64,000 nucleotides of DNA, from positions 608,001-672,000 of the forward strand of contig OZ252149.1 in the NCBI GenBank assembly GCA_965248755.1, in the 5' to 3' direction. This document shows, piece by piece, positions 1-64,000 of this stretch; positions within the stretch are counted from its first letter, which is position 1; each line of letters opens with the position of its first letter. Below the pieces are notes generated by a model. That model saw only the letters and a list, made by a program, of their open reading frames with translations. It did no database searches and was not told the DNA's origin. The position numbers and the translations under genes were made by a program. The stretch is from Candidatus Latescibacterota bacterium (lineage in GTDB: Bacteria > Latescibacterota > CBDEFO01).

Positions 1-2489
1 TCGCCGCAATCGCTGGCCTGGAAGCGGCAGGCCTTCCAGGCGCTGAAGTAGCTGGGCCGCACCGTGGCGTCCCAGGCGCCCCGCTGGTGGCGGCCGGTGA
101 GCACCAGGCGGTGCTCGGGGTTCATCTGCTCCAGCTCCACCTGGCGCCGGGGCGTCAGCAGGCTGACGTCGATCGGTTCGGCCAGGGGCGTGCCGAGGAA
201 CTCGGTGACCTGTCGCACCTGGGAGAAGTCGTCGAGGTTGGACTGGGTCCAGTTGTAGGCGAGATCGACGTTTGACAAGGACTGGCTGTCCCACACCCGT
301 GTCCACGACAACACCAGGTCGATGCCGCGGTTGCCGGTATCGAAGTCATTGGAGAAGAACTTGATCTCCTGGAGAACGCTGACTCCCTCCAGGGCCTCCG
401 TCTCCCGGATGAGACTGGCGATCTCCTCGGTGATCTTGATGTTCCCCGTCAGGGAGATGCGGTCCTCGATGGAGATGTCGAAGTAGTCGAGGGTCAGATC
501 GAGTTCGTCGGTGAGCTCCACGGCGGTGCCGACCGAAAAGCCCACGGACTTCTCCTCGGTCAGTGCCACGCCGCCCAGGGCCGCGGCGATGGGATGGGTG
601 GGCGGTACCTGCCCCTGTTCGGTCAGACCGCCGATGCCGGAGAAGCCGGTGGTCACGGCGGTGAAGTTGGCCTGGCCGGGCGACGGGGCGCGGAAGCCGG
701 TGCTGGCCGTCGAGCGCAGGATGACCCGGTCGCTGGCCCGCCACAGGGCCGAGAGCTTGCCGTTGAGGGTGTTGCCGAAGTCGTCGTAGAAGTCCTCGTA
801 GCGCAGGGCCGTGCCCAGCTGCAACGCCGGCACCACGTCCGCCTGCACGTCCAGGTAGAAGGCGTAGTTGGGGCGGCTCCACGCGCCGGCGTTTCTCGGG
901 TCCAGCCCCTGGTAGCCGTTGGAACCGCTGCTGAAGCCCTGCTCGGCGTACGGGCCGAGTACATAGGAGGCCTCGTCGCCGGCCACGGACTCGAAGGTCT
1001 CTTGGCGCCACTCGGCTCCCCAGGCGACGTCGAGGGGGGACGCCAGGGCCCCCACCTCCACCGCGTGGGAGAAGTCGAGGTTGGCCGCTACTTCGGTCTG
1101 GATGTAGTCGCGCGGGCGGAACGAGGTCGGCGTATCCGGCCCCAGCGAGGCGTTGATGGTGTTGAAGATGAAGAACTCGATGTTGCTGCGGGCGGCGCTG
1201 ACGCTAGCGTCCCACTTGAGGCCGCTGCCGCGTTCGCCGCGCAGCCCGGCCACCAGGCTCAAATCGCGGATGTCGGCGCCGAAGCGTGGTGTGAAACCGC
1301 CGGGGAAGCGCTCGTTGAACAGGAAAAGGTCGCCCTTGTAGCGTTCGACGAAAGCCTGGACCTCCTCGAAGCTGGCGTCCAAGGAGGGGACGTCCAGGTT
1401 CGAGGGGTCGACGTCGTCGCCGAGGTCGAGATCGGCTACCGCCCGCTCATCGCCGATGCGAAAGACGCCGCCGCGCGCCGAGGAGGTGCCCGGGGCGCGG
1501 AAGAAGAATCCCCCTTCGGTCCGGCGCTTGGCCCAACCGCCAAAGCCGTAGGCTTCGGCCCGGATGTCGAGATCGACCCCGGCGTTGAAGAAGGTGTTCC
1601 AGGCACCGTCGACGTCGGGGCTGCCCCAGATCTGCGCCGGGTGCTCGACGGGATAGCCTCGGTCGCTCAGGGTCGCGGCATTGGCGCGGGTGCCGCTGCG
1701 TATGGTCGGGTCGAGCTGGCGGTACTCGAGGCTGAGATTGAAGAACCCGTCCCGGGTGAGCGGCAACCCGACGTTGGCGGCGGCCTGGACCAGGCGGCCG
1801 TCCCCCTCGGAGTACTGGCCACCGCGCATTTCCACAAGCACGCCTTCGGAGGCTTCGCGCAATCTCATGTTCAGGACCCCGGCGATGGCGTCGGAGCCGT
1901 ACTGGGCGGCAGCGCCGCCCCGGAGAATCTCAATCTGCTCGATGGCGATGGTCGGAATCACGCTCAAATCCGGTCCTTGCGAGCCGGCATTGAGCGAGCT
2001 GCCCAGCAGGGCAATCACGCCGGAGCGATGACGGCGCTTGCCGTTGACCAGCACCAGGAGGTTGTCCGGGGGCAGGCCCCGGAGAGTGGCGGGGCGCACC
2101 AGGGTCGCCTCGTCGTCAATGCCGTGCCGCTGGATGTTGTACGATGGCACCAGGGTGCGCAGGATATCGTCCATATCGACAGCGGCCTGGGTGCGCAGCT
2201 CTTCCGCATTCAGCACATCCACGGGCGCGGCCGATTCCTTCACCGAGCGCGGCGCATGCCGAGACCCTACGACCACCACTTCTTCGAGTACGTGGACAGT
2301 GTCGATGTAGGACCCTCCTTTGCGGATACCCTCTTCCTCAGAGGCGGTCTCTTCCACCGTCTCCTCGGACCACACCACCGCCCCGGCGAGAAGCGAGGCA
2401 ACGAGGGCGAGACTCAGGGCAGCCGTCCAAAAGGGACGCATCAGACCAGCCAGGGATGATGCCATCTCTGCATATATTCTTCTCCGCAT
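1..2489 (-). CDS. TonB-dependent receptor (3' end runs off the window)
   Basis: Not in the ORF track because no stop lies in the window. Manual translation from ATG 2489 (AGGAGG at 2495-2500) gives MRRRIYAEMASSLAGLMRPFWTAALSLALVASLLAGAVVWS...LEEVVVVGSR...APVDVL...LRGLPPDNLLVLVNGKRRH...IEILRGGAAAQYGSDAIAGVLN, i.e. TonB box and plug motifs; same frame at position 1. Confidence 0.93.
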   Translation of the reverse strand, partial: MRRRIYAEMASSLAGLMRPFWTAALSLALVASLLAGAVVWSEETVEETASEEEGIRKGGSYIDTVHVLEEVVVVGSRHAPRSVKESAAPVDVLNAEELRTQAAVDMDDILRTLVPSYNIQRHGIDDEATLVRPATLRGLPPDNLLVLVNGKRRHRSGVIALLGSSLNAGSQGPDLSVIPTIAIEQIEILRGGAAAQYGSDAIAGVLNMRLREASEGVLVEMRGGQYSEGDGRLVQAAANVGLPLTRDGFFNLSLEYRQLDPTIRSGTRANAATLSDRGYPVEHPAQIWGSPDVDGAWNTFFNAGVDLDIRAEAYGFGGWAKRRTEGGFFFRAPGTSSARGGVFRIGDERAVADLDLGDDVDPSNLDVPSLDASFEEVQAFVERYKGDLFLFNERFPGGFTPRFGADIRDLSLVAGLRGERGSGLKWDASVSAARSNIEFFIFNTINASLGPDTPTSFRPRDYIQTEVAANLDFSHAVEVGALASPLDVAWGAEWRQETFESVAGDEASYVLGPYAEQGFSSGSNGYQGLDPRNAGAWSRPNYAFYLDVQADVVPALQLGTALRYEDFYDDFGNTLNGKLSALWRASDRVILRSTASTGFRAPSPGQANFTAVTTGFSGIGGLTEQGQVPPTHPIAAALGGVALTEEKSVGFSVGTAVELTDELDLTLDYFDISIEDRISLTGNIKITEEIASLIRETEALEGVSVLQEIKFFSNDFDTGNRGIDLVLSWTRVWDSQSLSNVDLAYNWTQSNLDDFSQVRQVTEFLGTPLAEPIDVSLLTPRRQVELEQMNPEHRLVLTGRHQRGAWDATVRPSYFSAWKACRFQASDCG

Positions 2490-2546
2490 ATAAACCTCCT
2501 GTTTGATGATCTTCTCGACTTGCAAAAATAACGGACACCTGAAACC

Positions 2547-2655
2547 AATTCCTCGATGACCTCCGTGCGGATGTAGTCACCCGGATGAGAAGGGGCCATC
2601 TTCACTTTGATGCCGTTGGTAGCCATCAGTGGCAATCCTCCAAGTTCAAGCGGTC
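2547..2655 (-). pseudogene. higB-higA toxin-antitoxin remnant
   Basis: DRLNLEDCH* resembles the HigB C-terminus (LDYEDYH*) and overlaps (TGATG) MATNGIKVKMAPSHPGDYIRTEVIEEL, a HigA-like N-terminus that breaks off before the HTH. Confidence 0.6.
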
Positions 2656-2691
2656 GTGGCTCTTCTATATATGACACACTTCGCATCCTCG

Positions 2692-2891
2692 TCACATGTG
2701 CAGGAGTTCTATGCCCTTTCCGCAGGATCGGTCATCCTTGTCGAGAGCCGCAATGCCGGTCAGCGCGATGGGTGGACGGTCGGGGAATTCCGCCACCAAG
2801 CTCGATTTTCCGCCCATTGCTGCGACGTAGCCACCAAGCGTGGATATCAGCAGATCGCTACGCTTTTCGATACGGGATACGTTTTCCTGAT
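2692..2891 (-). pseudogene. XRE-family HTH regulator/antitoxin, 5'-truncated at the IS1595 end
   Basis: QENVSRIEKRSDLLISTLGGYVAAMGGKSSLVAEFPDRPPIALTG matches the C-terminal half of XRE antitoxin-like proteins; N-terminus absent. Confidence 0.7.
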
Positions 2892-3748
2892 GGTAATGCA
2901 TGACTAAAGTTGCACTAACTCGTGTCACTTAGAGCCTGTTGATGGAGTAGCTTTCTTATAAGAGGAAGTAGATTTTCGTGGCGGTGGTTGAAACACCACT
3001 TTACCTCTTTAAGGTAACGGTGGAAGAAGCTTCTGTCAACACCTCGATATTGATAGAGCCAGTGTTTGGCATACGACCAGAAGCCTTCCACTCCATTGAG
3101 GTGATCTCTTCCTTTAGCTATACTTTTGTGTTTTGGCATTACCACGTGGTTGCCGCTGATAGAAAGCGAGGCATAGGCTATCCAATTATCGGTGTAATAC
3201 AAGCTCCCTGGTCTGGTGTGTTGGGTAATCAGAGGCAGTAGTGAGTCACGACTCCTTGAGGGGACAGCAAAGGTCAACACCTTACCCCTTCTCTGATACA
3301 TTCCAAAGACAATAACTTTACCTTCAGCACCCCAACCTCGCTTACCTGGTCTTTTGCCACCGAACATAGCTTCATCCATCTCTATCTCTCCAGATAGGAA
3401 CCTCAACTCCTCCAGAGAATCCTGGTAGATAGCAAGGTGAACTATACGGTAGAAACGCTCAATAGTATGTAGGTGTATTGGAACTCGAAACCTTAACCGG
3501 TAAGCTGGAACCGCAAGACCAAAAAACTTAATGAGCCTCCCCTTCCAGTAGGGAGAAATCTTGCTCTTGGACCAGTAGCTATTGGTTCGAAAATGGTAGT
3601 CCCTGAGACACCCTTGACAACGATATCTACCACCCGATAATTTCCAAAATTTGGTGCACCTACAGTAGCTACATTTTCGCATAGCTCAATATACAGTAAT
3701 AATCGACTCTTCGCAAGATCATAAGGTGTATAATGTTGTAGTCTTACC
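2892..3748 (-). mobile_element. IS1595-family insertion sequence (~857 bp)
   Basis: Contains an IS1595 transposase; both ends read GGTAA inward (2892 ggtaatgc; 3748 ggtaagac on minus) with weak similarity beyond; both flanking genes break at these points; no target duplication. Confidence 0.7.
2915..3682 (-). CDS. IS1595-family (ISXO2-like) transposase
   Basis: N-terminal CxxC..CxxC ribbon; EIEMDEAMFGG, GKRGWGAEGK, YYTDNW, HLNGVEGFWSYAK motifs. Confidence 0.92.
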   Translation of the reverse strand: MRKCSYCRCTKFWKLSGGRYRCQGCLRDYHFRTNSYWSKSKISPYWKGRLIKFFGLAVPAYRLRFRVPIHLHTIERFYRIVHLAIYQDSLEELRFLSGEIEMDEAMFGGKRPGKRGWGAEGKVIVFGMYQRRGKVLTFAVPSRSRDSLLPLITQHTRPGSLYYTDNWIAYASLSISGNHVVMPKHKSIAKGRDHLNGVEGFWSYAKHWLYQYRGVDRSFFHRYLKEVKWCFNHRHENLLPLIRKLLHQQALSDTS

Positions 3749-5584
3749 AAAGAAAAAATCGTTACCAAAGGTATTTTGGCCTGTGATTACTATACCCAGA
3801 TCACCATCGTTGTCAAAATCTCCCAAACCCACATCGCCATCCCACAATCCGAAGATTCCCACAGAGTCGTCCTTCTCCAGGATCCCATCGTAATTCCTGT
3901 AGAATATCGTCTGCGAGCGTCCATCAAAATTCTCACCCGCAAGGATCAAGTCCAAATCCCCATCGTTGTCCATATCGCCCCAGCCCGTAGCGCTACTACG
4001 CATGCCCTTTATGCGTTGGTTGGAATCTACAAACCTTTGGATCGTCAACTTTCTTGCTGGAGACCACTCAGATTTCCTGAACCCGCTGTCCACAGTCTGA
4101 ACGCTCCATAGGAAGTCCCCCTGCTCCAAGGCAGTAGAAAGGGCCTTGCTGTTATTCTTCCCTATGTTTCCTATCCCAACTCTGCTCAATCCGGAGATAA
4201 TCTTGTTCGGATTGGAGTCATCGCCCAATCTGAGGTTATAGGTCAGATCCCTTTCCGTAGTTATGTCGTCAGAGCCGCTGCCCCATACGAACGTCACCTT
4301 AGTGTCAGTCACAATAGCCCTCTCTAAACTGATCGGCTGATCAGGAGGGAGGTTTCCCGTATCCTCATCATTCCCGTATATTAGGGATACTCTCTGTCCA
4401 TCACTGCCCTCTCCGCTCGATATTAGGTCCAGATTTCCATCATCATTATAATCACCCCAGTCCCCACTACCCCCTACCAGTCCGATAAGGTTCTCTTGCG
4501 TTGCATCCTCAGCCAGGACTCCGTTGTCATTCTTGAGCACAAATACAGACTTTTGGGAAAACTGATTCTGCCCGATAGCAGACAGATCTAAATCTCCGTC
4601 GTTGTCGAAGTCTCCCCACGAAAGAGAACCGACTAGCCCTTTCGTAAACGTCCTTGAGAAGAATCTGTCCTCCACGAGTGTCCCCGTGGGATTATTTTTA
4701 TAGATGATTATCTTCGATTGCCAAAGATTGTTCCAACCTGAGAGGGCAAGGTCATCATCCCCGTCGTTGTCGAAGTCCCCCCAGGCTAACGAGCCCTGGG
4801 TGACCTTTTCTAAATTGACAGATATGTCTTCCAGAAAAGTGCCTAAAGGATCGTTCTTGTATACAAATGACGCCCGTGCGCCCTGCGCGCTAAATCCTGT
4901 GATAACCAGATCCAGATCACCGTCGTCATCATAGTCTCCAAAAGCGACATCGCCCTTGTTCAAATCTGCTATCGCCTCGCTGTTTGCCTGATCAATAACA
5001 AATCTTCCGTCTTCATTCCTATATATCGTAGTTGAAGCAAAGCCACGGTCATGCATACCCATTATTACCAGATCCAGATCACCGTCTCCATCGTAGTCGC
5101 CAAAGGCCAACGAACTGTACTTGAATCCTGTTCTCCCTTGATGCGTGTCGCCTATCTGATCCTGTATAATATCTTCTTCAAACCGTCCGTTGTTATTCTC
5201 ATATATCCTGGCTATCTCATGGTTGTCTTCATCCCAACCTGAAAGGGCTATATCCAGGTCCCCGTCGTTGTCATAATCACCCCATATAGCCGAACCGAAG
5301 TAGATCCCCCCATCCTCTAATTCCTGCATTCCACTGTTCGGAAATGCCCCACCGGTATTGGTATAGACCCTTGCTATTCTTCCAAATGCAGGATCCCCTT
5401 CAGAACCCGTCTGTCCCGTGATTAACAGATCCAAATCCCCATCGTCATCGTAGTCGCCCAGATCTATAGAACCAGCCCAGACCCCTGGTATATTCCCTAT
5501 ACCGGTATCTATCAGGTCTCCAGCCCAGATCGTTCCCGCCAAGGAAAAAAGGATGCTCAATGTCAGAATCGTTTTTGTTATCAT
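3749..5584 (-). pseudogene. Secreted FG-GAP/VCBS-repeat protein with FN3-like domain, 3'-truncated by IS1595
   Basis: Signal peptide; many (W/F)GDYDNDGDLD repeats; a second repeat series is cut after about 2 repeats and the last codons (GKTTTLYTL*) come from the IS. Confidence 0.8.
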
Positions 5585-5683
5585 AAGAATACCAAACGTT
5601 TTAGCCCAGAGAGACTGTCTGTAGTTAATCTACATAAACATATGCCGGAGGAATTCACAACTGTCTAATTATGAACATCAAGT

Positions 5684-5712
5684 ATTATACAAAAACACCT
5701 CACCCTTGTCAA
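5684..5712 (-). promoter_or_regulatory. Consensus sigma70 promoter for the FG-GAP gene
   Basis: Minus strand TTGACA-17 nt-TATAAT, 100 bp upstream of ATG 5584. Confidence 0.8.
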
Positions 5713-5727
5713 CACTTTTATTGACAT

Positions 5728-7515
<1,788 letters not shown>

Positions 7516-7538
7516 AGGGCAAACAGCGATCTTTCACA

Positions 7539-7565
7539 GTAGGGGCAAGGTAACCTCGCCCTTAC
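7539..7565 (+). repeat. GTAG-type REP-like palindrome
   Basis: gtaggggcaaggtaacctcgcccttac; relatives near 25020, 38343, 47242. Confidence 0.6.
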
Positions 7566-7675
7566 CAAAATTTAGATGCAAATCCAAAACTTGTCTGTGA
7601 TGCAGAACACACCGAAGACTGCAAGTGCAACTAAAATATCAAATTCTGTGAAAAGAGTCAACAACTAAATCACAA

Positions 7676-8869
7676 TTACTGCACCCTTTTACGCTCAACT
7701 TTCTTCCCGGTCACTTCTTTTTCTTTCCACTGGAACTTCATAAGATATCCGAGCAGACCGAAAAGGGCAATATATGGAACGTGCAGTATCTCCACAAGTG
7801 GGAAGTATCTCAAAAGTCCCTTTACCCGAAATAGCCTTGTCACCTTCCAAAGAACCACAAAATCTAGGCACGCCTTCATTCCGAAGGCGTAAAGCGGGGC
7901 CGGGTACTTTGCTGGATTTACAATTGAAAGGGGGAGCAGTAGAAAAAGCAAAAGATGAAAAAGATATACGATAACCCCCAGAGACAAGATCGAAGTTGAG
8001 TAATAAGCGGCTTTGGAGGAGTGTCTGAGCTTCTGATTGAAGAGAGTATAAGGGTCTCTGGGGGGCGGTCCACATGGAACGAAGCTCCCAGGTGAGAGGG
8101 AGTGTATTATCTTCCAATCCGTCTTCTCTCTTAAAAGACGCATAAATAATACGTCGTCTCCCGATATAATCTCCCCTATCTTGTCGAATCCGCCCGCCTC
8201 TATGAACGCCTCTTTTCTATATCCCAAATTCCGACCCGTGCAGGAGATGGGGACTCCTACGCCTATGCTCCCTGCGGACAAGGCGGCGATATAGAGGGAT
8301 TCTAATGCGACCATCTTCTGCACGAGCGTTTTTCCCTTGTCTAGGGGCGAAAACCCTGCCACGAGTCCGACTTCCGGCTCGAAATGCCCTACCATATCCC
8401 CTATCCACGAACAAGGGGGGCGACAGTCGGCGTCAGTTAAAAGAATGATCTCTCCCCTACTCGATTCGATCCCCAAGTTCAAAGCGTTCTTTTTGGGACA
8501 GGCGTATAGTGGCTCCCCAGTAACGTTCAACAGTCGGAAGTTGTAATATCTATCCTCAAAAGAGCTTGCTATCTGCTCTGTGTCGTCGCTGGATCTATCG
8601 TTTACCACCACCACCTCATACATATCGTCAGGATATTCCTGAAGCGCCAGAGCCGACAGACAAGCCTCGATGTTCTCCTCTTCGTTCCTGGCAGCCACGA
8701 TTACGGAGACCATAGACAGAGTGGTATTTCGCCCCTTTCTATTTCTGAATAACCCCAAAAAGATCGCGCCCACAACTACACAGTACAAAATGCCCAGGGC
8801 GATCAAGACGTTAGAGATAATTTCATAGATCAAGAATCTTTTTCTTCCTTGTCTTTGTGGGCGAGGCAA
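7676..8869 (-). CDS. Glycosyltransferase family 2, membrane-bound (start probably slightly downstream)
   Basis: VSVIVAARNEE, LLTDADC (DxD), ISGDDV, C-terminal TM helices. Confidence 0.92.
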   Translation of the reverse strand: MPRPQRQGRKRFLIYEIISNVLIALGILYCVVVGAIFLGLFRNRKGRNTTLSMVSVIVAARNEEENIEACLSALALQEYPDDMYEVVVVNDRSSDDTEQIASSFEDRYYNFRLLNVTGEPLYACPKKNALNLGIESSRGEIILLTDADCRPPCSWIGDMVGHFEPEVGLVAGFSPLDKGKTLVQKMVALESLYIAALSAGSIGVGVPISCTGRNLGYRKEAFIEAGGFDKIGEIISGDDVLFMRLLREKTDWKIIHSLSPGSFVPCGPPPRDPYTLFNQKLRHSSKAAYYSTSILSLGVIVYLFHLLLFLLLPLSIVNPAKYPAPLYAFGMKACLDFVVLWKVTRLFRVKGLLRYFPLVEILHVPYIALFGLLGYLMKFQWKEKEVTGKKVERKRVQ

Positions 8870-8887
8870 TCTCTTCCCAAAAAAGTT

Positions 8888-8950
8888 GGTGGGTCAGACA
8901 TTCCTGTCTGACATGGATACTTTGAGAACAGACAAGAATGTCCGTTCTAC
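8888..8950. repeat. REP-like doublet
   Basis: ggtgggtcagacattcctgtctgac plus agaacagacaagaatgtccgttctac; recurs at ~27351-27417, 35360-35425, 53830-53901. Confidence 0.75.
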
Positions 8951-9183
8951 TTTCGGTATTTTTGGTGTTCCAAGCCCCTACATTTCTGAATCAGTGTCAA
9001 GGTGAAAGATACCACATTTACAATTACAATTCAAGGGAAAAGTATTATTCTCCAGTGGGGACTGAGAGATTATTTGTTGACCTCCAGCAATTTCTTTTGT
9101 ATTTTCCTACGCAAGTACCTGACCAAAAAATCATGACATGCTGTGGTAAAGTTTTACCAACCCTAAAAAAGAGGAGGTTCAAA

Positions 9184-10631
9184 ATGCAACGTATAACCCT
9201 TTCTATTCTGATACTCCTGGTCGCTTTGAATACGACTGCCTCCGCACAAGTCCTGTTCGCAGCCAGGACCAACTATCTTGCTGGAAATGGTCCCACATCA
9301 GTTTCCAGTGCGGATTTCGATGGAGATGGAGATAATGACCTGGCTGTGGCTAATGAGTTCAGCAATAGTGTGTCAGTGTTGTTTAATAATGGAGATGGGA
9401 CATTTGCAGACTCTACCAGGGTGGACTATAGTCTTGGGTTTGATCCCACATCAGTTTTCAGTGCGGACATAGATAGTGATGGAGATAACGACTTAGCTGT
9501 GGCTAATGAGGGCAGCGATAATGTGTCAGTGCTGCTGAATAATGGAGATGGGACATTTGCACCCAGGGTGGACTACCCCGCAGGGGATGGTTCTCGCTCA
9601 GCGTTCAGTGCGGATTTCGATGGAGATGGAGACAATGACCTGGCTGTGGCTAATTTTAACAGCGATAATGTGTCAGTGTTATTGAATCTGTCTACCATGC
9701 CAGCTCCTCCTCCTGTAGACACAGCCTCAGTCAGCCTCCCGAACGTATCTACCTTGGTCGGCGATACAGTTTCAGTAGCTGTTGCTGTCCAGGAGGACGT
9801 GACAGGGCTTGGAATCTTCTCAGCCCAGATGAATATCAGTTATGATTCAGATCTAATAAAGGCAATAAATGTAGCGTTGGAAGGAACACTGACCCAGGGA
9901 TGGGTGATAGATGACACAGTTGTAACAGGCATCGGAACATCTATAGACACTGTCAAGATCGCAATAGCGACTCCGGGACCTGACACATTATCAGGGTCGG
10001 GAGATATAGTCCGTATCAAGTTTGCAGTCTCCGATTCGGCAGCCATAGGTGATTCCATACCATTAGTCTTTGAGGAATTCTTCTTCAACGAAGGCGATCC
10101 AGCGGCAAATGCACAGGACGGGTCTGTGCAAATTCTGGAATTAGGAGACATCAGCGGCAACGGAAGGGTGACGGCGTTCGATGCTTCTTTGGTGCTTAGA
10201 TCCACAGTAGGTCTCTTTGTAATCTCTGACACCCTGATAGCAGATGTCAGTGGAGACGGCACCATAAGCGCCTTTGATGCCTCCTTGATGCTCAGGTTCG
10301 TTGTCGGTAAAATAACTATATTTCCTGCCGAGACAGGAGGCACTCCTAAAATTGTGCTTGGCGAAAGGATTGTCAGTTTAGGTGATATAAAGACTTTGCC
10401 TGATGGCCGCTTTGTACTCCCTATTCTCATAGATGAAATGGACGGTGTCCTCTCAGGTCAATTTGAACTCTCCTTCAATCCGATCAAGCTAAAACCATTA
10501 GATGCTACGACATCCGATCTGACTTCTGATTATCTTTTCGTCCATAATGCTCAAGACGGCAGATTAAAGCTATCGTTTGCCGCAGCAGAATCGGTTGAAG
10601 GCAGCGGCAGGATCGCAGAGATTATATTTGA
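9184..10631 (+). pseudogene. 5' part of secreted FG-GAP/cohesin/dockerin/cohesin/CTD protein, interrupted by the IS1380 unit
   Basis: GAGGAGG RBS at 9171, MQRITLSIL signal peptide, 3 FG-GAP repeats, cohesin (SGSGDIVRIKF..FFFNEG), dockerin (GDISGNGRVTAFDA..ADVSGDGTISAFDA), second cohesin broken at ...RIAEIIF. Confidence 0.88.
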
Positions 10632-12257
10632 CCCCCATTCGCCATATTAGACCCGAAAAATGGTTGTCAAAGTCGCCAGAACATGTTATATTACAATAAA
10701 TAAGACTCATAAATGGCGGATAAATATTGATCATCCAGAGGGTGAAAGAATGAAAGTAGGTTTTGATGGAGGAATAAAGCTTGAATTTCATGGTGCAAAG
10801 GTGACATCAAACGGTGGACTTCTTGCGTATCGTGACCTTGATTACGCACTGGGATTATTTGATTCGGTATCAGCGGTTTTTACCGATAAACGCACAGGCC
10901 GTAATATCCAACATGATATATCTACTCTCCTGCGTCAATCGATATACAGCCGTCTTGCAGGATATGAAGATGTAAATGACGCCGAGCGATTATCCGTTGA
11001 TCCCGTCATGCGAGCGATTACCGGAAAGAAGGACAAAGGCAGGCAAGCTGCCAGCTCCAACACGATAGGACGTTTTGAAACTGATATACTGACTCAGCAT
11101 GACAATCTCAGAAACTTGTCAGATATCAATGGCAAGTGGGTTCAAAAAGCGATGAGTAAAACACAGCATCAACGAATCATTCTGGACATGGACAGTTCGG
11201 AGAGTCCGGTACATGGCCAGCAGGAAGGATCAGCTTACAACGGTCATTTCGGATGTACCTGTTTTCATCCAGTGTTCTGCTTCAATCAGTTCGGGGATTG
11301 TGAAGGAGTCCTACTTCGCTCTGGTAATGTTCACAGTGCTGATCGTTGGAAGGAAGTTCTGGAACCGATCGTCAAGAGATACGAGAGCAAGAAGAATAGG
11401 AAATACTTTCGAGGCGATGCTGCATTCGCAAAGCCTGAGATTTATGATTATCTGGAGGGAAACGGCTATTTGTATGCCATTCGGCTTCCCGCAAATGAGA
11501 TACTCTATGAAAAGATACGATACCTGCTGACTCGGCCAGTTGGACGACCGCCGAGGAAACCGATTGTATCGTTATATGAATTTCAATATAAAGCGGCCAG
11601 TTGGGATCAATCGAGGCGAGTGGTCGCCAAGGTTGAATGGCACCAAGGGGAGTTATTCCCAAGAGTGGGATTTATCGTGACCAACATGAGCGCCAAGCCA
11701 GAAGGCGTGGTACACTTCTACAATGGCCGTGGCAGAGCTGAGCAGTGGATTAAGGAGGGCAAGTATGCTCTGAACTGGACCCGACTCTCATGCAAGCGTT
11801 TCGTCTCCAATCAGGTGAGGCTCTGGCTGTTTGTTCTGGCTTACAACTTGGGCAACTTCCTGCGACGTTTTGTTCTTCCGAAGAAAATCAAACACTGGTC
11901 ACTACGCAGCCTCCTCGTGAAATTTATCAAAATCGGAGCGAAGATTGTCAGACACAGCGGATATATTACGTTTCAAATGGCTGAGGTTGGGATAGACAAG
12001 AGGTTATTTGCCGAAATATTATCCCGGATTGAACGATTGCGATGTTATTCTGTTTAAACTGCCACATTTTTTTGTGAGTCGATGGAGAGGTGTCTCTAAT
12101 TGGAGGATTTAAACACAAAGAAAGTGATAATTCAGAGGAAAATACTATTTTAATTGAAAAAAGTACTTGTTGAAAAATGTAAAAGTGGTAATATTAATTC
12201 AGAAACAAGAATGTATCGAAATATAATCCCTCATGAATGTGATATGGGGAATGTCGG
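10632..12257 (+). mobile_element. IS1380-family insertion sequence (1,626 bp)
   Basis: IRL cccccattcgccatatt versus reverse complement of IRR ccgacattccccatatc (13/17 identical), enclosing an IS1380 transposase. Confidence 0.9.
10660..12057 (+). CDS. IS1380-family transposase (true start probably ~10726-10750)
   Basis: LEFHGAKVTSNGGLL, AGYEDVNDA, ILDMDSSESPVHGQQEGSAYNGHF, RGDAAF, FYNGRGRAEQWIKEGK motifs. Confidence 0.95.
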   Translation: MVVKVARTCYITINKTHKWRINIDHPEGERMKVGFDGGIKLEFHGAKVTSNGGLLAYRDLDYALGLFDSVSAVFTDKRTGRNIQHDISTLLRQSIYSRLAGYEDVNDAERLSVDPVMRAITGKKDKGRQAASSNTIGRFETDILTQHDNLRNLSDINGKWVQKAMSKTQHQRIILDMDSSESPVHGQQEGSAYNGHFGCTCFHPVFCFNQFGDCEGVLLRSGNVHSADRWKEVLEPIVKRYESKKNRKYFRGDAAFAKPEIYDYLEGNGYLYAIRLPANEILYEKIRYLLTRPVGRPPRKPIVSLYEFQYKAASWDQSRRVVAKVEWHQGELFPRVGFIVTNMSAKPEGVVHFYNGRGRAEQWIKEGKYALNWTRLSCKRFVSNQVRLWLFVLAYNLGNFLRRFVLPKKIKHWSLRSLLVKFIKIGAKIVRHSGYITFQMAEVGIDKRLFAEILSRIERLRCYSV

Positions 12258-12261
12258 ACTA

Positions 12262-12738
12262 ATGGTTGAGGTAAAGATAGCCACTCTTCTTATCGATCAG
12301 ACAGGACACATTGTTTTGTTGAAGGAGTTGAGCGGGGATCGAGTCCTTCCTATATGGATAGGTGAGGCGGAGGCAAGGGCTATAGCTGGGGAGGTCCAGG
12401 ATCAGAAGTACAAGCGTCCCTTATCTCACGACCTGCTGGAGATGCTCCTTGACACTTTAGAGGCAAAGGTAATTAAGGTGGAAGTGTCCAATCTTGTAGA
12501 CAGTACCTACTACGCTCAACTCTATCTTCAAAGGGAAAATAGGATTGTAAAGGTGGATGCCCGTCCAAGCGATTCCATAATTATGGCTTTAAAAACTCAC
12601 GCTCCAATATTTGTTGCCGGGGAGCTTCTAGAACGAGTTGAGGGTATCCAGATAGAAGATATAGAGGAAAGTGGAGAAAGTCTGAAGGACAGAGTACAGA
12701 GGATTAATCCTGAAGATTTTGGGAATTTTAAGCTGTGA
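12262..12738 (+). CDS. Bifunctional nuclease (BFN/DUF151) family protein
   Basis: VLPIWIGEAEARAIA, RPLSHDLL, VDARPSDSI; ATG 12262 (the longer ORF call extends into the IS). Confidence 0.9.
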   Translation: MVEVKIATLLIDQTGHIVLLKELSGDRVLPIWIGEAEARAIAGEVQDQKYKRPLSHDLLEMLLDTLEAKVIKVEVSNLVDSTYYAQLYLQRENRIVKVDARPSDSIIMALKTHAPIFVAGELLERVEGIQIEDIEESGESLKDRVQRINPEDFGNFKL

Positions 12739-14597
12739 TGCCAGTCAGAGAATATAGAATATTTCTGCTATTTGCAGTGGTTCTCTATTTTGCCACAGAG
12801 GCTTTCGGAGAATCGGAAGATAAAGAGACGCGCCTTTTCGATCAAGAGGCTGAGGACGTCTTCCAAAGAGGAATAGAAAGGTATGTGAAGGGACACTTTC
12901 AAAGAGCGCGGCTCGAATTTCAGGAGGTATTAGAGAAATTCCCCATCAATCAGAAGTCATCCGCAGCAAAGTTGATGTTAGCCAAGACGGTCTACAAGCT
13001 GAGCGACTACGAACTGGCGATCTCTGTCGCCGAGGAATTGAAAAGTGAGTTCCCGTCGAGCAGGTACCTCTGGGACGCCGATTATGCGGCAGGCGATTCT
13101 TATTTTCGTCAGGGAAGGTTCGTCGAGGCTGTGTTCAAATACGCGCTTGTCCTGGTGGGGACACAGGAGACAGACTTAAAGTTGAAAGCAGCTGAGCGTC
13201 TGTCGGTCGTGGCATTGACAAATCTGTCCAAATCCGAAATCGAGGACATAAAAGAGAAGTTCGATCCAGGAGTTGTGGAGGAAGGACTTCTTTTAGGCGA
13301 AGCAAGATGGATTTTCAGGTGGGGCTATTCTCATCTGGCGGCTGAGAAGGTGGACAGCTACATTAGGAACTTCCCAGACGGTCTATTCTTGAATGAGGCG
13401 ATAGCTTTAAGGGAGGAGATAGAGGTGGGAGTGCAAGTAAGCTATCGTACAAGCTGGTCATCGGATAAGATAGGTGTCATCTGTCCACTTTCCGGCGAGG
13501 GAAGAATCTACGGCGAGGATCTAAGAGACGGGGCAAAGTTAGCCTTGGAACACTCCTCGCTTTCCCGTAGGGGGGCAATCGAATTAATAGTTGAAAATTC
13601 AAGAAGCGATCCGATAACTGCGGTGAAGGTGGTCCAGAAGTTGATAGAAAAGGACAGAGTCCTTGCTATAGTCGGACCTCTTTACAGTTCTACGACTATA
13701 GGGGCAGCAGCGGTGGCAAACTCCGAATCGGTTCCACTGATCGCTCCTACCGCTTCAGAGGGCCCGATAGCCTCAATTGGACCTTACGTGTTTCAGATCA
13801 ACTCAACTCCAGAGGTTCAAGGAAAGAGGATGGCCGAATACGCTGTGGGGACACTGAACCTGGAGACGTTTGCCCTAATCGCCTCTATGGATATGTACGG
13901 ACAGGAGATGTCCAGAAGTTTCAGATCGAGGGTGGAGGAATTGGGGGGAAGAGTCCTGCAGGAGGAGAGATATTTTCCGGGCACAAAGGATTTCAAAGAG
14001 CAATTACAGAGGATAAGGAACGCTGGGCTCTTGCTCCAGGATATACTATTGGCAGCGGATACCTCAAGGGTGGACACTACCGCTTTTGAGGAGGACCTCC
14101 CCGAGGAAGAGGAATTACAGCCTGTGGGGACTATTGACGGCGTTCTGATAGCGGGCGCTTCTGATGATGTGATATTGATAGCCCCTCAGATAGCTTTGAA
14201 GAGGATCGAGACCCAACTTTTGGGAGGAAGCCAGTGGAATTCTCAGAACATAATCAGAATGAGCGGGAGCTACGTGGAGGGAGCCCTATTCGTATCCGGG
14301 TATTTTGAAGATTTAGGATCACCGGCGATCAATCGGTTTATAAGTTCGTTCAGACGTAAATTTGGAAGGTCGCCCTCAACGGCAGCCGCTTTCGGCTACG
14401 ACGCTATGTCGCTGGTGCTGAGAGAACTAAGTATAGGTCACAGGACCAGGGAAAATTTGAAGAATACTCTTCAAAAGGTAAGGGACTTTGAGGGGGTTTC
14501 AGGGAGGATCTCATTCGGAAGCCAGAGCCATCAGAACGAGAACGTCTATCTTTTGAAGATAGATAAAAAGAGGATAGTTTCGCTCGGAAAACTCTGA
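12735..14597 (+). CDS. TPR + periplasmic-binding (LppC/LpoA-like) exported protein
   Basis: Signal peptide, TPRs, then KIGVICPLSG, AIVGPLYS, AAFGYDA, FEGVSGRISF type-I PBP motifs. Confidence 0.8.
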   Translation: MMPVREYRIFLLFAVVLYFATEAFGESEDKETRLFDQEAEDVFQRGIERYVKGHFQRARLEFQEVLEKFPINQKSSAAKLMLAKTVYKLSDYELAISVAEELKSEFPSSRYLWDADYAAGDSYFRQGRFVEAVFKYALVLVGTQETDLKLKAAERLSVVALTNLSKSEIEDIKEKFDPGVVEEGLLLGEARWIFRWGYSHLAAEKVDSYIRNFPDGLFLNEAIALREEIEVGVQVSYRTSWSSDKIGVICPLSGEGRIYGEDLRDGAKLALEHSSLSRRGAIELIVENSRSDPITAVKVVQKLIEKDRVLAIVGPLYSSTTIGAAAVANSESVPLIAPTASEGPIASIGPYVFQINSTPEVQGKRMAEYAVGTLNLETFALIASMDMYGQEMSRSFRSRVEELGGRVLQEERYFPGTKDFKEQLQRIRNAGLLLQDILLAADTSRVDTTAFEEDLPEEEELQPVGTIDGVLIAGASDDVILIAPQIALKRIETQLLGGSQWNSQNIIRMSGSYVEGALFVSGYFEDLGSPAINRFISSFRRKFGRSPSTAAAFGYDAMSLVLRELSIGHRTRENLKNTLQKVRDFEGVSGRISFGSQSHQNENVYLLKIDKKRIVSLGKL

Positions 14598-14729
14598 TTG
14601 ATATTGCTTACTTTTGGTCATTGCAAGAGAGATGAAATCCCCCGACGCAATTTCAACGGCGATTTTGAAAATCGTCGTTGTGTATGGCGGAAGGTATCAA
14701 GATCTATTTGTAGGAGAAGGAATTAAGCC

Positions 14730-15491
14730 GTGAGACTTCAAGATAAAGTTGCGATTGTTACTGGGGGAGCGTCGGGGATAGGTCGGGGGACAGCCCTCTT
14801 GATGGCAGGGGAGGGAGCAAAGGTCATAGTTGCAGACGTGGATGAGGAGGGCGCAAGAGAGACGGTTTCTATGATTGAATCGAAAGAGGGAAAGGGCGTC
14901 TCCTGTTACGCCGATGTGGGGACTGCAAAGGGAGTTGAAGAGATGATAGGAGTGGCTGTGGATAGTTACGGGAAGATAGACGTTTTGCACAACAACGCCT
15001 ACTGGCATTCCGGAGGGACGGCGATGACTATCTCTGAGGAGGATTGGGATCATACGCTGGACGTCTGTCTCAAGGCTGTATACATGGGATGTAAGCTTGC
15101 AATCCCCCAGATGCTGAAGACGGGTGGAGGAGCTGTCGTTAACACGGCATCTATTCACAGTCTTGTCTCCTTTCATAAGTATGCTGCGTACGATGCCGCA
15201 AAAGCCGGTGTCATAGGACTTACACGCTCTTTGGCACTGGATTTTGGACCCCAGATCCGGGCGAACGCAGTGCTCCCGGGGGCTATTCTGACTGCTGCCT
15301 GGAGTGGGATTGATCAAGAAGAGATGGACCACTGGGCCCGGATGACCCCAATGAAGCGTATGGGGCAGCCTGAGGATATAGCTAAGGCTGTGATATTCTT
15401 AGCTTCTGATGACGCCTCGTTTATTACGGGGACAAGTCTGGTAGTTGACGGTGGATGGACTATTGTGGGTCATCCCAGGACAGATGAATAA
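14730..15491 (+). CDS. Short-chain dehydrogenase/reductase
   Basis: TGGASGIG, NNA, YDAAK (YxxxK), ITGTSLVVDGG. Confidence 0.95.
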   Translation: MRLQDKVAIVTGGASGIGRGTALLMAGEGAKVIVADVDEEGARETVSMIESKEGKGVSCYADVGTAKGVEEMIGVAVDSYGKIDVLHNNAYWHSGGTAMTISEEDWDHTLDVCLKAVYMGCKLAIPQMLKTGGGAVVNTASIHSLVSFHKYAAYDAAKAGVIGLTRSLALDFGPQIRANAVLPGAILTAAWSGIDQEEMDHWARMTPMKRMGQPEDIAKAVIFLASDDASFITGTSLVVDGGWTIVGHPRTDE

Positions 15492-15551
15492 CGCGTTTTA
15501 GATCAAGTGACCGAACTGGATAAAGGGCCGGATAGTTCAGAGTTTCTGATT

Positions 15552-15584
15552 GAGGGGTTTCTTAACTGAACCCCTCTCCTTTTT
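15552..15584 (+). terminator. Putative intrinsic terminator after the SDR
   Basis: gaggggtt...aacccctc stem followed by tcctttt. Confidence 0.55.
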
Positions 15585-15783
15585 ATCGCTTTACATTGAC
15601 AGCCAACCTAAACTATGCTAATTTTAGGATATGTGAAGTGCCTCCCAAAAGAGTAGACAACACCTCTGGGGAAGAGTCGGGATGCTGTCTAGCCACGATT
15701 GAACCCCTGATCCCCGATTGAGTCTATCGGGGATTCATATTGTGGGTTGGGGGATAGTATTTACTTATTTAGGGACATTAAGA

Positions 15784-16872
15784 ATGCAGATCAAGATAGA
15801 TAGACATAAACTGATTATGGGCATCGGGAGCAATGCGGTGGACGTAATCTACAGGGTGCGCAGGATCGCGGGCAAAGATGAAAAGACGTATATCCTCCCT
15901 AACAATGAAGGGAATATGGTAAAGGAGGTCGCAGGGGGAGTTGTACTGAATCATCTTGCATGGGCCAGGCTCTTGGGCGTCCGTACGGGTCTCTTTGGAT
16001 TTCAGGGGGACGATAGATTCGGAAAGTTCATAAGGGGTACTATGGACGTTCATGGGATCGAAAGGAGTTACGTCAAGGTTAAGGAGGGAAAATCGTCCAC
16101 TTTTGCGATCATAAACGTGGATACCCATGCGGAAAGGGCCATATACATGGCGTCGGCTCTGACGGGGACCACGACATCTGAGGACATAAAAAGGGAGTTC
16201 TCGGAGTGCATTTCGAACGCCGGGATGGTGACAACTGAGATCTCACAGCTCCCGTTAGATGCTGTTGTAGCTGTGCTGAGTATAGCCAAGGAAAGTGATG
16301 TTCCGACGGTTTTAGATGTGGACGTTCCCCCGAGTTTCGCTGTGGATTTGGCTGGCTTGGGAAGTAGAAAGGAGTTTGAAAAAGCTCTTTCTCTGGCTGA
16401 TCTTATCAAGCCTGCCAAGGCCGTTGCGGACCAGATAGTAGGGGGCGATACATCTGAGGATAAGGCGAGGGACATATTCCAGAAGTACAGCCCCAGGTTA
16501 GTAGCTGTTACGGACGGCGCAGAAGGGAGCGTTCTCTATGATGGGGGCTCTATCGTGAGGGTAAAGTCCAACAGTGTAGTTGCGAGAGATACGACAGGAG
16601 CAGGAGACGCTTTCCTGGGGGGCGTGATTGCCGGGATATATTATGGCTTGTCTTTAGAGGATATAGGAAAGCTTGCAAATGCGTGCGGGGCTGCGTGCTG
16701 TACTGTGGCTGGCGCGTTTCCCGTTATGGACAGTAGTCTGGAGTATGTAGGATCTCTCTACGATAGAGGGAGAGTAGATGCCCTTGAAGGTATATTGATA
16801 GGCCAGAGTGAAGGAGCGAACGATTGCACTTCCGTAGGCATAGAAACTGTGAGGAACCAGATAGATCATTAG
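15784..16872 (+). CDS. PfkB-family carbohydrate kinase (probably the N-terminal part of a former PfkB-SIS fusion)
   Basis: GDDRFG, VTDGAEG, DTTGAGDAFLGG signature. Confidence 0.88.
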   Translation: MQIKIDRHKLIMGIGSNAVDVIYRVRRIAGKDEKTYILPNNEGNMVKEVAGGVVLNHLAWARLLGVRTGLFGFQGDDRFGKFIRGTMDVHGIERSYVKVKEGKSSTFAIINVDTHAERAIYMASALTGTTTSEDIKREFSECISNAGMVTTEISQLPLDAVVAVLSIAKESDVPTVLDVDVPPSFAVDLAGLGSRKEFEKALSLADLIKPAKAVADQIVGGDTSEDKARDIFQKYSPRLVAVTDGAEGSVLYDGGSIVRVKSNSVVARDTTGAGDAFLGGVIAGIYYGLSLEDIGKLANACGAACCTVAGAFPVMDSSLEYVGSLYDRGRVDALEGILIGQSEGANDCTSVGIETVRNQIDH

Positions 16873-17437
16873 GGGCTCTCTATTTAGGGATGGGGGGGAT
16901 TATAATCGCGAAGCTATGGGGTTGATAAGAAACGTTCAGAGTAAGGGAGGCCGTATTTACGTGACGGTTTTGTGTAAACCGAGACTTTTAGCCGAGAAGA
17001 TCGCCCCTGCGTTGCAGAGTGTGGGAACTCCCGCCTATTTTCTCGACCCCGTTGACGTAAATCACGGTGAGAGCGATTAACTCAACGAAGGGGATGTGGT
17101 TATAGCTATCTTTCAGGGTGATGCCAAAAGGGAACTGTTGGATGGCATCAGGACGATCAAGCATAAATGAGCTTATGATATAGGGATTACGTTGTAGGGA
17201 TTACTTAAGGAATACAAATCTGAGCTTGCGAAGTTGAGCAATGTCCTTCTGCCTGTCCCAGCGCAGAAAGAGGCGATATCTTTTGAGTTGACACCTACTC
17301 CAAGCACAACGTGCCAACTCGTCCTTGAAGATTGCCTTGCAATGTCTTTAAATGACGCCAAGGAATTCACAAAGCAGGATTTCCACAAGTGCTATCCAGG
17401 TGGAAGTCTGGGAAAGATTCTGGACGACAGTGCGTGA
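16873..17437 (+). pseudogene. Degraded KpsF/GutQ-like SIS sugar-phosphate isomerase domain
   Basis: One frame reads GGRIYVTVLCKPRLLAEKIAPALQSVGTPAYFLDPVDVNHGESD*LNEGDVVIAI...HK*...TL*...SELAKLS...LTPTPSTT..DCLAMSL...FTKQDFHKCYPGGSLGK, with 3 internal stops. Confidence 0.8.
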
Positions 17438-17464
17438 TTATTGTGAATTAAATTCGATAAACTT

Positions 17465-17991
17465 TTGGGAGGAAAATTGGCTAAGTTAATCGCTTTTGAT
17501 CTGGACGATACTGCTTTAGCAGTGGACAGGGGATTCTCCGAAGATGGAATAAAAGTTTTAGAGGAAGCTCTCCAAAGAGGTATTCTAATAGCTTCTGTGA
17601 GCGGGAGAAATGTGGACAGGAGCAGCAGTCCTTTCAACGATAAGCTTCAATTGTTTGAGAGAATATATATTGTTTCCTACAACGGGGCTGTCGTCCTGGA
17701 ACCTGTGGATAGGAACGCAAGGGAGTTGATTTATGTGCAGAGGATGACGGAAGATAAGATGCTCGATCTTACAGATTATGTCCGGGACAATGGCTATGAT
17801 CTTGTCTATTATCAGTTTGAGATGGACGGAAACGGCCGGATGGATGAAAAACTTATAGTCCTTCGTCCTTCCCCATCTACGAGAATACTCGAGACCCAGA
17901 CAGGGGCAACGTACGAGTTTGATGAGGGTCTTACAGATAGGATAATGAATAAAAAACTAGGGCCTCCTCCCAAAATGATGGTGCTTCCGGG
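17465..17991 (+). pseudogene. Cof-type HAD hydrolase, 3'-truncated at the unit's right end
   Basis: LIAFDLDDT, SVSGR, YNGA; the C-terminal GDxxND motif is missing. Confidence 0.82.
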
Positions 17992-17996
17992 TTTGA

Positions 17997-18381
17997 GCCT
18001 GTAGGTGAGACTATTAGTGGAATTGATATAGTCTCCGCTCAATTTAACGAAGGTCTCTTCAGTGTGGTTATATCCCAATTTGAAGGCATTTCCAAAGCCC
18101 CGGACAGCTTTTCATTGCATCAGAACTATCCGAATCCGTTCAACCCTGAGACTGTTATCCATTACGATCTTCCTATTCATAGCCACGTTGATATATCTGT
18201 CTATAATATAGCGGGGCAAAAGATTGCAACATTGGTAGACAAGGAGATGGACTTAGGCAGTCACTCCATAATCTGGGATGGAAAAAATAATAAAGGAGAA
18301 GGTCTTGCCAGCGGAGTGTATTTCTATCGGATGGAGACGGACAGATTTGTGCAGACAAGAAAGCTGATCTTGATGCGATAA
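17997..18381 (+). pseudogene. 3' part of the split cohesin/dockerin gene (end of cohesin + T9SS/FlgD-type CTD)
   Basis: (F)EPVGETISGIDIVSAQFNEG...FSLHQNYPNPFNPET...WDGKN..LASGVYFYRM..TRKLILMR*; no convincing start of its own. Confidence 0.88.
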
Positions 18382-18427
18382 GCTGTTTAGTCCTGTTTCG
18401 CAAAAGTCCACGGAATCTCGAACACCA

Positions 18428-18455
18428 AGCCCGTCAGCAATGGCGGGCTATTTCT
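18428..18455 (+). terminator. Intrinsic terminator
   Basis: agcccgtca-gcaa-tggcgggct hairpin followed by atttctt. Confidence 0.7.
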
Positions 18456-18640
18456 TGCTTCATTTATAAGACTACCCCTGTAAAAAGAGTATTTTAATTG
18501 ACAGTAAAGCGCAGGTGTTGTAAACTCATGTTTGATCTGCTAATATTTTATGAAACTATTCCTACACCCAGACATCTTTTGAACAGTGAACGATCTATCC
18601 AAAAAGCAGGGGCGAGGTCGGGGCGTCCCACTATAACTCT

Positions 18641-20170
18641 ATGCACAAATTAGCCTATTTAGTGATTGCGATCTCTACGATAGCCCAAGTTGCATCGGCA
18701 GACGAGGGACACGGAGATGGCGTCGGATCTGAATTTAGAGTTGGAAATATCAGCATACAAGGCGCAAAGGGCCTGTCCGAAGATCAAGCGCTAAAACTAC
18801 TGGGGATAGATCAGGGCGATCCCCTTTCGACCGAAGCCTTAAATGCTGGCATAGAGCGACTCCTCAGTTTCTACGATCAAAATGGAAAGCCGTTCTGTCA
18901 GATCAGCACAGGGGATTTCTCATTAAGGGATAAAGAGTGGATAGACTTTTCCGTCCGAATCGACGAAGGTCCCGAAGTCAGGATAGATCGAATAGAGATA
19001 TTCGGAAATAAGACAACCCAGGTGCAAGTTATACACAGAGAACTCAAAGTTGAAGAGGGAGATCTATATGATCAAAGGCAGATACAGGCATCCCACAGAA
19101 GACTTAAGAAACTGGGTTTCTTTGAGAGGGTCTATCCCCCCGAAATATCCTACGACAACGACTCTGAACAGATGGTGCTTTCGGTGGTAGTGGAGGAGGG
19201 GAAGACCAGCCGCATAGATGGCGCTGTTGGCTACATCCCCAGGACCGTATTCCAGAACGGCTACCTGACGGGGCACTTCGACCTGTCATTTGTCAATCTG
19301 GTCGGCACCGCAAGAGTGGCAAAGGCAAAGTGGGCAAGACTCGATCCAAAATCCTCCGATTTGCGCTTAAAATACCAAGAGCCCTGGATTTTCGGAATTC
19401 CCCTCACATCCGCAGGGGATTTCAAACAGACTGAAAGGCCCGGATATGTGCAGACTGTCTTGAAGATGTCTTTTAAGACTCCTATTTTAGACGACCTCTA
19501 TGGAGAACTTACAGCAGGATGGGAAAAGGTCGTGCCTGATTCTCTTGGAGGCTTTGGTATGGCAAGAACCAGGACCTGGACTGGGGCTTTTGCGCTCGGT
19601 TACGATACGCAAGACGACAGGAGCAATCCAAAAAGCGGCGGACTTTATCGGCTCTCTTTTCGCGCTGGAACGAGGCGGAACTTCACCACTACTAATTTTA
19701 CTCCCGACAAGGACAAGACTTCACTTGCCAACTTCAGAGTCGATCTAAGCCAGTTTCTGAGTACTTCATCAAGGCACGTAATCGCGCTCAGCCTGCACGC
19801 CTGGGGGATAAAAAGCAACGAACGCTTGGTTCCCCTGAGCGATAAGATCCGTCTAGGAGGTGCAAATACAATAAGAGGTTACAGGGAAGAACAGTTTACG
19901 GGTGTTCGGGCTATCTGGACAAATTTGGAGTATCGCTATTTACTATCTCCAAAATCCAGGGCCTTCGCCTTCGTGGATGCAGGCGCATACCTCGATAAGA
20001 AGAGGGATTCAAAGGGAAAGATAGAAACTGTAGATGAACGACCTATCGGATATGGAGCCGGAATACGAATACGTTCCAGGGCCGGAATATTAGGCATTGA
20101 TTACGGCCTGGGGAAAAAGGATAAAATAGATGAAGGCAAATTGCATTTCAGTCTGGCAAACGAGTTTTAA
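18641..20170 (+). CDS. Omp85 (BamA/TamA-like) outer membrane protein with POTRA domains
   Basis: IFGNKTT..VIHREL POTRA, LGGANTIRGY motif, terminal Phe. Confidence 0.9.
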   Translation: MHKLAYLVIAISTIAQVASADEGHGDGVGSEFRVGNISIQGAKGLSEDQALKLLGIDQGDPLSTEALNAGIERLLSFYDQNGKPFCQISTGDFSLRDKEWIDFSVRIDEGPEVRIDRIEIFGNKTTQVQVIHRELKVEEGDLYDQRQIQASHRRLKKLGFFERVYPPEISYDNDSEQMVLSVVVEEGKTSRIDGAVGYIPRTVFQNGYLTGHFDLSFVNLVGTARVAKAKWARLDPKSSDLRLKYQEPWIFGIPLTSAGDFKQTERPGYVQTVLKMSFKTPILDDLYGELTAGWEKVVPDSLGGFGMARTRTWTGAFALGYDTQDDRSNPKSGGLYRLSFRAGTRRNFTTTNFTPDKDKTSLANFRVDLSQFLSTSSRHVIALSLHAWGIKSNERLVPLSDKIRLGGANTIRGYREEQFTGVRAIWTNLEYRYLLSPKSRAFAFVDAGAYLDKKRDSKGKIETVDERPIGYGAGIRIRSRAGILGIDYGLGKKDKIDEGKLHFSLANEF

Positions 20171-20328
20171 CAGAACCAAGACAGGTCAGATGTGACCCCT
20201 CAAGAAGTGACAGAATCGTCCCCTCCTTACATTATAACAGACGACTTAGAAATAGACAACATACAACATGCATGCGTGCGGTGATGATGTTTTTTGTGAT
20301 TTTAAAAGAACAAAAAAGCAAATTCAGT

Positions 20329-20373
20329 CCGCAAAGCCGTAATCCGCGAAGCCGCAATCCGCGAAGCCGTAAT
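20329..20373 (+). repeat. 15-bp tandem repeat x3
   Basis: ccgcaaagccgtaat / ccgcgaagccgcaat / ccgcgaagccgtaat. Confidence 0.85.
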
Positions 20374-20454
20374 AGGAAGATAGCAAATCCTGCGGCTTGA
20401 CTGATCTTTGGCTTTGCCCTATATTTATCTGCAATAGCAGTTCGAGCCTGTCAA

Positions 20455-23400
20455 ATGCGTTTGACGGGACAAAGGAGAACGAACAATATGAACAGGAAGA
20501 ATAGAGTTTTAGTGGCGAGGAACTTCTTGCTTGCGCCTTTTTCCTACCTACTACCTACTGCCCTTTCCTTGTTGTTCTTTTCCCTATCTACTATCTTCTA
20601 CCTGCTACCTACTTCTGTTTACGGAGAATCGTTTGCATGTGCTGGAGATCCTAAAGCTCGCATAGAGGGCCTGGGCAAGGTCGCATACATCGAGCCCAAG
20701 GGCAAAAAGAAAGTCCTGGCAATCTTTGCCAAGTTCAAAGGCGAAGCCCCTGCCGATTCCCTGGCCCCCTCCTTTGCAAATGACATATTCGACCCGAACA
20801 GACAAGGGAGCTTCAGCCACTTTTACGAGAACATGTCTTCTGGGGCGTTAGAGGCGTCGGGAACTGTGCTGAGGAAGAGATACGAATCCGACTTTCCCGC
20901 CCAGGAATACGTTATAGCACCTGAACGACAGCTCGGAAAATTCGATCAGTTCAACTTAGAGATCTTGAGCAAGGTAGATAACGACATAGACTTCGGGGAG
21001 TTCGACAACGACGGCCCGGATAATATCCCCAATTCGGGAGACGACGACGGCTTTGTGGACTTCGTCACAATCAACTTAAGAAGCAGACCCACCGGCTTTT
21101 TCATAGGCACCGCGACGGGCATTGCATCCCTCGGATTTAAGAATGATTTTATCACAAACGACACAAAGAGCGGCGGCGGATTCATAAAGGTTCCCGGGAT
21201 ATTTACAGCGATGGGGGGCACTACGCAGAGGGTTAGAAATTTTGCCAGCACCGCGGGCACGATAGCCCACGAATTCGCGCACGTCTTCGGACTACCGGAC
21301 CTCTTTGACCAGACGTTCCTTTCCAATCCTAACCTGGACCTACAGGACGACGGCGCGGGAATAGGCAACTGGGGTATGATGGGTCGGGGAACCTTGGGAT
21401 GGTCAGGCACAGACGGCCCCAACCCCTTTTCGGCCTGGTGCAAGGAACAGTTGGGGTGGATCGGAAGAGAGAATGACAATCTGGTCGTTGTCCAGGAGAC
21501 GATGAGGAACGTAGTAATATCTGATTCAGAGATGGGAGGTAAGGTCTACAAAATCCATATAAGCAACGAGGAGTACTTTTTAGTCGAAAACAGACAAAAA
21601 TCGGGAGGATACTACGACAGGAATATCCCCGGTGGAGGCATCTTCATCTGGCATGTGGATATGACAGCTGACAACGATGAAGAAAGACACAAGCAGGTCG
21701 ATTTGGAGTGCGCAGATGGCCTTTTTAAGGCCGGATCTGAAGATCCTTCCAGCGGAGCGGATCAGCTCGACCGATGGTCAAGAGACGCTGACTTTGCGGA
21801 GACTAACGACGGCAACCTCGGAGATGCCACCGATCCTTTCGATGGGATAGCTTTCACATCGTTCGATTCTGAGTCGAATCCCAGCAGCAACGCCTACGGG
21901 GGATTCGTCCAGACTATAAGTACGGGGATCGCTGTGGAGAATATCAGAAAGAGCGGCAACGATATGATAGTGGATTTCGTGATCGGCTCTCCGGCGCCGG
22001 GACGAATTTCCCGGGACACTACATGGTCGGTGACGCATACTGTCAGGGGCGATGTTATAGTTGACTTCGGCGCTACGCTTACTATCGCAGCCGGCACCCG
22101 GGTCGATATCTCCAAGGGCGACGTCAGGAAAAGCGGTGTAGATCCAGATAGGTGCGAGCTTATAATCTACGGTCGCCTCCTGCTTGAGGGGACTCCTACG
22201 AATCCCATAAATATAGCCTCCTTATCTCCCTTTCCGTCCGAAACAGATTGGTACGGCATAAGACTTATAAACGATCAAAAGGATATAAATAGGGCAGGAG
22301 TAGTAATCGAAGGATCAGAATTTGGCTTCGTAAGACAGCGTCTTCCGGAAGATGCGACATGGTCAGGAACAGTCATTGTTCCTGAAGACATGACAATTCC
22401 CGAAGGCACCACGCTGACAGTATCTGCCGGGACGACTGTGCGCTTTGCCGATAGAGATTGGGCAGGTCGAGGAGCCAAGCCTCTGCGATGTGAGCTAATA
22501 GTGGAAGGTTCCCTGATAGCGTCCGGAACGTCGGCAAGCGGTGTATTATTTACATCCATGCTGAGTCAGATTAGAGACGCAGACCAAGCCTGGGGCGGCA
22601 TAAAGCTTGTGCCGGGTGGGGTACTGGATATGAGCTTTACACTACTTCAGTTTCCGGCTTTTGCCCTTAGTGGAGAACTCAAAGGAGCGCAGGCTTATCT
22701 GAGGGACTCCATAATCAGGTCTACTCCCGGAGGCGGCATCAGTCTCAGGATTAGTGACGGCACTTTGAACCTCGAAAGGACGACTATCGAGCAGAACGGA
22801 GCGTCGGGGGGCATAAGTGTGAGCGGAACTGGATCTGTGGTTTTGAAGGACTGCACCATCAGAAATAACGTAGGAGTCGGATTATCCACGGACAACTGCT
22901 CCGTTCAGGCTGAGGGGTGCACCTTTTCGGGAAACGGGGATATTCAAAGTGCACTTGGCAATATCAACCTCCAAAATCGGTCCGGAGTCGAGGGCTCTGG
23001 GGGCGAAGATCACATAATCGACCTCCGAGACTGCCTAATCGAAAGGAACGCCAAAGAGGGCATAGATCTCTCCGAATGGAGCGGTCAGGTGCACATATCC
23101 GACAGCATTATCAGGAACAACAGGGAAGTTGGACTTAGTTTATCAGAAACTTCAGGGGAAATCGTCCGTTCGTTATTTGCCGACCCTACGGGCATAGAAT
23201 TAAGGGACGTGGCATCTCTGGACATAGAGGAGAATACCTTCACTTTTAACCAGATCGGCATAGCCTCCATATCCTCATCTGCCCGGATAGCCTACAACAC
23301 ATTTCGGGAGGCATCCACGGCATTGAGGATAGAAGGAAGCAGAATTCCTGAGCGTATAAGCCGTAATTCCTTCCTCGGCAACAACATCTCGGTGGACAAC

Positions 23401-23697
23401 CGAACTTTCCTCAGGGTGAACGCCGAAGGCAACTGGTGGGGCACAGTTATTCTTGAAGAGATCGCCGCACAGATTCAGGGAAGCGTGGATTTCGAGCCCT
23501 TCCTCACATCAGAGCCGCTCTTGGGGGATTTCGACGGGGATAGCAAAGTAGGTCTCTCCGATTTTGTCCTTTTTTTAGATGCGTTCGCCACAACGACCAG
23601 TTCAACCGATTGGGATCCCCTATTCGATCTGGACGACAATGGAGAGGTCGGACTCTCCGACTTTGTAATCTTTCTAGATAACTTCGGGACGGCATAA
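20455..23697 (+). CDS. M6 (immune inhibitor A-like) metalloprotease with beta-helix region and C-terminal dockerin-like domain
   Basis: HEFAHVFGLPDLF, WGMMG, EYFLVENRQ, IWHVD; C-terminal GDFDGDSKVGLSDF..DLDDNGEVGLSDF; start may be 20488. Confidence 0.88.
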   Translation: MRLTGQRRTNNMNRKNRVLVARNFLLAPFSYLLPTALSLLFFSLSTIFYLLPTSVYGESFACAGDPKARIEGLGKVAYIEPKGKKKVLAIFAKFKGEAPADSLAPSFANDIFDPNRQGSFSHFYENMSSGALEASGTVLRKRYESDFPAQEYVIAPERQLGKFDQFNLEILSKVDNDIDFGEFDNDGPDNIPNSGDDDGFVDFVTINLRSRPTGFFIGTATGIASLGFKNDFITNDTKSGGGFIKVPGIFTAMGGTTQRVRNFASTAGTIAHEFAHVFGLPDLFDQTFLSNPNLDLQDDGAGIGNWGMMGRGTLGWSGTDGPNPFSAWCKEQLGWIGRENDNLVVVQETMRNVVISDSEMGGKVYKIHISNEEYFLVENRQKSGGYYDRNIPGGGIFIWHVDMTADNDEERHKQVDLECADGLFKAGSEDPSSGADQLDRWSRDADFAETNDGNLGDATDPFDGIAFTSFDSESNPSSNAYGGFVQTISTGIAVENIRKSGNDMIVDFVIGSPAPGRISRDTTWSVTHTVRGDVIVDFGATLTIAAGTRVDISKGDVRKSGVDPDRCELIIYGRLLLEGTPTNPINIASLSPFPSETDWYGIRLINDQKDINRAGVVIEGSEFGFVRQRLPEDATWSGTVIVPEDMTIPEGTTLTVSAGTTVRFADRDWAGRGAKPLRCELIVEGSLIASGTSASGVLFTSMLSQIRDADQAWGGIKLVPGGVLDMSFTLLQFPAFALSGELKGAQAYLRDSIIRSTPGGGISLRISDGTLNLERTTIEQNGASGGISVSGTGSVVLKDCTIRNNVGVGLSTDNCSVQAEGCTFSGNGDIQSALGNINLQNRSGVEGSGGEDHIIDLRDCLIERNAKEGIDLSEWSGQVHISDSIIRNNREVGLSLSETSGEIVRSLFADPTGIELRDVASLDIEENTFTFNQIGIASISSSARIAYNTFREASTALRIEGSRIPERISRNSFLGNNISVDNRTFLRVNAEGNWWGTVILEEIAAQIQGSVDFEPFLTSEPLLGDFDGDSKVGLSDFVLFLDAFATTTSSTDWDPLFDLDDNGEVGLSDFVIFLDNFGTA

Positions 23698-23810
23698 CTT
23701 TATGGTTGCAGCCAACAAGATAGAGGGCATCTATGGGATCGCAGACTCCGTAGATCTCGCAGATACCTATGCTCAATAGAGATCGATCGTCGGAAGGAGT
23801 TAGCGTCCTT

Positions 23811-24071
23811 ATGTCTGATAATCACCGTAACTTGGCTATTGCGCGGAACAAGATCAACAAGATAAACAGAGACATACTCAATTCTGTCGGTCTGACCCAG
23901 GACGAAATTAAAGTCGCTATCGAGGCTGGGCTTATTGATGAAGACCAGGCCTACTTCTGGACGGAGGAATGGCAAAAAGGCATGCGTGAGTCCGAAAGGG
24001 ATATACGTGAGGGGAGAGTGACCGGCTTCGATAACGCTGATGACTTCTTTAGACATTTAGATAAACTATGA
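23811..24071 (+). CDS. Small protein with AbrB/MazE-antitoxin-like C-terminal motif
   Basis: AAGGAG RBS; DQAYFWTEEWQKG..E..DIREGRV..F motif. Confidence 0.6.
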   Translation: MSDNHRNLAIARNKINKINRDILNSVGLTQDEIKVAIEAGLIDEDQAYFWTEEWQKGMRESERDIREGRVTGFDNADDFFRHLDKL

Positions 24072-25009
24072 AAGAGACAATGAACTTCACAGATAGGTTA
24101 ATTCAAGAAATAATCCAAAAGCAGAGCCACACAGTTGTGGGACTGGATCCGAGGATAGAGATGATTCCCGATTTTATAAGGGAGGAGAGCTGTGCAGAGT
24201 TCCAGGATCCCTTCCAGGCCGCCTCTGAGGCGATTTTGCGCTTTAACAGAGAGATCATAGACTCAATCGCAGATATAGTCCCCGCCGTCAAACCTCAGAT
24301 CGCCTTCTACGAAAGATACGGCCACTGGGGCGTCAGGGCCTTCGCCGAGACAGCAGACTACGCTAAGGATAAGGGCTTGATAGTCATAGGCGACGTTAAG
24401 AGGAACGATATAGGCTCAACGTCCGAGGCATATGCAGACGCCTACCTGGGAGATGAACTTTCTCCATATAATCTGGACGCCATAACCGTCAACCCCTATT
24501 TCGGCTCAGACGGCGTTCTTCCCTTCATCCAGAGGGCAAGAGATCGGGGAAAAGGCATCTTTGTACTTGTCAAGACATCTAACAAATCGTCAGAGGAACT
24601 TCAGGACTTAAAGACAGACGGCAGGCACATTTACGAAGTCGTGGGAGAGATGGTGGACAGATGGGGAGAGAGCACAGAGGGAAACAGGGGTTATAAATGT
24701 GTGGGAGGGGTAGTTGGAGCCACATTTCCAGGACAGGCGGACGATCTGAGACACATAATGCCCAGATCCTACCTCCTTGTCCCCGGATACGGCGCCCAGG
24801 GCGCCACCGCAGCTGATGTGATCTCCTACTTCAACCCGGACGGATTGGGGGCAGTGGTGAACTCCTCAAGGGGAATCATATTTGCATATAAAGATGAGTC
24901 AAACCTATACGGACCCCGTGAATTTGGAAAAGCTGCAAGGGCAGCTGCTCTTCGCATGAATCGAGAGATCAACGCTGCCTTAGAAAAGGCGCAAAAGCGC
25001 GCCTGGTAG
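24068..25009 (+). CDS. pyrF: Orotidine-5'-phosphate decarboxylase (subfamily 2)
   Basis: VGLDP, KPQIAFYE, DVKRNDIGST, LVPGYGAQG, NSSRGI. Confidence 0.96.
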   Translation: MKETMNFTDRLIQEIIQKQSHTVVGLDPRIEMIPDFIREESCAEFQDPFQAASEAILRFNREIIDSIADIVPAVKPQIAFYERYGHWGVRAFAETADYAKDKGLIVIGDVKRNDIGSTSEAYADAYLGDELSPYNLDAITVNPYFGSDGVLPFIQRARDRGKGIFVLVKTSNKSSEELQDLKTDGRHIYEVVGEMVDRWGESTEGNRGYKCVGGVVGATFPGQADDLRHIMPRSYLLVPGYGAQGATAADVISYFNPDGLGAVVNSSRGIIFAYKDESNLYGPREFGKAARAAALRMNREINAALEKAQKRAW

Positions 25010-25160
25010 CAGTAGATTAGGGCGGACACACGGGTCTGCCCCTGCGAATGAACGTAGAGGAAAATCGTCAGAGCCGAACCCGCGAGTTCGCTCAGTTACG
25101 TATACTGTCTACTCATATTTAGCCCGATACTCAACCCGATTAATTCACAAACTTGGTGGA

Positions 25161-25301
25161 GTCATTGCGAGGAGCAAAGCGGTCCCCGATTGGGTCTATC
25201 GGGGAAGCAATCTCAAGGTTTTACAGTGGTATCCTATGAGAGCCGGAGAGTATTACATCTACCACAGAATCGAGATTGCTTCGCCTTCCGCTCGCAATGA
25301 C
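25161..25301. repeat. Inverted pair of GTCATTGCGAG...GCAATCTC repeats, one carrying a nested CCCCGAT-N7-ATCGGGG palindrome
   Basis: gtcattgcgagg...gaagcaatctc (25161-25214) and gagattgcttcg...ctcgcaatgac (25272-25301). Confidence 0.8.
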
Positions 25302-25383
25302 ACCGAAGGTGGTTAAACGGCATAACTATAATATAATACAACCCCTTAATTAATACACGGCCTTTTTTGTGAATTATTCGGGC

Positions 25384-26559
25384 TTAATTCACTATGTCCG
25401 ACACCTTCACGAATTTAAATCCTCTCTTTTCCAGCTTTGGAAGGACAGCGCGAAGGGCGTGGAGCGTCTCTGCCTTATCGTGACCGACCGCTATAACCGT
25501 CCCTTCTGCAGCGGCGAGGTCGGCGGCCTGCATAAGCCTTTCTTCTATCGTCATGACGTCGTCGGGATTATCTATAAACAGTGACGCCTTAGCGCACTGT
25601 ATCCCCATCTTTTCTGCCAGATCATACGCTATTGAATTGGAGGACGTTCTGCTATCTACAAAGTAGAGTTTTTTCTCTTTAATCTCCGAAAGCACAGCTC
25701 TCATAACTCTCATGTCCTCGGTTGCCCTGGAACCCATATGATTGCTGAGTCCGAGGGCCTTCGGCATCGCCCTTATGGCCCTTTTTGTGATCCTTTTTAT
25801 CTCCCGGGTCGAATAGATGGTGTATACCGCCCCTTCTCCCGGCTTCTGCAGAGGGAAACCCTTCGGCTCCATGGGCAGATGGATCATAACCTCGTGGCCC
25901 CCATCCAGAGCCATTTGCGCTATCTTTTGTGAGTTGTCGGTGTCCGGAAAGACTGCTAAAGTCAGGCTCTGCGGAAGCTTACAGAACTCCCTTGCCAGCT
26001 CCATGCGCTGATAGCCAAAATCATCCAGTACAATTGCGATCTTTCCCTTTTTGCGGACTATTCTATCATTCCTTGAAAGGAGTATCAGATCCGTCTCCAC
26101 TCCGTCCATCCCGGCGCGGATCGATACCTTTGTTCCCTTCTCATTCTGCCGGGCTTCCAGTACCTCTCCACCCAGATCCTTTACAAGACGGGATACCTCC
26201 AGATTGCACACTAATAAGGACAGATCCTTAGGGACTCTCACCCGCGTCCTTTTAGGCCCCCTGTCGGATCGAGGATATTTGTTTATCAAATCACCCTCGA
26301 TGCCCAATCCCCAAAGGACACGATCTAAATAGACGTTCAGACTGTCGGAAAAGGCGCGGCTGTCGGAGGTAGCAGTGAGGGGGTAAGGTTCTTGCACAAC
26401 CCCTTGCGATGAGCCCCTGACTGTTAAGCTGCGGTATATGAGCGCTGCTCCCGCAGAAATAACAAAAAGGAGCACTAACGTCCATAGTAGAGGTTTAAGT
26501 GACCTCTTCCTTTTGGCCATGCTCCGAGCGCGCGGTCTGCGCCTTCTATCCTTGTCCAT
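25384..26559 (-). CDS. Divergent polysaccharide deacetylase family protein
   Basis: IAIVLDDFG, HLPMEP, NHMGS, FVDSRT, AVGH motifs; N-terminal TM. Confidence 0.92.
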   Translation of the reverse strand: MDKDRRRRPRARSMAKRKRSLKPLLWTLVLLFVISAGAALIYRSLTVRGSSQGVVQEPYPLTATSDSRAFSDSLNVYLDRVLWGLGIEGDLINKYPRSDRGPKRTRVRVPKDLSLLVCNLEVSRLVKDLGGEVLEARQNEKGTKVSIRAGMDGVETDLILLSRNDRIVRKKGKIAIVLDDFGYQRMELAREFCKLPQSLTLAVFPDTDNSQKIAQMALDGGHEVMIHLPMEPKGFPLQKPGEGAVYTIYSTREIKRITKRAIRAMPKALGLSNHMGSRATEDMRVMRAVLSEIKEKKLYFVDSRTSSNSIAYDLAEKMGIQCAKASLFIDNPDDVMTIEERLMQAADLAAAEGTVIAVGHDKAETLHALRAVLPKLEKRGFKFVKVSDIVN

Positions 26560-26630
26560 ATCAGATCAAAAATATAGGGAAGAAAGGCTCAATCTTTCTT
26601 CCCCAAAGGTTAGATCACAAAAGGAGTCGC

Positions 26631-27275
26631 TTACCGGGTGAGAGGATCATCATCCCACCGAACTATCTTCCACAGGCCCTCTTCATTCTGTCTCAGCTTA
26701 AACGTCATATTCTGATTTACGCGGAAGCCGTTTTCCCCTGTCTCATCCACCATAAGCATATTCACAGGACCGAAGAAAACCTCCCAATCCTCGTCCTCAT
26801 GGGCGTCAGGGTCGCCCTCAAATGCTGGAAGCACAGTTCCCTTTGGCTCTGTGAACCTCCCGCGGGTGCCTCCAGCCTGTGTAAAATCGAAATCAAATAT
26901 CGTGAACTCCTTGAAGATTTTTGTTATAATTGTTACATCTCGATCCTTCCCCCAAGCAATATCCAGAGTGTCCGTCTCGCTCCGTTCTGTGAACCAATAC
27001 CTTTCATCGAGCAGGTCTTCATAGACCTCGATGTCCCTATTATCCATAGCAAAATCCAAGTTTTCAAGGAGGATCTCAGCCTGTGTGGCATCTGGTATAG
27101 GCCCTCCGTTGCCACTTTGGTTACCACCACCGTTACCACTTCCGGTGCCATCTCCGTCGACACCATTGCCATTGGGAGGCTTAGTTGTTGGAGGGGAAAA
27201 GGGATTTCCGCATCCAATCGTAAGCATAAAGACAACGCATACTGTTACAATACAAAGGACAGACTTCATCAACAT
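26631..27275 (-). CDS. Hypothetical lipoprotein
   Basis: Lipobox TIGC, Gly/Asn linker, C-terminal WKIVRWDD; resembles the neighbouring lipoprotein. Confidence 0.75.
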   Translation of the reverse strand: MLMKSVLCIVTVCVVFMLTIGCGNPFSPPTTKPPNGNGVDGDGTGSGNGGGNQSGNGGPIPDATQAEILLENLDFAMDNRDIEVYEDLLDERYWFTERSETDTLDIAWGKDRDVTIITKIFKEFTIFDFDFTQAGGTRGRFTEPKGTVLPAFEGDPDAHEDEDWEVFFGPVNMLMVDETGENGFRVNQNMTFKLRQNEEGLWKIVRWDDDPLTR

Positions 27276-27458
27276 TTTCTTGTCGCCTCCTGTTGAAGAA
27301 ATTAAGGGACTTCGAAATAAATAGACCGGAGAGCCTCACCTAGAAAGAATTGCCAGATAAGAATGTCCGACCCACCTTGTTATGCATGTTGGTAGAACAG
27401 GTTTTCTTGTCTGTTCTATTTGGACCTCTATATTCTCCAGACTGTTTTGACTTGATAC

Positions 27459-28058
27459 TTAATTTAGAAACCTGGCTCTGAGTTCGCCCCAGGTGCTTTC
27501 TTCCTGACTTGTCTTGAAGTCCCGCCATCTGAATATTTCCCAGCTTCCTTCCTCATTTTTTCGCAAGGAGAGCCAGAACTCTCCGCTGATCCTACCTGGG
27601 GTGTCTTCTCGTTCCTCAAGATAGAATATTGTAGCTATATAATTGTCTCTGTATTCCTCCTGGTTCCCATCTGATGAAGCTTCAAAGAGCGTCGGAGGCC
27701 AGTTTCCAAGCATACTGATGGATCTGACCAGGAGGCTGTCGCTCAAAAAGAAATCGGCAAAACTCTCCTCTTTTTCTTTGTCCCAGAGATCGTCGTATAT
27801 ATGGCTAAAGTCGCTGGAGTCCTTCTCATCGGGCGTAAAGATGAAGTCGTCCGACAGAAGCTGAAGATAATCGGCCGGCCTCAGACTTTGCACAGCTTCT
27901 TTCAAATTCTCCAATAGTTCTTCCCCACGGACCGCAGTGCCGATAGATGACCTGCCTCCCGTGGGAGGTTGCACTTGGTCATCCCTGGTCGAGAAGGGAT
28001 TTGAACATCCCGAAGTCCAGATCGCCGCTATCAAGAATATGCAAAGGTGTCTTATCAT
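27459..28058 (-). CDS. Hypothetical lipoprotein
   Basis: Lipobox TSGC; ELLENL, WEIFRWRD, STWGELRARF. Confidence 0.75.
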   Translation of the reverse strand: MIRHLCIFLIAAIWTSGCSNPFSTRDDQVQPPTGGRSSIGTAVRGEELLENLKEAVQSLRPADYLQLLSDDFIFTPDEKDSSDFSHIYDDLWDKEKEESFADFFLSDSLLVRSISMLGNWPPTLFEASSDGNQEEYRDNYIATIFYLEEREDTPGRISGEFWLSLRKNEEGSWEIFRWRDFKTSQEESTWGELRARFLN

Positions 28059-28119
28059 ATATGGTGACTCTTCATCTCTACACCACTTTTCATCTTATCG
28101 TAACACGGGAAAGCGAATA

Positions 28120-29073
28120 TCAGGCTATGCTTATCGGAGCCGGCATAAAGCAAACTACAAAAATCCCCATAGATAAGTAGCCAAGGGCTCTGCGTCTATT
28201 ATCCAACACGATATACGAGTCATAAGGAGGTGGATGTCGCCTTCCGAAGACAAACAGAGACATAAACGCCCAAAGGAACCACCCGTACCACCCGGATACG
28301 AACCCCAAGACCACAAGTCCGACAATCGCTAGCTTCGATATGAGGCGGTGCCATCTCCCAAAAAGAGAGTAGGTTATATGTCCTCCGTCCAATTGACCTA
28401 TGGGCAGAAGATTCAGAGCCGTGACAAAGAGTCCGATCCATCCGGCAAAAGCCACAGGATGGAGATAAAGCTGCGCATCAGAGGCCAGCTCACCCACTAC
28501 GATCTTAGAAAGCAGCAAAAAGATTAATGAATCTCCCAATTCGATGGAAGGCCTTTCGACTGCCTCTGTAGCAAATACTGTCTCTGACATGCTGAGTCCG
28601 ATTACAGATACGATGATGGCCGCTACGAAACCCACAAGGGGTCCTGCGGCTCCGATGTCCACTAACGCTTTTCTGTTCGGTATGGGAGATTTTATCTTGA
28701 TCACAGCGCCGAACGTGCCTATGAACATAAGGAAAGGCTCCGGTATAAAATAGGGAAGCGTGGCTTTTACGTTCCAGCTCCTTGCGGCGAAATAGTGTCC
28801 GAACTCGTGAACACCGAGTATCAAAAGCAGACTCGCTGAAAACGGCAGGCCCTTATAAAACAGGAGAGGATTTGCAGCCAGATCGACATCGGGTCTCATC
28901 AAAGCTCCTGCAGTCGTCGTAGTAATTGCTGTAAGGATAAACAGCACGAAGTTAATGGCAGGATTGGAGGGCTTCGGCTGATGCGGAGTCCACATCTGAT
29001 ACGGAGGTATGGCTGGTTGAATCCATTCTTTACCTTCGGGCAAATTCACTTTTCCATTCCGCTTCCACAGCAA
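28120..29073 (-). CDS. Site-2 protease (M50)
   Basis: HEFGH, AGPLVG, NLLPIGQLDGGH. Confidence 0.93.
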   Translation of the reverse strand: MLWKRNGKVNLPEGKEWIQPAIPPYQMWTPHQPKPSNPAINFVLFILTAITTTTAGALMRPDVDLAANPLLFYKGLPFSASLLLILGVHEFGHYFAARSWNVKATLPYFIPEPFLMFIGTFGAVIKIKSPIPNRKALVDIGAAGPLVGFVAAIIVSVIGLSMSETVFATEAVERPSIELGDSLIFLLLSKIVVGELASDAQLYLHPVAFAGWIGLFVTALNLLPIGQLDGGHITYSLFGRWHRLISKLAIVGLVVLGFVSGWYGWFLWAFMSLFVFGRRHPPPYDSYIVLDNRRRALGYLSMGIFVVCFMPAPISIA

Positions 29074-29094
29074 GGTGACTCTCCTGCCTTTCCT

Positions 29095-30084
29095 TTAGTC
29101 TGCCATCAATCCTACTGCAAATCTGTGCGAATTTCCGAGCCCGAAGTTCAAGGGAACAAAGGCATAGTCCAGCCTCCATCTTCTAAATCTGAGTCCGAAC
29201 CCCGTGGAAATATCCATCGTGTCGCTCCCGCTTTGTCCTCCGAATCTCAAAGCAAATATCCTGCTGTACTCCCATTCGACCCCGGCGTGCAAACTAACAG
29301 CCGAGTCGTTCGGCACCCTTACGTCAGTCGAGGCTAATATATCTCCCCATTCTAAAGCTGATAACAGATAAGAGGCTCCGAACCTTACTTCTACAGGCAA
29401 ATCTACCGATTCTTCATTTAGCTTGTTCATCCCTCCGACGTTCTTCAATGAGAATCCCCCTGCAAAGTTCCTATATGTATAGATGGCTCCGAGATCCAGC
29501 GCCGCTCCGAGTGCGCTTTCCACATGTATCTTCTCGGCGAGCCATTTGACCGTCACGCCCACGCTCACATTATCGTGAACTCTTTGGGCGTAGGACAACA
29601 AGACCGCTGAATCATAGACGCTAAAATTCCCCAAAGGTTTCAAAGAAGCTCCTGTCCTCCTTTCCAATCCTCCGGCGGAGTTTATGATAGTACTCAGGGC
29701 AAACGCTCTGTCCTCTCCTCCAAAGGCGGCACCGGCGTAGTCGTGGCTTATATCCTGTATCCATTCGTTGTGAACAAGTAACACGTCTCTGCCCTTTACT
29801 CCAATAAGACCTGCGGGATTCCAGTAAGCTGATGATTGATCCTTCGACACGGAGGTGTAGGCAGACCCCATTGCGGCTGCCCTTGCGCCTACGCCTAACT
29901 TCAAGAATGAGAGTCCGGTCCTGCCGGCATCCGGATCTACCCCGGCGTAAGATACAGTAGACAGTAGACAGTATATAGAAGACAGTAGATAAAGGAGATT
30001 GCTTCTCCGATTTAATCGGGGGACCCGAAGCAATCTCAGAGACACAACATCGGCTCTCCCCCTCTGTTTAGTGTTCTTTGCCAT
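29095..30084 (-). CDS. PorV/PorQ-family outer membrane protein
   Basis: FLKLGVGARAAAMG, YWNPAGL, LDYAF motifs; repeat-derived N-terminus. Confidence 0.85.
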   Translation of the reverse strand: MAKNTKQRGRADVVSLRLLRVPRLNRRSNLLYLLSSIYCLLSTVSYAGVDPDAGRTGLSFLKLGVGARAAAMGSAYTSVSKDQSSAYWNPAGLIGVKGRDVLLVHNEWIQDISHDYAGAAFGGEDRAFALSTIINSAGGLERRTGASLKPLGNFSVYDSAVLLSYAQRVHDNVSVGVTVKWLAEKIHVESALGAALDLGAIYTYRNFAGGFSLKNVGGMNKLNEESVDLPVEVRFGASYLLSALEWGDILASTDVRVPNDSAVSLHAGVEWEYSRIFALRFGGQSGSDTMDISTGFGLRFRRWRLDYAFVPLNFGLGNSHRFAVGLMAD

Positions 30085-30113
30085 AATGTCTAAAAACTCA
30101 AAGCCCCATATAT

Positions 30114-31064
30114 CTAAAAAGTCAACGCAGTTGAGAAGACATGACTCCCCCCGGCGTCCATCTGATCCGTTATAAAAACGTACTGAAAATCTATCTGGCG
30201 TTCAAAGATTGGGCCAAGACCTATGCCGAACCTCTGGGAACTTTCGCCGATGTCATCTGAGGATATGTCCCCGACACCTGCTCTCAATCTCAAAAATTCG
30301 TTCAGCGCCAGCTCCCATCCCGACCTTACCTCCACTTCTCCATTGCTGCGCTCTACATCGAACGAGATTAAGACCCTCTCATCAAAGAATCTGTAGGATG
30401 CCCCCACGACGAGCGACTCAGGGATTTCGTCCTGGTAGGAGACCTCGCCGATGCCCCTTGAGATCTTCCAGGAAAGCTCTGTATTTATATTTCTGACCAC
30501 AAAACCTATGGACAGATCCTCCGTCGGCTTTACCATAGCCCCGACATCGAAGCCGAATCCCCTACCTGCTTCTCCCGCAAGAGAGTGACGCAGATATTTT
30601 CCGTTCAGCCCGATTGCCCCCTTGCCATCTACATCCTTTGCGAACGAAAAGTAGAAGGCATTGCGATTATCAGAAATCTCCCCCGTTTTTCGTCCATTTA
30701 TGTCCCGACCCTGGATATTCGCGGTTCCCGCATATATCCACATAAATCCGAATGCTGCTCCCTGTTCCGATCTCTGGCTGTAGGAAAGGACATTTTCCTT
30801 TCTGTCTAAAGAAAGCGATCTGTAAGTCTCAGACACCTGCCTTTTCTGAGTATAGATAAGTCCAGCGGGATTCCAGAACGCTCCCGAAGCATCGTCGGCT
30901 ATAGACACATAAGCCCCTCCCAGACCGATAGCTTTGGCTCCTACGCCGCTTCTGAGAAAGGCGCTGGCATCCCCCCCGCTTATCCCTTGGGATGAGGATA
31001 TTGAAGACATTACTAAAAGCCACAATACAGTAGACAATCGACAGCAAACAGTAGACAGGGGCAT
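30114..31064 (-). CDS. PorV/PorQ-family outer membrane protein
   Basis: FLRSGVGAKAIGLG, FWNPAGL, FDVG, terminal Phe; ATG 31064 after GGGAGG. Confidence 0.85.
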   Translation of the reverse strand: MPLSTVCCRLSTVLWLLVMSSISSSQGISGGDASAFLRSGVGAKAIGLGGAYVSIADDASGAFWNPAGLIYTQKRQVSETYRSLSLDRKENVLSYSQRSEQGAAFGFMWIYAGTANIQGRDINGRKTGEISDNRNAFYFSFAKDVDGKGAIGLNGKYLRHSLAGEAGRGFGFDVGAMVKPTEDLSIGFVVRNINTELSWKISRGIGEVSYQDEIPESLVVGASYRFFDERVLISFDVERSNGEVEVRSGWELALNEFLRLRAGVGDISSDDIGESSQRFGIGLGPIFERQIDFQYVFITDQMDAGGSHVFSTALTF

Positions 31065-31233
31065 CGCCTCCCTTCCCACCAGGTTGCTCCCCCCCCGATA
31101 GAGTCAATCGGGGGTAGAGTCAATCGGGGGCGCTCACAATGACGGTTTATTCGCTATTGAGTTCTTCGGTGGTCATTGCGAGGGGCACAGCCCCGAAGCA
31201 ATCTCGCGGACAGTATCATAAAATTTTTCCTTT

Positions 31234-32805
31234 TCATTTAATCACGACTATCTTGCCGAACGCCTCATCACCTCTGTCGGTGCTTATGCGATAGAAATAG
31301 ACCCCGTTTGCTACGGTATCTCCCACCCCGTTCGTGCCGTCCCACTTCTGATTGTGATTCCTTGCACCCGCTCTCAGTTCCTCCTCCACTAAAACCTTAA
31401 CCAAACGACTAACAAAATCGTATATTTTAATAGTAACAGATGCGGGTTCAGATAGACTGTATTGGATTCTGACTGCCCTATCTTCGGAAGCCGAAAACGG
31501 ATTCGGATAGGCATAAGTTTTGATATTCTCCTTTTCTGCGGCCTCATCTACGGCTACACCCTTGTCAATCGAGAGCGTCCTTACGAAGGTCTTTAAAATC
31601 CTCCAACTCCCACCTGAATCTAATGACCTTCCGAGACCGTTTTCTGATCCTGTCCACAGTACAGAACCTACTCTTTCTACGCCCACGAATCTTCCCTCTA
31701 ACTCCTCCCTGGAGATAGAATCTACCACCTTTATTCTATCCCAACTTTTTCCCTGGTCGTCCGATGTAAAAAGTCCTCTATCCGTAGTAGGCCACACAGT
31801 ACCATCGGAAAAGACGAAATTCCACGCGGCAGTTTCAAAGGCGCTGTCCACCTGCGTCACCCCCCACGTTAACCCACCGTCAGATGAAAAACTTATGCCG
31901 TCTCTTTCCCAGGGATTAAGCGTCCGTTTTGTCCCCGCCCAGATTATCGTCTTCCCGCCAATTTGCTGTCTGGATAGGACCACAACCCAATTGCCGGAGA
32001 TCGTACCATCAAGGTGATTTCCGGCGCTGTCGGCCTCAGAGGAAAAGAACGCCCAGGTCTCTCCGCCATCTGTGCTCTTTGACATACCCGAAGACGTACC
32101 CACCCAGACCGTATCGCTGTAGGCTAAAACGGAAAATGTCCTATGTTTATTACCCTCAAATGACCCGGAATAGTCTATCTTATCTCTGGAATCCGGCAGG
32201 ACGCGCTCCCAGGTCTCCCCCCTGTCCTTAGACCTGACCAGAGAACCCGCAAAGAACGCCGCCCAGACCACTTCGTGGCTTGTTTCCGACTCCCCGTCCG
32301 CCCTACCCACATCCGCGTCAATAGCCACTCCAAATGCCCCATTTTGAACATTCGTTCGAGGGCCGTCCTCAAATCCCCCAAATATCTTGTTGTTGTCAAA
32401 ATGCTCCCACGTCGCGCCGCCGTCGAAAGACGCGCTCAACCCATCTCCCACTTGCAAGGAACCGTTCTCTGTGGTAGTATCAAATACTGTTGCTATCCAG
32501 ATCACATCCCCGGCCGCATCTAAAGCGCTGATCGAACCTTTGCCTATCCCCTGATCCGATCCGTAGCTTATCCAGTCCAGAGATCCTTCGCCTGACCCTA
32601 AAAGCTTGCTCAATCCCGAGTCCGTTCCCACCCACAGATCTTTTCCACTCCATTTGATGTCCCCTATGTCGTTTCCCGCCAATCCCTTCTTAGGCTCCGA
32701 TGGAGTATCCTGATTATACCTTTCTGGAAGAACTGCAAAGGCGCGAGCACAAAAGCATATCGTTACAAGCGAGGCGAGGTGGAATGCAGATTTTAAAGAG
32801 GACAT
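31234..32805 (-). CDS. Secreted BNR/Asp-box beta-propeller protein with FlgD/T9SS-type CTD
   Basis: Repeated SxDGGxTW; YAYPNPFS...WDGTN..VANGVYFYRI; probable ATG 32805. Confidence 0.85.
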   Translation of the reverse strand: MSSLKSAFHLASLVTICFCARAFAVLPERYNQDTPSEPKKGLAGNDIGDIKWSGKDLWVGTDSGLSKLLGSGEGSLDWISYGSDQGIGKGSISALDAAGDVIWIATVFDTTTENGSLQVGDGLSASFDGGATWEHFDNNKIFGGFEDGPRTNVQNGAFGVAIDADVGRADGESETSHEVVWAAFFAGSLVRSKDRGETWERVLPDSRDKIDYSGSFEGNKHRTFSVLAYSDTVWVGTSSGMSKSTDGGETWAFFSSEADSAGNHLDGTISGNWVVVLSRQQIGGKTIIWAGTKRTLNPWERDGISFSSDGGLTWGVTQVDSAFETAAWNFVFSDGTVWPTTDRGLFTSDDQGKSWDRIKVVDSISREELEGRFVGVERVGSVLWTGSENGLGRSLDSGGSWRILKTFVRTLSIDKGVAVDEAAEKENIKTYAYPNPFSASEDRAVRIQYSLSEPASVTIKIYDFVSRLVKVLVEEELRAGARNHNQKWDGTNGVGDTVANGVYFYRISTDRGDEAFGKIVVIK

Positions 32806-33106
32806 ATATTTTTGTTTCTTCTCCGGCGGTTCGGGGCATATCGAAGAACCTTTTGCGGACAAAGTTACAAGTTGAACACCGACCCTTGGGGGACGCAACC
32901 CAAAATATAACCTTCAAGTATCGAGTATGTCAAGTTATTTTTCCTCTGTCCTTGTCTTCCTCTACGAAGTGGGCTTCCTACTTTTTGAACGCTTCTCCGC
33001 AGGGACTTGCCTCAAATATCTTGGTACTTGCTTTTAGCGCAAACAGCTATTATATTCCATTAACGTAGCACCTTTACAGACATTCTTTTCCTGCGGGGAT
33101 TTTCCA

Positions 33107-33814
33107 ATGCACAATGTGGCCCATAAGATATTTGACCCATCTTTATCCCCGGGCGATCATGCATCGGTAAGCCCGACCCTGATGGAACTGATAAGGGACG
33201 TAAGCACCAAAGAGATGATGACCGTAGACGTAGGATGCGGAATGGGCGGACTGACGTTCGAAACGGCAAACTACTTGAGGCATGTCGTCGGGATAGATAT
33301 ATCCGCCGAACCGATAGAGTCCGCAAAGAAAATCACATCCGATCGGGGAATTTGCAACGTAAGTTTCACAGTAGCAGACGCTGAGACGATAGATTACAAA
33401 GACGTAGTGGAGGGCAGGAAAGTCGATATGGTCATCGCCAATTTGTGTATGTCGGACGATATTATCAAAAAAGCGTACGAAGCTCTGGATAGAGGACGTT
33501 ATCTGATCTTTGCAGCTCTGGAACTTGAGCAGTGGAAGGAGACGGGTCGTCCATCGCGGTTTGCGTACAGTAAGGAGGGGATAAAGAGCATATTAGAGAG
33601 CAGGGGCTTCGACACAGAGCATATAAGTATCGAAAGAGAGATCATAGATTTCAAGCGCAGAGAAGATATAGATGTATATTTTGAAGGGAGCACGCTGAAG
33701 AAAAGGTGGCAAAAAGACGGCAGGTGGGATGGTCTTTTGCAATATCTGAATGCGGGAGGACTAAAATTTACGACAAAGAGCCGACTGATTGTGAAAGGCA
33801 GAAAAGTAAGCTGA
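33107..33814 (+). CDS. Class I SAM-dependent methyltransferase
   Basis: VDVGCGMG, GIDIS, ADAE. Confidence 0.85.
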   Translation: MHNVAHKIFDPSLSPGDHASVSPTLMELIRDVSTKEMMTVDVGCGMGGLTFETANYLRHVVGIDISAEPIESAKKITSDRGICNVSFTVADAETIDYKDVVEGRKVDMVIANLCMSDDIIKKAYEALDRGRYLIFAALELEQWKETGRPSRFAYSKEGIKSILESRGFDTEHISIEREIIDFKRREDIDVYFEGSTLKKRWQKDGRWDGLLQYLNAGGLKFTTKSRLIVKGRKVS

Positions 33815-33832
33815 GAAGGAGGCATTAAGAAG

Positions 33833-35290
33833 ATGTCAGAGACAATCAAGATCAAAAAAATCGGCGAGTGCGTCTGGGAGATCCCCAAGACCGGCGGGAT
33901 GAGGGTCCCCGGCAGGATCTACGCCAGCGATGAACTGATGGAGGGCATAAGACTCGACAAGAGCCTGGAGCAAGTTGCAAACGTGGCGCATCTTCCGGGG
34001 ATAGTGAAGTATTCTATAGCTATGCCGGATATTCACTGGGGATATGGCTTCCCGATCGGGGGAGTAGCGGCAACCGATCCACAGGAGGAAGGCGTTATAT
34101 CGCCCGGAGGTATAGGCTTTGACATTAACTGCGGAGTGCGTTTGGCGGCGACCCACCTCCAATACAAGGACGTTCAGAACAAAATTAAAAAATTGGTGGA
34201 TGTCCTGTTCGACACCGTACCCTGCGGAGTGGGCTCTGAAGGAGCTATACCCAAGCTTTCGAAGAACGAGGAGAAAAAGGCGTTAATCGGTGGAGCCGGA
34301 TGGGTTGTAAAGGAGAGAGATCTGGGATTTGAAAGCGACCTTGTGAACACGGAGGCAAACGGCCGGCTAGACGGGGCAGACCCCGACAGGGTGACAGAGA
34401 CCGCCCTTTCTAGGGGCGCAAAACAGATGGGAACTTTGGGCTCTGGAAATCACTTCTTGGAGATTGGGGTTGTGGACCACGTCTTCGACGATAAGGCAGC
34501 GGACACTTTGGGTCTGAAAGAAGGATGCTTGACCGTCTTCATCCATTCAGGCTCAAGGGGCTTCGGATATCAGACGTGCGACGACTATTTAAGGACGATG
34601 GAACGAGCAGCGCGTAAATACAACATTCAACTCCCCGACAGACAGCTTGCTTGCGCTCCCATAAATTCTGAGGAGGGACAGGCATATTTAGGCGCTATGA
34701 GATGCGCCGCCAACTATGCCTGGGCGAACAGACAGACCATGATGCACCTTGCCCGCGGGGTGCTAAAAGACGTCTTCGAGTTAAGCTGGGGCGACTTGGG
34801 CTTCAAGCTGGTTTACGACGTGGCCCACAACATAGCCAAGTTCGAAGAACACGACATAGGAGGAGGTGTAAGAAAGACCGTCTGCGTCCACAGAAAAGGA
34901 GCCACAAGGGCGTTCCCGCCGGGTCACGATGAGACTCCCAAATCCTATATGCACATCGGTCAGCCGGTGTTGATCCCCGGGGATATGGGGACTTACTCCT
35001 ACGTGTGCATAGGGGCGCATACTTCCATGGATGAGACCTTCGGGAGTTCGGCTCACGGCGCAGGACGAGTCCTAAGCAGGACCAAAGCCAAGAAGATAAG
35101 CAAGGGAAGGTCTATCAAAAGAGAGCTTGAGGACAAGGGGATAACCGTAAGGTCCAAGGGCAGATCAACATTAGATGAGGAGATGCCTGAGGCGTATAAG
35201 GACGTTGAGGCTGTGGCTGACGTTATGCATAAAGCGGGCGTCTCGCTGAAGGTGGCAAGGCTCAGGCCGGTGGGCGTGGTGAAGGGATAG
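33833..35290 (+). CDS. rtcB: RtcB RNA ligase (archaeal/eukaryotic-like long form)
   Basis: MPDIHWGYGFPIGG, DINCG, GNHF, HSGSRG, HNIAK, HRKGAT, HGAGR, EEMPEAYK. Confidence 0.97.
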   Translation: MSETIKIKKIGECVWEIPKTGGMRVPGRIYASDELMEGIRLDKSLEQVANVAHLPGIVKYSIAMPDIHWGYGFPIGGVAATDPQEEGVISPGGIGFDINCGVRLAATHLQYKDVQNKIKKLVDVLFDTVPCGVGSEGAIPKLSKNEEKKALIGGAGWVVKERDLGFESDLVNTEANGRLDGADPDRVTETALSRGAKQMGTLGSGNHFLEIGVVDHVFDDKAADTLGLKEGCLTVFIHSGSRGFGYQTCDDYLRTMERAARKYNIQLPDRQLACAPINSEEGQAYLGAMRCAANYAWANRQTMMHLARGVLKDVFELSWGDLGFKLVYDVAHNIAKFEEHDIGGGVRKTVCVHRKGATRAFPPGHDETPKSYMHIGQPVLIPGDMGTYSYVCIGAHTSMDETFGSSAHGAGRVLSRTKAKKISKGRSIKRELEDKGITVRSKGRSTLDEEMPEAYKDVEAVADVMHKAGVSLKVARLRPVGVVKG

Positions 35291-35537
35291 GTTAAGGCAG
35301 TAGACGGTAAACAGCAGACAGTAGACAGGACGCTGTCTACCAGCCTTTGAGATTGCTTCGTCAGACAGAAATGTCTGACCCACCTTTCTATATATGTTGG
35401 TAGAACGGACATTCTTGTCTGTTCTGAATGTCCGAAGTCCTCGCAGTGTCATTGCGAGCGCCCCCGATTGAATCTATCGGGGGAAAAGCAATCTCACTTG
35501 TGCATTTGTTTAACTTGTTCATAAAAGGTGTCCTTAA

Positions 35538-36149
35538 CAGTGATATTGCTAAAGGAACCTATATCTGCGCGAAGTGTATATATAGCAGGCATAATCCTAT
35601 CTTTATTACTTGTTAGGATGCTCTAAGGAAAGCCAAGCAGTTGTCTTCACGGGAGTTGATACCCTGCAAGTAACTCAGGGCTTTGATTTCACTAAGCCGT
35701 CTGTTCTAAGGGCGGATGGAGCTCGAGACTTCTCACTTGAGCAAATTGAGGACGTTGCGGGATACGTATTGATGAGGATCTGTACACACGCAAGGGGATC
35801 CGGGACATGGGTCTTGTATCGTTCGACAGCTTGGTTACAATTCCGGAGGACCTCAAACCGGATTCCAGCACTGCTATATACGATCGTCGGACGGAAGAGT
35901 TTCTTAGCTGGGACGTTCTTCCTTATCGTGGGAATTCTGTATATGATATGGACTCGGGAGGGCCATTTTGCTAAGATATTGGTTGAGGATATAATCCCTA
36001 TAAGAGAAGGAGTGTGGGAGGATTTTATCAGCCGTATTATCTTCCGATGGGCTTACCAAGCTGATGGATCACGATCTTTCAGCACGGGTAGTGCCGTCAG
36101 TAAAAGCTCGTGGGGTCTTTTGAAATTCTTAATCAAGGCAGGGATATGA
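35538..36149 (+). pseudogene. Probable frameshifted lipoprotein
   Basis: Signal h-region (IAGIILSLL) and lipobox LLGC lie in different frames; IRDMGLVSFDSLVTIPED lies in another frame from YMIWTREGHFAKI; ends SSWGLLK. Confidence 0.5.
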
Positions 36150-37256
36150 AATCGTATTTTATATACACAGACAAGTACTCAAGCTACGACTACGGCCCTA
36201 CTCACCCGATGAAGCCCATAAGGCTGAAGCTGACGCACGATCTGATTCGAGCTTATGGTCTTTTTGATATTCCTACGGGAAAACTGGTAGAGGCAGAAAA
36301 GGCTGATGAGGACGATATCCTGTCTTTCCACACGAAAGAATATATAGATATTTTGAAGAGATCAAATCAGGGAAGCTACTTTAGCGACGCAACAAGATAC
36401 GGTTTAGGACCGGGAGATAACCCGATATTTGAGGGTATGTACGACTTTTCGCTACTATCGGCGGGAGCGTCACTCCAGGCGGCAAAGGCCGTGGCATCGG
36501 GAGAGGCCGATGCAGCCTTCAACATCGCAGGCGGACTGCACCACGCATCTGCTAACAGAAGCTCTGGGTTTTGCTATATAGACGATCCGGTTGTGGCTAT
36601 ACATTATCTGTTGAAAAAGGGTCTGAAAGTCGCATACATAGACATCGACGCCCATCACGGCGACGGCGTCCAATATGCGTTCTACAATACCGATCGAGTA
36701 CTTACGATCTCCATACATGAAAGCGGGAGAAATTTCTTTCCGGGCACAGGTTTTGAAGATGAAATTGGCGTTGGAGATGGCCTTGGCTATTGTGTAAACG
36801 TACCCCTTACTCCCGAGAGCGACGATGAGGTCTTTCTGTGGGCGTTCGAGGAGGTGGTTCCCACTTTGATCGAAGCTTATGAACCAGATGTAGTCGTCTC
36901 CCAATTGGGCGTGGATACTATGAGGACCGACCCCTTAGCGCATCTGAATCTTACCACAAATGGCTTTGCAGAGATGGTGGAGAGAATCAAGCGACTATCG
37001 CCTAAATGGATCGCCCTGGGAGGAGGAGGCTACAACGTCGCCAACGTGCCGAGATGCTGGACGTTGGCGTGGTCCATTATGAACGAGGTCATCCCGGAGG
37101 ACGATCTTCCGGGTCGGTACAGAAAGATAGCGGGGAAGTACGGATATGAGGACAAGAAGCTGAGAGACGAGCCTTTTAATATAGATAATGGGAGGGCTAT
37201 GGCTGAAGCCGAAAAAGTCGTGAGATTCTTGAAATATAATGTCTTCTCCATAATAG

Positions 37257-37264
<8 letters not shown>
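36146..37264 (+). CDS. acuC: AcuC-like Zn-dependent lysine deacetylase
   Basis: HPMKP, GGLHHA, GFCY, DIDAHHGDGVQ, FPGTG, DPL, GGGGY. Confidence 0.9.
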
Positions 37265-38201
<937 letters not shown>

Positions 38202-38443
38202 GATGAATTGAAGCGTGTCAAAGAAGGGGACACGTCCGCGTCGCTGGGACTGGGTGGCAACAAACCACGAAGTGGTCTGACACACAACACACAGGTTGAC
38301 CCTTACATAGTAGTCAGGGAACAGATAAAACAGTCGGAAACCGTAGGGCCAGACCCAAGTGTCTGCGCTGAGAATACGGATAAATCGGATGAAAACACAA
38401 GCTCGTCCACACCTGTTTTCGCATAGAAAGGGGGAATGCAACC

Positions 38444-38773
38444 ATGGAGATCCAGAGCGTCCAAGCGCTAAGGAAGTTCTCCGATGAGAAGTTCCAGAAG
38501 ATAAACCTCTTTGAGAGTGAGAGGATGTTCTGCGACATTTACTGCTTCGAACCCGGCCAGGAGCAGCCGCTCCACGGCCACGAAGGATGCGATAAGATAT
38601 ATTACGTTATCGAAGGCAGTGGCACGTTTACCGTAGGAGATGAGAAGAAGAAGCTGGGTCCCCAAATGGCGGTGCTATGCCCTCCGGGCGTAGATCACGG
38701 TGTGCTGAACACAGGGGAAGGGAGGATGGTTCTCCTCGTCTTTATGGCACCTCATCCCTCGACGATAGGCTGA
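38444..38773 (+). CDS. Cupin domain protein
   Basis: HGH..DKIYYVIEGSG, PPGVDHGVLN. Confidence 0.9.
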   Translation: MEIQSVQALRKFSDEKFQKINLFESERMFCDIYCFEPGQEQPLHGHEGCDKIYYVIEGSGTFTVGDEKKKLGPQMAVLCPPGVDHGVLNTGEGRMVLLVFMAPHPSTIG

Positions 38774-38786
38774 CTTGAACCTACTC

Positions 38787-39644
38787 TTACTTTAAAGAAC
38801 CGCTCATAGAAAAGTGATGAGAAAGACCTAGAACGGGGTGAGTGTGAAACGAATAATCTATCTTTATCCTCTTGACGTTGAATCCGGCTCCCAAAGAAAA
38901 ACGAGATGGCTCCCCTCCTGTCACACCTGTCCTGATGAAAAAGACATCTGATACCTTATGCTCGCTCCCTGCCCTTATCTGAAAGGGGAAATCCGCATCC
39001 TTCCTGCCATCTACCGATAGCACAAGTCCTGGCATCGGCTCTAAACTCAACCCGGTGGAGAAGGACCTTGGAACGCTTTGTCCATTTTGAACTATCTTTG
39101 CCGTATTCACATTCCATAAAGAGGCCCCCCATCTTACGTTCTCAGAGATATAAAGAACTGTCCCGAGGTCGAACGCAGCGGTCCACGTTGAACCAAAACC
39201 TTCGAGGGATAGATTAAGTCCCCTCAAGTTGAAGCCGAAAGACAGAAACTGAAAAGGGGCGTTGCTGTAGGAAAACATCAAAGAAGTTTCTCTGTAGAGG
39301 GTCAGCCCATAGACCATCGCTCCCAAACCTATGTTTCCCACAGAAGTCGGAAGCAAGAGCGCCAATGTCGAAGTTGATAAGTCCCCTAATCCGAAGGGAC
39401 GACTGTAGGAACTGAACCAGGAAGCTTGGGACTTCCAGAGACCTGCTGGGTTCCAGAAGAGGGTCTCAGCACCTCCTGAAAGGGATACGTACGCGCCGCC
39501 CATAGCAAGTGGACGGGAACCTACACCTCTCCACTCGAATGCCGCCTCTCCTACAAGTGGTTGGAGGGTACAGAATCCCGCAAGGGATAGGACAAGGAGT
39601 ATTTTTTCCCTGACAGAGCTAACAAGAAATCTCTTGCCAAGCAT
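38787..39644 (-). CDS. PorV/PorQ-like outer membrane protein
   Basis: GSRPLAMGG, FWNPAGL, IDYSF..HPVLGLSH. Confidence 0.78.
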   Translation of the reverse strand: MLGKRFLVSSVREKILLVLSLAGFCTLQPLVGEAAFEWRGVGSRPLAMGGAYVSLSGGAETLFWNPAGLWKSQASWFSSYSRPFGLGDLSTSTLALLLPTSVGNIGLGAMVYGLTLYRETSLMFSYSNAPFQFLSFGFNLRGLNLSLEGFGSTWTAAFDLGTVLYISENVRWGASLWNVNTAKIVQNGQSVPRSFSTGLSLEPMPGLVLSVDGRKDADFPFQIRAGSEHKVSDVFFIRTGVTGGEPSRFSLGAGFNVKRIKIDYSFHTHPVLGLSHHFSMSGSLK

Positions 39645-39703
39645 TTGGCTTTGTGTTATCCTTCAAAGTCCCAAGTCCCATCAAAATAATGGAGTTTCGA
39701 TCT

Positions 39704-39952
39704 ATGAACCACGCCTCCGATAAGAGCAGAAGAAGCAGAATCCTTGCTGAAGATATATTTGTCATTCTCTGTATAGCGGCACTATGGCCCAGAATACTCG
39801 GCTGGGAAGGTGTACATTTTGCCATAATAATGTATGTAGCTGTGATAGGACTCATAGTTATCCTCTATAGGAGAATAAGACGTATCGGGCAAGTTACAGA
39901 CGAAAGGAGAAAAGATGACGATACCACTCCAAATAAGATGCATTTGGAGTGA
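39704..39952 (+). CDS. Small two-TM membrane protein
   Basis: GGAG RBS; two hydrophobic stretches followed by basic residues. Confidence 0.55.
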   Translation: MNHASDKSRRSRILAEDIFVILCIAALWPRILGWEGVHFAIIMYVAVIGLIVILYRRIRRIGQVTDERRKDDDTTPNKMHLE

Positions 39953-40027
39953 AGGTATACCCTCATTCTAATTGTATTCGGGATCTACCCTGTCTCCCGG
40001 AAGAGCACACAGGTTCGTCCACAATGT

Positions 40028-40651
40028 CTACTTATTTTCAGGGATGGGAGGAGGCTCCTGTCTACTCTTTGCTTGTTTTCCTGCCTGCCTGTGCTGTTTC
40101 ACCTGAGGAGAGATGCGAGGCGATGGGAGTTCAACTTTGAAGTTCCACCCGATCCAATACGGTTGACCAAGGTATATAGAATAGTAATAGCTATGCTTCA
40201 AGCTTCCCTCCATTGTGAGGGAGAACTTATTCTGAGGAAAGAACCTGGCTGCAAAAGACGGCAGAAGTTTCTGGTGCAGATCACTTATGGGGGCAATTGC
40301 CGCCCCTATCTGCTCTTCAGCATCTTCCTGCACCCCAGCGGGCGGAACCTCCAAAAGATTAAGCCTGTTCAAAATGGGTTGGAAACTACTTCCGACTAAA
40401 GGAGCATCCTTTCCGACCAGAAACAAGATAAAAACGGGCCTCTCCTGCCTTATCGTGAGCGGATATTGTTCCCTGATCCAGCGCGATATTCCGAAAGAAG
40501 ATTTCTTGAACCTTGAAAAATCGACAGTCCTCAACTTGAAAATAGTACCGTCCTGTGTATAGTAATAGAGTCCCCACTCCTCGGGAGTAGGATACCTGCT
40601 GCACGATGCAACGAGGATCAAGGCTCCAAACAGGGCCACAAGTGTCTTCAA
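40028..40651 (-). CDS. Hypothetical lipoprotein
   Basis: TTG 40651, lipobox VASC; own promoter-like TTGACA-17-TATGTT at 40734-40706. Confidence 0.55.
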   Translation of the reverse strand: MKTLVALFGALILVASCSRYPTPEEWGLYYYTQDGTIFKLRTVDFSRFKKSSFGISRWIREQYPLTIRQERPVFILFLVGKDAPLVGSSFQPILNRLNLLEVPPAGVQEDAEEQIGAAIAPISDLHQKLLPSFAARFFPQNKFSLTMEGSLKHSYYYSIYLGQPYWIGWNFKVELPSPRISPQVKQHRQAGKQAKSRQEPPPIPENK

Positions 40652-40781
40652 GACGATTCCCCCACAGTGGAAATGCCGCACGATATGCTCTAAATCGTCC
40701 GATCCAACATAACAGCAAACACCGCCGGTGTCAAGAAAAATGAAAACAAGGCCTGAAAAGAGCACCCTATCTGGAAAGCAC

Positions 40782-41095
40782 AAAAAAGATCCGCTCCCCT
40801 CAGTCACCGTAGTGACCTTTTTCCAGCACGGTTCCTACTAAGAGCGGATCGCGCGTGGCCTTCACTCCTTAACGAGAAAGGAAGTTTAGGCTTAGGATCA
40901 CCTGTGGATCCTGTTTGCTGGGATGTGGGGAAGTGTTTTCCCTAAAATGAGGAATGAATTCCCGATTTTCAAGCGCTCAGCGGCTTCTTTAACGTCGTGC
41001 CCGCGGAAGAACGCATAATTAGGAAAATAGGTATTTATAGTATTTAGCGAGGTCCTCGTCAATTTCTTTTATCCATATCTTGCTGGTGCATCTAC
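40782..41095 (-). ncRNA. Candidate sigma54-dependent structured RNA
   Basis: Bounded by a sigma54 promoter and a 9-bp stem + T6; internal cUACGg tetraloop hairpin and other stems; no family recognised. Confidence 0.4.
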
Positions 41096-41105
41096 ACAGC
41101 TAACG

Positions 41106-41122
41106 AGCAAATACTGTGCCAA
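41106..41122 (-). promoter_or_regulatory. Sigma54 (-24/-12) promoter
   Basis: TTGGCACAGTATTTGCT matches TGGCAC-N5-TTGC exactly. Confidence 0.75.
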
Positions 41123-41242
41123 AAAGATCCGACAACGGCAGATGACTGTGAACGCCGTATCCTGAATCAAGGGTAGAACATTTGCTTAAAAGACCTACAC
41201 GACATCTCACAACGGAGTTTTGTTGACATCCCAGAATAGACC

Positions 41243-41271
41243 TTGACAAGATAGACGAACTTTTATATAAT
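41243..41271 (+). promoter_or_regulatory. Consensus sigma70 promoter upstream of the moaD-sigma-mrp-OFOR run
   Basis: TTGACA-17 nt-TATAAT. Confidence 0.8.
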
Positions 41272-41603
41272 TAATTAGAAAGCTTCATGAAGTTTGGTGG
41301 GCTTGGACGGGACAAGGGTGCAGTCAGAATCTTGCGGTGTCTCTGTTTTTGACAATAGATAGGATAATCTCTTGTCCTTGTAGTCTCACGTTTACGTAAA
41401 CGTTTATGTCCACGGAACAAATCTGTTACTAAGTCGTCTTATAATACTGGTAGTAATGTGAAATCTTGGTAACTATTGAAACACGTGAAATCTCAACGTT
41501 GCTATTGAATTTGTACCATTAATTTGTAGTGTTAATTTGCTGGGGTTACTTAACTTTCCGGTCTGAACGGGAGTTATCCTGTCCAACAGTGGAGATTCAG
41601 AAG

Positions 41604-41936
41604 ATGATAGTTGAAGTCAAACTTTTTGCATATTTGGACAAATATCTGCCCCCTGAAGCAGATGGGAGGAAGGCTACAGTCGAGCTTTCGGACTCTGCTG
41701 TTCTGAAAGACCTAATCAGCAAGTTGAAAATTCCCGAAAACCTCGCCCATCTTACCCTCGTCAACGGCAAGAGTTCGGACCATGACACGGCTTTACAGGA
41801 CGGATGTCTCGTCAGCATGTTCCCTCCGGTAGCCGGAGGAGCAAGACGCAAGGGGATATCGAAGGACTTTCTGGGGACAAACCGGACAACGTCTCGCAAA
41901 AGTTATGACCACAATTGGGAGATGAGAATAGTATGA
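41604..41936 (+). CDS. MoaD/ThiS-family sulfur carrier with 31-aa C-terminal extension
   Basis: MIVEVKLFAYL...LVNG...LQDG..VSMFPPVAGG then ARRK...MRIV*; GGAG RBS. Confidence 0.88.
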   Translation: MIVEVKLFAYLDKYLPPEADGRKATVELSDSAVLKDLISKLKIPENLAHLTLVNGKSSDHDTALQDGCLVSMFPPVAGGARRKGISKDFLGTNRTTSRKSYDHNWEMRIV

Positions 41937-42808
41937 AGAATAAGGCATTCTCTTTCAACGAGGATGTATCCGTAAACCTTTATCTGAAGGACATCAGGAC
42001 GTACAAACCTCTTGAAAGGCAAGAGGAAGTCGAACTGGCTGAAAGGATCAAAACAGGGGATAGGAAAGCCCTGGATAAGTTAGTTACGGCCAACTTGAGA
42101 TTTGTCGTCTCTGTTGCAAAGGATTACCTGGGAAGAGGACTTTCTCTTTCTGATCTGATAGCCGAAGGCAACATCGGACTTATCGAAGCAGCAAGAAGAT
42201 TTGATGAGACCAGAGGTTTTAAGTTTGTAACATATGCGGTTTGGTGGGTCAGACAAGCGATATTAAAGGCATTGTCAGAACAGACTAAAATAGTGCGTCT
42301 TCCTATGAGTCACTTTGACGATCTTGAAAGGATGGTTAAGAAAGTTGGGCCATTAACTCAGAAGTTAGCTCGCAGTCCATCAGCCGAAGAGATAGCGCAA
42401 AGTTCAGAAATAAGTGTCAACAGGGTCTGTAGAGCTTTGGTGTGCCTACAGTCGGACATATCCTTGAACGTCGCACTGGACGAATTTGAGGACAAGCCGC
42501 TGCTGGACACAATATCAGACGAAGGTGCTGTGACGGATAGGCAAGTTGAGGAGGAGAATTTTTCACAGGAAATAGAGAATTGTCTATCCAAGCTTAATGA
42601 TAGGGAGGCTAAGATAGTCCGTCTTTACTATGGGCTTGGCTACGATGAGCCGATGACGTTGCAGCAAATTGGATCGGCTTTTGGTATAACCAGGGAGAGG
42701 GCGCGTCAGATCAGAAACAGAGCTATCGAGAAGCTGAAGCACAAATGTCATGATGTGCTGGAGGATTATTCTTTTGAAGGAGCAAGGTCAGATGGCGGTG
42801 GTAACTGA
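41933..42808 (+). CDS. RNA polymerase sigma-70 factor (RpoD/RpoS-like, no region 1.1)
   Basis: YLKDI, ANLRFVVSVAK, FDETRGFKFVTYAVWWVRQ, TRERARQI. Confidence 0.95.
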   Translation: MKNKAFSFNEDVSVNLYLKDIRTYKPLERQEEVELAERIKTGDRKALDKLVTANLRFVVSVAKDYLGRGLSLSDLIAEGNIGLIEAARRFDETRGFKFVTYAVWWVRQAILKALSEQTKIVRLPMSHFDDLERMVKKVGPLTQKLARSPSAEEIAQSSEISVNRVCRALVCLQSDISLNVALDEFEDKPLLDTISDEGAVTDRQVEEENFSQEIENCLSKLNDREAKIVRLYYGLGYDEPMTLQQIGSAFGITRERARQIRNRAIEKLKHKCHDVLEDYSFEGARSDGGGN

Positions 42809-43910
42809 ACAGCAGATCGTTGATGCGCTTGGGGATGTCATAGAACCGCAGTTCCACAAGGATATTGTAAGCTTGGGGATGGTGAAGCACATAGCTATAG
42901 ACGGTCCGAAAGTCAGCTTTGAGGTCGTACTCACCACTCCAGATAGTCCTTTCAAGAAGGAGATAGAGGACTATGCCAGGCGAACCGTTGCAAAGATAAA
43001 GGGAGTCAAAGACGTTGAGATAGTTTTCAGCTTAAACGTGCCTCGCAGCGTTGTTGATCCCAACAGGAGCAGTATTATGCCCGGGGTCAAAAACGTGATC
43101 GCTGTAGCCAGTGGAAAAGGAGGGGTGGGAAAGACGACTATAAGCGTCAATTTAGCCGTAGCCCTAGCCGAGGCAGGCGCGGCTGTCGGCCTTATGGACG
43201 CAGACATCTACGGTCCCAATATCCCGATTATGATGGGGGCAAGCGGGAGCCCGGAGACCACAATGGATAACAAAATGAAGCCGCGTGTCAACCACCGAGT
43301 GAAGCTGATATCCATGGGTTTTTTGGCAGACCAGAATACCCCCATGATATGGCGCGGACCCATCGTAAGCAGGGTGACCCAGGAGTTTATGAGCAGGGTG
43401 GACTGGGGAGATCTGGACTATCTGATTATGGACCTGCCTCCTGGTACCGGCGATATTCAACTTACGATCTCTCAATCGGCCCCCTTAACAGGAGCGGTGA
43501 TCGTCACAACCCCGCAGGACGTGGCCTTAGAGGATGTCAGGAGAGGAATCTTAATGTTCCAGAAGGTCAACATCCCTATTTTGGGCATTATCGAAAACAT
43601 GAGCTACTTTGCCTGCCCCCACTGCGGCGAAAGGACCGAAATATTCGACCACGGCGGAGGGAAAGTAGCTGGTGAAAAGTTCGATGTCCCGTTCTTGGGG
43701 GAGGTCCCGTTGGACCCTGAAATAAGGATAGGATCAGATATCGGAACGCCAATAGTGAAGCTGCATCCTGCCTCGCCCCAGACTGAGGCTTTCAGAAAGA
43801 TAGCTGGAACTCTTGCGGCAAGAATAAGCGTTATTGGAATGGGTGAACCTCCAGAGGGCGGTAGCGGCGGATGGGGTGGAAAACTTATGCAGAAAATAAG
43901 GGGAAACTAA
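42792..43910 (+). CDS. mrp: Mrp/ApbC Fe-S cluster carrier ATPase
   Basis: GKGGVGKT, DADIYGP, DLPPGTGD, ENMSYFACPHC. Confidence 0.95.
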   Translation: MAVVTEQQIVDALGDVIEPQFHKDIVSLGMVKHIAIDGPKVSFEVVLTTPDSPFKKEIEDYARRTVAKIKGVKDVEIVFSLNVPRSVVDPNRSSIMPGVKNVIAVASGKGGVGKTTISVNLAVALAEAGAAVGLMDADIYGPNIPIMMGASGSPETTMDNKMKPRVNHRVKLISMGFLADQNTPMIWRGPIVSRVTQEFMSRVDWGDLDYLIMDLPPGTGDIQLTISQSAPLTGAVIVTTPQDVALEDVRRGILMFQKVNIPILGIIENMSYFACPHCGERTEIFDHGGGKVAGEKFDVPFLGEVPLDPEIRIGSDIGTPIVKLHPASPQTEAFRKIAGTLAARISVIGMGEPPEGGSGGWGGKLMQKIRGN

Positions 43911-44011
43911 AAATAGTAGGCAGCAAAGAGGGTTGGGATACGTGGCCCCGTCTATCCCCGATAGATTCAATCGGGGGATGCTGTCTGCTCAAAAAATAAG
44001 GTGTCTACCAA

Positions 44012-45748
44012 ATGCAAACGATAGAAATAGAGGACTCCATACTTAGAATAGGAGGTGAGGGAGGAGAAGGTGGGGGTGCAACTGGAGAGGTTATAACTCA
44101 GGCGGCCGCCAGGGCCGCTTTAAACGTTTTTACGTTTAGGACTTATCCAGCCGAGATAAAGGGAGGCTTGGCCATGTTCCAGCTCAGGCTCGGATCGAGG
44201 GATATCCTCTCAAAAGGAAATGCTGTGGATGTACTCCTGGCATTCGACCAGGAAGCCTACGACACGTACTATAAGGATCTGAGAGACACAGGTGTTCTTT
44301 TGTACGATCCTGCTCAGTGCACCCCGCCTGAAGGATGCCCGCATAAGTGTATTGAGCTTCCGATCGATCAAATCGCAAAAAAAGAGATCAAAAATCCCAG
44401 AAGCAAGAACATCGTTGCAATAGGGGCGCTGGCAGAGATATACTCCCTTCCAAAGGAAATAGTCAAGACTGGCGTAGAGAATAAATTCAAAAAGTACGGA
44501 GCCACTACACTTGAGACTTATCTTGGAGCCTTTCAGATGGGAATAGACTATGCCAAGCAGAATATTCCCATCAAGTACTCCTTCCACGGCAGAGAAAAGC
44601 CAAATTACAACGAGATAATCATATCAGGCGGTGAGGCCATAGCCTTGGGAGCTATAGCCGCAGGATGCAGATACTGCGCTGGATACCCCATAACGCCGGC
44701 TACGCCGGTCTTGCAGTTTCTTACCCTGGAACTTCCGAAATTCGGTGGAACCGCTGTTCAGTCAGAGGATGAGATATCTGCTCTTGCGTCCTGTATTGGG
44801 GCGTCTTTTGCAGGAGCTAAAGCCATGACACCGACATCGGGCCCTGGGCTTTCGCTTATGAGCGAGCTGATCAATTTGGCTTCGATGGTCGAGCTCCCCG
44901 TGGTAGTTGTGGACGTTCAAAGAGCAGGTCCCAGCACCGGGATGCCGACCAAAAATGAGCAGTCGGATTTAAGGTTCGCAATGTACGGCACTTCCGGAGA
45001 ATCGCCCAGGATAGTCATAGCTCCAACCTCTTTAGAGGACTGCTTCTATCAGACTGTGGGGGCGTTCAACTTGGCTGAGGCCTATCAGATGCCCGTGATA
45101 CTCCTTTCTGATCAGTCCATGGCTTACAGCACACAGAATATAAGAGAACCCGACCCCTCATCTTTAAAGATCGTAAATCGGCTTAGATTCGACACGAAAG
45201 ACACGGAAAATGGATACTTCAGGTATCTGATGACCCAAAGCGGAGTATCGCCTATCGCGATTGCCGGGGATGTGGACGGATACCACATAGCCACAGGGCT
45301 GGAGCACGACGAAGAGGGTGCTCCGAATTACACGCCCTTAAACCATGAACAGATGATGGCCAAGCGCTTCAAGAAGTTGGAGGCTGTGGAAGCAGACTTA
45401 ACCGATAATTCCCAAGGTGAGATTTCATTTCCCGAGGGGGCAAAGATCGGGATAATCGGCTGGGGATCGACAGAAGGCGCTATCAAGGAGGCCATATACG
45501 AGGCGGGGAAAGAGGGTGTCAAGGTCGCCCACTATCACCCAAGGGTACTTGCACCTCTTTGTGAGTCAAGAATGTCCCGGTTCGTAAGTTCCGTAGATAA
45601 GATAATCATCCCAGAGGAGAACTTCACCGGACAGTTCGCACATATCGTGAAAGGACAGTTCGGCATCAAACCCATAGAAATGCATAAATCTCAGGGAATA
45701 CCTTTCTCCCCGGAAGAGGTATATGAGAAGATTATGGAGGTAGCCTAA
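44012..45748 (+). CDS. korA: 2-oxoacid:ferredoxin oxidoreductase alpha subunit (gamma-alpha fusion)
   Basis: GYPITPAT, EDEI, TSGPG, RAGPSTGMPT; substrate not determinable. Confidence 0.92.
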   Translation: MQTIEIEDSILRIGGEGGEGGGATGEVITQAAARAALNVFTFRTYPAEIKGGLAMFQLRLGSRDILSKGNAVDVLLAFDQEAYDTYYKDLRDTGVLLYDPAQCTPPEGCPHKCIELPIDQIAKKEIKNPRSKNIVAIGALAEIYSLPKEIVKTGVENKFKKYGATTLETYLGAFQMGIDYAKQNIPIKYSFHGREKPNYNEIIISGGEAIALGAIAAGCRYCAGYPITPATPVLQFLTLELPKFGGTAVQSEDEISALASCIGASFAGAKAMTPTSGPGLSLMSELINLASMVELPVVVVDVQRAGPSTGMPTKNEQSDLRFAMYGTSGESPRIVIAPTSLEDCFYQTVGAFNLAEAYQMPVILLSDQSMAYSTQNIREPDPSSLKIVNRLRFDTKDTENGYFRYLMTQSGVSPIAIAGDVDGYHIATGLEHDEEGAPNYTPLNHEQMMAKRFKKLEAVEADLTDNSQGEISFPEGAKIGIIGWGSTEGAIKEAIYEAGKEGVKVAHYHPRVLAPLCESRMSRFVSSVDKIIIPEENFTGQFAHIVKGQFGIKPIEMHKSQGIPFSPEEVYEKIMEVA

Positions 45749-46678
45749 ATGCCCATACCTGCTGTTGTAGAAAGAAGACCAGCTGTAAGTGATAAGAAGA
45801 CGTCCACTGCCGACACCAATCCGAAAACCGATGCAAAGAGGAGGGCCGCAGCGTTTAAGAGCGACGTTAAACCGATCTGGTGCCCCGGATGCGGGGACTT
45901 CGGAGTGTTGAGCAGTTTCTATCAGGCCTTGGTGGAACTGGAGGTGGACTCCAAGAATCTGGTCATTTCCAGCGGAATAGGATGCGCAGGCAGGTTTAAT
46001 CACTTTGTAAAGTGCTACGCCTTTCATGGTGTCCACGGACGGGCACTGCCCGTAGCGTTCGGAATGAAGGCTGCTAACCCCCAATTGGAGGTCTTTGTAA
46101 TCGGCGGAGACGGCGATGGATTGGGCATAGGCGGAGGGCATATCCCCCATATAGCCAGGCGAAATCCCGATTTAGCCTATATCATTCTGGACAACGAGAC
46201 ATACGGTTTGACCAAAGGACAGGTATCTCCTACAAGCATCCTTTTGCAGGTTACGCCCACCACACCATACGGTTCGGTGGAACCACCGCTAAATCCTATA
46301 GCAATGTTCTTATCCTACGGTGTCAGCTTCGTGGCAAGGGGATTTGCCGGCGATCCTAAACAGTTGAAGCAACTCATAGTAGAAGGAGCAAAGCATAAAG
46401 GATTTGCAATTATCCATGCGCTTTCGCCATGTCCAACCTTCAACAAGATTATGACGTTCAAGTCTGTGGAACCCAAAGTAGAACATATCCCAGATGATTA
46501 CGACAAAACGGACAGACTGAAGGCTATGGAATTTGCCATGGATGATGAGACGATATATACCGGTGTGTTCTATAAAAATCAACAACCCACCTTTACCGAC
46601 AGAGCCAAATCCATAGAAGACAAGGCTGACGCTGACCATAAGACTCAACTTGTGGACATATTCAAGCGATATAGGTAG
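45749..46678 (+). CDS. korB: 2-oxoacid:ferredoxin oxidoreductase beta subunit
   Basis: WCPGCGD, GIGC, HGR, GGDGD, YGLTKGQVSPT, SPC. Confidence 0.92.
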   Translation: MPIPAVVERRPAVSDKKTSTADTNPKTDAKRRAAAFKSDVKPIWCPGCGDFGVLSSFYQALVELEVDSKNLVISSGIGCAGRFNHFVKCYAFHGVHGRALPVAFGMKAANPQLEVFVIGGDGDGLGIGGGHIPHIARRNPDLAYIILDNETYGLTKGQVSPTSILLQVTPTTPYGSVEPPLNPIAMFLSYGVSFVARGFAGDPKQLKQLIVEGAKHKGFAIIHALSPCPTFNKIMTFKSVEPKVEHIPDDYDKTDRLKAMEFAMDDETIYTGVFYKNQQPTFTDRAKSIEDKADADHKTQLVDIFKRYR

Positions 46679-46709
46679 AATATAACCTTGAAAACGGGGA
46701 AGATAATTA

Positions 46710-47132
46710 GTGGCCGAAGCAGAGGAAAAACCCCTAAGACAGAAAAGGCCTAAAAAGCCAAGACCTAAAGCCATAGTGGACGTTGATGGTTGCACGGGCT
46801 GTGAAGTATGCATGGATTTTTGTCCGGTAGATTGTATTTTGAAGCTCCCAGGCGAAGAATTTTCCATAGTACACGGTATATGCGTGGTCGATGAAGAAAG
46901 ATGCACAGGTTGTACTATATGTGCAAGGGAGTGTCCCTGGGAGACTATCGCTATGGTCTATCCTGAAGATGCAGATCTCCCCGAAGAAAGCTTTGTGGGA
47001 AGATATAAGATACAGGGGAGCAGGACATCTGTTGACAGCCGCTTTTTCCCAACGGCGCGCAGGGAAGAGGCTATGGCAAGCACATCAAGAACCCTTCAAG
47101 AGCTTTCCTACAACATCGATACTGAACAATAG
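46710..47132 (+). CDS. 2x[4Fe-4S] ferredoxin with C-terminal extension
   Basis: Two CxxCxxCxxxCP motifs. Confidence 0.9.
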   Translation: MAEAEEKPLRQKRPKKPRPKAIVDVDGCTGCEVCMDFCPVDCILKLPGEEFSIVHGICVVDEERCTGCTICARECPWETIAMVYPEDADLPEESFVGRYKIQGSRTSVDSRFFPTARREEAMASTSRTLQELSYNIDTEQ

Positions 47133-47341
47133 ACAGCACACAAGGCTAGCTTTCCCACCCCCTTGAATCTAGGGGCTGGGTGACCCAACCCTTGGCATAA
47201 GGATAACTTGTGCTTTGCTGCCTCCGCGTATTCCTCCCAACAGGGCGCCTATGGCGATCGCCCCTACATATATCCACTTGTGTCTGCCTGGCAGGACTGA
47301 GAGGAGGCGGTGTACTGTCTATTCCTTTTGAGGAGACACAG

Positions 47342-48112
47342 TTGGTAATCTTAAAATCAAGGAGAGAGATAGATCTCATAAGGGCAGGTGGGAGGATAGT
47401 AGCTTTAGTCCAGAAAGAGCTGCAGAAGACCATAAAGCCAGAGATAACTACAGAGGAACTGGACAGAATCGCTGAGGAAATTATAAGGTCGAAAGGAGCC
47501 GAACCCGCATTTAAAGGCTATCGTGGCTTTCCCGCTTCTATATGTACCTCTATCAACGAAGAGGTAATTCACGGCATCCCCGGGAATCAGGAACTCTGCT
47601 CCGGCGACATTGTTAGTATAGATGTAGGAGTTAGGCTCTCGGGCTACTATTCCGATGGGGCGTTCACTTGTCCTGTAGGAGCGGTTGAACCTCACGTGTC
47701 GAAGCTCTTGGAGGTGACCAGGGAGGCGCTGTACAAGGGCATAGAAAAGACGATTGAGGGTAAAAGGGTCTCGGATATTTCCCACGCTGTTCAAACTCAT
47801 GTGGAAAAGGGAGGCTTTTCTGTAGTCCGGAACTTCGTGGGCCACGGAATAGGACAAAACCTTCACGAGGACCCACAGGTACCCAACTTCGGAGAACCAG
47901 GAAGGGGCTTGAGATTAAAAGAAGGGATGGTCTTGGCTATTGAGCCGATGGTGAACCTGGGCACTGATGAAGTGGCTATAGATCAGAAGGACGGCTGGAC
48001 TGCCTTCACACTGGACAGGAAACCTTCAGCTCACTTTGAACATACCGTCGCTGTAACGGGCCAAGGGCCAGAGATACTTACGCTCTCTAACAAACAAAAT
48101 ATGGATAACTAA
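47342..48112 (+). CDS. map: Methionine aminopeptidase type I
   Basis: CTSINEEVIHGIP, GHGIG..LHE, IEPM, AHFEHT; TTG start after AGGAG. Confidence 0.96.
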   Translation: MVILKSRREIDLIRAGGRIVALVQKELQKTIKPEITTEELDRIAEEIIRSKGAEPAFKGYRGFPASICTSINEEVIHGIPGNQELCSGDIVSIDVGVRLSGYYSDGAFTCPVGAVEPHVSKLLEVTREALYKGIEKTIEGKRVSDISHAVQTHVEKGGFSVVRNFVGHGIGQNLHEDPQVPNFGEPGRGLRLKEGMVLAIEPMVNLGTDEVAIDQKDGWTAFTLDRKPSAHFEHTVAVTGQGPEILTLSNKQNMDN

Positions 48113-48119
48113 AGAGAAG

Positions 48120-49850
48120 ATGAAAGAAAGGATATACAAGGGAAATCCTATCTCGCCCGGAATCGTTCAGGGGACAGTGGTTGTCTTTGAGGAGAACGGC
48201 CGCAAGGATGTGCCTAGATACGCGATAAGCATATCGGATGCAGAAAGGGAGATACAGAGGTTCCAGGAGGCGGTGAACCGGGCTAAAGGCGATGTGAGAG
48301 GTCTGATAGACAAGGTAGCCTGCCAGGTTGGCAAAGAGGAGGCAAAGATATTCGAGGCTCACCTGATGATCCTTGAGGACAAGGTCTTTTTAGCCGAAGT
48401 AGAGGACAAGATTCTAAAAGATAGGATAAACACAGAGGCGGTCCTGTCAGATATCATCGAAAAGTTCAGTTCTAACTTCTCCTCAATGGAAGACGAGTAC
48501 ATAAGGGAAAAATCGGCGGATATAAGTGAGATCGGAAGCCGCATATTGCGTAAACTCCTCCCTGGGGAAGATGAAACTACATGGTGTGTAGAGCACAAGG
48601 TCGTAGTAGCCGCAAAAGACCTGTTCCCCGGCCTTACTGTCCATCTGGAATTAGATAAGATATCGGGCTTTATAGGCCAAACAGGGGGAGTAACCTCACA
48701 CGCTGCGATATTAGCGCGTTCTTTGGGCGTCCCCGCTGTGACGGGAATCGAAGCGAATATCATTCAGAATCTCAAGCCTCAGGACATAATAGTTATAGAC
48801 GGAGATTCAGGGACTTTAGTCGTCAACCCAGAAAAAGAGACATCACAGAAATATGCAAAGATTAAGAGGGAATCCTTATGCGCAAAAGAACGGCTAAGTG
48901 GGTTAATCGATCTTCCGTCTGTAACTTTGGATGGGCACAAAATAGAGCTTCTGGCAAACGCCGGGAGATGGTTTGAAATCGAAAGATCTCTATCTTACAA
49001 TCCCGACGGCATCGGCCTTTATCGCACAGAATTCATGTTTATGTCAAGAAGAGACTTTCCCTCCGAGGACGTTCAATACGAACAGTATAGAATGGCTGCA
49101 GAGGCTTTTGGAGACAAGAAAGTCACGATAAGGATATTGGACATAGGTTGTGATAAATCTCCGTCCTATTTCCCTCTTCCTCGTCAGATGAATCCTCAGT
49201 TGGGGTGGAGAGGATGCAGGCTACTTGTTAAGTATCCGGATATACTCAAGACCCAGATGAGGGCGATCCTAAGGGCGAGCGCACATGGAAAGATAAAGAT
49301 ACTATATCCTATGATCTCAAGCATAGAAGATGCGCGCAAGGCCAAGACAGCGTTAAAAAACGCTATGGATGAGCTGGCGGAAGAAGGATTTGACTACAAT
49401 CGCCATTTAGAGCAGGGGATTATGATAGAGGTGCCCTCATCGGCCCTGATCGCCGATCTCCTTCTGGAAGAGATGGACTTTTTGAGCGTAGGCACAAACG
49501 ACCTTGTGCAGTATCTCCTGGCGGTGGACAGAAACGACGAGAAGATAGCCCAATTCTACGAACCCTTAAATCCTGCTGTCTTAAGAGTTCTGGAAGGTAT
49601 CCTAAAAACCGCTTCCTCCTGTAGAAGGACCATAAACATCTGCGGAGAGATAGCCGGTGACCCCTCTTACACAAAGCTCCTCCTGGGGATAGGGTACAGG
49701 TCTTTTAGTATGAACTCAGCTTCTATATGTCCGGTCAAAGAAGTGGTGCGATCAGTCAGCATAAAAGAGTGTGAAAAGGTAGCTCAAAAGGCCCTTGAAC
49801 TTTCAACATCCGAGGCAATAAAAGAACTAATCAGCGCTGATTCGATATAG
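48120..49850 (+). CDS. ptsI: Phosphoenolpyruvate-protein phosphotransferase (PTS enzyme I)
   Basis: TSHAAILARS, GIGLYRTEF, MIEVP, GTNDLVQY, CGE. Confidence 0.95.
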   Translation: MKERIYKGNPISPGIVQGTVVVFEENGRKDVPRYAISISDAEREIQRFQEAVNRAKGDVRGLIDKVACQVGKEEAKIFEAHLMILEDKVFLAEVEDKILKDRINTEAVLSDIIEKFSSNFSSMEDEYIREKSADISEIGSRILRKLLPGEDETTWCVEHKVVVAAKDLFPGLTVHLELDKISGFIGQTGGVTSHAAILARSLGVPAVTGIEANIIQNLKPQDIIVIDGDSGTLVVNPEKETSQKYAKIKRESLCAKERLSGLIDLPSVTLDGHKIELLANAGRWFEIERSLSYNPDGIGLYRTEFMFMSRRDFPSEDVQYEQYRMAAEAFGDKKVTIRILDIGCDKSPSYFPLPRQMNPQLGWRGCRLLVKYPDILKTQMRAILRASAHGKIKILYPMISSIEDARKAKTALKNAMDELAEEGFDYNRHLEQGIMIEVPSSALIADLLLEEMDFLSVGTNDLVQYLLAVDRNDEKIAQFYEPLNPAVLRVLEGILKTASSCRRTINICGEIAGDPSYTKLLLGIGYRSFSMNSASICPVKEVVRSVSIKECEKVAQKALELSTSEAIKELISADSI

Positions 49851-49862
49851 TTCCCAAAATAG

Positions 49863-49910
49863 AGAGGTGTCGAGTTGCCTATGTCCATAAGCAACCCTTA
49901 CACCTCTTTT
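49863..49910 (+). terminator. Putative terminator after ptsI
   Basis: agaggtgt..gttgc...gcaac..acacctct followed by ttt. Confidence 0.55.
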
Positions 49911-50023
49911 GTGTTGTGCGGCAAATATTGCTGCTGCTCTTGATTATTTCAAAACAACCTCAAAAATTCCTTTGACATGGAACCTTATTATCGTTATTTT
50001 ATACCACGCTTGATCTTTTAGTA

Positions 50024-51094
50024 ATGAGTTGTATTGTCAATTATCTTTTTTATTTGACACTTAAGGAAGCAGATAAGGTAAGAAAGCTTTTTGAGTGGGA
50101 GGCCACCGGAGCCAACAGCTCGGTCGTAGGTATAACCGATATAGACTTTGACAGCATCATGCACGCCCATCAGTTATGGAAGAGTATGTATCCAGATACC
50201 AAATTACTGAACAGGGAACGGAAAGTAAGAGATCGCAAAAAAAAAGAAAACGTAAGAAAAGGAACCAAAGACTTTAAGAAGGCAAAGACTAAAGTTGAAG
50301 AGATCAATGTCTCAACGATAGTAAACAAAATTGTACCTGGGGACAGCCAAGTTGTTTTGGAAGAATATCCCGATAATTTTGTGGATATAATAATTACGTC
50401 TCCCCCTTACAATTTCGGCCTGAACTACAGGGACGACGAGAAAGAAGATGCGGTAAATTGGAGGGAGTATTTTGAAAAACTGGATTCCGTCTGGAAAGAA
50501 TGTTTCAGAGTCCTAAAGCCGGGCGGTAGAATATGTGTCAACGTCCAACCGTTGTTTTCGGACTATGTACCGACGCATCACATCATTTCAAAGCAGTTTT
50601 TAGATTTGGGAATGCTGTGGAAGGCTGAAATTTTATGGGAAAAACATAACTACAATTGCAAATACACTGCCTGGGGCAGTTGGAAGAGTCCAAGCATGCC
50701 GTATCTGAAATACACGTGGGAATTCGTGGAGATATTTTGCAAGGAGTCGCACAAAAAGAAGGGAGATTCGGACAGGATAGACATCACCGGGGATGAATTC
50801 AAAGAATGGGTCTATGCAAAATGGGACATTGCACCTGAACGCAATATGAAGCTATACAACCACCCGGCAATGTTCCCTCAGGGATTGGTAGAAAGACTGT
50901 TGAAACTGTTTAGCTATCGAGATGATATTGTTTTAGATCCTTTCAACGGCGTGGGTACCACTACTTTAGTTGCATTCAAACACAAGAGAAGATATATAGG
51001 CATAGACATTTCGGAAGAATATTGTAAAAGCGCAGAAAAGAGAATTGAGGATCTCCCATCTCCCCAAGTATATCTTGAACTTGTCGCCCCGTGA
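50024..51094 (+). CDS. Site-specific DNA methyltransferase (N4-C/N6-A, beta class); start uncertain
   Basis: TSPPY, HPAMFP, DPFNGVGTT. Confidence 0.9.
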   Translation: MSCIVNYLFYLTLKEADKVRKLFEWEATGANSSVVGITDIDFDSIMHAHQLWKSMYPDTKLLNRERKVRDRKKKENVRKGTKDFKKAKTKVEEINVSTIVNKIVPGDSQVVLEEYPDNFVDIIITSPPYNFGLNYRDDEKEDAVNWREYFEKLDSVWKECFRVLKPGGRICVNVQPLFSDYVPTHHIISKQFLDLGMLWKAEILWEKHNYNCKYTAWGSWKSPSMPYLKYTWEFVEIFCKESHKKKGDSDRIDITGDEFKEWVYAKWDIAPERNMKLYNHPAMFPQGLVERLLKLFSYRDDIVLDPFNGVGTTTLVAFKHKRRYIGIDISEEYCKSAEKRIEDLPSPQVYLELVAP

Positions 51095-51134
51095 TCAGGC
51101 ACTTTAGGGGTTCAAATTACTTGAGATTCAAAGA

Positions 51135-51506
51135 ATGTACAACGAAATCATAATGGATCACTTCAAGAATCCGAGGAACGTAGGCCAGATCGAGGATGCA
51201 GATGGAGTGGGAGAGGCCGAGAATTCCGTGTGCGGGGACACTACGAAGCTCTATCTGAGGATACAAGAGGGCAAGATAAGGGACTCCAAGTTTAAGACGT
51301 TCGGATGTACAGCAGCTATTGCGGCCAGTTCGATGCTGACGCAGATGCTGAAGGGTCTGAGGGTGGAGGAGGCAGTAAAGATTACAAAGGAGGATGTATC
51401 AAACGCCTTAGGGGGACTTCCTCCACTGAAAGTTCACTGTTCCGTGTTAGCTGAGGATGCCGTCAAGTCGGCTGTGGAAGATTACAAACAAAGGTCGAGG
51501 AATTAA
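51135..51506 (+). CDS. iscU: IscU/NifU-N Fe-S scaffold
   Basis: DHFKNPRN, VCGD, FGC, KVHCS. Confidence 0.93.
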   Translation: MYNEIIMDHFKNPRNVGQIEDADGVGEAENSVCGDTTKLYLRIQEGKIRDSKFKTFGCTAAIAASSMLTQMLKGLRVEEAVKITKEDVSNALGGLPPLKVHCSVLAEDAVKSAVEDYKQRSRN

Positions 51507-51536
51507 GATAGATTAAGCCGAAAGGAGATACGGAAA

Positions 51537-53783
51537 ATGGCCCAAGACTATTCCGTGCTTGGTAAGAGACTCTCAAGAGTGGATGCATTTGAGAAGGCGA
51601 CGGGGCGGGCGGTGTACGCGGCTGATATCTATCTTCCGGGGATGCTTTACGGAAAGTCTTTAAGGAGCCCTTACTCCCACGCAAAGATCGTGAATTTAGA
51701 TACCAGCAGAGCCCAGAAGCTTCCGGGAGTCAAAGCGGTACTGACATATAAGGACTTAGCATCTGGACAGGCGCTTGCCACGAACGACATGGCGCACGGA
51801 ATGAAGCTAGCACAGGAACTTTTTGCCTCAGAAAAGGTGCGCTATCAGGGTCAGAAGATAGCGGTGGTTGCGGCCACAGACCCCGACATTGCTGAGGATG
51901 CCCTCGACCTTATCCAGGTTGAATTCGAGGAGCTTAAGCCGGTCTTCGACCCGATGGAGGCCATAAGGCCGGACGCTCCCCTGGTACACGAGGAAGTGGA
52001 GCCGATAGAAGGACCAGACGGGGGGAAGCTTTACAATATAGCGGGGGATACCCACTACAGCGTCGGTGATGTCGACAAGGCATTTTCAAAGGCCGACTAT
52101 GTCTTCGAGGATACGTACACTATCCCTAGGGTTCACCACACTTATATAGAACCAAACGCTGTGGTGGCGGACATGGACCCTACGGGGAAGGTGAACATCT
52201 GGACGTGCACCCAGGGCATATTCTCCGTCAGGTCGAGCGTGGCAAGCTCCCTGAATATTCCCATATCTAAGATCAATGTGATAGGAACAACCATAGGCGG
52301 GGGGTTCGGAGCCAAGTTCGGAATGCTGGATCACCCTTATGCCGTCCTCCTATCTCAGGCGACGGGACATCCGGTCAAAATCGTGATGTCCAGATATGAA
52401 GAGTTCCTGGACGGAAGACCCGCTCCCGGATGCGTGATAACCCTAAAGACGGCTGTGAAGAAAGACGGGATGATAACAGCAAGGCAGGCGTCGGCTTACT
52501 GGGATACAGGCGTCGCTCCGGGCGCATCCATAGGACAGACCGGAAGGATCAAAGGCGTCTATAAGATCCTGAACATCAAATACGATGCCTATGCCGTATA
52601 TACGAACAAGCCCTCCCCGGCAGCTTACAGGGCACCTGGAGCCCCTCAGACGACTTTCGCTTCGGAGGCTCAACTGGACAGGATTGCCTGTGAACTGGAC
52701 ATAGACCCTGTGGATTTGAGATTGAAGAACATGTTAGTTGAGGGGGATAAGCTCCCTGAGGGTGGAACTGCGCCAGTAGTTGGGCTCAGGGAGACTCTTC
52801 AAGCTGTTGCGGCTAAAGTGGACTGGCCGAACAGAAAAAAGGGAGAGTACGAAGGATGGGGAGTCGCCGTTGGAGAGTGGACGAACGGAGCAGGAGGCAC
52901 CAGCGCCTGCATCTCACTGCATGAGGACGGAACCGTGAAGGTGCACCACGGGACGGTGGACATCTCAGGCACAGATACAGCTCTAGCCTGTATAGCCGCT
53001 GAGACACTGGGCGTTCCCTACGAAAGCGTTCTCATGAAAAGAGGCGATACCGACAGTGTACCCTTTGCCATCGGCAGCGGTGGAAGCGCCGTGACTTTCT
53101 CCCAAGGCAATGCTGTCAAACAGGCTGCAGAGAAAGTCAAAGCCAGGATACTTAAGATCGCCTCTGAGATCCTGGAAGCGTCTCCTGAGGATCTGGATAT
53201 AAAGGACGGGAAGGTCCTTGTCCTGGGATCTCCCGATGAGACGATAACGCTTCAGGAGGTGGCAACTGCGAGCCTCCACGCCCATGGAGGTCCCATAGTC
53301 GAAAGCGGTGTATTTTCACCCCAACCGAGCGCACCTGTAATTTCGGCGCAGATAGCCAGGATAAAGGTCGATCCTGAAACAGGTAGGATCAAGGTCTTGA
53401 GGTTTGCAGGCTCTCTGGACGTGGGCACAGCGCTTAATCCTCCAGCAATAGAGGGTCAGATGGAGGGTGGAGCTATACAGGGCCTCTCCTGGGGGATTAT
53501 GGAGGAGATGAAGTACGAAGGTCAGACGAACAGCAATCCCAACCTTCTGGACTATCAGATCCCCACAGCCCTGGATCTGCCCATGCTGGAGTCGGTAATA
53601 GTCGAGGTCCCCATAGAAAACGGGCCTTACGGTGCAAAGGGAGTAGGTGAGCCTCCTATAGCTCCGACGTTAGCTACCATGGCAAACGCAGTCTATGACG
53701 CTATAGGAATCAGGATCAACGATATCCCCGTAAACCCCGAGAGGATAGTAACAGCTGTCAAGAACAACAGGGAGAATCACTAG
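51537..53783 (+). CDS. Xanthine dehydrogenase-family molybdopterin-binding large subunit
   Basis: GGGFGAK, AYRAPG, EGQMEGG, GAKGVGE. Confidence 0.93.
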   Translation: MAQDYSVLGKRLSRVDAFEKATGRAVYAADIYLPGMLYGKSLRSPYSHAKIVNLDTSRAQKLPGVKAVLTYKDLASGQALATNDMAHGMKLAQELFASEKVRYQGQKIAVVAATDPDIAEDALDLIQVEFEELKPVFDPMEAIRPDAPLVHEEVEPIEGPDGGKLYNIAGDTHYSVGDVDKAFSKADYVFEDTYTIPRVHHTYIEPNAVVADMDPTGKVNIWTCTQGIFSVRSSVASSLNIPISKINVIGTTIGGGFGAKFGMLDHPYAVLLSQATGHPVKIVMSRYEEFLDGRPAPGCVITLKTAVKKDGMITARQASAYWDTGVAPGASIGQTGRIKGVYKILNIKYDAYAVYTNKPSPAAYRAPGAPQTTFASEAQLDRIACELDIDPVDLRLKNMLVEGDKLPEGGTAPVVGLRETLQAVAAKVDWPNRKKGEYEGWGVAVGEWTNGAGGTSACISLHEDGTVKVHHGTVDISGTDTALACIAAETLGVPYESVLMKRGDTDSVPFAIGSGGSAVTFSQGNAVKQAAEKVKARILKIASEILEASPEDLDIKDGKVLVLGSPDETITLQEVATASLHAHGGPIVESGVFSPQPSAPVISAQIARIKVDPETGRIKVLRFAGSLDVGTALNPPAIEGQMEGGAIQGLSWGIMEEMKYEGQTNSNPNLLDYQIPTALDLPMLESVIVEVPIENGPYGAKGVGEPPIAPTLATMANAVYDAIGIRINDIPVNPERIVTAVKNNRENH

Positions 53784-53930
53784 GCTGCATATAGAGGAAG
53801 TCTAAGTAAGATTGCTTGTGCTTAAACTCGGTGGGTCAGACATTCCTGTCTGACGAAGCAATCTTATCTGTCTACTGAACAGAGGTGAATGTCTGTTCTA
53901 CTGTCTACTTGAGAAAGGAGGGGCAAGTAT

Positions 53931-54416
53931 ATGAAAACGCTTAACATCATCCCCGAAAGATGCACCGGGTGCATGCAGTGTGAGCTGGCATGTTCTTGGG
54001 TACAGACCGGCACGTTTCAACCTTCAAGATCGCTCATACGAGTGAACATCTTCGATGAGCAGGCCACCTTTTCACCCTACACCTGCTTTCAGTGCGATGA
54101 GGCGTGGTGTATGACAGCCTGTCCTGTCAACGCTATCGGCATAGATGCAGATACAGGAGCAAAGGTCGTTGCGGAGGACACATGCGTCGGATGCGCTCTA
54201 TGTATGATAGCGTGTCCCTTTGGGACCGTATTTTTCAACCCCGATACAAATAAGGCCTTCAAGTGCGATCTTTGCAGCGGTGACCCCGCCTGCGCCAGAT
54301 CCTGCCCGACCTCAGCAATAGAGTACGTAGAAGTGGAAGACCCCGATTGGATAGGCCCATGGTCGGATAGGGTGAACACAGTCTACGCTGAGACGATGAG
54401 AGGAGGTGTAGCATAA
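53931..54416 (+). CDS. 4x[4Fe-4S] electron-transfer subunit (AorA-like)
   Basis: Four Cys clusters; stop overlaps the AOR start. Confidence 0.9.
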   Translation: MKTLNIIPERCTGCMQCELACSWVQTGTFQPSRSLIRVNIFDEQATFSPYTCFQCDEAWCMTACPVNAIGIDADTGAKVVAEDTCVGCALCMIACPFGTVFFNPDTNKAFKCDLCSGDPACARSCPTSAIEYVEVEDPDWIGPWSDRVNTVYAETMRGGVA

Positions 54417-56260
54417 TGTACGGATGGACGGGAAAAGTACTTCGCGTAAACCTCACAAAGGGTACATCCGAGGTGGAAGGCCTGAACGCTCAATGGGCCA
54501 GAGATTTCATAGGAGGAAGGGGTGTCGGTGCAAGGTATCTGTACGAGGAGATGGACCCGAAGACAGATCCGCTAAGTCCTGAGAACAAGCTTATCTTTGC
54601 CACAGGCCCGCTGACGGGGACTAACGCATCGTGTGGGGCGCGTTACATGGTTATAACAAAGGGCCCTTTGACAAATACTATTACCACTTCTAACTCCGGA
54701 GGTCACTGGGGACCGGAGTTTAAGTTTGCGGGATACGACCTTCTGATCATAGAGGGCAAAGCTGACAAACCATCGTACATCTGGATATACGACGATCAGG
54801 TTGAGATACGCTCTGCGGAGAGTCTGTGGGGCAAGACTGTCTGGGAGACCGAAGACGATCTACGGAGTGAGGTCGGAGTCCCGGACGCTGTAGTTGCAAA
54901 TATCGGTCCTGCGGGAGAGAATCTTGTCAAGTTCGCCGCAATTATGAACGACAGACACAGAGCTGCGGGTCGTTCGGGCGTAGGAGCCGTTATGGGGTCC
55001 AAAAACCTCAAGGCCATCGCCGTTCGGGGGACAGGGCAAGTTTCATTGGCCGACCCAGAGGGCTTTATGAACGCTATGTGGGCCCTCAAGGCGAAGGTTA
55101 GTGAGCACCCCGTGACGGGCGAAGGTCTGCCGACATACGGGACGCTTGTGCTGATGAACGTGATAAACGAACACGGGTCACTCCCCACGAACAACTTCCA
55201 AAAAGCCCAGTTTGGGGGAGCGGAGAACATAAGCGGTGAGACACTAACTGAGACACGCTTGCAAGCTAACAAGGCCTGCTTTGCATGCACGATAGCCTGC
55301 GGACGTGTGACCAGACTCCCGGAGGAAGCGGCTAGCAAATTCATGGTGACAACGCATCCGAGAAACTGGAAGATAGCGACCGAAGGACCGGAGTTCGAAC
55401 CTGCATGGGCGATGGGAGCCGACTGCGGCGTGGACGATATGGACGCCCTGATCAAAGCGAACTATCTTTGTAACGAGCTAGGTCTCGATCCGATCTCAAT
55501 GGGAGCCACCCTGGCAGCCGCGATGGAGCTCTATGAGAAGGGGCACATATCCGACGACCTGACAGGGATTCCGCTTAATTTCGGAAGCGCAGAAGCTCTG
55601 GTGGCTATGGTGGAAAAGACGGCATATCGAGAGGGATTCGGAGACGATTTGGCCGAAGGTGCCAAGCGCCTGACGGAGAAATACGGGAATCCTGATCTCT
55701 TCATGGGTGTCAAGGGATCAGAGTTTCCGGCGTACGATCCGAGGAGCGTGCAGGGTATGGGATTGAGCTACGCCACTTCCAACAGAGGAGCATGCCATCT
55801 CAAGGCCTACACCGTATCGCCTGAGATATTGGGCATCCCTCAGAAGATGGATCCATCCGTAACTGAAGGCAAGGCGGAGATAACCAAAATATTTCAGGAC
55901 GCTACATCTGTGGTGGATGCTACGGGACTGTGTCTCTTTTTGACATTCGCCATCGGACTGGAGGACGTACTGCCTGAACTTACTGCGGCAACCGGAATAG
56001 ACTACGATATGGAGGGACTTATGCAGGCCGGCGAGAGGATATGGAACCTCGAGCGGCTGTGGAACCAAGGGGCGGGCTTTACGGGTAAGGACGATACCCT
56101 GCCCAAGCGCATCCTCCAGGAGGCGGTTCCAGAAGGTCCTACAAAGGGTCAGGTGAACAAATTAGGCGAAATGCTGCCTGAATATTACGAACTTAGAGGC
56201 TGGACATCCGACGGCAAACCGACGCCCGAAAAACTTGCCGAGCTTGGACTTTCAGCCTAA
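54416..56260 (+). CDS. aor: Tungsten aldehyde:ferredoxin oxidoreductase (AorB-like)
   Basis: GWTGKVLRVNL, AAGRSGVGAVMGSKNLKA, CFACTIAC, YDPR, RGACH, EYYELRGW. Confidence 0.94.
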   Translation: MYGWTGKVLRVNLTKGTSEVEGLNAQWARDFIGGRGVGARYLYEEMDPKTDPLSPENKLIFATGPLTGTNASCGARYMVITKGPLTNTITTSNSGGHWGPEFKFAGYDLLIIEGKADKPSYIWIYDDQVEIRSAESLWGKTVWETEDDLRSEVGVPDAVVANIGPAGENLVKFAAIMNDRHRAAGRSGVGAVMGSKNLKAIAVRGTGQVSLADPEGFMNAMWALKAKVSEHPVTGEGLPTYGTLVLMNVINEHGSLPTNNFQKAQFGGAENISGETLTETRLQANKACFACTIACGRVTRLPEEAASKFMVTTHPRNWKIATEGPEFEPAWAMGADCGVDDMDALIKANYLCNELGLDPISMGATLAAAMELYEKGHISDDLTGIPLNFGSAEALVAMVEKTAYREGFGDDLAEGAKRLTEKYGNPDLFMGVKGSEFPAYDPRSVQGMGLSYATSNRGACHLKAYTVSPEILGIPQKMDPSVTEGKAEITKIFQDATSVVDATGLCLFLTFAIGLEDVLPELTAATGIDYDMEGLMQAGERIWNLERLWNQGAGFTGKDDTLPKRILQEAVPEGPTKGQVNKLGEMLPEYYELRGWTSDGKPTPEKLAELGLSA

Positions 56261-56450
56261 TAGCGAGAATCGTTTCAACGACAGAATTGAGATTGCTTCC
56301 CCCCGATGATTCAGTCGGGGGCGATCGCAATGACGGTTTAATCGCTGCTGATATCTTCTGTCATTGCGAGGGGTGAAACCCCAAACCAATCTCAAGGGAG
56401 CCGAAGAGGTGCCCTGACTTCTGTCTACTTGTTTTGCGGAGGGAATAGAT

Positions 56451-57824
56451 ATGGCAAATAAGAACGTGATAGTAGGAGGCGGCCCTGCAGGGATCAACGC
56501 CATAGAGACGATAAGACAGATAGACGGCAAAGGCTCGTCCATCACCTTGATCTCAGATGAACCCGCATACTCAAGGATGGTCCTGCCGTACTTCATCGCA
56601 GGAGAGATAAACGAAAAACACGTCTATACTGGAGGAGATGAGTACTTCGACAAATTAGGCGTGGAGACTATGTTCGGCAAGAGGGTTTCGTCTATAGATT
56701 CAAAGTCGAATCAGGTGTCCCTGGATGACGGGGCATCGGTTGAGTACGACAATCTCTTAATCGCCACAGGATCTTCGGCTCAGATGCCGGATATTCCGGG
56801 CGCAGACGGTGATGGGGTCTATAACCTCTGGACACTCAACGATGCCAGGAAAGCTCTATCTGCGGGTGGAGAGGTAGCGGACGTGGTGATGATCGGGGCC
56901 GGCTTTATAGGCTTTATCGTCCTGAACGCTATGGGCAAGCTCAACTGGAACTTGAGCGTGGTGGAGCTCGAAGATCAGGTCCTCCCCCGGATGCTGGATA
57001 ATAATAGCGCCCAGATGGTGCAAAAGTGGCTGGAGAAAAAGGGCGTTAAGGTCTTTACCGGGACGAGTGTCACAAATATAGACACAACTTCAAGTGGAAA
57101 GAAGAACGTCAAGCTGGCCAGCGGGCAGGAATTGACTGCTGATCTGGTGATCATGGCCACAGGTATAACCGCAAATATAGACCTGGTAAAAGGCTCAGGC
57201 ATAGAGACCAACCAGGGCATCCTTCTGAACCAGAAGATGCAGACCAATATCCCTAATATCTACGCTGCCGGGGATATGGCTGAGGGTCCCGACCTTTCGA
57301 CAGGCAAACAAGCCGTCCACGCCATTCAACCCACAGCAATAGACCACGGCCGCGTGGCAGGCGCAAATATGGCCGGACAGGAAACAGAGTACGCCGGAAG
57401 TCTGCTTATGAACGTGCTCAACGTGCTCGGGCTCCACTGTGCAAGCTTCGGCATATGGCAGGGGAAGGACCATGATGTGACAGAAATTGCGAACCCCTCA
57501 AGGCCTATACTCCGAAAGTTGGTATGGGACGACGATAGGATAGTGGGCTCCATCTTCATAGGTCCGGCGGACGATGTGGGCATGCTCAACGACGTCGGCA
57601 TGGTCAAAGGAATGATCCAGACGAAAGCTAATCTCGGCGACTGGAAGGCTTATATAGAGAAGAATCCGTTTGACATAAGGAAACCCTACGTAGCCACCAA
57701 GACGGCATCTAAGGTCCTGGGAAGTACGATCTTAGGGAAACCATCGGCTCAAAGGGCATATCGTTATTCTGATGCCAAGCCGGGCGCTGCTCACGCCGTC
57801 CTCACCCGAACGCGTCCCTCGTGA
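56451..57824 (+). CDS. FAD/NAD-dependent oxidoreductase (AorC-like)
   Basis: GGGPAG, ATGS, GAGFIG, YAAGD. Confidence 0.9.
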   Translation: MANKNVIVGGGPAGINAIETIRQIDGKGSSITLISDEPAYSRMVLPYFIAGEINEKHVYTGGDEYFDKLGVETMFGKRVSSIDSKSNQVSLDDGASVEYDNLLIATGSSAQMPDIPGADGDGVYNLWTLNDARKALSAGGEVADVVMIGAGFIGFIVLNAMGKLNWNLSVVELEDQVLPRMLDNNSAQMVQKWLEKKGVKVFTGTSVTNIDTTSSGKKNVKLASGQELTADLVIMATGITANIDLVKGSGIETNQGILLNQKMQTNIPNIYAAGDMAEGPDLSTGKQAVHAIQPTAIDHGRVAGANMAGQETEYAGSLLMNVLNVLGLHCASFGIWQGKDHDVTEIANPSRPILRKLVWDDDRIVGSIFIGPADDVGMLNDVGMVKGMIQTKANLGDWKAYIEKNPFDIRKPYVATKTASKVLGSTILGKPSAQRAYRYSDAKPGAAHAVLTRTRPS

Positions 57825-59064
57825 TAGAGTAAGATTAGAGACCGTATTTTAGTGTACGATCAAGGCGTAGAGACATCTGTACAATACAGGAGTCGGTGTA
57901 CAGCATGCAGGGGGAAAGGGGGCTACTGTCTACTTGATTTGTCCCTGAGCCTTTATCGCAATTGAGGTGGTACTTACTGCTTGCTTATCGCAAAAATGAG
58001 GGTAAATTTCCGCTGTCCGTCCTGCACATCTTCGAGCAAGGTGGTGCGCCCACTCCGTCTCGAGATTTTAGAGGAGAATAGGATAAGCTGTCCTGTCTGT
58101 TCCAGTAACTTCGATGTATCAGAGTCCATCCGAAAATCGAAAGTAGTGGATAAATGCTGCGTATGCGGCTTTGAGAAGTTTTACGTCCAGAAGGATTTCA
58201 ACAAGTTCCTGGGCTTGGGCATAGTGGGGATCAGCATCCTTTTTAGCTATCACACCTATCTTATGAGTCTCTTTGCCGGGGCTCTTTTGGACTGGATACT
58301 GTACCGCACGCGTCCGGAAGTGACGATCTGCTATAAGTGCAAGGCAAAATACGGGGACTTTGTGAAGAACCCCGATCATGGACCTTTCGACCTGTATACG
58401 GCTGATAAACCGGAACGCGTCCTTCGTGATACAGTAAGATTAGAGCCCGTATTTTACTGTACGATCAAGGCGTAGAGATATCTGTACATTACAGGAGTCG
58501 GTGGACAGCATGCAGGGGGGAAGGGGTGCCCTGTCTACAGTCTACCCCCGCTCCCCGATTGAGTCTATCGGGGAGCGGGGGCTACTATCTACTTGATTTG
58601 CCCTGAGCCTTTATCATAATTGAGGTAGTTCTACTCTTGCTTATCGAAAAATGAGGCTAAGTTTCCACTGTCCGTCCTGCACATCTTCGAACAGGGTGGT
58701 GCGACCACTCCGTGTCGAGATTTTAGAGGAGAATAGGATAAGCTGTCCTGTCTGTTGCAGTAACTTCGATGTATCAGAGTCCATCCGAAAATCGAAAGTT
58801 GTCGATAAGTGTTGCGTGTGCGGTTTTGAGAAGTTTTACGTCCAGAAGGATTTCAACAAGTTCCTGGGCTTGGGCATAGTGGGGATCAGCATCCTTTTTA
58901 GCTATCACACCTATCTTATGAGTCTCTTTGCCGGGGCTCTTTTGGACTGGATACTGTACCGCACGCGTCCGGAAGTGACGATCTGCTATAAGTGCAAGGC
59001 AAAATACGGGGACTTTGTGAAGAACCCCGATCATGGACCTTTCGACCTGTATACGGCTGATAAA
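57805..59064 (+). repeat. Tandem duplication (copy 1 57805-58409, copy 2 58410-59064)
   Basis: Both copies start ccN-gaacgcgtcc and end gctgataaa; copy 2 has ~50 extra bp. Confidence 0.93.
57996..58475 (+). CDS. Cys-rich (Zn-ribbon) membrane protein, copy 1 with read-through C-terminus
   Basis: Four CxxC motifs, two TM helices. Confidence 0.8.
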   Translation: MRVNFRCPSCTSSSKVVRPLRLEILEENRISCPVCSSNFDVSESIRKSKVVDKCCVCGFEKFYVQKDFNKFLGLGIVGISILFSYHTYLMSLFAGALLDWILYRTRPEVTICYKCKAKYGDFVKNPDHGPFDLYTADKPERVLRDTVRLEPVFYCTIKA

Positions 59065-59082
59065 GCTGAGGGGCGATATTAA
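58651..59082 (+). CDS. Cys-rich (Zn-ribbon) membrane protein, copy 2
   Basis: Near-identical paralogue with the presumed native end KAEGRY*. Confidence 0.82.
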   Translation: MRLSFHCPSCTSSNRVVRPLRVEILEENRISCPVCCSNFDVSESIRKSKVVDKCCVCGFEKFYVQKDFNKFLGLGIVGISILFSYHTYLMSLFAGALLDWILYRTRPEVTICYKCKAKYGDFVKNPDHGPFDLYTADKAEGRY

Positions 59083-59244
59083 TTTAGCAGACAGGGTGCC
59101 AGGAAGGGGGCAGTCTAACAGAGATTGATTAGCTCTAGCTTTCTGTCATTGCAGAAGGTAAAAGACATACCTCGTTGGAGGTGCCAAGCATGCCGATAAC
59201 AAGGGATAGGTAGTGGGGGTCTTTCTACAGACTAAAGTAGAGCC

Positions 59245-61089
59245 ATGCATCTTTTACAAATGCTCCAAGAAAAAGTAGTAATCTGCGATGGGGCTATGGG
59301 GACGCTTCTTTATGAAAGGGGCATAGCCTTCGATCATCCGTTCGAGATGGTCAACCTGACGCGTCCGGAACTTGTAGAAGATGTGCATAAGGAGTACATT
59401 CAAGCGGGTGCGCAAATAGTCGAGACCAATAGTTATGGGGCAAACAGCTTCAAGCTTAAAGAGTTCGGAGTTGAGGACAGAGCTGACGAAATTAATGCAG
59501 CTGCTGTGAAAATTGCGAAAAAGGCATCCGAGGGAAAGGCTCTGGTGGCAGGGGCGGTCGGCCCTGTGGGGAAACCAATTAAGCCGATAGGTAGAATAGG
59601 TCCGGTGGAGGCACATGAATCCTTTAAAAGTCAGATGGGAATCCTCCTTGAGGAGGGCGTGGACCTACTTATCCTTGAGACGTTTTCCGATATAGAGGAA
59701 CTCAGAATAGCCCTTGAAGCCGCAAGGGAACTTACAGATATTCCTATCGTGGCCCAAAAGGCTTTTATAGAGGACGGCGGGACTCTGGCCAAGGGTCTTC
59801 CTGGGAAGGTGCGGGACAGACTCTTAGATTGGGGAGCAGACATTGTGGGCGCCAACTGTATTGTGGGTCCTCAAAGGATGCTCTCTATAGTCAAAGACAT
59901 AGCTTCCAAGGAGGACATAAAAGTCTCCGCTCAGCCTACCGCAGGTCTCCCTCAGTTCGTAAGAGGAAAGATCACGTACAATGCCTCTCCAGATTACTTT
60001 GCAGAGTACGCCCGAACCTTTGCAGAGTCCGGAGCAGGCTTAATCGGCGGCTGCTGCGGAACCACGCCGCGGCATATAAAAGCCCTTGCGGAGGCTATAA
60101 AGGATGTCACTTTAGGATCTAAAAGGGGCCTGCAAGACGGAGTGGGCGTCCCATCCCTGGAGGTGGAGCCGCTGGATGAGGAGGTGGAGGTATCCGGGGT
60201 CGGACCGCGCGAAAGGTCTTTATTCTCCCAGAAGATAGGGACAAAATATCTCATTACTGTGGAGATTGATCTGCCGAGAGGGGTGGATATATCAAAGGTG
60301 GTGGAAGGCGCAGGAATTTTGAAAGATAACGGCGTGGACGCCTTGAACATCTCCGACGGAGCAAGGGCAAGGCTCAGGATGAACCCGATGATTGTGGCAC
60401 ATCTGCTGCAAGAGAGAATTGGGATAGAGGTCATAATGCACTTTACGTGCCGCGATAGAAATATCCTGGGGATTCAATCGGAACTCTTGGGTGCCCACGT
60501 TTTAGGCGTCAAGAACATACTTGCGATCACAGGAGACCCTGCTCAGATAGGCGACTATCCAGAGGCCACGTCTGTGTTTGACATAGACTCCATCGGACTG
60601 GTCAGAATTATCAACTCTTTCAACCGTGGTCAGGACCTGGCGGGAAATACGATAGCCCAACCGACATCGTTTACCATATCTGTAGCCTTCGATCCCCTGG
60701 CCAACGATTTAGACGCTGAGATTGAGAGGCTGGAAAAAAAGAACGAGGAGGGGGCTCAGGTAATATTCACACAGCCGATTTACGATATAGAATCTCTTGA
60801 GATTGCAACCAAGAGGATAGAACACCTGAACATGCCCCTTTTGGTAGGCATTCTCCCCTTAAGGAGCTCTCGCCATGCGGAATTCTTGCATAACGAGGTG
60901 CCAGGTATGGTGGTCCCCCAGGATATAAGGGAAAAGATGGCCAGTGCTTCTAAGGAGGAAGCACCAAGGGTCGGCGTAAGAATAGCGCAGGATTTTATTA
61001 AATTAGCCGCAAATATGACCGACGGCGCATATCTTATGCCTCCATTTGCTAAATATGACATGGCTTTGGAGGTCATAAGCGCCTTATGA
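59245..61089 (+). CDS. yitJ: Bifunctional homocysteine S-methyltransferase / methylenetetrahydrofolate reductase (YitJ-type)
   Basis: DGAMGT, GANC, GGCCGTTP; C-terminal HFTCRDRN, AITGDP, FTQP, FLHNEVPG. Confidence 0.92.
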   Translation: MHLLQMLQEKVVICDGAMGTLLYERGIAFDHPFEMVNLTRPELVEDVHKEYIQAGAQIVETNSYGANSFKLKEFGVEDRADEINAAAVKIAKKASEGKALVAGAVGPVGKPIKPIGRIGPVEAHESFKSQMGILLEEGVDLLILETFSDIEELRIALEAARELTDIPIVAQKAFIEDGGTLAKGLPGKVRDRLLDWGADIVGANCIVGPQRMLSIVKDIASKEDIKVSAQPTAGLPQFVRGKITYNASPDYFAEYARTFAESGAGLIGGCCGTTPRHIKALAEAIKDVTLGSKRGLQDGVGVPSLEVEPLDEEVEVSGVGPRERSLFSQKIGTKYLITVEIDLPRGVDISKVVEGAGILKDNGVDALNISDGARARLRMNPMIVAHLLQERIGIEVIMHFTCRDRNILGIQSELLGAHVLGVKNILAITGDPAQIGDYPEATSVFDIDSIGLVRIINSFNRGQDLAGNTIAQPTSFTISVAFDPLANDLDAEIERLEKKNEEGAQVIFTQPIYDIESLEIATKRIEHLNMPLLVGILPLRSSRHAEFLHNEVPGMVVPQDIREKMASASKEEAPRVGVRIAQDFIKLAANMTDGAYLMPPFAKYDMALEVISAL

Positions 61090-61167
61090 GAGACTAAAAG
61101 AAAGACAAAATTCTTATTTGAGGGCTGGACAGAAAGCGACTAACCATAGCGCATTTCAGAGAAGATT

Positions 61168-62148
61168 ATGCAATCAACCATTGTAGGACCTTACCCGAGA
61201 GTCGGATCTGAGGTCGGGAATGAACTGAGAAGAGAGCTAAATAATATTTACAGAGGCTCTGGGAGCGTACAATTAGTGCAACGTCTTATGGAGAATTTGA
61301 CAAGGGAAGTAGTTCAGGAAATGGTTTCTGCTGGAATTGACTTGCCAAACTATGGATTAGTAGATGTGCATGATGAGTTGACGTGGCCTTTAGAATCTGT
61401 TGAAGGCGTCCAATTCGGTGGAATGAAAAAAGTATTTCATACTAACACCCACTATAGGGAGGTTATAGTAAACGGAGAAATTGTAAAGAGGAGGCCAATC
61501 GTCAACGATTTATGTAGAATCGCATTAGAAGTCCACCCAGAAGTAAAAGTAGAACTCCCTGGTCCGTATACAATGGCAAAACATTCTGTTTTCGGTAAGA
61601 AATCTCCGTACAAAACTTTTGCAGAGCTGGCGCGCAAATATGCAACGTTATATAGAGAAGAACTATCAGGATTAAAAGATGTTCCTTTAGTTCAATTCAA
61701 TGAACCATCAATAATTGCATATGGTAGGCTGCACGACGATGCAGCCATAGTGCCAGAATTGTACGAGATGATGGTAAGTGACCTGAAACTTCAGACAGCC
61801 GTCTGGACATTTTATGGTAGATACACGCCAGAAGTTTTAGATATGTTATTATCTCTACCTGTGGATATTGTAGGTCTGGATTTTGTTTGGGATCCTGATG
61901 TAGAGACTCTGGTTAAAAAGAAATGTCCCGACAAAGGTATAGGGATCGGTTTAATCGATTCTGGAGACAGAGGCTACACTGGCTTGGAAGAACAAGATTC
62001 CGTTATGAGTAGATTGCGGAGTCTGGAAGGTTATGTGGATTTTCAGAGAGCAATTCTATCGTCAAATGCCACTTTGGAACATCTCCCAAGGGACAACGCC
62101 AAACAAAAAATAGCTCTGATTGCCGATATAACTGATAGGATGAACTAA
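61168..62148 (+). CDS. MetE N-terminal-like subunit (split cobalamin-independent methionine synthase)
   Basis: GPYPR, FHTNTHYR, LPGPYT, QFNEP, TFYG, GLDFV, LEHLP; no Zn ligands. Confidence 0.72.
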   Translation: MQSTIVGPYPRVGSEVGNELRRELNNIYRGSGSVQLVQRLMENLTREVVQEMVSAGIDLPNYGLVDVHDELTWPLESVEGVQFGGMKKVFHTNTHYREVIVNGEIVKRRPIVNDLCRIALEVHPEVKVELPGPYTMAKHSVFGKKSPYKTFAELARKYATLYREELSGLKDVPLVQFNEPSIIAYGRLHDDAAIVPELYEMMVSDLKLQTAVWTFYGRYTPEVLDMLLSLPVDIVGLDFVWDPDVETLVKKKCPDKGIGIGLIDSGDRGYTGLEEQDSVMSRLRSLEGYVDFQRAILSSNATLEHLPRDNAKQKIALIADITDRMN

Positions 62149-63143
62149 TGGGGTTACCACTGTTGCCCACGACTGGGGTCGGCTCCTTTCCAAAACTTGA
62201 CTATGTGACTCGAGCCAGAGGCCAGCTGGATGAGAACAGTAAGAGAGCATCGGAAGAATTTATCAGACGTCAAGAAGCTCTGGGTGTTGATGTCCTTGTT
62301 GACGGAGAAATTTATCGAGGAGATATGGCCACTGATTATGCTCGTGCATTAAGTCTCCCGATAGCAGATTGGACAAGATCTTATGGCAATAGATTTTGGA
62401 AAAAAGGAACAGTAGATAGACCGTTAAAAAGAACAGGGGCAATCCAGGTAGAACAGTTTGAGTATGCACAGGGTCTTGCAAGAAGACCCGTAAAAGCTAT
62501 GCTAACTGGGCCTACTACACTTAGCAATTGGAATTTTGATAACCACTATAAGGATAGGGAAAAGCTTGTACGGGCATGGGCTGAAGTTATAAGGGAAGAA
62601 GCATTGGCTCTTGAAAAGGCTGGCGCAGAATACATTCAAGTGGATGAGCCAGCTGTTGCAGAAAGATTTTTGGAAATCGACTTGTTTAAAGAGGGCTTGA
62701 GAACAGTAACCGAAGATCTGAATGCATACACGATTACCCACATTTGTTATAGCGATTTTCCTGAAGTTTACCCATACATGCGTGACCTACCTGTCGATCA
62801 AATAGATATTGAATTATCGAGTGAGCTCGATTTAGGGTTAGAAAGATCTGATTTACTAAGAATGATGAAAAAAGACCCTTTAACGAATTACAAGGATGTT
62901 GCTGTTGGTGTAATTGATGTTAGGCCTGGTATTGCCGTGGAGGATGTTGACACTGTCGTTAGAAGAATTAACACAGCATTAGATGTTCTTGCCCCTACAG
63001 CAGAAACCTTAAAGCGAATTTGGATAGACCCTGACTGTGGATTTAGGACAACTAAGGATATTGACATTGCATATTCAAAAATGAATGTTATGATGGAGGC
63101 TGTCAACCAGATAAGACAGAGTTTAAGTAAAAATGATAACTAA
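62148..63143 (+). CDS. MetE C-terminal-like catalytic subunit
   Basis: TTGVGSFP, DGEIYRGDM, RSYG, TGPTT, QVDEP, THICYS, DPDCGF. Confidence 0.85.
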   Translation: MGLPLLPTTGVGSFPKLDYVTRARGQLDENSKRASEEFIRRQEALGVDVLVDGEIYRGDMATDYARALSLPIADWTRSYGNRFWKKGTVDRPLKRTGAIQVEQFEYAQGLARRPVKAMLTGPTTLSNWNFDNHYKDREKLVRAWAEVIREEALALEKAGAEYIQVDEPAVAERFLEIDLFKEGLRTVTEDLNAYTITHICYSDFPEVYPYMRDLPVDQIDIELSSELDLGLERSDLLRMMKKDPLTNYKDVAVGVIDVRPGIAVEDVDTVVRRINTALDVLAPTAETLKRIWIDPDCGFRTTKDIDIAYSKMNVMMEAVNQIRQSLSKNDN

Positions 63144-63277
63144 CACAAATGTTAAAGCTATATACGAAACAAGAAGATCGAATGGAACCAGCATAAAGCG
63201 CAAGTCACTAACTATGAATTAAAGAGATACTTACCTATTCTTTAGGTACAGGAGTTTACTCGTAGGAGAAGTTACCG

Positions 63278-64000
63278 TTGCCAAAGTTTACTACCGGACT
63301 TTACGATTCTAGGTTTGAACATGATGCATGTGGTGTTGGATTAGTTGCCAACATAACAGGCAAGAAGACACACGCTATTCTTGAAAAGGGCATCGAAGTG
63401 CTTGTTAACCTAGCTCACAGGGGTGCGTGTGGTTGTGATCCGTTGACTGGGGATGGTGCTGGGATACTGATACAGGTACCACATGAGTTTTTAAAGAAAG
63501 AATGCCCCTGCTTGGGCATTAATCTACCAGGGTTAGGTGATTATGGGGTCGGCATGGTTTTCTTACCACCAGGCTCGTCACAGAGACAGATATGTGAGGA
63601 TGTGGTCGAGGGAGTCATAGAGGATGAAGGACAACGTTTCCTGGGTTGGCGTGATGTCCCTGTGAATGATTCTGAGATTGGCTATGTGGCTAAGGAATCA
63701 CAGCCCTTTATCCGTCAGGTATTCATCGGTCGTGGTCCCGGAATAGAAAGCGAAGCTCACTTTGAGCGCAAACTGTATGTTGTCAGGAAGATGATTGAAC
63801 GTGCAGTCAGCCAAATGGGTGATGATGTTCAGAATCATTTTTACATCCCGAGTCTCTCTTCAAACCGTTTGGTTTATAAAGGGCTGCTTATTGGCACACA
63901 GCTAAGAGGGTTTTACCCGGACCTATCAGACCCAGATATGTCCAGTGCCTTCGCAATGGTTCATGCTCGATTCAGTACTAACACTTTGGGTTCCTGGAGA
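63278..64000 (+). CDS. gltB: Glutamate synthase large subunit (5' part, runs off the window)
   Basis: Manual translation from TTG after AGGAG: GLYDSRFEHDACGVG, HRGACGCDPLTGDGAG, HARFSTNT. Confidence 0.95.
   Translation, partial: MPKFTTGLYDSRFEHDACGVGLVANITGKKTHAILEKGIEVLVNLAHRGACGCDPLTGDGAGILIQVPHEFLKKECPCLGINLPGLGDYGVGMVFLPPGSSQRQICEDVVEGVIEDEGQRFLGWRDVPVNDSEIGYVAKESQPFIRQVFIGRGPGIESEAHFERKLYVVRKMIERAVSQMGDDVQNHFYIPSLSSNRLVYKGLLIGTQLRGFYPDLSDPDMSSAFAMVHARFSTNTLGSWR

What the first reader, a model, noticed from the sequence alone, without database searches (positions are those of the whole stretch)
10627..17996. 7.36-kb IS1380 one-ended transposition unit carrying five captured chromosomal genes
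Seen: (1) the IS1380 (10632-12257) has no duplication at its own right end, but TTTGA flanks its left end (10627-10631) and recurs at 17992-17996. (2) Just inside that second TTTGA the minus strand reads cccggaagcaccat, 9/14 identical to the IRL cccccattcgccat and keeping the CC..A..C.CCAT core shared with the true IRR. (3) The HAD gene is cut exactly there. (4) Removing 10632-17996 restores ...RIAEIIF-EPVGETISGIDIVSAQFNEG... in frame, a 610-aa ORF ending at a terminator. Known: ISEcp1 and IS1247 of this family mobilise adjacent DNA using degenerate right ends and short AT-rich duplications, mostly documented for resistance genes. Inference: the same mechanism moved ~5.7 kb of ordinary genes (BFN, TPR-PBP, SDR, PfkB-SIS, HAD') here. 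The cargo carries host-type repeats (14617, 15712), pointing to a donor in the same or a related genome.
Basis: partly seen in the sequence, partly recalled or inferred. Interest (0 to 1): 0.9.

Follow-up and report, generated by a model that had tools for sequence, protein, structure and literature searches.

The report
IS1380 element that copied neighbouring genes
A jumping gene of the IS1380 family copied itself together with 5.7 kb of neighbouring ordinary genes into a surface-protein gene, a known gene-capture trick that this genome shows unusually often and unusually clearly.

Summary
The observation and the reading both hold. Window 10632-17991 is one 7,360-bp unit. It is a 1,626-bp IS1380-family insertion sequence plus 5,734 bp of right-flank DNA, bracketed by TTTGA at 10627-10631 and 17992-17996.

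- **Donor:** the same genome holds an IS copy with its own ACTAA duplication beside the same genes, and there the HAD gene runs on to 293 aa.
- **Relative:** a same-genus genome (G001) has the target gene uninterrupted with a single TTTGA. It has the cargo cluster once, without the IS, in the donor's context.
- **Direction:** both points fix the move from donor to window.

The event is not isolated. Of 47 near-identical IS copies, 24 carry 58-5,734 bp of donor flank ending exactly at a repeat of their left-flank 5-mer. Seventeen have a direct duplication and 6 are unresolved. The surrogate right ends share a weak motif: C at positions 1-3, G5, A6 (15 of 16) and T7.

The mechanism is the known ISEcp1 / ISPme1 "transposable module" type, so this is a new member of a known kind. 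The scan already noted similar IS1380 units in at least 7 other genomes. The added value here is the genome-wide census and the retained donors.

The parts
9184..10631 (+). 5' part (482 aa plus 2 bases) of the interrupted target gene: signal peptide, FG-GAP repeats, cohesin and dockerin domains
   Evidence: Pfam PF13517, PF00963, PF00404. Contiguous with 17997-18381 in paralogues and in the G001 orthologue.
10627..10631 (.). Left copy of the 5-bp target-site duplication TTTGA
   Evidence: Present once in the G001 empty site.
10632..12257 (+). IS1380-family insertion sequence, 1,626 bp. IRL is 10632-10645 and IRR is 12244-12257 (11 of 14 alike). The transposase ORF is 10660-12057, with a likely real start at ATG 10750.
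   Evidence: NF033539 385.5 bits against a cut-off of 180. PF13701 428.5 bits. 47 full-length copies at >=99.94% identity.
12198..12227 (+). Outward-facing promoter-like site 30 bp inside the IS right end (TTCAGA-18-TATAAT). This is a lead only.
   Evidence: 10 of 12 consensus match, 4 sites found against 1.4 expected in shuffles.
12258..17991 (+). Cargo: 5,734 bp copied from the donor locus
   Evidence: 100% identical to genome 4539579-4533846 and 99.9% to 6051-317. These two are the same locus, because the contig ends overlap.
12262..12738 (+). Bifunctional-nuclease-domain gene. Its ATG lies 5 bp after the IS end.
   Evidence: PF02577, E 1.3e-35
12735..14597 (+). TPR plus periplasmic-binding-protein gene
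   Evidence: PF13458 E 8.8e-54; TPR/YfiO at the N-terminus
14730..15491 (+). Short-chain dehydrogenase/reductase gene
   Evidence: PF13561 E 9.2e-66
15718..16872 (+). PfkB-family sugar kinase gene
   Evidence: PF00294 E 4.8e-42. No SIS domain found.
17465..18004 (+). Truncated HAD (Cof-type) hydrolase gene: 176 native residues, then 3 foreign codons and a stop read from the target
   Evidence: PF08282 matches profile positions 1-102 of 255 only. The donor copy is 293 aa.
17978..17991 (-). Surrogate right end (cccggaagcaccat on the minus strand)
   Evidence: 9 of 14 to IRL. Homology to the donor ends exactly here. An X2 contig stops exactly at 17991.
17992..17996 (.). Right copy of the target-site duplication TTTGA
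17997..18381 (+). 3' part of the target gene (1 base plus 127 aa): T9SS C-terminal sorting domain
   Evidence: TIGR04183 E 6.4e-11; PF18962
18428..18449 (+). Terminator-like hairpin with a T-run after the target gene

Best explanation
An IS1380-family insertion sequence sat immediately upstream of the BFN gene at the donor locus, which lies at the contig origin. Its transposase used the normal left end (IRL) together with a weakly similar sequence 5,734 bp downstream, inside the HAD gene, instead of the element's own right end (IRR).

The whole 7,360-bp segment was copied into a T9SS-secreted FG-GAP/cohesin/dockerin gene. The insertion duplicated the 5-bp target TTTGA. The donor copy stayed in place.

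Shown here:
- the unit boundaries, the target-site duplication (TSD), the donor, the empty site and the direction of the move;
- recurrence of the same pattern in 24 of 47 copies.

Inferred:
- the transposase recognises the surrogate end by sequence;
- the pathway is replicative or otherwise keeps the donor.
For: **This unit**
- The TSD and IS limits are as stated.
- The transposase is IS1380 family: NF033539 385.5 bits against a cut-off of 180.
- The cargo is identical to the donor flank over 5,734 of 5,734 bp. The donor IS has its own direct ACTAA duplication, and the donor sequence continues as an intact 293-aa HAD gene where the window switches to TTTGA plus the target gene.
- G001 has the uninterrupted target gene with one TTTGA.
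- G001 has the cargo cluster once, at 95% identity, with no IS. It is contiguous with both donor flanks, and the two matches overlap by 5 bp at the donor IS site.
- The joined 610-aa protein aligns across the junction to 6 paralogues at 65-72% identity.
- X4 contig record 24 covers 16717-18600 with 0 differences, so it spans the right junction.

**Genome-wide**
- All 23 units listed have the left-flank 5-mer exactly at the point where homology to a sister or donor flank ends. A 24th unit was resolved.
- Chance per exact match is about 1 in 1,024.
- Among 16 distinct surrogate ends, position 6 is A in 15 (binomial p 1.5e-8), position 7 is T in 12, position 5 is G in 10, and positions 1-3 are C in 9 each.
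- The mean match to the 13 IRL/IRR-shared positions is 5.2, against a genome background of 3.25.
- The 39 five-bp TSDs are 77% A+T, against 51% for the genome.
Against: - The surrogate end is a poor match to the true ends, and 76 of 5,714 upstream positions match as well. Sequence likeness alone does not explain why this site was used.
- The donor IS copy differs from the window IS copy at IS position 121 (C against G). At least 7 donor-daughter relations in the genome are discordant at one of two polymorphic IS sites. This needs gene conversion among copies, or errors in polishing repeats, and neither was tested.
- The left junction is covered by a public contig only 28 nt into the IS, below the tool's 31-nt criterion. 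The runs may also be the assembly's own source.
- No transposition was observed experimentally.
- Detecting a unit requires a surviving sister copy. The count of retained donors is therefore biased, and the 6 unresolved copies could be conservative events.
Confidence: 0.96

Rival explanations
1. The IS lacks a direct duplication because homologous recombination between two of the 47 identical copies swapped its right flank. On this reading the second TTTGA is coincidence.
For: There are 47 near-identical copies. Six of them have no recognisable duplication and could be recombinants.
Against: - Recombination would not duplicate 5,734 bp.
- It would not end the duplicated block exactly at a repeat of the left-flank 5-mer, nor restore the target frame.
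- The G001 empty site has one TTTGA exactly there.
- The same geometry recurs in 23 other copies.
Confidence: 0.01
2. The structure is an assembly artefact: IS or cargo repeats were mis-joined in a long-read assembly whose ends overlap at 99.9% identity.
For: The contig start (1-7206) repeats the contig end at 99.9% identity with indels, so polishing is imperfect. IS alleles are discordant between donors and daughters.
Against: - A mis-join would not create a precise 5-bp duplication and an in-frame target.
- X4 contig record 24 spans the right junction with 0 differences.
- An X2 contig breaks exactly at 17991, as expected if the cargo has two contexts.
Confidence: 0.01
3. The IS and cargo did move together, but the right end was set by something other than transposase recognition of an IR-like sequence. 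Candidates are replication run-off or random breakage followed by repair.
For: Surrogate ends match the true ends poorly (3 to 8 of 13 shared positions), and many better-scoring sites upstream were skipped.
Against: - The ends are followed by exact 5-bp duplications in 24 of 24 units.
- Fixed positions are shared: A6 in 15 of 16, T7 in 12 of 16, G5 in 10 of 16.
- One surrogate end (+186 bp) was used 8 times.
Confidence: 0.02
4. The direction is reversed: the window locus is the original and the contig-origin locus is the copy.
For: None beyond the symmetry of a two-copy duplication.
Against: - The origin IS has a direct ACTAA duplication and an intact HAD gene.
- G001 has the cluster only in the origin context and an uninterrupted gene at the window site.
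Confidence: 0.005

Closest known systems
ISEcp1 (ISEc9) transposition units, IS1380 family, Enterobacterales
   Same: - DDE transposase of the IS1380 family.
- About 14-bp imperfect terminal repeats.
- 5-bp target duplication.
- The IRL is used with an imperfect downstream IRR, giving units of variable size.
- Genes can be gained or lost at each move.

These features are as described in passages of PMC12589106.
   Different: - The transposase is only 25.5% identical over 87% of its length.
- The cargo is ordinary chromosomal genes, not resistance genes.
- All events are intrachromosomal.
- The host is an environmental bacterium that uses the type IX secretion system.
Transposable modules (TMos) of ISPme1 and IS1247a, IS1380 family, Paracoccus
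   Same: - A single IS1380-family copy mobilises adjacent 3' DNA segments of various lengths.
- The downstream regions used resemble the IR.
- The donor appears to be retained; hybridisation suggests a replicative pathway for ISPme1.

Source: passages of PMC3281130 and PMC9330008.
   Different: - Those modules were captured experimentally on trap plasmids. Here donors, daughters and granddaughters are all read from one chromosome.
- The identity of this transposase to ISPme1 was not measured.
IS1380 element of Sphingobium herbicidovorans MH
   Same: An IS1380 element and its adjacent ordinary genes (yfcG, gstB, partial rutE) are present in four identical copies in a chromosome. Source: one passage of PMC5737581.
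   Different: That case is a one-sentence observation without donor, empty-site or surrogate-end analysis. The scale here is 24 units with 17 distinct surrogate ends.

Membership tests
IS1380-family insertion sequence | Transposase matches the family model above its curated cut-off | tested here: met
   NF033539 385.5 bits (cut-off 180), profile positions 1-417 of 419. PF13701 428.5 bits.
IS1380-family insertion sequence | Short imperfect terminal inverted repeats and a short fixed-length target duplication | tested here: met
   IRL and IRR agree at 11 of 14 positions, and at 13 of the first 16. 15 of 47 copies have a direct 5-bp duplication, one has 6 bp and one has 4 bp.
ISEcp1-type one-ended transposition unit / transposable module | The target duplication brackets IRL plus a downstream surrogate end, not the IS's own IRR | tested here: met
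   TTTGA lies at 10627-10631 and 17992-17996, while the IRR flank is ACTAA.
ISEcp1-type one-ended transposition unit / transposable module | The cargo is the DNA that adjoins the IS right end at a donor site | tested here: met
   5,734 of 5,734 bp are identical to the flank of the donor copy, which has a direct ACTAA duplication. The donor context is conserved in G001 without the IS.
ISEcp1-type one-ended transposition unit / transposable module | An empty target site exists with one copy of the duplicated 5-mer | tested here: met
   The G001 orthologue reads through with a single TTTGA, in one HSP of 1,698 columns at 89.6%.
ISEcp1-type one-ended transposition unit / transposable module | The surrogate end resembles the true inverted repeats | tested here: inconclusive
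   For this unit the match is 9 of 14 to IRL, but 76 of 5,714 upstream positions score as well. Across 16 distinct ends there is a significant shared motif: A6 in 15 of 16, T7 in 12 of 16.
ISEcp1-type one-ended transposition unit / transposable module | An outward promoter in the IS right end drives the captured genes | tested here: inconclusive
   There is a sigma-70-like site at 12198-12227 (10 of 12 consensus). The host's promoter type is unknown and no expression data were examined.
ISEcp1-type one-ended transposition unit / transposable module | Mobilisation demonstrated experimentally | not testable with these tools
   This needs a trap-plasmid or mating-out assay.

The most novel reading that the evidence does not exclude
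This distant IS1380 relative uses a surrogate right end in most of its recent moves: 24 of the 41 resolved copies. That makes it an engine of segmental duplication in the chromosome.

Because donors, daughters and granddaughters all survive in one genome, the genome is a natural experiment. It suggests two things:
- The minimal right-end signal is a terminal C-rich triplet plus G-A-T at positions 5-7.
- The pathway keeps the donor. [quoted passage not shown]
Probability: 0.5. Interest if true: 0.55.

Novelty: new member of a known kind. Interest (0 to 1): 0.45.

Why it matters
One-ended capture by IS1380-family elements is best known for spreading resistance genes. Here a relative only 25% identical to ISEcp1 does the same with ordinary metabolic genes inside one chromosome of an environmental bacterium.

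- **Gene content:** it duplicated four intact genes and inactivated a surface-protein gene.
- **Rule for the surrogate end:** the 24 units with 17 distinct surrogate ends form a ready-made data set for the rule that defines such an end.
- **Fate of the donor:** the same units bear on whether the donor site is kept.
- **Annotation:** the case shows annotators that a 'missing' target duplication at an IS1380 copy is often a distal one.

Tried and rejected
- **SIS domain:** sought in the PfkB ORF and in the two open frames of 16865-17437.
- **Repeat near 14617:** only 5 genomic hits, so it is not an abundant host repeat.
- **Empty allele in public runs:** no joint 10631->17997 was listed for X2, X4, X6 or X1. 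These are contigs, so this says nothing about rare alleles.
- **Left junction in public runs:** the best X2 contig reaches only 28 nt into the IS, below the 31-nt criterion, so it is not counted as bridging.
- **Depth:** not used as a copy number, because the tool warns against it.
- **Unresolved copies:** six copies (834366, 3849774, 1273302, 2980387, 3781275, 3959959) were checked for reciprocal flank swaps between copies, by eye from the flank 5-mers printed. No left-flank 5-mer matched another copy's right flank, and they stay unexplained.
- **First search for repeats** with blastn-short and a target cap under-counted. It was repeated properly.
- **Literature:** searches found no genome-wide census of chromosomal IS1380 one-ended units. 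Only listings were seen for most hits, and passages for PMC5737581, PMC4133298, PMC3281130, PMC12589106 and PMC9330008.
- **Not seen:** Bartosik et al. 2008 (J Bacteriol) and Poirel/Lartigue on ISEcp1 were not read. They are cited only through those passages.
Full report
**What is in the window**

The 1,626 bp at 10632-12257 are an insertion sequence (IS).
- Its 465-aa ORF scores 385.5 bits on NCBIfam NF033539, "IS1380 family transposase" (cut-off 180), and 428.5 bits on Pfam PF13701.
- Its ends are imperfect inverted repeats. IRL is cccccattcgccat, and the IRR read inwards is ccgacattccccat. They agree at 11 of 14 positions.
- TTTGA precedes the IRL at 10627-10631. The IRR is followed by ACTAA, so the element has no direct duplication.
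- TTTGA recurs at 17992-17996. The 14 bases just before it read cccggaagcaccat on the minus strand, 9 of 14 like the IRL.

**The interrupted gene**

Joining 9184-10631 to 17997-18381 in a script gives a 610-aa open frame.
- The N-terminal part carries FG-GAP repeats, a cohesin domain and a dockerin domain.
- The C-terminal 127 aa carry a type IX secretion sorting domain (TIGR04183, PF18962).
- The joined protein aligns in single HSPs that cross the junction (residue 483) to 6 paralogues in the same genome at 65-72% identity. An example is residues 99-610 at 65.5%. It also aligns to many more distant paralogues.
- A terminator-like hairpin follows at 18428-18449.

**The cargo**

Pfam supports the following genes:
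- a bifunctional-nuclease-domain gene (12262-12738);
- a TPR plus periplasmic-binding-protein gene (12735-14597);
- an SDR gene (14730-15491);
- a PfkB kinase gene (15718-16872);
- the first 176 residues of a Cof-type HAD hydrolase (from 17465).

The 590 bp between PfkB and HAD hold two open frames with no Pfam match at E<=0.1.

**The donor**

The window is G000:C1:608001-672000 of a 4.54-Mb single contig. The cargo (12258-17991) occurs again at 4539579-4533846 (100%, 5,734 of 5,734 bp) and at 6051-317 (99.9%). These two are one locus, because the contig start (1-7206) repeats the contig end (4533530-4540735) at 99.9% identity. The assembly is a circle with overlapping ends.
- At that locus the same IS (6052-7677, minus strand) adjoins the cargo and has its own direct 5-bp duplication, ACTAA.
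- Beyond the point where the window switches to TTTGA plus the target gene, the donor reads on as HAD coding sequence. This gives a 293-aa protein, against 176 shared residues plus 3 foreign codons in the window.

**The outgroup**

One genome of the same genus but another species (G001) was found among 30 relatives searched.
- Its orthologue of the target gene aligns to the joined model in one HSP of 1,698 columns at 89.6%. It reads ...GATTATATTTGAGCCT... with a single TTTGA, which is the empty site. A 9-nt in-frame insertion lies a few codons further on.
- G001 holds the cargo cluster once, at 95% identity.
- That copy is contiguous on one side with the sequence left of the donor IS (G000 7678-9004, 97.6%). 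The two matches overlap by 5 bp at the site of the donor IS, which is not present in G001.
- On the other side it is contiguous with the DNA downstream of HAD, as far as G000 4532303.
- The donor context is therefore ancestral and the window copy is derived.
- G001 has a different 1.5-kb repeated element inserted after pfkB. It has only diverged (86% or less) or fragmentary relatives of this IS. The expansion in G000 is therefore recent.

**Public runs**

Four runs were laid, all as contigs. Two are from one sample that may be the assembly's source.
- X4 record 24 (3,454 bp) covers 16717-18600 without a difference, so it bridges the right junction.
- X2 record 15 stops exactly at 17991. A de Bruijn graph does this where a two-context repeat ends.
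- X2 record 10 covers 10233-10659, only 28 nt into the IS, so I do not count it as bridging the left junction.
- No contig joined 10631 to 17997.

**The same thing happens all over this genome**

BLAST of the IS gave 63 HSPs, of which 47 are full-length copies at >=99.94% identity and 16 are partial. The 47 copies divide as follows.

| Class | Copies |
|---|---|
| Direct 5-bp duplication | 15 |
| Direct 6-bp duplication (1056420) | 1 |
| Direct 4-bp duplication (3750308) | 1 |
| One-ended unit with distal duplication | 24 |
| Unresolved | 6 |

- The 24 units share their right flank with another copy. Each has its own left-flank 5-mer exactly where that shared homology ends. The check passed for all 23 listed, and 3746991 was resolved.
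- Cargo lengths are 58, 98, 186 (8 copies), 274, 321, 398, 966, 1,177, 1,243, 1,428, 2,301, 2,632, 2,780, 4,662, 4,788, 5,520 and 5,734 bp.
- Six donors with direct duplications account for 20 of the daughters.
- Two units are second-generation. Copy 3741749 carries the +186 segment plus 88 bp of the locus where copy 889340 sits. Copy 3008331 carries +186 plus 991 bp of the 2334675 locus.
- The 2,780-bp cargo of 3746991 contains a nested IS insertion.
- The six unresolved copies are 834366, 3849774, 1273302, 2980387, 3781275 and 3959959.

**The surrogate ends**

Statistics are for 16 distinct ends; the 17th, from 3746991, was not included.
- Position 6 is A in 15 (binomial p 1.5e-8 against base composition).
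- Position 7 is T in 12, position 5 is G in 10, and positions 1-3 are C in 9 each.
- The true ends read CC(C/G)(C/A)CATT.
- Ends match 3 to 8 of the 13 positions shared by IRL and IRR, with a mean of 5.2. The background from 200,000 random genomic sites is 3.25.
- Likeness is therefore real but weak, and many equally good sites were passed over.
- The 39 five-bp duplications are 77% A+T, and position 2 is T in 33 of 39. The genome is 51% A+T.

**Mechanism**

The anatomy is that of ISEcp1 transposition units and of the "transposable modules" made by ISPme1 and IS1247a. The transposase pairs the IRL with a downstream sequence that resembles an end, so the IS and variable lengths of 3' flank move as one unit with a 5-bp duplication. 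This description rests on passages of PMC12589106, PMC3281130 and PMC9330008.

The review PMC9330008 states that the pathway is unknown and that the fate of the ISEcp1 donor site has not been studied. Here every detectable unit still has its donor. This fits a replicative or donor-restoring pathway, but detection needs a surviving sister copy, so the count is biased.

A sigma-70-like site faces outward at 12198-12227. This would parallel the outward promoters of ISEcp1 and ISPme1. It is only a consensus match.

**A loose end**

The 47 copies fall into three alleles:

| Allele | Copies |
|---|---|
| Reference | 32 |
| C at IS position 121 | 10 |
| T at IS position 854 | 5 |

- The donor of the window unit carries 121C, while the window copy carries 121G. 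At least 7 donor-daughter relations are discordant in this way.
- Position 121 is the third base of the ATG at 10750. By the profile alignments this is the likely true start of the transposase, because the family models begin at ORF residues 35-40.
- Gene conversion among copies or mis-polishing of repeats could explain the discordance. I could not test either.
- The cargo itself is 100% identical, so the loose end does not touch the boundaries, the duplication, the donor or the empty site.

**Comparison and novelty**

- The transposase is 25.5% identical to that of ISEcp1 over 87% of its length. Its best plasmid-borne relative is at 56%. This is a distant branch of the family with the same habit.
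- Capture of non-resistance genes by IS1380 elements is in print for Paracoccus (PMC3281130, passages) and is mentioned in one sentence for Sphingobium (PMC5737581, passage).
- This scan has 8 earlier notes on such units, in at least 7 other genomes.
- Four literature searches turned up no genome-wide census of the kind made here.
- I file it as a new member of a known kind. It is a very clean case, with an unusually rich set of sister events.

Noticed in passing
window 10752 (IS position 121); genome-wide IS copies: The 47 IS copies carry three alleles: 32 reference, 10 with C at position 121, and 5 with T at position 854. Position 121 is the G of the ATG at 10750, the likely true transposase start, so the 10 copies read ATC there. 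Donor and daughter copies are discordant for these alleles in at least 7 relations, including the window unit.
   Followed up: partly
G000:C1:2701227-2718160: Two different one-ended units (+186 bp and +4,662 bp, from different donor families) sit at the same CTGAC site in two copies of another 1,267-bp repeated element. That element has about 47 identical copies in the genome. This suggests a target hot spot, in a genome heavily loaded with a second IS.
   Followed up: partly
window ~15709-15735: A 24-nt palindromic repeat (tccccgattgagtctatcggggat) lies just upstream of the PfkB gene. It has 157 hits in the genome and many in G001.
   Followed up: partly
G000:C1:1-7206 and 4533530-4540735: The single contig's two ends overlap by 7.2 kb at 99.9% identity with a few indels. 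The circle was not trimmed, and the ends are imperfectly polished.
   Followed up: yes
window 12244-12264 and the donor locus: At the donor, the IS sits between the BFN gene's Shine-Dalgarno-like GGGAGG and its ATG, with the ACTAA duplication. In both copies the first cargo gene has therefore lost its native upstream region and lies 5 bp from the IS end.
   Followed up: no
window 16873-17464: There are 590 bp between the PfkB and HAD genes. They hold two open frames of 71 and 79 codons in different phases with no Pfam match. This may be a decayed gene. G001 has a 1.5-kb repeated element inserted at about the start of this stretch.
   Followed up: partly
window 9184-10631 plus 17997-18381; genome-wide: The interrupted gene belongs to a very large paralogous family of FG-GAP / cohesin / dockerin / T9SS-tail proteins. 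tblastn gave about 200 HSPs across the genome.
   Followed up: no
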